DNA from: Bigelowiella natans CCMP2755 | Lineage: Eukaryota; Protista; Cercozoa | Direction: 5' to 3' | DNA: 64,000 nt | Assembly (NCBI GenBank): GCA_000320545.1 | Contig: ADNK01001278.1 | Coordinates: 62,001-126,000, forward strand | In this document: in pieces, positions 1-64,000 of the stretch | Layout of the letters: every line of letters begins with the position of its first letter | Position numbering within the stretch: position 1 is the first letter of the stretch | Program-made: the position numbers and the translations under genes | Notes under the pieces: generated by a model | The model's database searches: none | The model's input: only the letters and a program-made list of their open reading frames with translations | Told to the model about the DNA's origin: nothing

Positions 1-247
1 CGTAGATATTAATACAGCATAGGCACGTGGGTTCCGGCGGGACTCATGGCAGCACACCGGAAGTGTGCTGCCCCACGTGCGGCGGCATTCGCGAAAGCTT
101 CGCGAATGATTACGCAGTGCACGATTTAATAAAAATATAATCTTTAATAAAAATAAACACAACTCTTCAAAAGGAAGCAAACGTGCCTTTCCCCCCCCCT
201 GCCTACTTGTGCACGTAGCGCCTCGGCCTGTGAACACCTTACGCGCA

Positions 248-334
248 ACAACACACGCACACACGCACACACACACACACACACAATGACACACACAATG
301 ACACACACAATGACACACACACACACACACACAC
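248..334. repeat. (CA)n microsatellite with ACACACACAATG units
   Basis: Directly visible CA run with three ...caatg interruptions. Confidence 0.9.
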
Positions 335-339
335 ATGCA

Positions 340-1206
340 CGCACGATTTTCAGCCACGATGAATCACAATCGCCAATTTCACTTTGGAAGCTGCGTTCGC
401 ATCGTGCACCGCGCGCTCTGGCGCTCTCTGGCTCTGCGTGTGCACTACCTGCGTGTTGCGCAATGCCAGAATGGCGCGTTCGTCAACCTTCAAATCAGTT
501 CGACAGTCTTGGTCTTGACTTCGAAATTTGAAACTTGCTAGCCTGGTTGGTGAGTTTGTGCGCGAGATTTCGCAGTCTGGTTGGGTTCTTGACGCGCACT
601 TGCACTCCTGGCCTGCAGGACCAGGTCAGTTCGAAAACGATGCGCAGAAACCAGTGGGCAGCTGAGACCCTGTCCTGGCCCTGTCCCCTCCACCTTTTGT
701 CCCACTTGCAAACCCAATTTCCAGGATTGGACCCGAGTCTCATTCCGTGAGGACGAAGTCAACGTCAATGCGATTCAACAAGTGAACAATGCTGGAATGG
801 ATGCTCGTGAGGCCAGGCTAGCAGGTTCAAAGATGTCCTTTCTGAAATCAGGTTTCTGTTTGCCTGAACGATCTGCAAACTTTCACCTGAATGAATGAAT
901 GAGTGAAGAAATTCAGCAGGAGCGGTTGAAAGGATCATGTGTCACGCTGACTCATCCGTGACCTCCCAATCACTGCACAGAAAAATGTGCGATCGACGAC
1001 ACGTTGTGCTCGCTTTTGCCAGGCCCATGACACAAGCGCGCGACATGCCAACAGCGCGAATTTTAGACCGAAACCCATAGGTTTTTGAAAGGTGTTGTTG
1101 AAGTCGCAATGGTGAAAATGCTTCATTTTCGCCACAAAATCAGCCCAAAATAGCCCATTCATTCGCAGTCTGAAATTTCGAATTTTTGAACTGGGCCACA
1201 GCCCTG
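340..1206. mobile_element. Degenerate TpA-depleted repeat/TE relic
   Basis: Near absence of TA, a shared segment with 44960-45068, and an abrupt end at a CAGGG-type motif (minus strand) at 1206. No recognisable protein. Confidence 0.4.
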
Positions 1207-1289
1207 GGAGGGGACATGGCGTACACTGCCATAGAGTAGGAGGATTTTCGTGCCTGGAACTCGGTCTACTCTCAAAAGACACATCGCTT

Positions 1290-2788
1290 ATGCTCGCAGC
1301 TGATGCACGCAGCATCGACAACAATGCTCCTGGTCTATGGAAGAAGAAGACGAGGAGGAAGGGGAAGATGAGCACAATGATGAAACGAAAGCCAATGAGT
1401 GGCAGCAGCAAAATGGGAACAATATCGTTCATAGGATCAATTGTTATCCTGTAATAATCTAACCCTGTTAATGCTTTCGTATCTCAAGTGTCAGCTAAAG
1501 ACATCAAATTAACCGTCCGTGTGTATTAGCGAAGCTTGGCATGATTGGGTTGCTTGTACTGATCTCTATCCTTTTAATCCCTTTTACTTCCATGTTTATT
1601 CCTCTGCTATCTACGCATGCAGATTTAACAACAACGCAGGGCCTGGTATGCTAGCGCTGCCCGTTGTCTTCCAACAAGCAGGGATTGTTCCCACCCTGAC
1701 TCTCCTCACGGTTTGCCTTGAAAGCAGCATATGTTCATGCATGAATCCAGCGAGAGGCAACTGTATGATTCAGTTTTATATGTTTCTCTTTTGAAGCTGA
1801 CAGCTATATAGTCTTATTTATCGCCCTTTTGGAACATTTTTCACAGATATTCTGCTCCTTATCTGCGCTTTCAGCTACGATGCTCTGTGAGGTCAGAGAG
1901 GCCTGCTTGGCAATTGAGGGAGAAAATTGGAAACAATGATAATCTTCCGTATTTACCCCTCTCTCTATAGAGCACGTGAATGTCCAAGTTTTTCCGCTGA
2001 ACTGCACTTCCCATTAATCACCATATACAGTTATTTCTGACGCTTTCTTCTTCTTCTTCTTCTTCTTCTTCTCCTCTTTTTGCTCTTTCTTCTTTTTAAA
2101 GTCGGTGGATATCTTGCATCGCATTCGAACGCGGTAGACGACGCAGCTCTAGAGAGTTCCCTTTGCTGTTGTTGTTATTGCTGTTGCTGTGGGAGTGAGT
2201 GGTAGCGATAGCAGTAGCAGTAGCAGTAGCAGTAGTAGTAGCAGTAGTAAGTAGTAGGGGTTCGGCGTTGTGTCGCATTAAGGTAGTATGAGAACGAGGG
2301 AATCCTATATCCACGGGACAACCCGCCCCTTATGCCTACGAGTCTGCGGGCCAGCATACGTCTTTGATGTTACCAAGCATTGTAATGAGCTCCCACTTTG
2401 TCTAGATACCCGCATCTTTGTGGGGGCCTCGGGGATCTGCAGCGATACGAATTCAGCAATGTATTTAACAGTAGTTATAGTTATTAGTAGTCTGAATAGA
2501 AGAAGTAGGGAAGATAATTCACCAACAGCAGTAGTCTAGCTTTGAAGGTGATGACTAACAAGTCCCCTTTTGTATATTGACTTCACGTGAATCTTCATCA
2601 GATCGTTCGCTTTTTCTACGGAGATTTTTGGTACTCGATTTGCCAGGTGCGTATGGGGGAAAGATTGAGTGTGTCGCATGCGTATAGCTTTCTTGTTGCG
2701 TGATATGTGGCGGAATCTATAGTCTCTCTCCACCCCCACTCACAATTATTGACAATTCCACGCGTACCATTAATATACATATCAGGAC

Positions 2789-2822
<34 letters not shown>

Positions 2823-3402
2823 CCTTTGATATCAATTCACTATATTGGTCCTTTTCAGGTGGCTTATTACTTGTCGCTACAGTCGATTAACATGGCCAGT
2901 ATCATCGTTTGTGCGCAGGTTGTGTTTTCCTTGTAGTTGTTGTCGTTGTTGTTGTATGTCTTCTCCAAATCCCTATTATTCATCGCACAAAATCCTTAGG
3001 GCATGGACAATGCGATCATCTATGTATTCGGAAGGTGGGCAAAAGAGTACTGTAGGAATAGTGACTAGTAGTAGCAGCAGTAGTAGTAGCAGCAGCAGTA
3101 GTAGTAGTAGTAGTAGAAGGTCAAGAAGTGAATCAATGACGGCAGATTCGCTCTGTATATTGATGATAGTGAAAATCCACTCAGCTCTCTCTCTCTCTCT
3201 CTCCCCCCCCCCCTTATACTACTGCTGCTGCTGTCGCTGTTATTATCATTACTCCTGATGTTAGATCCCATGCGCTTGAGTTTTATCCATCTCTGGGGTT
3301 TGTCGACTCTGACGTGAGCGGAGAATCCGTACGTGAAACGATTCTTGTCGTAGTAGTAAAGTTGTAGTGGTAGAGTGCTAGTGCTAGTGCTAGTGCTAGT
3401 GC

Positions 3403-3435
<33 letters not shown>

Positions 3436-6400
3436 AAGTTATAGTTGTTTAAAAAATATATGTAACACCGGTGAATATGATTATGATGACGATGGTGGTG
3501 ATGTGGTCCTCTTATCGTTGCATATTCGCTGTATGCATGGAGTGGTTTTCATTTGTTTTTAAACGCTGAACTCTCGTCACCTCATCCTCCTCCATTGCGG
3601 ACAGATTTTTGGGTCGGGCGCGTGCGTGCTCTCCCTCGGCTACTTGCTTCTCCTCGGTGAGTGAACGCATGACCCTTCTTGCTCGGGTTTTGTGGCAAGT
3701 AAGCTATGAGCAAAGTTGGAAGAAGAATGGAGGAGCACATGAGGATGCAGATCGCATTAGTATCTGTGGTGTGTGGGCAGGGGGTGCTCTTCCTCCTTCT
3801 CCTTCTCTTCTTCATTCTTTTTCCCAATTTCCAATCTCACCCTCCACTCCCAGCTCTTGCTATGATCTCGCCATCTCATCGTTGGATGTGGTATGACTGT
3901 GGGTTGCTGCATTTGTTTGCAGTTGTGTTCGCACCTCTTGGGTTTATGGGTCTTGGCGATAGCGTGGTGTTCAACTACCTCTCCTTTGCTATCACTGCCG
4001 GCATACTGATCCAGTCAGTGCTCTCGATTATCACAAGATTATTGATAATGACGATGATGATGATGACGATGATGACGATGATGACGATGGTGGTGATGAC
4101 AACAACGATATCCTTTTCTAATATAATTATCACCGTGTTGTTTGCGCGTGCGTCGGCGTAGCTTTCTCCGTCACTTCGTCGAGAGGGGGACGGACACAAG
4201 ATCGACTCCGATATTCGGTCATGACACAAGTCAACTCCTCGGCATCATGGTCAGATACTCCTACTACTAGTTGTTGTTGTGATGGGAGGAGGTGGGGGAG
4301 GTGGTGGTGACGATGATGTCCATGTAAGTCATGCTACTTCTTTATATTGTTTTACGTGCTACTCGTTGAGTCCGTGCTGCTTGATATCATCGTTCTATTG
4401 CATGTTTGGTATGAATTCAGTGTTGCATATTATATTGGGTGTTTTTAGTCTCATTATTTATTGCGAATGCTGCATGAATCAATCAACCAGTTACACCTTT
4501 AATGTCTACATCTCTCCCCCTATTATGCCTCCTTTCTCTCTCTCTCTCTCTTTCTCTTTGCGCATTTTTCATTTGCAGGTCTTTTGTTTCTCCTCTGCAA
4601 CACTCGTACCTTCATGGTACAATGAGAAGGTTTGTGAATTGCCATGAAACGCTGCGCCACAATCGCAGCTACATCGTAGCACATATTTTAACACATATGC
4701 GTGTGTGTATGTGGGTTATATAAAGGGGCCAAGGGTCGACGGCAATCTATCTGTTTGGTACATTATCATAGAGACAAAGACGATTACGACATTATGAGAG
4801 AAAATATACGAGTATTTTGGGTATCGTCACGATATCGTACTACCCATATGCTGACAACATTGTTTATCATAATCCACCAATATGAGTAGACATATCTCAC
4901 CATCATCATCCTACCAACTCTCCCATGATCAGACGGAGATTCAACAATATAACAGTGTTTTGTTATTGTTAGTATTGTTACTATTTACTAATCATCATCT
5001 GTGGCAAGTTTCAAGTCGATTCCCTATCGCATGAACGATGAGAAATACCTTGGATAGTGCCGTAGCAGCAGCATCGAAACTATTTCGCAGCAGTACTTTA
5101 ATATGTTTTTCTGCTCCTCCTCCTCCTCCACCCTCTTCTGCCCTTTGTTATGTTGCTGTTGCTACTGCCAGGTCTGCCACCTGCGCAATGTCGTGGATCT
5201 ATCTTCTCATCGGTAGTAACGATGATGATGATGATGATGATGACGATGAAATTCATGATTCAGGCGTATGATATACTGGGTGCAGATGAATGTTCGCACA
5301 CACACACACACTCACACACACACACACACACACACCGACACTTGGATCCTTCATCATCGTCACTTCTTCTTTGTCGTCGGTACAGAGGAAAGAATAAGAA
5401 TGTAATGCAATACTACCTTCCTGCTAGAACGCTGCCGTGCAAGCTTGTTGGTTATTGGTATCGGCAATAAATGATAGGTGTACTGGGGGCTTGGGCATAT
5501 CCTGAGGTGATATCGGACAACGTGCTCAACGTAATGTCGACTCCAGGCACGGACGTTTTCACCAGAGTAATGGCGAACAATAAGAATAACAACAACAACA
5601 ACAACACCATGATTAATAAATAGGAAGAGACTCCTCAATACACTACCACCACCACCACCACCACTACTACCACCATCATCTCCATGTCTCCGATGAAGCT
5701 ATTAACGTTCATGCTGCTGTGCTTGTTGTCGATGATTCAGTCGTGTGTGCTGGTATTTCTGCTTGGCACGATTGCTCCTGGAATTGCCATGCGATCGATT
5801 ACCTTGAGGCTAAACCTCTCCTCCTCCTCATCATCATCTGCATCTGGGCGCGGCCTTGGCAGCGATGCCGACACAACCAGAGCAACACTGGAGACCAGGA
5901 GGAGGAGGAGGAGGAGGAGAGAGAAGAGGAGAGAGAGATTAGAGGCGGAAAAGGGGCAGATAGTGTTTAGCGACGATGAGGATGAGGAGGAAGAGAGAGG
6001 AGAGACTGAGGAAGAAAAACAACAGTCACAGCAAGAGGAGGTGAGGGATTGATTCGTAATGTATACCTCTTCCTGGAAGTTGCCATGCTGTCTCTCTCTT
6101 ACCTATCGCCTCGCCCCTCCTATCTGGCCTTTTTTCATCGTCATCGTCGCTGTTTATATCATCACCATCATCACCATCACCTTGAATTCGCTTCTAAGGA
6201 AACAATTGCGGCGCTCCATGGGCCTGGGCCATCGTCATCCCTATCTCCTTCTCCCTCCACCACCTCCTCTTCATCCGAATCCAAATCATCGATATGTAGC
6301 ATAAAAAATCTTGCCAGGTAGTATGAGAGGGCGGAGAGAAGGAGGAGAAGGCATTGGTAGAGAATAGTGTGGGTGAAAATTCGAAAATTCCTCTTCTACT

Positions 6401-7885
6401 TCTTCTTCTTACAATCCTGGTCATTTTAGTGAGCCTTGTCTGACGCTGTTTTGTAGGCGAGCGACGTGTGGCAGCGAATGGGCGACATTCTGGGGTGTCA
6501 TCTTCCCGTGGCTGATAAGTTTCTTGTAATATATTGCATCATTGTGACGATGATGAAGAAGAAGATGATGATGCTGATAGAATGACATCAATCGTCATCA
6601 ACGGCAAACACCATGAGAATGGAAATAGAAGAGGATATTGTTTGTTAGTGTTCAGTATTGTTGGCAAGTATCCATCTAATTAAAAAAACGGCTATCTCTT
6701 GCACATTTCTTCCCTCTTCTCTCTCTCTCCTTTCTCTCTCTCCCTCTCTTTCTTTCAATTGCAGATTTTACGAGGCTAAGGGGTTCGCAAATCTAATTAA
6801 TTGGACGTCTCTTACAATCAATGGTAGACTGTTTTATAGGAGGGGTAGGAGAGAGTAGAGGAGGCAGAAGAGGATAAAGAAGAAGAAGAAAAGGAAAAGA
6901 TGAGAAATAGGCAGGTGTGAGGCGGGGAAGGGAGATTGGTTAAGTCAGAAGTACGGACAGAGGAATGAGACGTGCTTAACGTGTAAGCGAGAGATTGTGT
7001 GAAAGATGGGAACAATTACGGCCATGCACCTTACTCGCAACAAATAGTTATATATATATATATATATATATATTGAAATATATACATTTACATATAATGA
7101 AAGAGGCTTGATCAGCATTATCACTCATCCATCACTTCGATGATATTGTTATTCAGGCACGATCTGCTTCCTAGTCCCCGCACTGATATACCTTAAAGCC
7201 ATCAGCGTTGAGCAGACCCTGATGACGGTCGTAGATGAAGGCGACGGGGTACAGAATTTCACGACGGGGGGGAGGAGAGGGAGGAGCATGAAGAGTTTCC
7301 GTGGCAGCGCGCACATCTCACCGTCTTACCCCTTCTCTCGGCGCAACGATGGTGATGATAAGAATAGTACCAATAGACGTCATCACCACTACCACCGTCA
7401 TAATGATCAAGGAAATGTGGAGCATGGCACCTCCCCTCCACTAGTTACTGAAGCTCGTGATGGCCACGTCGGATTCAGCAGCAGCAGCAGCAGCAACAAC
7501 AACTGTGATGACGACGACGAGTGGGAGTGCCATCCTGCTGTCTTTGCCCCACTGCTCGGGCGTACCATCTCGGCCATATCTAGCACAGGCGTCAACGTGG
7601 ATGTTGGGAAATTGCCCGACGACTTGCTGCATGATGTCTTTGCAGGTGGGGGGCAAGACGACGAGGATGATGATGATAATGATGAGGTCGGAGTGATGGA
7701 TGATGAGGCGGAGGAGGAGAAGGATGTGGAAAAGAGCAGGGGGGGTGCCGACGATGGAGATAGGGTAGGACAACAACGCACGAACGCCATGTGTGTATAT
7801 GAACATTGTATGTGTTGTGTGCACATGTATACTCTTCAGCCTTATCTCTCTTGCTCTCTCTCTCTCTTGTTCTCTCCCCTGCTTA

Positions 7886-7933
<48 letters not shown>

Positions 7934-8167
7934 TTTGAAACAATATTCAGGACTTTCATCTACACCCTTATAATGCTTTGTCGTTATTCTTGTCCTCTCC
8001 CCTTAGAAAACGGCCAACAAAAGGCATCGGAAACTCCGAGCTTTTCCATGTGGCTCGGATAGCGTATACGACAACACTCGGGTAGTTCTTACACTGTGTT
8101 ACGCCTTCGCACGAAAAGGCTCCACGCTTACACCCGCATACATGAGCAGAGACAGAGAAATATATAA

Positions 8168-8210
<43 letters not shown>

Positions 8211-8445
8211 TAGAATTTTAATTTATCTTTGCGTATCTTTTCGGACGCATTGAAAGTACGAGATGCGTAAGATTGGAACCACATGAAAATCACTTCGTTA
8301 TAACGCTTCTGATTCTCCTCGATCATTTTGTTTCTATACCTCTCATCATATGTAGAGCCGATGTGCCACGGGAATTGTCGTTCTGGTTAGCATAATGATG
8401 GGCGTGCAGATAGGCCTGGACGCTTTCATGCTGTATTTTGTCTAA
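1290..8445 (+). CDS. Transmembrane amino-acid transporter (Aa_trans/AAAP family), multi-exon
   Basis: Spliced reading GTISFIGSIVIL|FNNNAGPGMLALPVVFQQAG, then RYEFSN|IVRFFYG, LSLQSINMASIIVCAQ, FSSATLVPSWYNEK, FANLINWTSLTING, and a last TM exon RCATGIVVLVSIMMGVQIGLDAFMLYFV* (TAA 8443-8445). GT-AG introns. Start could be 1290 or 1368. Confidence 0.85.
3374..3435. repeat. (GTGCTA)5 followed by (TAG)n, intronic
   Basis: Directly visible. Confidence 0.9.
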
Positions 8446-8449
8446 TCTA

Positions 8450-9480
8450 TTGTGAACCAAACGAGCATGTGGCAGCCATCTGCATTTCACTTATTACCGC
8501 GGAGAAAATGTAGTAGTAATTCGTTAGTGAACGTAACATAGCTATGGCAAGTAAAGCCGCCCCAGCCCTAACAAAACTAGATAGACGGAACACACGTGAC
8601 TGTGATGCGAGTAGACGTCTAGCTAGCTTAGCTAGAGACGTCTGCATGCCGTGCGATGCAGTTGTGTAGCGTGTGCTACGATCGACACGTCGAACTAGAA
8701 GTTAGATGCATGGCAGCACTGCCCGAGCTAGCACGCTTGCGTAGTGCGTCAATCGACGAGCACATATAGCATGCGATGCGCGTGCGCACACATTGTTCAC
8801 AATTCTTGAATGCATTTTGTGCAGGGCAGCACGCAGCAATGAGCTAGCTTCGAGTCATGCGATGCGAAGCATGCTGCAGTGCATGTACCGCATGCAGTCT
8901 AGTAGTAGCAATGGCTGGATAGCTGTGCATAGTGATGCGACTAGCTATGCGATTTAGCGATGCGCGCCTGTGCATCGTGCGTTGCATCGCCATGTTGTGG
9001 CTAGCTGAGCTACGTCGCACATGTACGCTGTGGCTAGCATGCGCCAGCTAGTCAAATGCATTACACATGTCTAGCTAGCTAGCTAGCAGGTGTGCCCACA
9101 TTCTAGCATTGTGATCGACCATTAGACCATTCTAGCATGCTCCTTTTTCATTGCAAATTGCAATGTGCGAGACGGACTAGCGGATGTGAAATGAATTATG
9201 TGTGCAAATATATGTATGCACATCGTTAGAGGCTAACAAACAACGTGATGTGCACGCAACGCCGCGCCGGTGGTGGATACTCCTCCACTACGTACGCGTA
9301 ACCCAGGCAAGCTATCATGACATGTTTATGTCTCCACGACTTGCGCTGTGCACTGTATATACATATGTAAATATCGCATATCGCATATTCGCGTTCGACA
9401 TCGCATCGCTTATGATTATTCTCCGCATGCGTACAAAACAGAAAAAACATGCACAAATTCCTTCTGTCCTAGAGCAACAA
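8450..9480. other. GCTAGC/GCATGC-rich alternating purine-pyrimidine spacer between convergent genes
   Basis: Dense gcatgc, tgca and gctagc words, with a (GCTA)n run near 9070-9087. Confidence 0.7.
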
Positions 9481-9714
9481 ACATGACACAATAGCGTCGT
9501 CCCATTTTTTCATGAGATGGCAGGTTTTACTAGAGGTATAATATTTTTAGATCACCACTGCCGAGAGGGCCTGCCTAATTTTGATTACCTAATCTTGATT
9601 AACTAGAGAAGCCCGTAATTCATAACACCACCCGAAGTTCCGACAATTATTCTAATGAAGTGATGGTAGCCATGTTATACGACGTAGGGCCGCAAGACCT
9701 CACGCAACTAAGAC

Positions 9715-11112
9715 TTACTGCTGAAGCTGTGCGTACCAAAGACCCTGGATCTTGATGTCCTTAGGAACCTTAGCTCCAAGATCGGTATCCGAAGGCTGGA
9801 TAGACTGGAAGACTCCAGCAACTTCACCAGTAGCAGCGTCGTACTTAGCAATAGAAAGCTGAGCCTTTCCAGCGAGTGGCTTGATGGACTTGTTGTTCTC
9901 CTTTCCAAGAGCATCTTCATCTCCAGCACCACCAGCAGGGATAGCAACAGCGGTATCGTATCCAGTAGCAGCACCACGTCCCTTAGGGTCCAAGAAGGTG
10001 GATCCACGGTAGGAAGGCACAGCGAAATCTCCGGAGAAAGAGGAAACATCTCCCTTAGCGTCTAGCTCCTTTACGGTGAAAAGGAAAGGAACACGAGCTC
10101 CCCCAGGAAGCTGCACAGTGGTAGGAGCGTAGTCAATTCCATCCTCTTCCTTGAACTCAATAGCTCCACCGCTGCCGACCTTCATGGATCCGGACATAGC
10201 GTCAAGGGTGTAGGTAAGGCGGGTCATAAGCTTGACGTCGATGAATTCCTTCTTTCCCTTGCCAACATCTTCCTTAACCTGGAAAGAGGTAGGTTCGATG
10301 CAGAACTTGTCGAACTTGTAGGTTCCAGCCTTAAGAGATCCCTTAACATCGGTAGTTCCAGAGTTCAGGATAGGACAGGTGTTAGCCATACCAGATCCCT
10401 TAACATCCCTAATGTTACAGCACCATAGTTACTAAAGCTGGATTGTGTCAATCATTTGTAAGACGTTGTTCAGTTTTATGGGGTCGAATCATAGGGTAGA
10501 ATTATGAAGGGCTGCTTACGTGTAAGAAAGTCCCTGGAATTCATCGAAAGTAAGAGCGTTAGATGCTCCAAGGAATCCAATGGAGGACACACCTTCGCAA
10601 TTGTTTTGGGAATTGTCAAAATTTGTTGAATTGTAGCAATTCATGGTGTAGGAATTGTAGCTAGCACTCAAATAACAACTTGACTCGAGCTCTTACCAGC
10701 AGCAGCGAGGCCAGCAGCGATGTTCTTCATAGCATTTGGCTTCTAGATTATTTGTTAAGAAATATTTTAGTTTCAAGCACAAACCACGTAGACAAAATGA
10801 TCCTACCGATGCGAAGACTCTGGTTTGACGAGGAGCGACCATGCTGAGCTCTGGGGAGCGTAGATGAAAAACAAAGTTAAAAGATTTTTATTTTTATGTG
10901 CGCTAAATTCGAATAGAGGAATCATGCGAATGCTGAAGACGAAACTGAATAATTCCCAACTATCCCCCCATTGCAAGGTCGTCACCTTGTGCGCCAGAGG
11001 ACATGTAGACTGCAGCACCAACAAGGAGGAGGGCCGCATTGATGGCAATGCTAATAGTAGCAGCGTTGCATCGTCTCTTAGGAGCTCCAAAGTTTGCGTA
11101 CTCAGATCGCAT
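9715..11112 (-). CDS. psbO: Photosystem II oxygen-evolving enhancer protein 1 precursor
   Basis: Exons 11112-10986, 10850-10807, 10742-10697, 10592-10520 and 10408-9715 join in frame (984 nt, 327 aa). Mature [65 protein letters not shown]. Confidence 0.98.
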
Positions 11113-12806
11113 TGTTGATGTGTGTGTGTTGGGGTGTGACCGTCAGGGGTTCGTGTTCGCTGCGTTGAAGAGAATTAACCCCCTCTTAAGCAGCAAATCA
11201 GGCAAATCCGAAGAATTAATAACACGAAACCCTTTATATTTCTATCGAATTGATGATGCTATTCTTGATTTTCAACATTTTTATCCTGCGCTCCCCGAGC
11301 GTTTAAGTTCGGCTCTTGACCACAATTGCGATTTATCGTCATTGTCCGGGATTCATATAATCGCACGAAGATGTTCTGTGATTTTGGATTTTCATGGTGT
11401 CCATTATTTAGATTATTATAATGTGGAAATTGAATATGGATAATGGGGAAATATCCGTACCTTCACATTTGATTGATTATTTAATATAAAATTAGACTTT
11501 AATTTATATAATATCCTTTTTTTTGTAACTCAATTATTACTTGTGTTTGTCATGACGCTTAGAAGAAAAAGAACATTTTTCCAAATTCAATTCTTTCGAG
11601 ATTTTGCTTTCTGATGTTTCATGTATGTGATGCCGTACTAAATTATTTGAAGACTTACACTAATGTATATCGTATCTATTAAAATTACCTTCATAAAGCA
11701 TATTTTTTGCCTCAGATTGGAAGGAAATATCTAAAATGCCGATTGGATCCGGAGCATTCTTTCAAGAAGACCACACGCTCTTGTCCAAAAGAGCTGGAAG
11801 CCGAGAAGGTTTTGGAAGTCGCAAACCGCTGGCTTCCACAAAAATCTATGTCAGCCACACTGATTCGAAAATGTTCACAAAGAATTATAGAATTATGGTA
11901 AATCAATGAAATTGAAGTATAAAATATGGATTTTTTATTATAAATATGATATATTTTGGTGTAAAAAAATATTTTGATAATAAAATAAAATCTGAGAAAA
12001 TTCATGTCTCACGAACAAAAACGATGAATGAGGAACGAGAAAGGGCCGGGATTTGAACCGAAAAGACCCAAGTTACCAAAAAATACAATGAGTTACCTCA
12101 TTTCAACCATTTCAAAGGCAAATTCTAGCTGAAAACGCCCTCACTCTCGAGATACTTCTTTTGCTTTTTTTTGGGAGACATATTAATTCTCTACGAAATC
12201 TCGGTGGGACTGCAAGAAGAGAATCTCTTGAGGGTTTCCGTAATAGGCCAAGGATCATGATAGCAAAGTCGGCACGTGAGAGACTGAGAGTCTAATGGTT
12301 GAAAATTGTCGAAGAAACACGAGTGTTTTCACAATATCAAATTTTAGACTCAAGATTATCCGTGATACTTCCCAAACCGCATGCATTTGATCACATTTTT
12401 GAGGTGAGTACTGAACTTATCAAAAGATGGATCAGCATTCGCTTGAAAAGGATTTGTCGATTTACGTTGTCGCAATGTAGAGTTTGGCTGACAAGTGGAG
12501 ACCCTCCTTGCCGACTCGGCTTCCAGTCCTTTCCAGAGAGCATCGTGATGGCCCTCTATCGTTACCGGCTTAGGAGAGGGTAACAGTGGTACAGACTAGG
12601 ATTATCTTGTTCGAGCCTCATTGACGCGAAAAGCTCTGTGCATCCGTTGATTCTACTTATTAGAGGAACCTACTCTGCAAGTGGTCTATACAGAAGTACG
12701 TTGCATAGCTTGAGCAACGAAAGAGGAAAATCGTCTCTAAGCATTAATATAAATGAATCAGCGGGATGATGAAAAGCGTTACAGTTTTTTACATAATCAA
12801 TCGAAT

Positions 12807-15800
12807 ATGGGAAGCAAACCTACAAGATGGCCTGTATCGTTTATTTTTACTTTCCTAGCATTTGGAATGTTATCCGTCACACCGACGAGAAGACTCTCCA
12901 CTCATGCTATTCCGAGGAGTACAGCAACAATACCATGGGATCAGAAGTAAATTGAGATCTAACTTATGAACGACATCGATAACAATCTAACACCTATATT
13001 TACTACGACAGTACGGTTGTCAAACATGTCGTCGTCGTCGTCATCGTCGTCGTCACAGAAATTGTAGTATTACTGTAATCATAATTAGTTTTATTATTAT
13101 CATTCATTTTCATTATTATTATTAGTAGTAGCAGTAGTAGTAGTAGTAGTAGAGGTGGTAGTAGTAGAAAGGTAAAGGTGCTAAAACTTTGTGACACTGG
13201 TTCTGGGTAGAATGCTCTATGTTCACCACTGAAACTCGCCTTCTCTCCAACTTTTAATTTCACAGTTGGCCAAGATGCCTTTTTAAGCAGCACCGCACAT
13301 CCGGCTACTACACTGCTCGAAGTTTTGCGAAACCAGTTATGCCTCAGTCGATCATCTCCCGAATAGTGTCATACCCACAATGGCGTCCACTTTCGAAACG
13401 ATGGAACTCCGAAAATCCGCTCCTGCAGCGAGCGGTGTTGTCAGAGGAAGAGATTAGTAGCAACAGGTCTTCTTGTATCCGTACCTCTCAAGGAGACACT
13501 GAGGAACAGACAAAAGAAGAAAAGAGACAAAATGGCAGTGAAGAAATGTTAAACCTTCTCAATATAGAGGACACCAAGGAACTGCTCTCTCATCGATGGG
13601 CGCGAGATTCGATCGAGAACATAAATCGGACGCTGGAATTACTCGCGAATCCTTCTCCTCCATTCTCAACAGCAACGACGTTGCTTAACATGAAAGAAGA
13701 AGCGACTGAGAGCAGCAGGAAGACTCATTCTATTCCCAGTACTTCTTCGACATCAACTTCATCATCACCCTCCTCCACATCGCCATCTCATAGCCATCAG
13801 CAGGAGGGACAACAGCAGCACATCGCGACGACAGAACTGTTGAGATTTGCTTTATCGACTGTAGGCATCTACTGGGCCTCTCCTTTAATGAGCCTTATAG
13901 ACACCTCAGCGGTTGGAAGTTGCGCAGGCAAGTTGAGTCTCGCTGCATTAGGTACTACTACTGCAGAACTAAAAATGATTTGTGTAACGACGACGAGACG
14001 ATGATAATGGTCGTCATGCGTGGAGAGATGGTATCGCAGCGAAAGCGAGAGATTGATCAGAAAACATGGGCGAAAATAGCCTTTTAGTTGTGATGGTTTT
14101 TTATTTGATCATCACAAAATTACTATAAAGAATCCTCTTAGCTGCTCCACGTTTCTCCTTTTCCTCCCTGTTTCGTGTTGCTACAGGCCCTGCTTCGACG
14201 TTGAGCGACTACGCCTATTACGTCAACACGTGGATTGGAACCGCGATGACGAACTTGCAGGCACATGCATTTGCCGAAAAGGATAGCAGCGCATCCAGGA
14301 AGACGGTGGTGACAGGCCTCAAGCTGGCCTTAACAGCTGGGCTCGTCTTCTCGATTTCATTGTGGGCTTTTGCTCCGATGATGATTTTGGGGTAGTAGCA
14401 GTAGTAGGAGTAGTAGTAGTAGTAGTAGTAGTAATAGTAGCACCACAGGATGCTCTGTACACACTCTACCAACTTAGCAAAGCTCAGCTTCTCCCCACTC
14501 TTTTGTGTACTGCTTTGATTTATGCGCTCGCATGCTGGCTCTCCTGGCATATTTACTCTCTCCCCCTTCTCGCCCTTATCTCATTTGAGCATCATCATCA
14601 TCATCATCATCTTCTTCTTCTTCTTCCTCTTCTATTTTCAGATACAGCAGTGGTGTTGGACCTGAGATTCTGCCATTCTCCGTTGAGTACATGAGAATCC
14701 GTGCCTTTGGTTTTCCAGCAGCCCTCGTGACGATGGTTGCCCAAGCAGCGTTGCTCGCTTCACGCAACACCAAGATCCCGCTACTCGCTGTGGCGGTAGA
14801 GGCCGCACTTAATTTCGTAGGGGACTTCTACATGGTGCGAGTGCTGGGAATGGGGATCGGGGGAGCAGCTTGGGCGACGGTGATATCTCAGTACGCAGGC
14901 ATGGCACTCATCTTGCCTATGCTCCGAAATGCCCTTAGAAACCAGAAGCAACAGTGGGGAAAGATAATACAGAAGGAGGAGGAAGAGAAAGAGGACAAGA
15001 GGAGGGAGCACCGGAGGTGGGGTTCGATTCTGCAACGTATATCTTCATCATTATCACAGCACAAACTGGCTCGGAATGGCACGGCAGTGGTTGAGGGTTC
15101 GTCTTCTTCGACTAGCAGCAGCATTAGTGGTAGTAGCAGTAGCAGTAGTAGTAATAGTAGTAGTAGTAGTAGTGGTGGTAACAGCAACGACAACAGCAGT
15201 TGCAGCAGCACAAGAGCGGGACGCTCCTTGTCCGAGGTATCATCTTCATTATCCTCATCACCACCGTCTCCGTCTTCATCAGCATCATCACCATCGTTAT
15301 CATCGTCATCTTCGTCACCACCACCATCATTATCATCATCATCATCATCATCATCATCGTCGTCGCCATCGTCGCCATTAAAGAAGTTCTTGGGTTTCAC
15401 CCTACCTGTCGGGACGACTTTGGTTGGAAAGCTGGTCCTGTACCTTACTCTGACACACGTTGCAACGACCTTTGGCGTCACGGCACTTGCTGCCCACCAG
15501 GTGGGAGAGAGCATGTGTTTGGGAGAAAATAGCGTCTTCTGTGATTTGTCGTTGTATCCATGATCTCGTTCGGAGAAAACATATTTGTCATCGTCATCAT
15601 CGCCGTCAAGAAGAAGAAGAAGAAATAGTAGTAGTAGCAGTAGAGCAGAGGTAGTTGTAGCACGGGTACAAAATCTCATCTCCCTTTGCTCTTCGTTGTT
15701 TACACGGTGCCGCATGCTATCACCAATCATTAGGTAATGCTATCGCTGTTTTTCGCTCTCACACCATTCTGCGACGCAGTCGGGAGCACGGCACAAACCT

Positions 15801-15909
15801 TCTTGCCAGGTGACAGGGGAGGGGTTGAGGATAGGGGCTGACTCTGCATCGATGATTTATGCCATAATTATTGTAATTTGCCATCGTCAAATTTTCAATA
15901 TGCTACCAA

Positions 15910-15985
<76 letters not shown>

Positions 15986-16250
15986 GTATGATATAATGGT
16001 AAAACAGCTCTAAAGAAGTTTGGAACACGGGCACAGGCGGCATTAATGCGGCGACTAACGGTATGTGTCAATCCTGATAGTTATCGCAATATAAGATGAG
16101 CTCTGTTGGAAATCTTTTGCTTGCTGAAAATGCTGCATGGTAAATTTTAGCGACTACCGCAAGATTGCTCGTTGTGACTTCGTTCTAAAATCATCTCAGC
16201 GATGCCTACGACGAGCCTGGATGCTTGCTTTTCAATGCATATATTTTTTA

Positions 16251-16289
<39 letters not shown>

Positions 16290-16901
16290 ATATATATCTT
16301 GTAGTTGTGTGTTTGTGTATACGTTTTCTGTGCGTAAGAGAAGATAAGTATTTCGAGAACAAGATGGAATATATAAGTACCACCTTCCCCCCCTTCCCCC
16401 TTCCCTCCTCCTCTCCCTCGTACCTAAATATGGGTGACTATAAGATAATGGGGGCCATAGCTGGTGCATCTGTGTCGTGTGCAGCCGGAGCGGTGTCCCT
16501 AGGTTTTCCTCAGGTATGCAATCTATGGAGAAAAAAGAATGGTCGATTGAGTAAAGGCTGCACCAAAAGCAGACAACAAACGTCTTCTATGAATGATTGC
16601 TCTATTCTAATCCTCCTGCTAGTACTATTACAGCAGCAGCAGCAAAAACAATAACAACTATTGCTATTACAACAGCAACAACAATATCAATAACTACCAC
16701 AACAACCACTACTACTACTACCACTACTACTACTTAGTTGTTCACGAGCGATCCTGCTTTGATTGTAATCATGGAGTCAATAGGTAATGGCACTTATGAT
16801 TTGTTAGTGAAAGAAGGGAGAGTAGCTGCAGCAGCAGTAGTACATGCACTTATCACAAAGATATTCTACTTATCGTTAGCCCACTTGCTCCTCTCTCTTT
16901 C

Positions 16902-16936
<35 letters not shown>

Positions 16937-17850
16937 ACTATCATCATATCCTTCTTCTTCTCCTTATTTATCCGCCACCATCATTAGCTCCACTTGCAAT
17001 GGCCGCGCTTCTAGGCCACGGGGCCTTGCTTGCCGGAGAGGGATGGATGCTGGCGAGTGAAAATCCGCTCGATAGGAAGTTTCTTGGAAACACGTAATGA
17101 TGATAATGCTAACAGAAACGTGCATGTATTTTATTACTGAAGGCATTGTGCGATGGTATTCGCCATGAGAATGCTCAACACCAGCAAAACTGGGGAGATA
17201 CATGAACGCACATATTGCAACGTCTACATTAATAACACCAAAGAATACTGTGGCTTGTCGACCTTTTTGCCATATCCAAGGAAATGAGAATTTCCTTCAC
17301 TCTTCTTTATAGACCACCTGTTTTCCTAGTTGCAAGGAGAAAAAGTTGGTGGTTGTTGGAGTAGCAAAAGCCCTTCTCTTTTAATCATGATAGAGAATTT
17401 TATTGTCGTTTTTCCATCCCCCCCCCCCCCTGTGTGTGTGTGGTTGTCAAACTGCTGGCTCATCTCCTCCTTCTCCTCAGCTACTTCCTGATGATGTGTA
17501 TCGTCCCGCTTATTATGACTGGTAAGCTCTAATCTAGTAGTCTGAGGGGTTCATAGGAAGCAAGCCTGTTGTAGAGCTCTTGTTTTCCGTCCCTCGTGCG
17601 GATGATTATCATGTACTTGCCCTCATCAGGCGTGGCATCAGCTGGGGGAGGTGTGACAGATTTGTGGAAGGTATTTACCGCGATGCAGCTGTCACGTTTG
17701 CTTATTATTCGGACGCGTTTGTTCATCCGCATGAGAGAGGTAGAGATAGAAAAGGAGAATGGAGGGCATCTAGGCCACTATGATAAGCACCTCAGCCGCA
17801 CCACTACCAGCCGTGGCAACGAAGAAACTCTTGGGCTCCAACCAGCGTGA
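12807..17850 (+). CDS. MATE-family efflux transporter (resembles plant chloroplast DTX/EDS5 type), probably plastid-targeted
   Basis: ELLRFAL...SPLMSLIDTSAVG...LAALG|P, YMRIRAFGFPAALV...LNFVGD...GIGGAAWATVISQY, FGVTALAAHQV, and terminal LWKVFTAMQLSR. Hydrophobic N-terminal leader. An alternative ATG lies at 12753. Confidence 0.88.
15912..15986. repeat. Compound (TA)n(TG)n intronic microsatellite
   Basis: Directly visible. Confidence 0.9.
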
Positions 17851-18983
17851 TTGTAAGTTACAGTTATGAGTAAACATGTCCGTGTCTGTGTGCATCGCAC
17901 ACCGTATCCCGTGTACGTTCATTTATGCAGGACAATGCACAGGATTTCATAGTATGGCATGTCGAACATGGAGACAATAATATGCTAAGATTACGATCAT
18001 CAATGAGCACGTGGTATATAGACACACTACAGACACAGCCTAGAGCTGCACATAGCATATGACAAGTCTAAAGTATATATTTATTTTCTAAACTGCGTCT
18101 ACGATGTATACGACACACATAGTGCGTGCACGTGCAACGCAACAGTTCATGACAATGCAAGAATGTTAGAATGTGATCGTCATGGCACGCAAATTTGAGG
18201 CTGCATACATTTAAAGACTGCATGAATCCATCATCCATTTATGTAGATAGATTTATATTCATCGTGTTAGCACTCGGCAATGTACACGTTGACACTACGC
18301 ATCACGCACGCCATGTTGCGGCTGCACAGCTAGACAGCTCTAGAGGTCGTGCTAATGCTCTCCTTATAGGTTATGACATTACACAGACGACATCCTATAC
18401 ATTGCATTCACCACCTGCATTAGGATATAGGCATAAATGTTGCATCACAGTCGATGCACGCATGCACTACACTAGTACACATGCAACGCTAGAGCGTCTC
18501 GCATCGACGGCATTGACAAAGTGTTTGTGTAGGAAGGCTAAAAAATATTTTTCACTGCAAAAGTGCACTTCCCTCCTTTTGATGTAGTTAACCTACATTT
18601 ATTAATATGTGCATGCGTGCATGCTTACGTATTTGTGTCGCATGCACTGTGAAGACTGAGACGATGGTTTGACACGGGACAGAATGGACGCTGGCTAAAC
18701 AACTTTCAAGGATTAAAATTTCTAGAACATTGTGCAGAGTCACTTGTTAACAGTCATTCGTGAAGAGTCATTTGCAGACCGCTCGTATCGCACATTTGAA
18801 GGAAATGCTTTCTTACGGAAGTGGAAGAGGAGGAGGGGAAGAAATTAAAGCACCAATACCATCATTGCCATTTCGCATAATTTTGCTGTGTGAGGGCTAA
18901 AAACGGGAAGAAATAGCATGCAACTCCATCCTAGATGCGGAGAGTTGTTAAACCGTTTGGTTTTTATCCCTGCGACAACCAAA

Positions 18984-21564
18984 ATGGAGCAGAAGGACTG
19001 GTGGGTGGGCCCACATCGAATATCGGATAAATACGTCTATCGGTCAACGGGGGAGGAGTAGAACATCCGAGCACTCTCCATTTATATTGCTTCCAGAGAT
19101 GTTGCGTGGGAACACGCTTCCCAGACTGGTGCGTGAGAACTCGCCACTGCAGCATTTTGGAGCTAAGGGGGGCGTCGACTATGAGCATCTTATAAAGAAC
19201 GCTTGGTTCTCGATGGGAATCTGGCAGGTTGTGTGTACATCTGTGGTTGGGCTCTAGGATAGAATCATTGTTTTGTTCTCTTTCTTCCTCCCTATTCCTT
19301 TATGCGTTTCGCATTCGAGTGAAGATGGGTGGTGTGGTGTGGTGTGGTGTGTTGATGCTTTCAAGAAACCACGGCTTCGAAAGGACTGGAACTCCCTCAA
19401 CGATCCGGATGCTACACATATTCGCAGCATGAATGCGTATGTCGAAATTCCTGGACAGCTGCCATCACAATTATCGTCACTACGTGCATGTGATGAATGA
19501 ACTGCTACCGCTCATACCTATCTTTTCCCCAAGTCGCAAAAAAAACCTACACATACCTCGTGATAAATCAATCCGTATCATTACAGCTTCTTCGACACGA
19601 TGTTTGCGATCTCAATCACGCACTTGGGGATAGAGCTGCGTGCAGGTCAAAATCTCAAAGCTCTTCACGATTGGTGCCAGGACTTTGGAATCATCGTGTC
19701 CCTTTGGCTTTGCACTGCCGACTACTCGAGCCGCTTCGACAACGATGATCTTTCGCACAAGATCTTTTGGGGTGTCTACGGAATGGGTACTCTCGGCATG
19801 ATGATGCATACGACTGGCGGATACGAATCTGAAAACGCGAGGTAAAAATATTTAACAATTATACCAAAATCTGCACATACCACACAATATGTGTAAATAT
19901 ATATGTACATATATTTATATTTCATCTGTACTCGCGGATACGTGCGCGCGCTCGAATGGCATTTAGAAAACGTATACAATGAAATAATACGGATGAGCTA
20001 GTAATGATACTCCTTTCGTTTATTCAGCTACTTCAGCCTTTGTCTGGCAGGGATATACCTTCTACTTGCTCTGCATTACTTCCGTAACGCCGTTGCTTTG
20101 CCTCGGTGCACGTTCTTCTGCTCGCTTCTGGGAAGCATTCTTCTGACTTATGCATCTATAGCTTTCTATGGCTATTACTCCAACGCGGATCGCTTCTACA
20201 TGTTTTGGATTCTAGCTTGCGGATACCCTCTCTACCTCGCCGCCACTGTCACTGTTCGTTGGATCGTTGCAAATCTCTGGTACGTTTGGGTTGATGATCT
20301 CTCCCTTTCTTTGTAAATGTAAATAACGACCCCCATTCTTTTTCTGTTTCGCTCCGTTAAGCACGGCTGCACGTGCTATCGTATCTCTCCTCACTATTCA
20401 CTCGAAATACGCGTCTCTTACGACAGGTACCACGGGAATACACGGGATATTGCACATAGACTGGACTTGCCGCTGCACATCGAATTTCACATCAATAGAT
20501 TTTCGTCTTTTGCGATGATGTTGATGAGTCAGATTGCTCTTGCAGTCGCAGTGCACCCTGAACAAGGATTCGACGACAAAAACGGTCTCTACATGGCAGC
20601 CTGTGTGGCGTTCTTTCTACTCATCGCTGTGAAGCTCTTTCTCTTCGATGTCGATTATTTTGATGTTGAGGACCATGCAATACGGCGGTATGCATCATCA
20701 TTTAACACTCAACCACAAGAGATTATCATTGTGGAATTGAGCATGGATGATCTCTCCCTTTCTTTATAAATGTAAATAACGAAATAAGGTCGGTTGAAAC
20801 TGCGCTGGCGTGGCTGATCCTGTTTCCCCTTGGAGTGGGGTGCCTAGCACTCACTGGCTCTGGAATCTGTCTCATGCTGCTTTATGTTGGGAAGTCTATC
20901 AGACAACCCGTTGATGTCCCATTTGCACAAGGGCTGACGTGCAATAGTCTTGCCGCCTTTCTCTGCATCGTATCGCTTCAGGTTGATTATTACTTTACAA
21001 AAGGAAATAACTACGGAAACAATGAGAGTAGAGGGCGGGTGGGGGCATTGGGGATGTTTGTGGGTGGTGGAAATATCAGATGTCAGAGCAAGCTTATTGA
21101 ATTGAAAGGTTGATGAGGAATACCGTTTTGCTCCGATTCCTTCTTCTCATATTCATCAGCGCATTCTACATCGGGTTCCGTACACACGTTTATTAGAAGA
21201 AACGGATCATAAGGCTCAAGCGAGGACAATCTACACTATCCACTACGTTCAGATTGGATGTCAGCTTGCAGCCGCCATGTTCTACGTTATTTTGCAGTCG
21301 TTAGAGGTAACAACAAATGAAATTGATAACAAAATCATTCTGACGACCGACGTGCATTAGTCTCCGTTGTAGTTATTGGTAGTTGCGTTGGGTACGATGT
21401 GACGACTTCTTACTTTTGCACAGTGGTCCTGCCTCTCCGTGATGCTGGTTATTGCAGTCACGTTGATCTCTCTGGTCATGGTTAATCTCATTGACGAGTT
21501 CGTGCTTCTCAATGACGCACATGTGCGGTCTGCGGCAGGAATTACACATGAAGGAAAAGGATGA
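18984..21564 (+). CDS. LtrA-like (low temperature requirement A) multipass membrane protein
   Basis: WQ|KPRLRKDW, FFDTMFAISITHLG, LWLCTADYSSRFDNDDLSHK and LPLHIEFHINRFSSFAMMLMSQ match the LtrA pattern FFDLxF...W...RFDxDD...HxxERF. Stop TGA 21562-21564. Confidence 0.75.
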
Positions 21565-21931
21565 ACAATGGCATCTTCAGGTCATCAAAATTTCTGCACC
21601 TGCTAGGGCTCATGCACTACTTTATCTAGGCCGTTCACCTGCCTTACAGCCTAGAACTGTTACACTTGGCATAAAGTTGACCAACATTTGTGATCGCTGT
21701 TGTTGCGTTTGTAGTAGTTGCATTCGCAGGTCATTTGGCCATGTTTATATGACATGTTTGCACAAATGTGATGCATGCATGTCATTTTGGGCAGACAGCG
21801 AAGCGTTGGCGCATCGCAGAAATGTGGCTACAGTCAAGTGATATAGTGAGCGCACCCCACCAGCCTGGAGAGCTAGCCCATTAGCGACCAAACGCTTGAC
21901 ATGAAGGCGATGCTCAAATTGACACAATCTA

Positions 21932-22860
21932 ACAAATGACTGTGAATTGAAGCTGTTCCCTGTGCACACACACAATCACTGTCAATGTTGATGATTCACT
22001 GGTCACCCAACGCAACACAAACATGAACTTGCCTCTCTAGCTCTGACGAGGGTTCCCACAATGGATTGCAAAAAGAGGGATCGATGGGTCTGCCTTGACC
22101 GCGTGTGTCTTTGTGATCGAACTCTCGCCGCCACGTCCACGGTGGACGTCACTTTGCTGCACTGCTGGGCTGGCTCTGACAACTTGTTCTGCCAATTCGT
22201 TCATTGTCAGCAGTTGTCACTTCGTGCGGATGCGATGCGTGCACGTGGCACGTCCAGACCTGGAAACGTGGCCGCACCCCAGCAATGACCCCATTCACTT
22301 TTCCCTGTCATTGAAAATTGAGGAGTCGTGCAGGAACAAGCGTGACATGGCCACGTTTCGACCTGTGCACAGAACTGACCGAGGTCGGAGCGCACGCACG
22401 TGTGGATGTGATCGTGGCGTCGATGTTGCTCGACATCAGATTCGATGCCAATGTCGGGTGTGCAGATCTTGAGTTTGAGCGACTCAGGACGTTTGGCAAT
22501 GTGGCAGTTGGTTTCCTGGTGTGCCTGTTCGGAACACATGAATGGTCACATGGCTTTCACTTGGGATCGATGGTCTGGATGAAGCTCCACTGGATCTGCA
22601 TCGTTGATCTGGTTTCTGTCAGAATGGTCAGAATCAGTGCACATTGGAATGGGAGCCACCTAGTGGTTTGTTCTCTGTTGGATCACTCATGACATTCATC
22701 ATTGATAGCAGATCAATGGCTAACAAGAGTCATCAGATCCTTCATGATGCCCTACAGCCCACATCTGTGTTGACATTTGCACCGCTCCAGCGCTCCTCAG
22801 AGTTGCATTTCGCCACGATCCTCAAATTCAGCGGTGATCCCGTCAATCATAGATGATTTT
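21932..22860 (-). pseudogene. TpA-void degenerate coding relic of unknown (TE or viral?) origin
   Basis: Only two TAs in 21932-22705. Minus frame 22207-22539 has 10 Cys and 8 His in 110 aa. Confidence 0.35.
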
Positions 22861-23131
22861 CCATAATCTCCATATTCCCTTCCATTTTTATGGTGCGACA
22901 TGAACAATACTTCGTCGCAAAAAGGTGCCATCAAATATGGATTGAGGGAAGAACAGAACAAAACAGAACACTGCCGATGTGGCGCCCGATCCTTTACGCC
23001 CTACCATGAACTAAGGGCATCCACCTTCAATTCATTCTAAGGTAGGCATCATTCGCGTTTGGTACATGATGAAATGTGTTTGAAGGGTGCATACTTGTTC
23101 CCTTGGTTATTATCAGAAACGTAGGGTAGCG

Positions 23132-23882
23132 ATGATGGAAACTGAGCTTGGATGGCTCATGGCAAAGAAGAATGGCTGTCGTTTTAATCTTATAAATGTA
23201 GTTTTGGTCTTTATTATCACTTTCTGGGGTAGAATCATATATTTTTCGCTATGTAATCATAGGCGGTGGCTTTTTCTGGACTCGCTTTGCTGCTAACTTT
23301 CGAAACTTGGACTACAAAGTCTTCCTCATGCCCATCTTCACACACATCAACCAATTTAGATTATCAGAGTATAAATATGCAACCTTCTATGTTTCTGTCG
23401 AGAAGAGAGGGGTTGTTGGGCCTCGCACCATACGATGGTATGCATTGGAACAATGGTTTCGGCAGCAACTGGAGGGGCAATGAGGTATAACCGTTGTTTC
23501 ATTTTCGAAATGGAGGATAGGACATCCTCCGTCGTATTCGTCATGAGTTATTGTATAATCCTGCAGGATTCTCAGCGCTTTCCTCCGTGGATGGCCCTTC
23601 CTAAACCGCTATCACGAGGCAGAAGCAGAGACAATAGCGGCGGTGGAGACCACAAGAAACAAGGAAAAAATGCAAAGCAAGAAGACCAGCTTACTGCTGG
23701 CAATCGGAATGACGTTGACAACGACCACAGCGAAGGTGGTTCTAGGGGAGGTGGTAATGTTTGGCAGTCATTCAAGATGTTCATGAAGGAGGCCTCGAAG
23801 AAGTGAGTCCCTCACCCATACATACCTGTATCCAGTGATGGTTCTATGTGCATAATGATGTCACATGAAATTCAAATGTAAT

Positions 23883-23972
<90 letters not shown>

Positions 23973-24743
23973 CTGAATTAGGGAAGGAGAGAAAAAAAGA
24001 AAATGGAAAAGTAAGAGATAAAATGTGTGTTCATATATGTGTCACTTTGTTTAACTGAACAAAACTTGTGTCCACAACCTCGCTTTCTTTCTCATGGTAT
24101 CCTCCTCCTGCTAGGTGGATTCGTGTAGCCAGTTTCATCGCGTTCTGGTACTGCGTGGTAAGTATGTTTTGCGCAAACCTCTGCATCGAGTTGACATGCC
24201 TTTTTCAGGTAACTCCCATTCGAGTAGTGTTAAGCCTCGGACTGAAAGCTGCGACCCACTTCGTTGTTCTGCACTACATCCTCAACAATATTATTGGGGT
24301 AATTTGACAAGAAAAGCGCTGTATAGAATATAAAAGAGAAAAGTAAAAATTGATGCTCAGGTACCCTTTCACCCTGAGGACATCGTAAAGTCGGCTGTCA
24401 ACTCTGTAATCTGGGCTGTCGCGCCTTTGCGGTAGTAGCCGAATTTGGAAGCCGAACTAGTGAACATCAAAGTAATTTATGAATCTCTCTCAGGATGCTG
24501 GCTATGTTTCTGCTTCGCTGGACGAAAATGGGACAAGAACTTGAGACAACGGGAGACGGTAGCAATGTATTGAGAAAAACACGACGGGAGATGCTCAACC
24601 TTTTTAAGAAACCATCAGCGATGTATCCAGGCTTCGATGAGAATTCGAAATCTCCGAGTTCTACAAGGTTTGATTCCGAATTACTTGATTACTGGAGTGA
24701 GAAGCAGGCTTCTAGTGATGGTAGCATGAAAACTGGAAAATGA
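23132..24743 (+). CDS. Hypothetical membrane protein with bipartite (signal + transit-like) leader
   Basis: Spliced MMETEL...NLIN|AVAFSGLALLLTF...Ser/Thr-rich...|WIRVASFIAFWYCV|VTPIRVVLSLG...|VPFHPEDIVK...|...KTGK*, with canonical short introns. Confidence 0.65.
23886..23971. repeat. Compound (CA)n(GA)n intronic microsatellite
   Basis: Directly visible. Confidence 0.9.
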
Positions 24744-25034
24744 TGAATAACTCTAACATTACAAAGCTATGGAAATGCCTTCATGGCCGTTGCAAAGTAG
24801 TTTTATGCGCATTAGCTAACCAGCATCCACTACGCCATTCCAATTGCATGTCGCTGCAATCTAGCAGTGAGCGCCGAACAGAACAATCGCAAATCGCATC
24901 GGCGTCGCTTGCAGCGATCTCACGTGCACACTAATCGCTCGGCAGTCGCGTGCGTGCACGTTCTAGTGTTGGCATGTGCACATGTGCACACACATGCTAG
25001 CATGGAGATCTCGAAAAAACATGCCGATGCTGTA

Positions 25035-25710
25035 CAGATGCGACAGATGAATTCCATGGAATCACAAACCTTGAAAAGGATTTTGGGACTGCCTAGATCC
25101 ATTTCCAATGAAGTCCCCCATGTTCTCACTGGTGCACTGCCACCACGGTCCAGACAATGTCGAACAAAAGTGCAATGCGCCAAATCTTGGTTGCGCACCA
25201 ATGCTTGCTCAGCTTGGATTGACAATGGTGATCGACGGACATGCACCAAACGAAGAAATGCACAATTGGAGTGGTTTTCACATTGAGATCGAATGTACGA
25301 AACCAAAAATCCTGGAATAAAGTGTCTTTGTTTCGCCGGCTCAGCTCAATCACAGACGGCCTACCAGATGATACACTTCCCACCATTCGAACGACAAGAG
25401 CAGCACTCAAAAAAGATCTCAAAAAGCATCGTCACAAAATGATCAAACCTTCTGCTCTCTCTGCCTTTGAAGAAGAATGTGTCTGGTGATTTGACAAGAG
25501 CCACCTAGCTCAAAAATCTTGGGTTCCTTCCATCGATCCTCTCAAATCACTGGCATTGGATCAAAATTGTCAAGCATTGCATTCACGTGGATCTCTGCTA
25601 GACCTGGGGATGCGTGCCATCTGTGGGGTCGGCAATCTTGTGTGCTTGCGAAATTCACGTTGTCCCGAATCATTCATCCATTCGTTCTAGTGTTGTACGT
25701 TTGATGTCCA
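25035..25710 (+). mobile_element. Degenerate 3' portion of a non-LTR retrotransposon (LINE ORF2)
   Basis: MESQTLKRILGLPRSISNEVPHVLTGALPPRSR resembles the post-RT LRRILGxPxSTSxExLYxxTGxLPLxxR pattern. A downstream C..PESFIHSF*CC resembles a CCHC knuckle. Frameshifts and stops are present. Confidence 0.6.
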
Positions 25711-26486
25711 ATGCTCACTTGTCACGTTCTGGAGTCCAGAACAACTGGAGTCAGACTGAAACCTGGTTGTTGATCAAATATACAAATCTCTGTGACAGTG
25801 TTGCTTGTGTTTCTCTGCCATTGACATCGTTTGATCTTGCCATTGCTGGCAGTTTTGCTTCTTGTGCCACTTGTTGTTGTCCATTTGCTGGAGGTGCTGC
25901 TGGTGGTGGCTAGGTGGTGGTGGTCTTGCCTTGCAGGCACATGGATCGCATGAGTTTCAAAGTCATCTAGTCATTCTAGCACCATTGCGTTCAAATGAGT
26001 AGCATTCGTTGAGTGAAAGCCACTATTTGCATTCGAATGAACATGTTGCAAACGTGTTCGATTTCAACTATTCGTTGCCGGCGTACTGTGCTGCTAGCTA
26101 GCTAGCCTGCTTGCGCCGCCTAGCCGCCGCGGGCAGCCACGCAAAGAAGTCAGTGCGTAGCGTATTAGAGTCTTGCGCGCGTGCATAGTCTTCCCGCGTA
26201 TAACATCTGCCATGACACATATAGCGTACATAAGCGTACATAAAAAATGCAAGTAACATAGCCGCAGCCGGCTATCAGAGCTAGGTACTGTGCTTCTTCG
26301 CAGATTATTGTATCAGGTAAAACATATTGTGACATTCAAATTTGTTTTCCTACAGCTACCTGCTGGTTTAGCTGTCAAAGGGAACTACGATACAGTGGGC
26401 TGGGCTACGATAGCTATTAAGTTGTATTAGAGCTTCTCGCAATATGACTATCTAGCTCATTACCTCAATATGCTCAATTCTAATAT

Positions 26487-28500
26487 CTAGACCAGTACTT
26501 TCTTATTTGGGTCTAGTACAACTGAGGATTTTTTCGCATTCTTGGCCTCTGCGGTTGACTTCACTATCGTTTATACTCATAGGCATCATAATATTTTACA
26601 CAAAGAAGATACTTTCAATATGATAAGGATCCGACTACTGTTACAATTTTTTCTAATCTATACTTTTGACGAAGTAACTAAATTGAGAGGACGGCGAGAC
26701 TGCTTTGAGTCTGTCTGATTCCTGTCATTGTCATCCTTGAAGGAAGGTGACGATAAGTTTGGATATCTTGGATTTGGTCTAACAAGCTGCTCTGATTTGC
26801 CTGTCTGCTTCGTGAATTTCACTAAACTTTTGCCAGTAACGAAGATATTAAAGTTTTCGTTCTGTTGTCTGCCATCGTTTTCTTTCCCAGACTTGACATC
26901 AGAATCCGAAAGGGTTTCGGTCGCATATCTAAGACGAGCTACTCGTCCATCTACAAAACCAGCTGCTCGCTTCTCTTCATCTAACGATATGGAGTTCAAG
27001 CCGTTCGCCCAGTAGTCCGGAGATGGAGGGTGCGAGACATTGAATGTCTAGTATTATGTGCGTGTTTTAGAACTTAGGCATAATATTGGTCATATATGTA
27101 AACATTGGTCTTACCATAAATGAGCGTGCAGATTTACGCGGCGCCTTTCGACGAGGCTGCGGAGAGAGCGTGAAGGCGTTTATGTTGCTGAACTTTTATG
27201 TTGCCTTTATGTTGCCGAACTAAAATCCCTTCTATACAAAGGCGGCAAAATGATTAGCAAACTAGAATCAAAAAGATATTGATTATATAACTTTCGGGAG
27301 GTACCTTTGATGGGCCTTTCTGGGAAAAGCTCAGTTTGGAAGATTCCTGAAAGAAGACACTCCGTATAAATCATGCTACGTTTGTAACTAGGTAAAATAA
27401 TTACCTTGCCCGTACGATACAAATCGTATCTGAACTATTGATTAGTTTTTATGATTGAACCCTGCCGTAACCTCTCTCACTTGAGATTGATAAAAAAGAA
27501 ATGAGAGGGGGAGGGCTTTGCAAGCAAGGAGGCAAGCGAGTCTTTTTCAGAACTGAACGATGTATTAAAGAAAAGCTACATAACCAAGATGAACTGATGA
27601 TTGATGGATACGACTAGCGAGATATTATATAACACGACTATAAATGGGTAACATATTTTACGAATGATGCAAGATGTCATTCATTACACCGAATTACTTC
27701 GAGTATGCTGTAAGACCCAATCTAGCAACAGCATTTATCCTTATGATAATAGAAAATTATTCAGTTTCAAGACTTGATAGCTACCTGAGTTGATAAAATT
27801 ATGGGGGAATTATCAGGTAATAACGTTGTACACTTTTATTTTGGTATGAATAGCATTATAAATATACCTTCTTTTAAAAGCATCGACGAAATATCATGTA
27901 GAAAAATGTTTTGTGTCGTAGAGGAAAGATAAATTCCTTTGCTCAAAATTTATCATTATATTTCATCGGGAAGCGAAGTGGCCGGCGCTTACGACTGTTG
28001 ACAGACTGGCTGCCGAGAAAGTGTGTTGTGCAGCAAAATAATAATTTATTTTTATGGAAAATATTAAAACGTGAAAGGGACTCCTGGGATAAACATGGCA
28101 TTTTTGTAAAAAACCTGACTCCGTCTGTCCTTCAGATACCTAATTTTCCTTGATTTAAGCCCTGTTTTGAGCCGATATTTTTCAAAGCATTGTTGAAAAG
28201 AGGTGGCGAGTTTCTCATAAAAGGAGGTGGATTTCTCATGAAGAGCAAAATTTAGAACTCAGAAAAAGAAAATCCTCCTACGTAAGTATGATTGGTTAGA
28301 CTATAATAGTCTTGATTGATTTGACAAGATTTTTGACTAGTTTTCCAGGAGCATCGCAATCTTTTCCCCGAGGTGAATTCCAGACTATTTACCAGCATTT
28401 TATCATCTCGGTAATCGATTTCACTCAGGAATGCCCTGTTGCATATGCCCTTCGGAATCCAAAGATCTGTTAATATCGAGATGGGTTCCGAAAGAGGCAC
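26487..28500 (-). CDS. Hypothetical multi-exon protein (ends uncertain)
   Basis: Open exon-like segments 26658-27045, 27116-27188 and 28283-28500 with plausible splice sites. No recognisable domain. Confidence 0.4.
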
Positions 28501-28734
28501 GATACTTGTTCTGAGTTAGAATTAAATCAATACGGAGAATAACTGTAAAATAATATGAAATTTAGTAACTTTCCTGAATTTATACTCTAATAATGTCGTT
28601 ACAGAGTAAGAAAACGATAGAAACAAATGGTTATTTTTGCGATAAAAATCATCCAGAATTTTGTTCGATTTGTAAGGGTATAAAACTGACCACCACATCC
28701 TTGATCCAATGAATGGCTTACGTTGAGAAAAGCA

Positions 28735-29587
28735 ATGGATTCTGTTAAGGCAGTCGTGATAGGAAATTCAGGAGTGGGAAAGACCGCAATGCAACTGAAG
28801 CTGGTTCAAGATTACTTCCCGCACGAGCATGTTCCTACGGTGCGCAATTATTTGCAAAGTTGCCCTTCTTTTCTCTTTTGCACTTGGAAGATCTGATTCA
28901 CAATATTTCAGACTTTCGAAATTTATCAAGCAGGGATGCTCTGTAAGTCTCAGGTATTAAGTAGGACTGAGATGGAAATAGATTAAGGAAAAAGTTAATG
29001 AGGGGGAGGAAGGAGGAGGGGAGAAGGAGATGATATTCATGACTAGTTTGCCAATCATCAGCTTGTACAGCTAAACCTCTGGGATCTCGGCGGTAAAAGA
29101 GATGGAAACACTCTTCTTATGTTAGAAAACCAAGCTCTTCGGGTACAAAATCCTGTATTTATTTTTCCCCAAGGAACGTAACCGATCTCCCATGTTAGTC
29201 GATGGCAGGTGCAATGCTTAGCCAACGCAAGAATGAGATGGTCAAGATCTTAAGCGAGCACTTATGTGAGTTTGAAAAAGGGGTTATAAGTACTATAGCT
29301 GGATACAGTGTCCAGGTACTACATAATCAATTAATTTTCAGTCTCATACAATTTTAACATCCATTATGACAATTTTAACATCCATTATGTGAAGGTGAGC
29401 ATCCACGAAGTAGTCTATCCAAAAGCGGACGTGTTCGTACTGTGCTATTCTCTTAGCGACGAAGCTAGTTTGAAGGTGTCTTATGATACTGTAGAAACGT
29501 AGACAATATACTAGAAATATATATAATATTATAGAATAAACATAGTCTTATGTATTCTTATAAATATATTTAAATACAAAGTCTTCT

Positions 29588-29667
<80 letters not shown>

Positions 29668-30090
29668 TCATTTCAAAATGACTTTCTTCATCCAGAGCTT
29701 GTTAGAAGACTGGGGACCTGAAATACAACGCTGGTATCCAAATGTACCTAGAGTGCTTATGGGTCTGAGGGAAGACGAAGAGAATAAAAGTCCTCTAAAT
29801 TTTTACTTATCTTATTGCCATAACTTCATGAAAAATATTTTGTACGCTCAGCAATACCTCTTAAACTCATTGAAGAGGTAGTCAATGCTTTGGACGTCAC
29901 GGAGCATCTTAACTTCCGCCTTTCTGCAAAACACTGCAATACGGTTCGGTTAACCTCTCGTAAGAGTAATGATGGAACTTATTCTCGTAATTCAATACAT
30001 TCTCAGAATGACATCGCGGAAAAGTTTTTAAAAATGATTGGCCATGTTCTTCAATGCCGGCGATCGAATGTCTTAAGAGGGAAAACTTAA
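28735..30090 (+). CDS. Divergent Rho/Rac-like small GTPase
   Basis: MDSVKAVVIGNSGVGKT (G1), HVPT|TFE (switch I), LNLWDLGG (G3), YPKADVFVLCYS, WGPEIQRWYPNVPRVLMGLRED (G4), LSAK (G5). Confidence 0.85.
29598..29666. repeat. Compound (CT)n(GT)n intronic microsatellite
   Basis: Directly visible. Confidence 0.9.
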
Positions 30091-30760
30091 CCAAATAATA
30101 AAGTGATAAATATTATTGTGCTATTCTGCCGTTGATTGACATCTAGGTATTATGCTTATACCTATACGACGATACGATATTGTGCGAAGCAGCAACTGCA
30201 CTGGCTAGCCATGTTTGTATGCTGCGCCATTTGTTGGCGTGGCATGGTGCACACAAAATTCCGTAAGCGAATTCACAAGCTTAGCTAGCGTAGACAACAG
30301 GACATGAATGTATGTCGAACCGCGTATATGAAGCCGTTGCAGCAAGCAAGCTAGTTGTAGACAGGCAGTCACATATTTAACTAGTAGTGCTCCGCACGCA
30401 GACTACATCTAACAAACTTAAACCCATCATTGTGAACATTTATGAAAAATTCCAAGCTCATCATTCCCGCTTGCTGCGCTGTTCTTAACTGCCTGCTACG
30501 TCCTAAAATCATCATGATAGAATGCGATAGAGATCACATTTGTTTGGCTGGATAATATCCTTATAAATTTTTGGTTGAAGGCAAAAGTGAGTAGGAATTT
30601 TATTATGGGACTTGACAAGACCAATGCGAATCGCCAATCATTTGTATTGTGGCAATAGTTCAAAATTGCATTTTTGGCAATTTTTGCAGGCGTGACGGCG
30701 TGACTAGCTAATACAATGGTGCACAAGGCTGGCCAGGCAATCCAATATAATCCGTACAGG

Positions 30761-31684
30761 CTATCGCAGGAACGGTATACCTGCTACATACTCTACAAAC
30801 TCGAGCGAAGAATGCTAATTTTACCTTTGGCAAATCCTAGAGGTAACACCTCACTGTAAAGTCCACGCTGACATTGCGATACCCGATTTCTTGCAGCTAT
30901 AGCAGCTTCAATACTCCTCCGGAATGCGGTGCCTTTAAACTTGTAAAACCCAGAGGCAAGAAGCTCCTCAGCCGTTACCCATTTAGCCGATGCAATTTCG
31001 TTTTTCTGATGATAATTATCAATTCAATCGATAGAGGCCATTTATTGAAAATCAGGACGTGTGGCTACTTGCAGAGTGAGCTTCGGTTCGAGCGATTTTG
31101 TTCGTAGAACACAGGTGCAAAATAGATCTGAGGCCCCGGCCCTAACAATGTTGCCCCCTGATTTATAGGCCTTTAGAAATTCATAAAAAAAGACGAAACT
31201 TTACTAACTACTGATATTTTCACTCATATACCATTTCTCGGTCTGAGGTGCAGGATGGAAGTCAAAGCCTCGAAGTGGCATTCTACTCCTGTCTCCTCAA
31301 ACACCTCACGTAGTACCGCCTATGCAAAAGAAATTAGAATATAACCACATGTGCACAAGGCTGCTGCTTATGCCAGAAGATGAGACACGATCTCACTTTC
31401 TGAATTGACTCGCATGAATCAGCTTGACCCCCTGGAAGCTTCCATATACCAGAACGTGCAGCAGGACCACTCTTCTCCTTTACCACCAGGATTCGTCCAT
31501 CTCCACGAACAACGAGCCCTATTGTCACAAGCACACTCATGTCCTTCCTTATAGGGCCTTTGCGAGATAGCGTCACGCTTTGCATGAGTATATATGAAGA
31601 GTCTCGTTGCAGAAGAAAGACACATACATGTGCATAATAATAACATACATGTTAATGTAAAAAAAATTGTTTATATACGTATAT

Positions 31685-31725
<41 letters not shown>

Positions 31726-32346
31726 TATATGCATCATATTGAAAAGAACGTCGCTTTCTGAAAACCTGCGACGCCTAGAAAGTGTGATGGTCCAGAGGGT
31801 AGATTATTTTTAGTCAATCCGTCACGAAGCCAGAGTGAGAGGATGAGTCGATCACCGACACCCATGGTTGCATGGAACTTGAATCCTAATCTAAGTAGCA
31901 ACATCACACATTCTGATTGAACGCTCAGCAGGTACACCTATCCTATCACATAAAGAAATAATCGGTTCATCATCGTCGTCGTCAGAACTCATCTGTCTTC
32001 CTTCCCCATTCCCCGGCGGGAGGTGATAAGCGGTGATATTTCATCATACTCGACGGCGGATGGTATCAAATTTGCCTGTGCAGTTGGGATTTGCAAGAAA
32101 ACCCCCTTCCGGCCAGCAGAGCGCCAAGCTGAGCAGGATTCGCATAGTCGCTCTCTGAACTCTTCCTGGATAGACAGTTAAATTTCGGAGTCAATAGGAC
32201 AGAGGAGGGAGAAGTGGGAAAATCTGAAGTACCGGGGAGATGTGTTGGGGCGCGGATAAGAGCACGCTAGAGTAGGCGTCCGTGCGGTGAGGAAGCACTC
32301 GAGATGCAGGTCGATCGGCCAACTTTTCTTCTTTGCGACGTTCCAT
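30761..32346 (-). CDS. Nudix hydrolase, NUDT6/AtNUDX8-like
   Basis: TDAYSSV, WRSAGRKGVFLQIP, LGFKFHA, LPSGPSHFLGVAG, ILVVKEK, and Nudix box WKLPGGQADSCESIQK|AVLREVFEETGV, then SDLF and EIASAKW. Last exon uncertain. Confidence 0.88.
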
Positions 32347-32418
32347 AAAGGAAGAAGTGTGGGGCAAAGGGTGTCAAGCTCTCGTAGTAGTAAGTAGTAG
32401 TAATAGTAGTAGTAGTAT

Positions 32419-32452
<34 letters not shown>

Positions 32453-32736
32453 TGAAGGTTTTGAGGAGGAGGAGGAGGAGAGGAGGAGGAGGCACAGGTA
32501 CTGGCCCTGCTCCTTCCCGACAGTCAGACAGACGGACAGACAATGCCCTGCTAAAAAGTGCCCGAAACTGATGTCGTAGGGAAGAAATCACCTTGTCCTG
32601 TAATATTCCCTCCGAAAAATAGCCACAGTAGTTGTCGCAGGGAAGGAATTGCATTGTTTCGGTGTACGTCGATCGCCTTACCGCTGTGAATCTCAGCACG
32701 TTTGCAGCGACTACTCGACTTTGTTCGGCGATCTAG

Positions 32737-35152
32737 ATGATCGTCCTCGCCTTGGTGCTGTGCACAACCGTGCTTCCGATTGCCACGGGCATTCCCTTTT
32801 CATCCTGCTTGCTCTGTGGGGCTGCACTGACCTTAGGTAAGAACAATTCATCATCCCATTTTATCTTTTCCTTGCGAGCAGTGAAATGTAGCAAAAATTA
32901 CGGGCTTAAGGGCCGGCTAACAACACAAGCATATGATCTTACAAGGTATGACAGTGTACGGAAAGCTTGTTCCCGGCACGATGCCAGGATGCATGTCCAA
33001 AATAAACGCCAAAGATTTCAGGTGTCTGTGATTGATTGTATTATATTTTTCCTACCGGCGATAATAACTTGAGATGAGAGGAGGCTAACACACCAGTCAT
33101 CCAATATCGCCCCACCCGCAGGCAAATTGGTACGAAGCTTCGAGATAAAGTAAGGCGTAGCGAAATCAAGTTCGAGGGTAAGGGGGAGGAGAGTGTTCGA
33201 ATAAGGACGCGAGATCGGCAGAGCAAACTTGAGGCAATGGTGCAGGTAGCTGTCCTCGATTGATGTGGTTGATGTCACAGAAATAAGAAGTAAGCCATAA
33301 CATATTTATCTGAGCAGGTGGGCAACGAGAGGAATGATATCGCGATAATCCTGACCCATCCGTGGGGGAGGCTGGGGGGAAACATGGATTTTCCAATAGT
33401 GAAGCATGTCCGTATATCTATCATTCATTCATCCCAAAAATGAAAATAAACCCAAAACCAAAGAGTGCAAGAGAACAAAGCGACACACCCTTACTAACCA
33501 AGATTTCATGCGATTTTTTGGGTTCGTTTCAGCTGTGTGGAACAGCGGTTCATTTAAATCACGAAAGTAAATGCCTCATTTCAGCTCGCGAAGTTCTTCG
33601 GCGGCCTTGGGTTTACTGTTTGCCGGTTCAATTTTCGTGGTGTTGGAGGCTCCACAGGATCTGCCACCTTTTCTGGTCATACCCAAGTTTGCCTTTTTGC
33701 ATCCATATCTCGTCTTTGCTGCGCCACTCCCTTGCTCCCTCTCTCTTTCTCTATTTCTCTTAATCTATATCTATATCTATATCTCTTCATGCGAACGTGT
33801 GCACGTGTTTTATTGAGAAACCAAGAAATCACGAGAGAAGTACGATTTGAATAAGTGGAAAATAAAAGAAAGAAATCTGCTTTGGTAACAAGAACAATGC
33901 TTTGTCAGTGCTTAATCTAATGACATGAAACAGCACGAGGGGAGGAGGAAGACTTACATAGCGTGATTGATTACGTAACTGGAAAGTCGAAGCTACACGT
34001 TACAGGGCCAAAGATTGCCTGCAAGTCTGTAGTGCTTATCGGCTATTCCTATGGAAGGTGTAACCACTTGAACAAATGTACTCCTTTCGGCTGTGACGAT
34101 GATGGTGGTGCTGATAATGATGATATTAATGCTGATAATAATTGAGAATAATATGATGAGGAGGATGCTATGATGAGAATATCTATTCATTAGCTACTAT
34201 TATCTCTGCTGTGGTTACTCATACCATCTCTAGTATAATTGCAGGTTCGTTGGCTGGTAGCAGAGAGGAAGTGCGTGCTCTTGCGACGATATCGTATCCG
34301 TAATAAGAAAATACAAATATCAGTTCTCATATTTTAACACTACCGCTTTGAGTATCACACTAAACAAGAAACATCATGAGAAATCAATTTTACCATCGTT
34401 CGTCTTAATGATTGTAGTTACACTTGGAATTGGGCTCTTGCCGTTGGAAACCATAGAAGGATGCTCAACTTAGCTTCTAGTGAGTAAACAGAAAATGATT
34501 GTTTTTGCACATTTAACCCTCATTCTCATTCTACTGCTACTACTATTTGATGAAAAAGATGCAAAGTGCGGACTATGGATAATGGGAACAGACGATGACT
34601 TCACATCTGCATCATCATTCATGTGCGAGAGCTAGATATGAAACTAAAAGCAATTCTATTCTTTGAGAATAACTTGTGTATCGTATGAATCAATAGCTCA
34701 GGACAAATATTGTCCAACCGAATGGGGAAACAACGACGACGCAATTTAAATACTTTCACCATTTTGTGTGTGTTTCTATTTCAACATTCCTTTACTCTTA
34801 TCACTGACCCCTCACCTGTGGTTGTTGGCAGGGGTCTTTGTCGCGGCTTGCAAGGGGATGCACAAGCAGTGCTAGTGGAGGGGCAGAGTCATCATTGGTT
34901 CCAGGTGAATAGTGATGAGACGGTGTAGAGAAGCCAGTGAGAGAAAGAAAGGAAAAAAGCATGATTAAAAGAGCCTTTGCAAATACCATGAAGCCAAGCA
35001 GCTATTGTCAAATGCTACCACAATCTCACATACCGAGAGCTACCGTAGTGGATATAAGTAAGCTCGTCGTCAATTTCTGTGAGCAAGAGCATTTGAGCAT
35101 TTGTATATCATTGATATCTAGATATGTGTGCGCGTTTTGTGTGAAATCTTGA
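32737..35152 (+). CDS. Alpha/beta-hydrolase with N-terminal signal peptide
   Basis: THPWGRLGGNM, nucleophile elbow GYSYG, GTDDDF and GQSHHWF give a Ser-Asp-His triad. Hydrophobic leader MIVLALVLCTT. 3' end approximate. Confidence 0.82.
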
Positions 35153-35159
35153 TGTCACT

Positions 35160-35505
35160 CAATCTTTAGGCTGAGCTGTCTGTTGCGTGCATCATCTACG
35201 ATTGGCTAGTGAAGAAGGGAATTAGCACTGCTTGATCGGCACGCAGAGAAATTGTTAGAATTGTGCTTTGGCTGTCAAAATATTTTTTGATTGAGGCATG
35301 GCCCAACATCGGTGCCAAATCATCCGCTTCGTCACATGACAGCACAGTTGGATTGGACACTTTGGTTTCTTCTCCCATCTTGCACACTTTTGAACATTAG
35401 TCACGAAGTTCTTTTGACAAACCTTTCAACTTGACAACATCGTCCAAGCAGATTCTCCCCTTCAACAACTCTTCGTCTTTCCCGTCCAATGTTGAGAATA
35501 CTCCT
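35160..35505 (-). pseudogene. Possible degenerate coding relic in TpA-poor spacer
   Basis: About 100 codons of protein-like frame with one stop (LDGKDEELLKGRICLDDVVKLKGLSKELRD*CSKVCKMGEETK...). Confidence 0.25.
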
Positions 35506-36475
35506 TACACACAGCTAGACAGAGGCAAGCCGTCCACAACCCAACTGAGGAGAAGCGAAGAACGATGCCGACCTTTGCGAACTATAGAACAACATGGTGT
35601 CATGTGATGTTTCGCACATGTGACACTTTGTGCACTGTGCATGTCGGGATGTACATCTAGACATCCCTTGCTAGCTTGTCCCTTGAACAATACCCTCATG
35701 ACTAGATGAAGTGAAAGTGACTAGGTGAAATGACATGATGCAATGCAGTGCAATGCTACAGCAGCGCAATGCAGTAGCATCGCTTTGCGAGCCGGTAGTG
35801 GGCTTGCTAGCTTGCTCTAGTGCTCTCACATGGCACTCTACTAGTCTAGCACTAACTGACAAGATTGGTGGTCGTCATGATGATATGATGATTTTGTCAT
35901 CATCGTCACTTGCTAGCTTGCACACATCACACGCATGCTAGCATGTCATGTAGTGGTCTTCGAGCCTAGCTAGCTAGCTAGCTAGCAAGTCTGGAATTAC
36001 GATGCATCGCAGATGTCCATGTCTAGACAGATGTGCATGCACAGAGTGTGTGCTCCATGGCATGCTATCGCTAATGGTTAGCATCCATCGCGTCTCCCGT
36101 ACCGTAGCGTAATATATATCTCTTACATAGACATGCTAGCATGTGCTGTGTGTGCGTCATGAGAGATTGTACGTAGAGCGCGCTAGCGCACTGCATGTGC
36201 AGTACATATGCGCGCGAGTTTGTGTTACAACGCGCTGCCGGTGGTTAAGTTTGTGTCGATCGATTAGATCGTAGCGAATGTTAAGAGATACGACAAACTC
36301 AATCTTATTTGCAGCACACGACAACCATTATGACGTAGACTTTATCAGACGGCAGTGTCAACGCAACAAACTGCTCTATGAAGCACATTACTATTTCGGT
36401 AAGGACAAGCCTGATATTCTCCCGTTGAAGCTCATTACAGCTTACGGGACCTTTTATCAACCATAGACTAGTGCA

Positions 36476-38599
36476 TTACTTTCCAAAGGCTTGCAGTAGA
36501 GATGCTGTTACGATATTTTCCTTCCCGGTCGTTTCAGAACTGCTAGGAAGTTTCTCTACCACCTTATCATTACCACCAGGAAGCTTTTTAATAGCTACGT
36601 TAGGCGATCTAAAACTCATAGGAGGGCGAGTTCGCTTCATGTTCATTGGAGAATTGAATCCCTTGTATTTATCCTAACACACACATACACACACATATCA
36701 AGAAAATGTAAAAGTTAACTTGCAATAACAATTTGTACTACATGGAAAATTGTAGGCCCTCGAACGCGCGAGTAGACAGGCTTCGGGCTTGGATTAGAGA
36801 AGGTGCTCCCTTCAGACTCCTTCTCGATATTTTTCGATCCAGGTAGGTTCTGTGCTCTCTTCAAAAGAGCGTCCATGCGCTCCTTAAGACTAGCTGCGGA
36901 ATTCCGTTTGAAGGTTGTACGTCCATTCGTTGTTTCCCCCTTTGGTGCAGCATGCTCAACATCCTTCTGCTTATGATTGAATGGGAGGGATACGATGCTG
37001 GAGACTACCGGTTTCGATGCTACATCAGTTTTCGTAGTGATAGTCTGTTTCAAATTCGTTGATGCTGCCGAGAAGAGAAAAACTGGTTTAGGCCCCTTTA
37101 AGCATGCTTCTGCTGGCTTTGGAGCTTCTCCATGTGCTGGACCCTCCTTCATTGGCTCTTTTTTGGCGGCAGCATTTGCAACATGGCTACCTGTTTCTTC
37201 CGTGATTTGTACCAACGGAGAAGAAGAAAGTGTGCAGTCCTTAAATTTTGATGTCACATCATCCATTGAAGGCGTCGACGGACATCGTGTAGCTGGTCGA
37301 GAAGGCCATTTGAGTTCTTTCACTTCTGTTTCACCTAAAACCAAACATTCTCATTCTACGAATAATTTTTTGTTGGAGATACTGAATGCAACTTCAATAA
37401 TTTGACCTTTAAGGATTACATCTTCATAGTTCGTGGAGTTAGTTGGTCCCTACCAGTTTGCTGCTTCTGCTGCAAGTTACGACTGTATCGACCATCCCTA
37501 AACAATGAGATTTTACGGTGTCAACTTGTTAGTTTACTTTTGTGATAGATTATATGCATATTAAACAGATCTGGATTCATAGTTGCAATTTTTGAGGATG
37601 GTTTATAGACACACATAATGCATAAACTGTAATATGCTATTGTTCGTGATTCAATGTTCCCTCTTTTACTATGACAATCCCATTACAGCAATAGCCATTG
37701 AAATAATTCGGTCACTTTCCGAAATAAGGATTCTTCCGAAATTGAGAGTACCTTGTATTAACGATTTTCGTTGTCCCATCAAATGCATATGGAATAAGAG
37801 GGCTTTGCATCACATGGCGTCCTTGCCCTTGAACAAAAATTTGATTTTCATTCCAAACGATATTTCTCTCATCATTGAATGTGTATTCTCCTTCAGGAGA
37901 TTGCAGGGAATTTCTAGGTTGCTGAAGTTGCTGGGGAGTTAGGAGAACAGGGGCCGGCCTAGTAAGGCGGGCGGGGGAAGACATGGCTACAGATATGAGT
38001 TCTTCAGGTAATGTTCCTCGCATGAACATAGAATTTCCTGCTTTCTGTAAGAAATTATCAGTCAAAACGCCTTGCATCACCAGATTTAATTTTTGTTACC
38101 GGGATTCCGATATCCCAATTTAGTGGTTTTGCTCTGTGACTCGAATACCCAAATCCTGTTTCGCGGACTTGTCTCGATGGCGCCAACGGTTTTGTAGGAA
38201 TCGCCTATGTTTAGGACTGTATTGGTATATCTCTGCGTTGTTTTGGTACATTTCAAGAAGATGACCGTTGGACGTATGCGAATTGTTCGAATTTAAAACA
38301 CGAGCATTGGAAATGAAGCAAAAGCTAGTGTCGCATCCAAAGTATGACCTGTGTTCATTTGTATTTTATTTGAGCTGCTTGCTAATTGATTTTACTTCTC
38401 AGATTTGATGAGCACTTTGCAAGACGACAATCCTAAAATGTTCCGATTCGATCGCATTTAAAGATGTTTCGAAGTCGAATGGGATAATGTACGTGCGACA
38501 TGACGAACATTCGGTTTTTAGCTCTTTGCTTTCACGTTTCTGATCACCCGAAAACCGTCTGCCTCCCCGCGCTGAAGAAGCTACTCGTACCAATTTCAT
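36476..38599 (-). CDS. Hypothetical largely disordered Ser/Pro/Lys-rich protein
   Basis: Long exon ORFs 37712-38080 and 36715-37344, and a last exon ...TGKENIVTASLLQAFGK*. Start uncertain. Confidence 0.6.
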
Positions 38600-38737
38600 T
38601 GTCAATCAGAGGTATTAAGTTATAGCATCTGGACTTGCTTTGCAAATTGTATGTTTGGGATATCAGAAATGCCACATGTGGTAGAGCAGTTCGATAATCC
38701 ATCATTTACATAATGAGCATTCATTAGGTTCAATAGA

Positions 38738-39568
38738 ATGGCTAACGTTGCCTCTTCCTCCGATGGTGCCAAAGCCATCAGCGCTACCTCCTCAGATTCT
38801 AGATTTCCTGTTTCCAATGTTATCGATGGGTATTGTAATGCTTATAATTCAAGTCTGTGCATGCAACATTCTCAAATTATTGAACACAAAAGCCTGGAGA
38901 AAAGACAGCAAAATCATGATATATGTAACACTCTCTATGTAACGTTTATAAGATGGTATGTAATCGTAGATTAGACCAAATTTATGAGAAAATATATACA
39001 TGTGAATGTCTTCATATCTCCACATTCGAGTAAAACTCCCACCACCACTGGGCATGTTAAAAAAATTAAAATTAACTTTGACACTGTCAGCGATTCCAAA
39101 ACGTGCTGGGTCACCACGGGGCTTTATCCACAGGAATTTATAATTGCTTTTCCTGAATCGGTGTCCATTGCTCGTATAAGGACGCAAACACGAAATGGTG
39201 TGTAAATATATTCACTGAACAAAGGCACTAGACTGAAAGCCTTCATACCAATTGATTTTCTGCTTTGACGCTTCTACACTTTTCGTAGTGAGGAACATCA
39301 CGGTAGAGTACTGCGATCAGAGGCAGCCAACAAGCTTTGAAACATTATACGGCCCCGTAGGTAACTAGTGAAACTCTCCATCTCCTTTCAAAACATGTAT
39401 TCAATGAACAGCCAAATTACGATGCAATCGCCTTCATTTTTTTCAGAGATCAAGGACGAAGGCACTGGCTTACAGATTGAGTCTCAGCAGGTGATGAGAA
39501 AGCATATTGCCACATATGCAAACGTGCATACGCTTGACACGCTCATAGGCACGCGTGCACAAACACAA

Positions 39569-39609
<41 letters not shown>

Positions 39610-39824
39610 CCAAGCAAGTAGACACTTGTATAAAAAATTAATAAAAGGTCTTCACATTACGATGATATATTATTCTTTTGAATTTTATGCTACTCGCAAA
39701 GTGATTTTGGTAATTTTCTTATGATTAGTGTAAGCAAACAAGCTGCAGATTTCTGAAAGTGAAAATATTATCGGGCTGGAGTGACTTCGCTGTAGTTTAC
39801 TCATTTGAGGCAGAAGGTTCTTAA
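38738..39824 (+). CDS. IFT25: Intraflagellar transport protein 25 (HSPB11)
   Basis: Five exons: ATSSDSRFPVSNVIDG|DSKTCWVTTGLYPQEFII...|...PTSFE...|...GLQIE..|..RFLKVKILSGWSDFAVVY. Confidence 0.95.
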
Positions 39825-40046
39825 CTAAGTTCACAAACTTTCATTCTCCGATCAAATTTCTTTTCTTTAACAACTGAATCTTTTTTGATATACCAGGTGG
39901 GATGTGAATGTTAAATATAAAGTTGCAAATGATAAAAGAGCAATTGTTATTTAAATTTGCACGTTTAATCATAAAATTCAATTTAACGTTCTTGCTCCGC
40001 TCAAACATTGAATGTGTCAATTTGCTTGCCGGCTCTGATTTAAAAT

Positions 40047-40215
<169 letters not shown>

Positions 40216-40583
40216 TATTCGCTCGTATCGCGCACAAAGCCATACAGCTACATACGTCGCCTCGAAGTTAATAAATGTGCAGCAAGATACACATGATGTC
40301 ATCTATGCAGTGCACAAGATTATGACATATACTTGCGCGCGCCATGTCGATTTAGCTTTTCTACCGTACCGCTGTGCGATGCTGCTAGTTCCATTCATGC
40401 AGATTGTTAACTCTAGCTATAAACATACACGCAGTGCACAGAATTCGCAAATCATAGCATAAATCTCTCAGTCGCATTCTATGTCTATAAATATTGTGAT
40501 GCATGTGTAGCGCGCATGTGATACGATGCACAATGATACATCGCAAATGAATGCAAGCAATAGTATATAAATAATAGACAAAG

Positions 40584-40635
<52 letters not shown>

Positions 40636-40782
40636 TTATATTACGTTGTCTATAATAAATATTACATTGTCTATAATGTAATGCACCTTTGACCATCATC
40701 ATGTGCGATGCCTTCGCAGGATTATTATGTATATAAATAAAATTACTGAATTAAATTTAAACTAAATTCGGTCATTTATCAT

Positions 40783-41571
40783 TCATTTGCATTTTTTGTT
40801 ATCCTCTTTATTCGATTTGGAAAGCTCTTTATTCGATTGAGTAAGCTCCGTACATCTGATAATACTAACCGCGCATACCCCAGCTTCATGAAGGGACAAT
40901 GCAGTGAATATGTGCCATGCAAAGGCATGAAGATTGAAATTCTGAACGTATTTACACGCGAATACATCCAGTAACCAGGCACAAGCACCAATACCGGCTA
41001 ACCCAGCACATGCTATGGCACGTCTCCGGATCTTACGATAGATTATCTTGTCGGCTAAGTTTTCCAGTTCCGCGATACGGCCACGTAAGCTCGTCAATCC
41101 ACAAAGGACCATTGCGACAAGATGCACCTCGCAAAATAGCTCTCGTATTGTAAATACTCCAACAAATAAAAGAACACAATGGACGATTGTCCACGAGATA
41201 TTCGCAACACGAAGCGGTTTTCTGGACATATAAAACACGGCCAGGACCGCACAGTTCTCAAAGAACTCGTCCGACTTCTGTGCGACGAACAGCAACGTGG
41301 CATGAAACCACCAAGAGGTAACCCCAGTCATGAATATTGATGCGCAATATATATTGAACAAAAATACGGCCACCCTCTTCTCCCCAGGATCTCTCATACG
41401 TCGAAGCTCTGGAATTTGGCGAAGGAAAAGAACGATCGCCACCACCATATACGCAACATTAGTCCACGTGTTATGAAACTCTTGGATACCAGCGAAGTTA
41501 CTCTCAGGCATATTTATTTCGCACCAATCAATGGGTGAAGGCCCCCAGAGGACACCCCTACTTGGTAACAT
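40783..41571 (-). CDS. Alkaline ceramidase (CREST superfamily), single exon
   Basis: WGPSPIDWCE.N, EFHNTWTN, SWWFHATL, KSDE and LHAFAWH metal-binding motifs, with about seven hydrophobic segments. Confidence 0.9.
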   Translation of the reverse strand: MLPSRGVLWGPSPIDWCEINMPESNFAGIQEFHNTWTNVAYMVVAIVLFLRQIPELRRMRDPGEKRVAVFLFNIYCASIFMTGVTSWWFHATLLFVAQKSDEFFENCAVLAVFYMSRKPLRVANISWTIVHCVLLFVGVFTIRELFCEVHLVAMVLCGLTSLRGRIAELENLADKIIYRKIRRRAIACAGLAGIGACAWLLDVFACKYVQNFNLHAFAWHIFTALSLHEAGVCAVSIIRCTELTQSNKELSKSNKEDNKKCK

Positions 41572-43435
41572 TTGGTCTCCACAGATTCTCACACTCGGGT
41601 GTTCATAAGCGGGCCGATCTTAGATATTATCGCCAGAACCTCTCCGATTTTTGTAAAATTGCTCTGCCATTTGACCAAATTCCATCTTCCGCCGGGGGAA
41701 TCCCAGCTCGTCTACCGGAAATTTTACCACTCCTTCTTCTACCGATCTCCGATGAGATCAACGATCTCCTTGTCCCTTTGCATGAATGACTGTGGTCCCC
41801 TAAACCAGGAGGCGTCACTGCCCTTGATGTGCTTCGATGGTCCTAGAAATAGGCGGCGAAAGATGCAACAAGCTGGCGCACTATTTATTTGGAGGTGTAT
41901 GAAACATACCATGGCTACCGATGCATTGCAACTAAGATTCCACTGAGCATATGAAAGACGACGTTGATCCCAATGTAGAGGCCAAGAATTGCTTTCGTCC
42001 ACGTTGGGCATGTTTCGTCATTCTCATGACGACGGCGGCATAATGTGCAATGGTGATGATGTAGACGATGAAGTAGCAAAGTCGTAGTCAAAAATACCTA
42101 ACGAAACACGCTCATCATTATCCGAGAGGTACTGAACATGGAGTACAACGAAGATAGTCGCTAGCGGGCTAGTCTTTTCCCAGTCCATAATGTCGATTGT
42201 CGATTTTCGTTTTGGTGCTTTCGAGGGAAATAGAATCCTACCAATATATAGAGATTCGCTCACTCCTTATGAATAGAATGGACACTCATTACCAGATTCA
42301 ATCCAACGATTGTGGTTTCTAATTGTTTTAGTTACCATGTTAAAGACGAATGCATTTATTGCTGTTGAAACTGTCAACCTGCAGCATATCGATGCGTTTT
42401 TTCCCAAAATGTAAACGATTTTGAAGTTCGTTGTGCGACTCTTCGTACGCTCGTAAGAAGTTGCCATCATGCCAAAGGAGTCGCAGAAGATAGAGCTTTC
42501 GAACAGGTATTCATTACCCTAGATGAAGACCGATATGGAGAAGATGGGACTTGGGGAACGACGAGGATATTGACGATAACCAATAAGGACCACTGTATAC
42601 GTATCGATACAAGTAGGCTACATGGAGCTTAATATTATGGAAATGTGCAAATCATAAACTCACATCCAACTTGGAAATTTAGCAACGTCATACCCCACGA
42701 TGTGACTGGTAATAGGATTCGTTCTCAACGGAATGTGTCTGCATTGTGTCTGCCATTTACCATCTCTTGAAGCAGCAATCATGCATAGAATACAGGATTT
42801 GCTCGTAATTCTTGCAAAAACAAGCAAAGACTATGCTACATGTAAGCGATTAATGCACATTTTGTTTTTAGTGTTACGAATTTGAAACAGTCAACAGAAA
42901 AATAAGGGACTCGCCGGGTAACCAAAGCGCGCAGTCAGCGCAAAATGTGCGCACATGTTATCTAGGTATATCCATATGCAACTTGCATCGTACGTAAGCG
43001 CAAGCAACGAATAACACGCGCCACATTGTCGTGTACATGTATTCACAGCAGAACATGGATCGCAGGTACGATGTATATTGGATGGAATGATGATAATTAG
43101 CTAGCGCCTGCCACGCCGCCGGCTAGTTGATACTTATCTAGCTAGTGTAGACTACATGCTATGCTGGTTCGATGTATGTCGTACGCACGGCCTCATGTGA
43201 GCACAGTAAATAGCCATAGCGCTATAACAATTGGGCCAGCATGGGCACAACTGTGGTACATTGACATGCGTGTGAAGACATCAATCTCATAACCTTTCGT
43301 AGCACAGATGATGTTCTTGATTAAAGCTGCACACTGCGTAGTAGATCGATTGCACACAAAGATGGATCGAGCTAGTGAATTGAGTAGTGTAGTGTTAAAA
43401 TGTATAGTACTTCATTGCATTCATCCTGCTTGATC

Positions 43436-44747
43436 CTAGAGTTTGTCTTTCTTTTCTGATTGTTTCTTCGGTGGAGGATAGTACGTGCCAATTGTCAATG
43501 CGTAGTGCGCTCCAAATAAATGCCATTCTTCGAATTCGTCAAACATTTCCAATTTCTCTATTCGCGCCTTGTCCTTCGGGTCGAGGATTTTACTATAAAC
43601 AGTGTTCATGTCGAAGGATTGGGCATCAGTCCATCCACAGTCTCTATATCGCTTTACTTGAGCTTCTAATGTCGGATAGGCTTTAAGGCTTCGCAGTGCG
43701 CAGCCCCGCCCCTGCAAATTCTGAATCATTATTTGGCCAAACGGATCGTCCGGACGGATCTGTTCATAGCATACAAACCTCCCAAAACCACCACCGTTAC
43801 TGCTTTTCTTAGAAGCCCAGGCAATCACCCCAGTCGAGTACTTAGGTTCCAAATATATCAGTACGCACTCAGATAGAAAAAGCGTGGGAATTGAGAAGTC
43901 AGCGCCGCATTTTTCCATGGCAACATCAAGCGCTTTGGGATCGCGAAGGTCACAGCTCACGAGATGGTAGTTCTGCGTATGTATATCAGCCTGGATTTTC
44001 TTTCGTTTAACCTTCTTTTTGCTAGGATCCTTCTCCTCATCACCACCTGCTTCTTCCCCTTCTTCGTCGTCAAGTCCAGCGAGGCTTCGGAGCTCCGCTG
44101 TCGCTCTAATAATGTGTGCTTTCCTTTGTGCAATGTCCGGTAGATCTGCTTCGATATAACGGAAACCTTTGAACCCCGCTTTGCGTACTTTAAAAAATGT
44201 CGTGTCGAAACCGGCGCCCAGGCACACGATCTGGTAGCCCTTAGCATCCAGGTCATTAGCAGATGATGATTCTGTTTCCATCGCAGTTGTCTGAGACGAG
44301 GTTGTGGTGCTACCAGCTGGTGGGGAGCAGATTTTAGGTTGAGGCCCATTTTGTAGGAAGTCTTTTACCATTATTTCAAAAGCCGCTACCCGTGAATAAT
44401 AGCCTACAGAAATTTATAAGAATTGTTCATCATGCCAAACGATGTTCAAGGCAGGATATGTGTTTCTAGAAAGGCTATATACTTTTGGTACAAAAGGAAA
44501 CCAATTAATACCACGGTTAATGAGCGGCGAACGCTTAGCTCGCTTTGTCACAAAGTATTGAAGAAACTTGTCATCAAAGTATCCTTTCTCCGCAGCACAC
44601 CTAACAAGCCCACCCATAATCAATCAAGATCCAAAGAACATACTCATAACCCTAACACTAGAATAAGAAAGGGCGAGAAAAAGCTGGTGAGTACAATTTG
44701 GAGACTGCGGCGTCGTCAGAGGTGCCCTGGACCGCCTTCACGTCCAT
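43436..44747 (-). CDS. LCMT1: Leucine carboxyl methyltransferase 1 (PP2A methyltransferase, PPM1)
   Basis: VQGTSDDAAVSK|..KGYFDDKF..RSPLINRG|YYSR, QIVCLGAGFDT, PTLFLSECVLIYL, YEQIRPDDPFG, LEMFDEFEEW. Confidence 0.95.
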
Positions 44748-44894
44748 CGTCAATTGAACGAGCAGTGATGATTAGCTTTGTTCAGATAATATTCCATGCG
44801 AGAAACATCTAAAATAGTTTCTTCTTCGGCAGTTTCTCTCTCTCACAAAGTGTCGCTTCACACAAATGCAATGCAATTAGAAAGAATCCTTGAT

Positions 44895-45728
44895 ACCGGA
44901 AAACTTTGTGAATTCTCGAGAATTTGCTGTTTTCACTTGAAGGCCGATGAATAGCGTGGTGACTGTTCAGGAGGGTGTGGATTGTGACAGGATGAGAGTT
45001 AGCACACATGATTTTCACCCCAATGGAATCACTTCATTCATTCATTCAAAGTGGAAGCTGTGTTTGCGCACTTTGGAACGGAGATTGACTGTGACAGTGA
45101 ACTCATTTCCCACGCATTGGCTTTGCATTGGTTTGTCCAATGTCCAGCAATGCTGACAGATTGAATGCCCAGCACTCTTTGCTTTTGACTCTGGACTTTC
45201 TCATTTTTGCGCTGTGCCGCAGGCTTGGCTGATCCATCCTGAACTGTCAACCTGACTAGGGCATGCTGCACGCAGCACAACGTGCGTGCTGCTCGCTAGC
45301 TCGTGCACATGCTTGCCGCCAGCTTGCTAGCTTGGATGAACAGATCACCAGCTAATTTGCCTCATTCCATTGTGCACTCGTGCACGTGCGCACACGCGCA
45401 CATTGTGCACTCATTGCTCCCACTTGACCGATGCTGGGATCGAAGAACACAAAACAATGCTGGAACAACACGCAAAACTCCAATCTAGCAATGTTGTTGC
45501 GTAGCTGCTGATTGATTCACGACGTGTGTTTCAATGCTCCAACGTGCGCACCATAGCACCATGTGATCCTCTCCCCCGTCCCCCCGCACAGTGGCATTGT
45601 TTTCTGCCATGGTCTCGTAGTGCTGTCTGCACGCGTCGTCTAATTTTTCTTTGTGTGCGTGCGTTGAGCTTTGCATCTTGCGCTCTGTCAGCAGAAACCC
45701 ATGCAAGATGCACATGCGTAGCGAGTTG
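44895..45728. mobile_element. TpA-depleted repeat relic
   Basis: All 12 hand-counted TAs are in CTA or TAG context. Contains the segment shared with 875-980. Confidence 0.4.
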
Positions 45729-45901
45729 TACACAAGGCATCAGGTCGCACGTGAGCATTGGTGTGTGCGACGGTAAGAATTAGGAGACAAGGACGCCATC
45801 TTTCTCATGTATGGCATGAAACGCTAAGTAAGCAGTGAAATTTAGAACAAATTATGTTAACGATGTCGCCGACTTCCCTAAATTAGATACCATGATCCAT
45901 G

Positions 45902-48527
45902 CTATTTTCGGGATGTATGGTTCTTCAATTTCATGGACTTCGTCTTGAGCATAAGGAAGGTGGAGGCCAGAGCGTTTCGTCTGTTGTAAGTGCAAATTTG
46001 TGTTAAGGGCTGATGAGGGGTGGAGTTAAACGCTGAATCGGGGTACAACTATTGTAGGAGCATTATTTCAATGAAGTAGTCAATAAAAAATCACCTGCCA
46101 TCAGACTTTTTCAGTCCAGGCCTCTTCTTCTTGTGCTCTTTTGTTTCCAGCTGCTGCTGCTGCTGCTGTACAGTTTTAGTTTTCTTCTCCGAAACTTCTT
46201 CCCTGAAGAAGACCAATTCTAGGCTTGGATGCGCAGCATCCTGGTGGAATGATTGCAGATAAGGAATTCGCAACATCAATTTGAAGCAAATGAGAAAGCG
46301 TTCAAAGATTTCCTTTCCCAATGTTCTACTGTTACAAAATAGTACTTTTGAGGGGCTGTTCTAATCTTACAACATACCCCTTTCTTGGCTATCTATGTAC
46401 TATTCTTACCGAATTCTCAATGATATATTGCTGGCAGCTCTTGTCCTTGAATAGTTTATTAACCCCTTTCTTTACATCATCGCATCTTTGAAAGCCGAGA
46501 TCCTTAGATAAACGAAGGTTTTAGATAGAAAAGGGCTGTGGCAGAAGCCTTAAGCTTTAAAATGAGCGTTGTTTTCACAATTTTGTTAAATTTTGGTTAA
46601 CAAAAACAAATATTGTCACTATCCTCCACTTTGGTTTGTTTCCCTCTCCAAAGACAATCCTGTACCTTGATGACATTGTAGAAATTCTTCTCGCGATCAG
46701 CGAATCTGGCCCTGTTGGCAATCCACAAATGTAAGGGTTTGGTAGACACCGTCCTCACCAATTCGATGGTCTCGAGCAATGCCCCATATGAGTCGGCTTC
46801 GTACATACAGTCCGACATAATCAGCACATCTGCAATAATTGCAGCAGTAACGATGTTCAGATCACAACGAGCAGGAGAATATGCAGTTGTATAAAGATGT
46901 GATAATGTCAGAAGTAGTGAAGGATAGACAACCTATCGGCATGCTATCGAGTATTTCCTGAGACAGCTTTGAACCCCATACGTACTGCGAAACCACAAGC
47001 CCCTCAGCTTTTTCCTGCTTAATTTATCCCATAAAGGCATTCGACTAAGATACTTTGGCGGATTTGAACAAAAATGTAATTGGTTAGCTTGTTGTCACCT
47101 CATTCGTGAGATTCCTATGAGCGTTGTAACGAGCTAGTTTGGTGTATTTCTCAGAACCTAATGTTAACCAATAAATGGAAAAATATACTTGGCTTGTCGA
47201 TTTCTCACAATTGTCAAGGCAAAGCCTTAATTTTCATTGCCTAACCGTCTGTAATATGGACGAACGCAGCCCCTGCGATCTTGCATGCAATGCTTACCTA
47301 CGATATTGGTTCATTTACTTTTATGTGTACTACGAGTAGTGTTCACCAGAAAATTAATGCACAGCCATCGCTACAATAATCGCAGTCATCTCTGATTTTA
47401 TTTGCCCTATTTTGTAATCTTTATCTGTTCTTTCTCAAACATCTTCTTCACTCAATATAATATTTTATCACCAGTCCTGTCCCGGCACCAATCTCTAAGA
47501 CCCTTTTCCCTCGTACCCCTCCTGCTGGGAGAAGAGCTTCAGCCTGAGAACGACAATAATCGCATTAGACAACGTGGTGATAATCACGATGATGATGGTG
47601 CACTTTGTAAACGTGAAATAGCCTTATGGAATTCACTAATGATTCGCTGTGAAGTATATCATGCTGATCTTTCGCTTCCACAGATGGAATTACGGCGCAG
47701 TAACTTTATAAAGTTATTACGCACTACCTGTTCCACCATACTGTTTGCAACAACGAAAGACAGGAGAGCGCCACATCCCCACACCGCGCCTCCTGTATCC
47801 ATACGTGAGACATTGGGAGCGACAGAGTTCATCTTGTTCTTTGAGTAATCCAATAATCGCTCCTTTTCCCTGATGAGGTCTATGACCTGATCGCAAAGCT
47901 CCTGAATGCTGATGATATCTTTCTCCGATATCTCCGTCCCCATGGATATTTCAGCCGTTTCCTTCAGCTTGATCTCCAAAGTCTTTGGCAGAATATTGGA
48001 GAAGTTGACGTCCTTTGCGTTGGCGCGCATGCCCATAGCCTTGACTGCCTCGGCAAACATGAGAGTATCCGGAACTATCTTTATTATCTCAGGGAAGTGC
48101 CATCCATACCATTCCCGCATGCGCATGGCGTATGTTTTAAGATCTTTGTCAACTTTATCCAAGTTTGCTAAGTTGAGGAGGAGAGCGTTGAGTGGAGAAA
48201 ACGGTGTTGATCAGAACAGAACAGAAGAGAATGCGTAGAACGGGAAAGTTCGTATGAAAGTAAATCGGAAAGGAATGTAAGGGAATGACTCAGCAGATGC
48301 ACTCCACGCACGGAGGAATGACGAAAGAAAAGATTTATCTCAGTCTTATTACTGCTCTCACTGTCCTGCCCAAACTGCTGCGTGATGACCAGCTTCCTTT
48401 TGGAGGGAATCGGTAGGATAAGTGTACGAGATTCTCTATGGCGAAGAGAAGGGGAGTCCCCGGAGGAGGAATTGATGCTGCTATCGCTCATAAGCACCGT
48501 CGCCGTCCCCTCATCAATTTTCGCCAT
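45902..48527 (-). CDS. METTL21/Methyltransf_16-type lysine methyltransferase with in-frame NOP58 segment
   Basis: LVITQ...|[NOP58 segment]DTGGAVWGCGALL|RGKRVLEIGAGTGL|VSI...VHITD|...YVWG...|DVLIMSDCMY. Start may lie further upstream (48668 or 48710). Confidence 0.8.
47809..48167 (-). other. NOP58 (NOP5) NOSIC/coiled-coil fragment
   Basis: LDKVDKDLKTYAMRMREWYGWHFPE...AEISMGTEISEKD...LCDQVI...MNSVAPNV. Lacks the NOP58 N-terminal and RNA-binding Nop C-terminal domains. Confidence 0.92.
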
Positions 48528-49105
48528 CCTCCTCCTCCTCCGTCTGATTAGCTCTCCTGACAGGTGGCGTTTTTGGTCTGCGACTTGCTGAATTATCAAT
48601 AAATCCAAATTAATCAGGCTGTTTTGTTCAACGCGATGGGTGGCCTTCCGACGGAGCCTGTATTTCATTGTCGTAGGAAGAAATTGGCCTTTTGGTTGTG
48701 AAAGCGTCATGAAAGCTTTGCTTCGCTTCTGACGCCCATCGCTTTTAATTTTCCAGCGTCAAGCTTAGGAGGACTCCCTTCTCTCTCTCAACCCGGAAGG
48801 GCTTGACACTTTCTCCTTTTACCCCTGTGATAGCAAATCATCCTCAAACTGTCGAGCAGCTACGCAAAGGAAAAGTAAAACAAACGATTCTTCCTTTGAT
48901 TCTTCCTCTGGCACAGATGAATCTCAGCGATTAGTTACAGAACCAAATTGAGAGCGCATAATTTGTCACGTCTTTGCTGACGAAATATTTCGATACAAAG
49001 CAGCATACTAAACTATAAGCATTTTGTTCCTTGTGGAGGATAAAGCTTATCTCCATATTGCTGCAGGCGTTGCGAGGATATTAGTCCTCAAGGGAGGGAG
49101 GTAGT

Positions 49106-50190
49106 ATGGACGACCTCGCGGACTTAGCCGAAGAGTTTGGGCAACGGGAAAGTCTTACCAGTCGGCTTCGGAACATCCTCTCTCTCTATCCAGAAGGGCC
49201 AGGTCAAAATCATCAAAACTGATCATTCTCAAAGCAATAGACTGCCACAATTTTCCGCGTCGTCGACACGATTTTTTACAGCTTTGCCGACTGTTCCCCA
49301 TCTTCTTTGTGATCATGTCCTTCCCCATTGTCGTAACGTCCTTCCTCTTCTCGTATTCGAAGGAGTGTTATTCGAGCTAATCCAGAACGCAGATGATGCT
49401 AAAGCAACTGAAGTGAACTTGATTCTCAACAAGGTAGTAGTAGCAGTAAAATACTGAAATCAGAGTTCTTTGAAGCTTGAGACCGAATCACCTGGTGCTC
49501 GAGCGACTTGTGTTAAAATCTCCTCCAAACTCTCATTCTGTGATTTTGACGATTTTCTATCTATTTCCCCCCGTCAGGATTCCTATGGAACTTCGAGTTT
49601 ATTTGGCCCGCAGATGGCATCATGGCAGGGGCCGGCTCTTTGTGCGCATAACAACTCAGTTTTTACTCCAAGGTAGTACTGCAAATGACGATAGCGCTGC
49701 TGTGGATGATGATTAAGATGATGATGATGATAGTGATGATGATGATAGTAGTGATGATAATGGTTATCTGTAAAATATGAACATGAAACAAGAACATCGT
49801 GTTCTGCTGATCTTATGTGTACCGTTATCGTTTTCATTCTTCTCAGGGACTTCGAGGCGTTGAGCCGCATAGGGCAAGGCAGCAAGCTGGAGAAAATCAA
49901 TGCTACGGGAAGGTTTGGTCTAGGGTTCAACGCCACGTACCACTTTACAGATATACCAAGCTTTGTGAGCGCAGACAAAATTGTGTTTTTTGACCCGCAT
50001 GCCAAGTATGTCCCCGGCGCGACGGGTAATAAATAATAGACGGCTGTGAGTTGAGAAGATATATTTGATGTATGGTGATGGAACAATCATAAGAACTTGT
50101 GAATTACTGAACACCACTAATGTGGTGATCATATAAAGCATAGAAACTCAACGCTGTGCTTGTATATATTTTATGTATGCGAGCATGTAA

Positions 50191-50237
<47 letters not shown>

Positions 50238-50325
50238 TATCTACATAATATATATAGTTTTACATATAATCTCTACATCCAGTATTTATGTATGTAACTA
50301 CGAATACGCAGTATCATATGCATGT

Positions 50326-50359
<34 letters not shown>

Positions 50360-53300
50360 GTGTGTATGCTCGATTGTATTCAATTTTTAAAGATCGTCGT
50401 CCTTCAATTCCATCGACAATATAACCATTAGAACGTTCTCCCGGCATCAAAATACCAATTTCTGCTCTGAGCAAGAAGCACGATAAATATGCGGATCAGC
50501 TCGCACCATACAGCCTCATGGGATGCAATTTGACTGCGGCGACGCGCTATGAAGGAACGCTATTCCGTTTTCCTTTGCGAACAGAAACCACGGCTGAACG
50601 GAGCGAGATAAAGCCTAAGGTCTCGTTGATAATTCGGCTGATCATTGCGCCTTACTTTTCTCCAACGATAACGGCTGATGCTGCTTTATTTCTTTTTCTG
50701 CTATTGTTTCCATAAGCTAACCTCTTCATTGTTCTTCACGCTTCACGTTACTATCCTATTAGGTTTTGAGCGTGGATGACGTGATGTGTCTGTTCGAGTT
50801 GTATCGGCGTGTGGCATCTCAGTCGATTCTCTTCCTGCGACACATAACGAAGATTAGCGTCCACGTTCATGCCAAGGGCCGGACGACAACGCTCTACACA
50901 GTCGAGCTCAAGGACAAGGCGCAACGAAGGAACGCTGTGTGGCACCAAATGAATCGTAAATTTGCCAAGGAAGCAGAAAAGCACGGCCTAACACTTGCGA
51001 AGAAGGGGGCCTTCTATGAGCAGCTCAAGCGGTTCTCTGAGGAGGACCTGCCGCAAGGAGAACAGCGACTACGTGTACGCTTCACAGAACATGACAGGCT
51101 CTCATACACGGTACGAACTAGTAGCAACAACAGCACAACAGCGGCAGATTTTAGATGTTGTTTACGTAAGAATGATGTCGAAAAGGAAAAGAGGAGGAGG
51201 AGGAAGGAAGGAATGTATAATAGGATGAAGCAGGAGAAGAATGTATTATTATCATTGCAACTGGGAATGGTGATGATACATGATATACCGTGAATCATCT
51301 CTAACAGTAGTGTTCATCATCGGTAAAACTTAAACAGGTTTCGCTCCCCACAACATCCTCATGGTTAGACTCGGTTGTCTTGCAAGAAAACGTCGTTATC
51401 GCTCTCAAGGATGGGTACCATCCTGTCGTTGCGCAGAAGGAGGCAGCAGGAGTAAATGATGAGAAAACTGACGAGAAAACTGACGACAACAGCGAAAGTG
51501 ATGAGAAGAAGAAAGCTGAGAAAGATGAGCATGTTGCTGGAATAATGAATAGTACCAAGAACATCCTCATCGCTTCGCAGATTATGGCGATCAATGGCGA
51601 GCCCGTCTCTAGTCATACGGAGCTCAAGCAACGCGCAAAGCAAATTAGGGATAGTAGTAGTTCTTCAACTTCGACAACACTCTCACTGTCACTCTGCATC
51701 TCACGAGAGGCACCAATGGCAGAAAAAAGGTTGGTTGATAACGGCAACGACGATAACAAGACAGGGAGGGGAGAATCCTCGATAGTTACTACGAATACAT
51801 CAACTTGCACCGAGGAAACTTACCTTGTGTATGAGGCTCTGGGGGGTAAGAGAGCGAGAGAAATGGCACTAGATCCTTCCCGTCGCCACCTCAAATTGCT
51901 TCCTTGGGCGGGTGTTGCAGCACTCATATCACGACGACGCACAGAGATAGATGATGAGAACGAATCGTCCTCGTCATCGTCGTCTTCCTCATCGGGAAGA
52001 AGCCTTTCGGCGACTGAAGGCCGAGCTTTCTGCTTTCTGCCACTACCGTGCTTTACTGGCCTCTCAGCGCATGTGAACGGGTAGTATATTTAGTGGTAGT
52101 AGTAGTAGTAGTAGTATTAGTAGCAGCAGCGGCAGTCGAAACAAATAGTAGTAGTGATAGTAGTAATAGTATTTGTATTAGCAGTCATTAGATACACATA
52201 TCACCAGCCAGTTACACAACGACGTTCCGCTCTCATTCGTCCTTTATTCTCTAATCCGTTTCTCTACTACTCTGCTTCCCCTCCTCTCCTTGTTGTTTGC
52301 CATGACCGTTTTGCAAAAAATCCACAATGAACAACACCAACCACAAACCACCCTCAAGATACTTCGAGCTGTCGGCCAATCGTCGCGACATCTGGTGGGG
52401 CTCGGATATGAGTGGTGACGGGGCTCTTAGGTCGCAATGGAACCGGGTCATCCTTGAGGATGTAGTCGCCCCGTGCTATGCTAGGATGATTCATCTTGCA
52501 GCCAAGGAAATCAGCAACAGTGATAGCAGCGATGATGGTGGTGATAAGGGGATGATGGTGGTGCAAAAGAAGGAAAGTAATGATGATGATGATTTCTCCT
52601 TATTGTCTTCGTCCTACTCCTTGTGGCCGCGAAAGTGGGCGTCGGAGGCGTGGGAAGTGACGCTGAGACGCGTCTACATCGAACTCTGCCAGCTACCGGT
52701 GCTTAGGAGCAGGTAAACACATGCATGCGCACACACGACGCGAGTGTGTGTATCTTAAATATTAATATCTTGATGGTGATGATGCAGGTTCACGAATCAA
52801 TGGGTACAGCCTACATCATGCGTGCTAGTTAACAGCGCGGACAAAACGCAGCTTACAGTCGCAGAGATCCTCGCACTTCAGTGTCGAGCAAACGAAGGGC
52901 ATGATCTCGTCGAAGTTCCTCCGACGATTTTCACCCACCTGTCTTCGACGGAGAAAGTCACAACGCTTACGTCGCCTCTGGTACGCAGATGGATGAAGGC
53001 AGCGGTTTCCCGTCTTCTAGTTGGAAAGGATTACGGTAAGAAGAAGATCTAATCCTGAACATCCTCTCTTCCTTCTCGTTGTCCTTTGTTGCGTACATAG
53101 ATAAATAAATGATATATGTGCTGATGATGGCGCTCGTACTGACGCTGGTGCTACTATATAGGGCCTCGACTGGGTAATTTACAGAGGTTCAAAATCGAGT
53201 GGAAGAAAGGAATTGCACTTCTTGACTTCTGCTGCTCTGACCTCCATCTTAACGACTCTTCTGCTGCTCCTCCTTCTCGGGTGATGATTGGGGTAGATAA

Positions 53301-56288
53301 TACTCACCACCACCAGCAGCAGCAGCAGCAGCGTAGTCACCACTACAGTACTAATCAGCACTATAATTACGAGCAGCATGGTTTGCAACCTGCTTCATCA
53401 CTCCAGAAGACCTTGATGGGCTTGCCGCTGATGCCGTTGCAAGATGGAACCTTCGCGCTTCTAAGTGAGCAGAAAGACAGGGAGAAGGAGGAGGAGGAGG
53501 AAAGGGAGGGAGCAGCATCGTCATCATCTCTCGCGACCGCACGAGCAAGCATTCGACAACGGGTGTATCTACCCTCCGAGGAGGAGCGCCGGCTATTCAT
53601 TCGTTCTCCCCTGGTTGCGCCGCTGCTGCTCTCTGCACAAACAAGTCTGCCTCCAAAGATCTATAAACTTCTAACAGCTCTTGCCGACGATGATGGCCAC
53701 AACATTAATAACAACGTGAGGCGATTGGGGGGGATGGAGGCCGTCTACTTCGCCTGTCTCGCGCTGCCAAAGGAGTGGGAGGGCCAGGATCGGGTTGAGG
53801 CTCCCTGGAAGAAACAGATAAAGAACAAAAGGAAGAACGAGAAGACAGAAGAGGAAGGGGAAGCGCAGGATGGAGGGACAAAGCTGGTGGTGGTGGAAAC
53901 TGATAGCAAAAAGTTCAGTAGCAGTAGTATTGACGTCGACCGTACGTGGCTCCAGAAAGTCTGGCGATACTGGGCTATTGCCGGCTTGGAGAGGAGGAGG
54001 AAGAAGAAGAAGAAGATTCTTGCCAAGATGCCATTGGAGGAGAAAAAGCAAGGACGAGTTGAGAAAAAAGAGGAAGGAGAAGATGAAGAAGAAGAAAAGT
54101 GGGATTCGGTGGAGAGTAGAAGCGCATTGTCATGGCTTAAATACGCACAATATCCACTGGTGCCGACGGTCGATGGAGACATGTGGAGATGCGACGCTGC
54201 CAAGCAGTTGCTGCTTCCTCAAGGCCTGAATGCCCCCATGATGTCGCTTTTGAGGAAGATCGGTGTTGCGTGCGTAGATCTCGATATCATTGGCGGTGGC
54301 AACACCCACAGCAGCTTCACAGCCTCTTCGTCATTCACGACATCATCATCGGTGTCGGCGCGTCCTGTTGTACCGACAGCACCACCACTACTGGAACGAC
54401 TTGCAAAACTAGGTATCGCAGCACTTCCAGAGCCAGGAAACGTACTAGACGCCATCCATAGTAGCAGCAGCAGCAGCAGCCGTAGAGGTGGTAGTAGCAA
54501 TAACAGTAATGGTAGTAGTAGTATGGGCAATAAGCTGATAGGAGGAGGAGGAGAAGAAGAACTAGGGTATTTTTCCAGAATGTTCAATGATTGCAAGGTG
54601 AGCGATCTCGAACGTCAAGCTCTACGACAGCACGTGTGCACAAACGCACTGCGCGGAGGATCAGGAGGGAAAGGTGGCGACGACAAAAAGGGAAGTAGCT
54701 ACGGCAGCAGCAGAACGTTATCATTCGGTGACAAGAAACACGAGAAGATCCTTAAGAAATTGCCTATTTTTCAATGCTATGTTACCCCTGCTGATGATAG
54801 GATGCACAACGGTGCGGCAGCAGTAGGAGTTTATGGGAAGGAGGAGGTGGAGACAAAGCAGGTTGCCTTCAGGAGTTTGGAGACAACGAAATACCTGCCA
54901 CCCGCTGGTGTGATGAAAGAGCTACTGCAAGAAGATTTTGTTATGAACGTGCTTCCCATGGATCAGGTCTTTCTCCTCCTCCTCCTCCTCCTCCTCCTCC
55001 TCCTCCTTCTACTCCCCTCACGTTCCTCTCAATAGTAATACATTCTCCCATTATTGCTTCATCTTAAAAAGAAATCCTCTTCCTACTCTATATCAGGTGC
55101 TGGTGGAGTCGCTCGGTGTTCGGCGGATGGGTGAGGTCGAATTCTACCGAAAGTACGTCGTGGAGCGCTTCGATCATCTTGACCCTTCCACTCGGAAGCG
55201 AGCGACCTTGAAGTTGCTTTCCAATCTATCGCGGCTGGTTCTGCTGCCAGGAGGCCCCGCCCTGAGGGAGCGCCTCAAGGTCGTGCGGTTTCTCACCAAT
55301 GCCAAAAACGAGAGCAAGCTCGTGACCGATCTCTACGATCCAGAGGTACTACTGTTTCATCTACACAGTTGTGCGGTTTCATGGAGAGCTCCATGAGGCT
55401 GTGTTGTTGCTTCCCATTATCATCGTCGCCAATGCCTATTATCCCTCCTTGCGTCTGCTGTTGTTGTCGTTGGTAGGTGGCTTTGCTGCGATCGGTGCTA
55501 GCGTCCTCGTCCTGGTTTCCTACTGGTGCTTTCGCTACCAGGGAGGTCCTTGTGACGTTGCGAGACCTTGGACTACGGACGTCGCTTGACCGCCATGCTG
55601 TTCTCGTGTGTGCCACTCATATTGCTGCTGCTGCTGCTGCTGCTACAAACCACCAGTACCCGCAGCAACAGAAGCACAATGATGACGACATGATGACAGG
55701 GGAGCGGAAGAAGACGAAGGAGGAGGATAAGGAAGATGGGGAGAAGGCTGCACTGGGGCTCTCGAATCGGCTTCTACGCGCTGTCGACATCCATATAGAT
55801 AAGCTTATCTCCGAGAAGGATCCTGCTTCTCCATCAACGCCATCGTCTTCGTCGTTGTCGTTCTCTGAATGGAGGAAAAAGCTGGTCACACTGCCATGGT
55901 TACCAGTATTCAAACGACGCCCTGTTAAAGGCCTACCTTGGCCTCCCCTTGCCTTCCACATCGACGACGACGACGACGGCAAAGCCTTCGATGATGGAAA
56001 AGGCCACAGCACAAGTCAACCGCTTTCGAGTATCGGAAAAGCTTGCTTGGCTAGTGCGAAATTCACCCGACCAATGTCTGATCAGTGGCTCGTATCGGTT
56101 TCAATGCACATCCTGGATGCTGAGGTACGCAGTGAGAAGCTGAGGGCCATCTTTGGCTTTGATCAGCCGGTTCCTGCTACGGTAAGTATTTATGTACTCG
56201 TGTAGTACACCTTATATATTTCTCGCTATTATTCATCACTAATTCGTACTCAATCATCGTCGTCATCTCTATAGTTCTTACATCAATC

Positions 56289-56326
<38 letters not shown>

Positions 56327-59300
56327 CCCTACAAAAGGCATTGGTGACCCAGCTACAAGCTTTCAGCCAAATAGTAACGTCGTCGTCGTCGTCGTCATCG
56401 TCATCACCCTCCTCACCCTCCTCCTTGCCGTCGCGGGATGAGAACGATAGCGACAGGATGAATGTGAAACGGATCAATAATAAAACCAATAACACGGAGG
56501 AGTACAAGGTACTAGATCGTGTTCCTTCTCCCCATTACTCATTGATTAGCATTATTCACTACCGCACGAATGCACACAACGCTGCTGCTGCTGCTGCCGC
56601 TCGTTACCGGATTTAATTCCGACAATATGTGCAACTTCATTCCCAGCAAGCAGCCCACAGTTCTTACGAAATTCTTTCATCCTCAGGCATTGTGTGAGGC
56701 GTTAGTAGTGCAGCTACCACGTTTATACGAGGCCCTCTGTAAGCATCTTCTCATGAGTGATGCTCCTGTAGCTGAACCTGATGTGGAGAAGGCTGGTGCT
56801 TCTCTTCCGCCTCGTCCTCCCCCTCCTTACAATGTGAGAGACTTGATCGTGTCGCGGCTGGGTTCTAGCGCCTCCGTATGGCTAGGCGAAGAGCACTTCG
56901 TGTCTCCATCGTGTGTGGCTCTCTCCGTGGCTCTCAATGCGCAACCGTATGTTTACGATGATGCTGACGATGGCAATTACACATTGATGAGGATGACGAT
57001 GATGATGATGATGATGATGACGATAGTAGGTATGATAGTATTCGGTATTTTAGATCCTACTCTTGCATCGCAACTGCTTCCACGTCTAGAAACCAACGAT
57101 TTGTATCGAATTTGAGCCATTATCATCATCATCCGTGTAGGTACTTGTATGGCGCTCCGGTATCCATGCGGAGCTTCCGACCACTACTTAAGGCGATCGG
57201 AGTGCGAGACTCATTTAGTGCCGTCGACTATGCGGAAGTGTTGGATATCATGCAAAAGGAGCACGGCGGGCGCTCGCTGCCTGACAAGCGTGCAGAACTC
57301 GCGATGGAAATTGCGAGGCATCTGTAATGAATGATAATGATGATGATGACGGTGCATGATTGAACTTTCTTTCCCTAAGCGATAACGTGATGTCGATGAT
57401 GATCGGGTATATTATTTGAAACACCACCACTGCCATCTGGTTGCAGGTACGATCACGCATCATCTCTGGGAAACCCACCGTACCTTCCTTCGGAGGCGAA
57501 CGTTCTAATGCTGGCAACAACTATGTACTACAACGACGCTCCTTGGCTGCGCGATGGCAACGATCAAAGCCAGCAGCAGCAGCAGCAGCAGCAAAAGCAA
57601 CGAGTCGTCGTCAACCCAAAGCTTTCCCATGCTGTAGCCGCTCGGTTGGGCGTTAAGTCGCTAAGATCGGAGCTTCTCAGCACAAACGCGAGCGGCCTTA
57701 ACGAGCATCTGGGGCTGAAAATGAGCTCCGAAGCTTTCGGACAAAGGGAGAATTTGACACAGCGGTTGAAGAACATCTTGTTGCTGTATGCGGAGGGTCC
57801 CGGCACATTGTTCGAGTTTGTGCAGAACGCAGATGATGCAGGGGCAAGCAAGGTCGTCTTCCTGCTCGACCTAAAAACACATGGCCAAAAGGCGCTCATT
57901 GCGTCTAAAATGCGCCACGCTCAGGTATGATCACTGCTGCTGCTCTAATATCTACCGAGGAGAGAGAGGGAGGGGGGGGGGAAAGAAAAGGGATTGAGGG
58001 GAGAGAGAAATGACAGTTTTTGATTAAGTGCATTCTAAATTTACTATCACCTTACAAGGGCCCGGCTTTATGCGTGTACAATGACTCGATGTTCACACCG
58101 CGCGATTTGATCGCAATCTCGCGCATCGGACAAGGCAGCAAGCTCACGAATATGGGCAAGACCGGCCGTTTTGGACTCGGCTTCAACAGTTGCTACCATT
58201 TTACGGATATTCCCAGTTTCGTCTCAGGCACATCGTTGGTCATATTTGATCCGCACCTAGACTACCTTCCAGGGGCTAATGCAAGCGACCCAGGACTCCT
58301 TGTCAAGTTTGGGGAGAATCGTCCGGATATCCGCCGGGCATTTCCGCACCAGTTTGAGCCGTATCTGCTTTTTGGCTGCGACCTCAAATCAGAGTGCGTA
58401 TGCGCGCTCATTTGTAGTAATGATATGCGCGATCGTTGTTTTGGTTTTTCAAGTGTTGTTCTTCTTTGTCACTCGTTTCCCTTTCCTCCTCCTTATCCTC
58501 CTCCTCTTCACTCTCCCTCCCTACCCAGTGAATGGTCTCATCATTTTCCAATCTTCCCCTCCCTCCCCGTCCTTCATTATTTTTAGTTTCAAGGGCACGT
58601 TGTTTCGGTTTCCGCTGCGCTCGTCGGAGATGGCCGCTAAAAGCAACATAAAATCCATCGAATGCACGCCAGCTAGCATTCTTGACCTCTTCCGTACCTT
58701 TGAGGAACCGGCGCGCATGTGTCTGCTTTTCCTTCGTCACGTTGTACGGCTTGAGGTGAAGGTCCGGTTAGAAACCGGCCAGATCGTGGACCTCTTTGAT
58801 GTGTGCTTGGAGGATGCAACACAACGAAAGAGGGGCGTGTGGCATCGAGTGGCACGGCAGGTAGTAGAGAGACCGAAGAGCGCCAATTCTAGTCTATGAA
58901 GAGTCGTTAAACAAGCGAGAGAGAGGGGGAGAGAGGACAGAGAGGGAAGGAACACGAGGAAGAGCAAAGGTTGGGAGGCTACGAGTTGTGACATGGACGC
59001 AGCTCGCAGCAGCAAAGCTCACAATTTTATGTAGCATGATCTCAATTGTCTTATACATACTCACAAACAAATCGCATCATCACAGATTGGCGTAGGTGGG
59101 GTTTCGAAGCGAGAATTCTTCCAGAAAATGGGCGTGATGGAGGCGAAGAAGCTACCAGGCGGGGCACAAGAGCTTAACGTGAAAACGACCATTTACAACA
59201 GCGAGTACCCTAACCCTGAAGGAGAAAGTCATGATGAAAAGGACGGTAAGGAAACAGGGAAAGCAGCAGCAGCAACAGAGAAATCTAAGGGTACTGCTGT

Positions 59301-62300
59301 CACTCTAGATGTTGATTCTATCGATGATAATATGAAGCAGCAGCAGCGTCCTTGGAAGACCATTCAGGAGAAGTTTCTCATGTATGAGATGATCGGTGGC
59401 GGATCGGCTCGCGATATGGCCGTGGAGAAGGCCGCAAAGGGCCACAAACTACTCCCATGGGCTGGTGTTGCCGCTCGTCTCACTCGCACCGAATCAGTAT
59501 TCGACGACCCGAAGAAGAAGAAGAAAACGCCAGCAACTGCTACGACAGTGACGACGAGGAGCGAGGAGGGGAATACGACGATGATCGGTGGCAATGGAAG
59601 CGCATTTTGCTTCCTGCCACTCCCCGTGAGAACAGGCCTATCTGTGCATGTGAACGGCTACTTCGAGCTGTCGGCAAATCGACGTAACATCTGGTGGGGC
59701 TCGGATATGACGGGCGATGGGGAAATGCGCTCGAGGTGGAATCGGCTGCTCATCAAGGACGTCGTTTCCGACGCCTATGCTAAGGTGATGCAAGAAGAAG
59801 AAGTATACTAGCAGCAATAGTAATAGTAGTAGCAGTAGCAGTAGTTCGTAGTGGTACTATGAATATCACTAGTTGTTATCTATCGCTGTCGTAGCCTGCA
59901 GCAGCAGGTAGTAACATTTCAAGCACTTGCTGCTGTTGGTAAAAAATAGTTCACAAGCAACCGACTGATCTTCTTTGTGTATTTATTCAGCTAATCCTAG
60001 AGGCCTCCAAGCGCTACAAGTACACAGACGAGTGTTACTTTCAGCTATGGCCTCACTCGGAAGCGAAGGGGGAGCCATGGCGCCTCGCACTTCGTGAAAC
60101 TTACCAAAAGCTTGTCGAACTTCCCGTCCTCTACACTACGGAGGAAGAGGGAGAAGAAGCGAATGATGCTGGGAGCAGTAGCGGACAATGGTGCATCCCA
60201 GGAGAGACCGTTTATGTGCCTCACTACTACCCCCATATCAAAAAGGAGAAGAAGAAGGGGAATGTAAAGGAAGAGCAGGGAGGAGGAGGAAGAGGAGGGG
60301 GTGGGGAAGAAAAGAATGAGAAAGCAGTCGGCAGGAGCAGCAATATCGTGGGCAAGAAGTCTCCCTCACTCTCCTTGAGCACAAGCAGCCAGCAGCTGAG
60401 GGAGGACGGCAATAATAAGCACAAGAGAAAAGATAACGACGATGATACTGACGAGGTGATAAAAGAAAAGAAGGCCAAGATCGCAGAACGGTTATTCTTT
60501 GTACTGAAGAAATGCGGGGTGCCGGTGGTTGCGCTCCCGAGCGATGGTATCCGCTATTTTCTAGAGAGGACAGAGAAGGGGCCCAAAAAAGCTAGTGCCA
60601 ACTTCCTCCGATGGTTTCTCTCGACGTTCAATTCCCCCCCTAACCGCTGCACGCGCGATGACGCTTTGTTCCTTCTCGACTACTGTCTCAGCGACTTCAC
60701 TGACTACGAACAGCAGCAACAAAACAAGGAGAAGGATGGTGGTGGTGGTGGTGGTGGTGGTGGAGCTGCTTCTGCCAATAATTTCCATCTAAAAGATAAT
60801 ATCAGCACCAACAACAAAGTAGTAGTAGCATCATCGTCATCAATGCCCTCGGGACGATTTCAGGACTTGATTGGTCTCCCTTTGCTGCCTGTAGCGGATG
60901 GCTCTTTCGTAGCATTCAAGGCCAATGCGCGCGGCACTCGCCACGCGCCGCGCAATGTCTACATCGCTTCGGATAGTGTTAGGTCGATTTTCTGCCCGAA
61001 ACTCGCAAAAAGCTTCCTGCACCCGGGGCTCTCTCCACGACTGAGAGGGCTGTTTGGGCTTGAGGGATTTCAACGGAGCACCAACATTACGAAGCTAGGA
61101 GACCCACACGCAGCCGACCTACTGAAGCTCCTTCTTCCACCCGAGTGGCAAGGAGGCCGCAAAACGCTCTCGTGGGCAACGGTACTTGCTGCTGCTAAGA
61201 GAAGGGAGGAAGAAGACGATGAAAAAGAAGAAAAAGAAGGGGAAATGAAGGACAACAAGAGGAAGCAGCGAAAGAAGAAGAAGAAGAAGATTGGGGGGAA
61301 GGAGGTGGAACGGAATTTTGTTGGTTCTCCAATATGGCTGAAACAACTCTGGAGGTTTCTGCTCCGCGATGTGAAGGACCTATCCGTGTTCTCCGGCGCA
61401 AAAACTGGCCTCCCGATAGTCCCTACACTGAACGGGAAGCTCTGCCAGCTCGATCGAAAGGAACTTGCCATCATTAGCACCGTCGGGTTCCCAAAGCCTG
61501 TAGAGACGCTTCTGGTGAGAAAGCTGAATTGCCTCTGCTTGGATCATGCGAAGATGGGCCTCACAGGTGGTAGTTGCTAGTTCGTTCAAAGGAAAGAAAC
61601 AGTTGGATGATGATGATGATAAGAGGAGGAGAAGAAAGAGGAGGAGGAGGAGGAGAAGGAGGAGGACGACGGAGATCATTACAAACATGATGGGGGGAAG
61701 GAGGAGGGATGATGATAGCGATGATGACGATGATGATGATATTTATTGATGCTGTATGATGACAAATTTAGACAGTTTGTAGACTGCTTTTGCTCTCATT
61801 CTACACCACATCACCATCCATCGATTGTACAAAAGATATTTAGTCTTGTTTATTTTTTTGTGTGTGCACGCATGCATGCACGCAAAATATCATTAATTAG
61901 TGATGGATGGTCGTGCTGATGATCGTTGAATATATACATTATATGTGGTTGACAGCGTCAGAGCTGAGTGGCTCAGTAGTCGGGCCCACCCACGCTCTAT
62001 GGCAATACATCTACAAACCAACGCTACAGGATTTGCTTATCGTCTTCTCCAGGATACTCAAACCGAACCCAGCAGCTTGTCTACTGAGAGGCAGAGGAGG
62101 AGGAGGAGGAGGAGGAGGAGGAGGTAAGTCTATTGTAGAGAGGCACGAAGCTGTGGCCCTTCGGCACTTCATCATTGAATCGGCATTCAAGGAAGGACGC
62201 TTTGTGCTCAAAAAAGAGGTGGTTGTTGTTGCCGTGTAATAGCTCTCATTCACTCACAGAACGACGTAGACAACGCCTCTAGAAGATAGTTCTTGGGAGC

Positions 62301-62451
62301 ACAAAAAGGAAGCAGAAAATCCATATCTGTTGCCGTGTTGCCACCACTATCTTTTCCCTATGTGGAGCACCTACCTACATTTCGACAACACAACACAACA
62401 CACACACCACCATATCCACATTGTAGCAGTAAGATAGCGTGAATTGTCTCC

Positions 62452-62497
<46 letters not shown>

Positions 62498-63485
62498 AGT
62501 GATCATGATTGACCTTGTGCTACTATTGGGCGACGTTGCGCTCACACAATCTTAACAGGAGATCGAGTTCGTGAAATCGTTGCCGATATTCGAGGTGTAC
62601 GAGGGGCATAGATTCTCCTCACGCTCTCCATCATCTTCTTCTCAATCCTCCACAAGTTCTGTTATGCTGCAAGCCCTAACGGGGAGGATACGCCCTCCTA
62701 ACGGTGTAAATGAGCGCCTCCTAGATTCCAGATTCGTGAAGGTGAAGCAGATTTGTAAATTTGAAGATAGAATACTGATGATATTTGCTCAAAGATACGT
62801 CTATGATCGTGTCACGCGGCATCTGCATGTCCTTCGTATTAATAGTTCCACATTGTTCTAAGATTTACTTTAGCGCTGCAGCCATTACTACTATGTGACA
62901 ATAGCATTCAAATGTAAAATTTGGACACTAAGTTGGTTGTGATAACGATGATCTGCTATAAGCTGCTCAGTCTTGTTTACTACTCCTTTCTCCTTCAAAT
63001 CATTATGCTTCTATTTATTCTTCGAGGTTGCTAAACAAGAGGAACGACTGCTGGAGTGCTTGGGCGTGAAGCAGATGGACGAGCTGGAACTCTATAAAAC
63101 ATGCCTCTTCGAGCGGAAAAGCTCCATGCCGATGTTGCCGCAGCACGTCGTCGAGGAGGCCGTCGTCGAGGTTCTACACCAGCTTCCTCGCCTAAATAAA
63201 CAGACGAATGGGGTAAGTTCGTAGCCAGTCATCATTCGATCCATTCGCCCATCACTTCCAAGATACGAATACCTACGTGCTCTTGTATAGTGGAACGACG
63301 TAAGTGATGATAATAATGATGATGATGATGATGATGATAGTGATGGTGATGGTGATGCTAACAACAACGCCCTTTTGCAGAGGTTCAGGGAGTATATCAG
63401 AGGGCAGCGATTCATATCTCCGGATGTTGAAAAGGATGATGGAAAGCACAGCAAGACGAAGAAGAAGACAGCACGACAGACACCA

Positions 63486-63521
<36 letters not shown>

Positions 63522-64000
63522 TACCATCGCCCTGATGAGCTCTATGACCCTAAACAGCCTACACTTGTCGCACTCCTTCCTCGCCGATGCTTCCCTTCGG
63601 CAATGTTTTCGAGCACGGACATCCTACTGACCTTACGCGGCCTGGGACTTAAGAGCAAGATAGATCGAGCGGGCGTGCTCTCTGCTGTACGACACATTAG
63701 CGCCTTGCCAAATATCGGCAGTAGCGATGAGGAGAAGGTGACCCTCGCAATGGCAATGAAGGAGAAGAAGGCACTCGCTCGAAGGCTGTTGTTGGTGCTG
63801 GACAAAACCAGCGGCGAGGATCTCTTCTCTTCTCTTTTGGACGATGACGACAAGAAGCCGGGAGAGGGGCCAGGAAACAATACCAAGAAGGTCGCTGGCG
63901 AGGGTAAAGGTGGCATCATCAGTGAGCTCGACGGTTGTAATAGCGATGCTGCTGAGCTCGACAGTGATGATGACGACAAGGTTCTGGACATATTAAAGAA
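49106..64000 (+). CDS. SACS: Sacsin-like giant protein, 3'-truncated by the window edge
   Basis: Two sacsin repeat regions with HSP90-like ATPase motifs: FGQRExLTxRLxNIL, ELIQNADDA/EFVQNADDA, GPAL..N.S.F, TGRFGLGFN..YHFTDIPSFVS, GTLFRFPLR, AFCFLPLP..TGL..HVNGYFELSANRR. Confidence 0.93.

Follow-up and report, generated by a model that had tools for sequence, protein, structure and literature searches.

Bigelowiella natans carries a chimeric gene in which a piece of NOP58 lies inside the coding sequence of a METTL21-like lysine methyltransferase. The explanation that we favor, with a probability of about 0.6, is that this is a lineage-specific gene that formed when the organism's own NOP58 hairpin was copied, as genomic DNA, into the methyltransferase gene. 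The source piece would have taken in the acceptor and 3' end of a phase-1 intron that is conserved in NOP58, together with the 122 codons that follow it, and would have landed at the boundary between the first intron and the second exon of the methyltransferase gene. Methyltransferase exon 1 also finishes in phase 1, and the reading frame carries on across the 3' junction, so that the hairpin would be spliced in as part of exon 2. It lies between the LVITQ strand and the TGxxVW motif, as a domain insertion into an enzyme that is otherwise intact. The insert has evolved much faster than NOP58 and, with some caveats, in a nonrandom way, with the core and tip of the hairpin kept and the losses falling at its base.

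The gene (Pfam Methyltransf_16) is encoded on the minus strand of the window, by which we mean the whole 64-kb stretch of DNA that was analyzed, and it has ten exons separated by GT-AG introns of 81 to 194 nt. Exon boundaries were placed by unique sequence strings, and the splice phases are consistent over the ten exons. Exon 1 (48362 to 48527) starts at an ATG at 48527 and ends (...RKLVITQQFGQD; ...KLVITQQFGQD) with a phase-1 donor, A/GT, between 48362 and 48361. Another phase-1 donor, 9 nt farther downstream, would end the exon at 48353; it is used by the JGI gene model, P0241, which begins at the in-frame ATG at 48491. Intron 1 (48168 to 48361) is 194 nt long, or 185 nt with the other donor. 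A preliminary description of this DNA had placed its acceptor at 48168-48169 behind a pyrimidine tract, and an AG is indeed found at 48169-48168, at the end of a pyrimidine-rich stretch. Exon 2 (48167 to 47728) then runs through 146 uninterrupted codons from 48165 to the donor GT at 47727-47726. Its NOP58-derived part (47800 to 48167) consists of the 122 codons NLDKVDK...APNVSRM, corresponding to the coiled-coil domain. The same description had counted about 120 NOP58 codons here without a stop or an intron; the frame is open through to 47728, and the motifs that it named (REWYGWHFPE, EISMGTEIS, and APN) are all present. The insert reads without a stop into DTGGAVWGCGALL, and the remaining 24 codons of the exon (47728 to 47799; DTGGAVWGCGALLSFVVANSMVEQ) are methyltransferase sequence that includes the TGxxVW motif.

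The rest of the enzyme is spread over the exons that follow. Exon 3 (47472 to 47543; AEALLPAGGVRGKRVLEIGAGTGL) carries motif I, the SAM-binding GxGxG, and exon 4 (47246 to 47297; VSIACKIAGAAFVHITD) supplies the acidic post-I residue. Exon 5 (47099 to 47157) encodes GSEKYTKLARYNAHRNLTNE, and exon 6 (46933 to 47017; (Q)EKAEGLVVSQYVWGSKLSQEILDSMPI) opens at a tandem NAGNAG acceptor, at either 47017 or 47014. Exon 7 (46666 to 46829; DVLIMSDCMYEADSYG...NFYNVIK) contains the DxxY motif and covers Methyltransf_16 positions 124 to 172. Exons 1 to 7, the seven-exon reading, sum to 1104 nt; hence, the frame is maintained over all junctions. The JGI model adds exons 8 to 10 at about 46502-46410, 46240-46094, and 45979-45902, the last including the stop, and these supply the final strands of the methyltransferase fold together with a tail rich in lysine and glutamine. 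An Rfam search of the window gave no match.

Was the chimeric protein already on record? An exhaustive HMMER comparison of exon 2 with 1.84 billion representatives returned one protein, P0241, which is identical to it across 146 of 146 residues. The source name of this entry is jgi/Bigna1/134996/aug1.27_g9704 (JGI Bigna1 134996), an ab initio Augustus model, and it maps exactly to ten exons between 48491 and 45905: P0241 is the annotated product of this locus. It departs from the seven-exon reading in its exon 1 donor (9 nt later), in the NAGNAG acceptor of exon 6, and in the three extra 3' exons. Pfam assigns residues 49 to 168 to Nop and residues 169 to 337 to Methyltransf_16. Among the best 143 representatives, these two domains are combined only in P0241, whose 90% cluster has a single member. 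The public catalogue thus does contain the chimera, in an entry that, as an ab initio model, is no evidence of expression. We used P0241 for whole-protein analyses; exons were otherwise analyzed singly. P0371 (370 aa, with half a Nop domain) was considered as a second chimera and rejected as an alanine-rich read-through model, and P0289, P0323, and P0332 were set aside as models running into introns.

Against Pfam PF10294, P0241 scored 79.1 bits (cut-off, 21; E = 4.3e-22) over positions 15 to 172 of the 174 in the model, the first 14 being unaligned. The last large exon by itself reached 22.3 bits against Methyltransf_16. Among solved structures, METTL21A, METTL21D, and METTL21C are the best relatives of the enzyme part (4LEC, 4LG1, and 4MTL; E = 1e-7 to 1e-5). 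Its catalytic motifs had been described as intact, and we find them all in frame: VLEIGAGTGL in exon 3, HITD in exon 4, YVWG in exon 6, and SDCMY in exon 7. The DxxY motif, which lies at the substrate-lysine site, is a hallmark of the Methyltransf_16, or METTL21-like, family. We conclude that the enzyme part is, judged by profile and motifs, a divergent METTL21-like lysine methyltransferase. That the insert splits a contiguous N-terminal signature had also been proposed, and a paralogue in the same genome bears this out: the signature is contiguous there (L006; VLVAQDPLGSLRGGIGATVWDSAL), whereas LVITQQFGQD and DTGGAVW lie 125 codons apart in the gene studied here, which thus departs from the contiguous N-terminal segment of the METTL21-like family, where a hydrophobic-x-Q strand stands some 10 residues ahead of TGxxVW. 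When the methyltransferase part of P0241 was used as the query in a word search, the sole hit was P0241, and no orthologue came up in other species.

The match between the insert and NOP58 is far beyond chance. With the exon-2 open reading frame as the query, the insert aligned to positions 3 to 120 of the 228 in Pfam Nop (PF01798; E = 2.9e-31), and within P0241 it aligned to positions 2 to 120 (E = 2.5e-30). Among proteins with solved structures, it aligned to residues 170 to 291 of yeast Nop58 and 168 to 290 of human NOP58 (E = 1e-32) and to residues 147 to 269 of Pyrococcus Nop5. Members of the NOP58/Nop5 family have an N-terminal fibrillarin-binding domain, a coiled-coil dimerization domain, and a C-terminal RNA/Snu13-binding domain (PMC7229835). 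By its alignments, the insert is the coiled-coil dimerization hairpin of NOP58. The preliminary description had held that the coiled-coil part is present and the RNA-binding part absent, and the Pfam match does end at position 120 of 228 and give way to methyltransferase sequence. Its wording on the Nop domain stands as a structural statement, but the Pfam Nop model extends from the coiled coil into the C-terminal, RNA-binding domain, so the insert is one half of Nop rather than something outside the model. Pfam gave no match on P0241 to NOP5NT, the fibrillarin-binding N-terminal domain, and a full-length NOP58 query detected no other NOP58 similarity in the 64-kb window.

Which gene supplied the piece? 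There are four Nop-type loci in the genome: the insert itself (contig C2459), NOP58 (C2474; 63% identity to the insert), NOP56 (C2622; 42%), and a PRP31-like gene (C1214; 26%). The genome holds no second DNA-level copy of the insert. Over 122 codons, the insert and host NOP58 align gap-free, with 70% of the nucleotides identical. In a maximum likelihood tree of 35 sequences and 122 columns, the insert was sister to B. natans NOP58 (UFboot, 97; SH-aLRT, 78), and the same placement was obtained in a quick tree of 69 rows and in a four-point check on dN. A comparison of the insert with host and nucleomorph NOP58 had been suggested beforehand, and the tree points to the host-nucleus gene as the source and not to the endosymbiont gene. 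The terminal branch of the insert was about 50 times longer than that of host NOP58 (1.24 versus 0.025). We conclude from this placement that NOP58 of the host nucleus gave rise to the copy within the Bigelowiella lineage and that the copy then evolved far faster than its parent.

The ends of the homology bear on how the copy was made. Host NOP58 has a phase-1 intron (G/gt ... ag/CG) directly before LLDELDKELN. It is spliced out in a B. natans transcript contig from MMETSP (L016), and the NOP58 gene of Amorphochlora amoebiformis is interrupted by an intron at the same codon and in the same phase. In the chimeric gene, the exon 2 acceptor falls in this very codon and phase (A/CA, T-NLDKVDKDLKTY, versus G/CG, A-LLDELDKELNTY). 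No sequence of the upstream NOP58 exon was found anywhere in the 64-kb window. Intron 1 of the window shares no similarity past 7-mers with the NOP58 intron, and the 3' junction, APNVSRM/DTGGAVW, matches no NOP58 intron. The preliminary description had proposed a cDNA-derived insertion, and it is here that we part from it: homology that begins where a donor-gene intron ends, with no upstream exon, indicates a genomic copy with its own acceptor and not a cDNA. Most likely, to judge from these boundaries, the piece was captured from genomic DNA by exon shuffling. On the recipient side, TGxxVW is read across 47794-47793, so this site was probably exonic sequence in the original methyltransferase and not an ancestral acceptor.

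Could a partial NOP58 cDNA nonetheless have been inserted into the methyltransferase gene? The copied stretch is intronless, as a cDNA would be, but host NOP58 is likewise intronless there, and the feature cannot discriminate. A cDNA would place the upstream exon (DKVDTMIIQAI) directly in front of the insert, where none is present, and the exact start of the homology at the conserved phase-1 acceptor also speaks against it. We regard a cDNA origin as very improbable. Still less credible is an assembly artefact that joined NOP58 reads to methyltransferase reads. The assembly is older and fragmented, with 3,736 contigs built from Sanger and 454 reads (PMC12730881). However, the insert shares only 70% DNA identity with the real NOP58, and the genome contains no other copy of it; because it is single and diverged, no reads would have been available for misjoining. 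In addition, the frame is kept at the 5' and 3' junctions alike, the former being a proper intron. The genome truly contains the chimera.

Has the insert been maintained as protein, or is it decaying neutrally? It has no stop and no indel in its 122 codons, and its differences from host NOP58 by codon position are 28%, 12%, and 50%. Of the 45 changed residues, 37 occur elsewhere in the NOP58 family, and the changes sit in columns that vary within it (p = 5e-4, Mann-Whitney). We scored the insert with an HMM of the NOP58 family, made from 154 coiled-coil regions with B. natans sequences excluded, alongside 500 neutral simulants that were derived from the host gene at equal amino acid identity with stops forbidden. 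The insert scored 171 bits, versus 119 +/- 9 for the simulants (maximum, 145), none of which reached its score. Near-invariant NOP58 columns were lost in the insert at 11 of 44 positions, and 9 of these 11 lie within the first 10 or the last 23 residues, which form the base of the hairpin; the motifs of its core and tip (REWYGWHFPE and EISMGTEIS) are kept. With due caveats, the lost columns cluster where the neighboring domains of NOP58 and the start of helix 1, both missing here, would pack. The GC3 of the insert (0.61) is close to that of the gene's other exons (0.57), and the introns have a GC content of 0.32 to 0.43.

A branch codon model of our own (GY94 type) gave an omega of 0.245 on the insert branch, with omega = 1 not rejected (2dlnL = 0.67, p = 0.41). 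The omega of the insert branch was significantly above background (p = 0.007). Pairwise pS values were all between 0.7 and 1.0, and fourfold sites were 37% identical, versus 31% expected by chance; silent sites are saturated in every comparison, and synonymous-site dating therefore fails. Host NOP58 has a GC3 of 0.96 that is specific to its locus (NOP56 GC3 is 0.52), and this oddity makes molecular-clock arguments unsafe. The saturated silent sites had been considered as proof of long-term constraint; we dropped this argument because third-position divergence may lie largely on the host branch, given its GC3. A neutral simulation at a divergence of 0.2 per site predicts 63% identity, with the open frame surviving about 10% of the time. 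Neutral evolution of the insert had been named at the outset as a finding that would undo the case for a functional chimera. The substitution pattern and the HMM simulations argue against it, while the branch omega fails to reject 1. Neutral decay is thus disfavored, and our reading of the substitutions is that the insert has been under relaxed but real protein-level selection. Such selection would mean that the insert must have been translated for much of its history, and we infer that it probably is translated.

A transcript word search with the exon-2 open reading frame found nothing above 58% identity, and no contig came up when P0241 was looked up exactly. Six P0241 peptides, scanned against metagenome and metatranscriptome contigs, matched only foreign NOP58 and NOP56 genes, in a collection that includes the B. 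natans NOP58 transcript. The missing transcript for the chimera is weak evidence, an absence of evidence only. The preliminary description had also noted a possible alternative acceptor (atacag/ga) that could skip the insert. This candidate AG, at 47794-47793, is in frame, and splicing to it would take out exactly 375 nt (125 codons). There is a report of alternative splicing in B. natans (PMC12730881), and isoforms with the insert included and with the insert skipped may both exist.

Perhaps, then, the NOP58 piece is a relic that resides in an intron, and the mRNA joins exon 1 to the 47794-47793 acceptor and encodes an ordinary METTL21-like enzyme, or both isoforms are made and the long one is minor? 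Several points fit: the acceptor preserves the frame and lacks a strong pyrimidine tract, as do the other acceptors of the gene; the collections searched yielded no transcript with the insert; the codon model cannot reject omega = 1; and the species is one in which alternative splicing occurs. However, the resulting intron would be 569 nt long, three times the gene's longest and far outside the 81 to 194 nt of the others. Skipping would also turn the T-G of TGxxVW, which is encoded across the acceptor, into R and so destroy this part of the motif. Nor do the substitutions in the insert, which are nonrandom, family-like, and free of stops and indels, or its exon-like rather than intron-like GC content suit an intronic relic. 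We consider skipping as the sole or main outcome to be unlikely.

What might the hairpin do within the enzyme? It might serve as a docking or dimerization module whose partner is the NOP56 or NOP58 coiled coil, and either bring the enzyme to box C/D snoRNP proteins or compete with NOP58 for them, a tentative suggestion to which we give fairly low odds. When its complex with the coiled coil of B. natans NOP56 was predicted, the insert scored 0.40, versus 0.00 for the best control, a result that is rated weak and may reflect memory of solved NOP56-NOP58 complexes. The partner pLDDT was at least 82, and runs agreed in at least 80% of contacts. In the calibration of this procedure, only 5 of 78 solved complexes passed with scores of 0.60 or less, as did all 4 of the mismatches that passed. 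AlphaFold2 modeling of P0241 without an alignment gave a mean pLDDT of 36.5. In its most specific form, the suggestion is that the NOP58 hairpin acts as a built-in adaptor, such that the enzyme would pair with NOP56 (or NOP58) and methylate box C/D snoRNP or assembly proteins, or would titrate NOP56; we find this form doubtful.

The insert might instead be translated and have no snoRNP role, as a generic self-association or spacer module or as a passenger tolerated in a surface loop. Its branch is about 50 times that of NOP58, the eleven near-invariant residues that it has lost include the Y-R pair of helix 2, and the predicted pairing with NOP56 is weak (0.40). Self-association has a counterpart in the archaeal Nop5 coiled coils, which form homodimers (PMC7229835). 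Set against this, the insert keeps its core and tip motifs and follows the constraints of the NOP58 family, a pattern that fits a kept partner interface but fits mere maintenance of the fold equally well. A role outside the snoRNP is a possibility to be taken seriously, although we would not put it forward as the expected one.

If the long isoform is made, the gene would be a clean, datable protist case of new-gene formation by exon shuffling, with the mechanism still readable in the sequence because the acceptor of the donor gene's intron was co-opted. It would likewise be a case of a self-contained dimerization hairpin grafted into a surface region of an intact enzyme, and it might link METTL21-type lysine methylation to the box C/D snoRNP machinery, a link for which we know of no precedent. 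Should the hairpin prove to be an adaptor, an enzyme would have been retargeted in nature by grafting in the dimerization module of the protein with which its new partner usually pairs. If, instead, the mRNA skips the insert, the locus would be that of an ordinary methyltransferase, an unusual relic would lie in one of its introns, and the public model would have to be corrected.

The chimera can be set beside three known systems. Like NOP58 and Nop5 proteins, the insert aligns without a gap to the coiled-coil domain, and it groups with the NOP58 of B. natans itself. It differs from them in having neither the fibrillarin-binding N-terminal domain nor the Snu13/K-turn-binding C-terminal domain (GAEKALFR region) nor the KKE/D tail, in lacking the first 12 or so residues of helix 1 (DKVDTMIIQAI), which are encoded before the NOP58 intron, and in the change of eleven near-invariant residues. 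With METTL21A, METTL21D/VCP-KMT, and METTL21C, the B. natans enzyme has the GxGxG motif, the acidic post-I residue, WG, and DxxY in common; the N-terminal region of METTL21-type enzymes is contiguous, whereas the B. natans gene has a 125-codon foreign domain there. As for exon shuffling by intronic recombination, a phase-1 donor of the recipient is joined to an imported phase-1 acceptor, and the inserted module is a self-contained structural unit, both of which would hold here as well. A symmetric 1-1 exon, in contrast, is flanked by two introns; in the B. natans gene there is an intron on the 5' side only, and the 3' junction lies inside the coding sequence, in frame.

The methyltransferase gene, which lies on the minus strand, carries two sets of closely spaced splice sites. 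Exon 1 ends in a tandem pair of phase-1 donors, the second 9 nt downstream of the first (48353-48362; A/GTGAGA and A/GTAATA), and exon 6 opens at a NAGNAG acceptor (47014-47017, minus strand). The ab initio JGI model (Bigna1 134996) and our reading differ in the choice made at each of these places. In both cases, the frame is kept with either site.

Two further minus-strand genes lie downstream of this one: 43439-44371 encodes a leucine carboxyl methyltransferase (Pfam LCM, E 1e-18), and 40786-41592 a ceramidase (E 7e-26). Upstream and divergently transcribed is a plus-strand exon (49137-49454) with a sacsin-type ELIQNADDA motif, whose Pfam SACS match (E 2e-6) is below the cut-off. A GAT/ATC triplet microsatellite, intergenic or intronic, also lies upstream (49583-50086 and 49705-49766); on the minus strand it reads as open frames rich in His and Ile.

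Was there a second chimera? We considered P0371, a 370-aa ENA protein from a GC-rich organism in which only the first half of the Nop domain is present, followed by alanine-rich sequence. We rejected it: most likely, this is a gene model running into an intron.

The host NOP58 locus of B. natans (contig C2474, 2506-5868) has a GC3 of 0.74 in the exon preceding the conserved phase-1 intron and 0.90 in the large 3' exon, reaching 0.96 in the coiled-coil part of the latter. By comparison, the GC3 of NOP56 in this genome is 0.52. Values are 0.38-0.53 in three Methyltransf_16 paralogues and 0.48 and 0.66 in the NOP58 genes of two further chlorarachniophytes. We conclude that the high GC3 of B. natans NOP58 is a locus-specific GC3 drive.

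The conserved intron itself is 382 nt long in B. natans (1114-1495 of the locus) and by chance is open in frame, which creates a spurious 603-aa open frame. Downstream of this intron, B. natans NOP58 has no introns at all, whereas the 8.8-kb NOP58 of Amorphochlora has at least 15.
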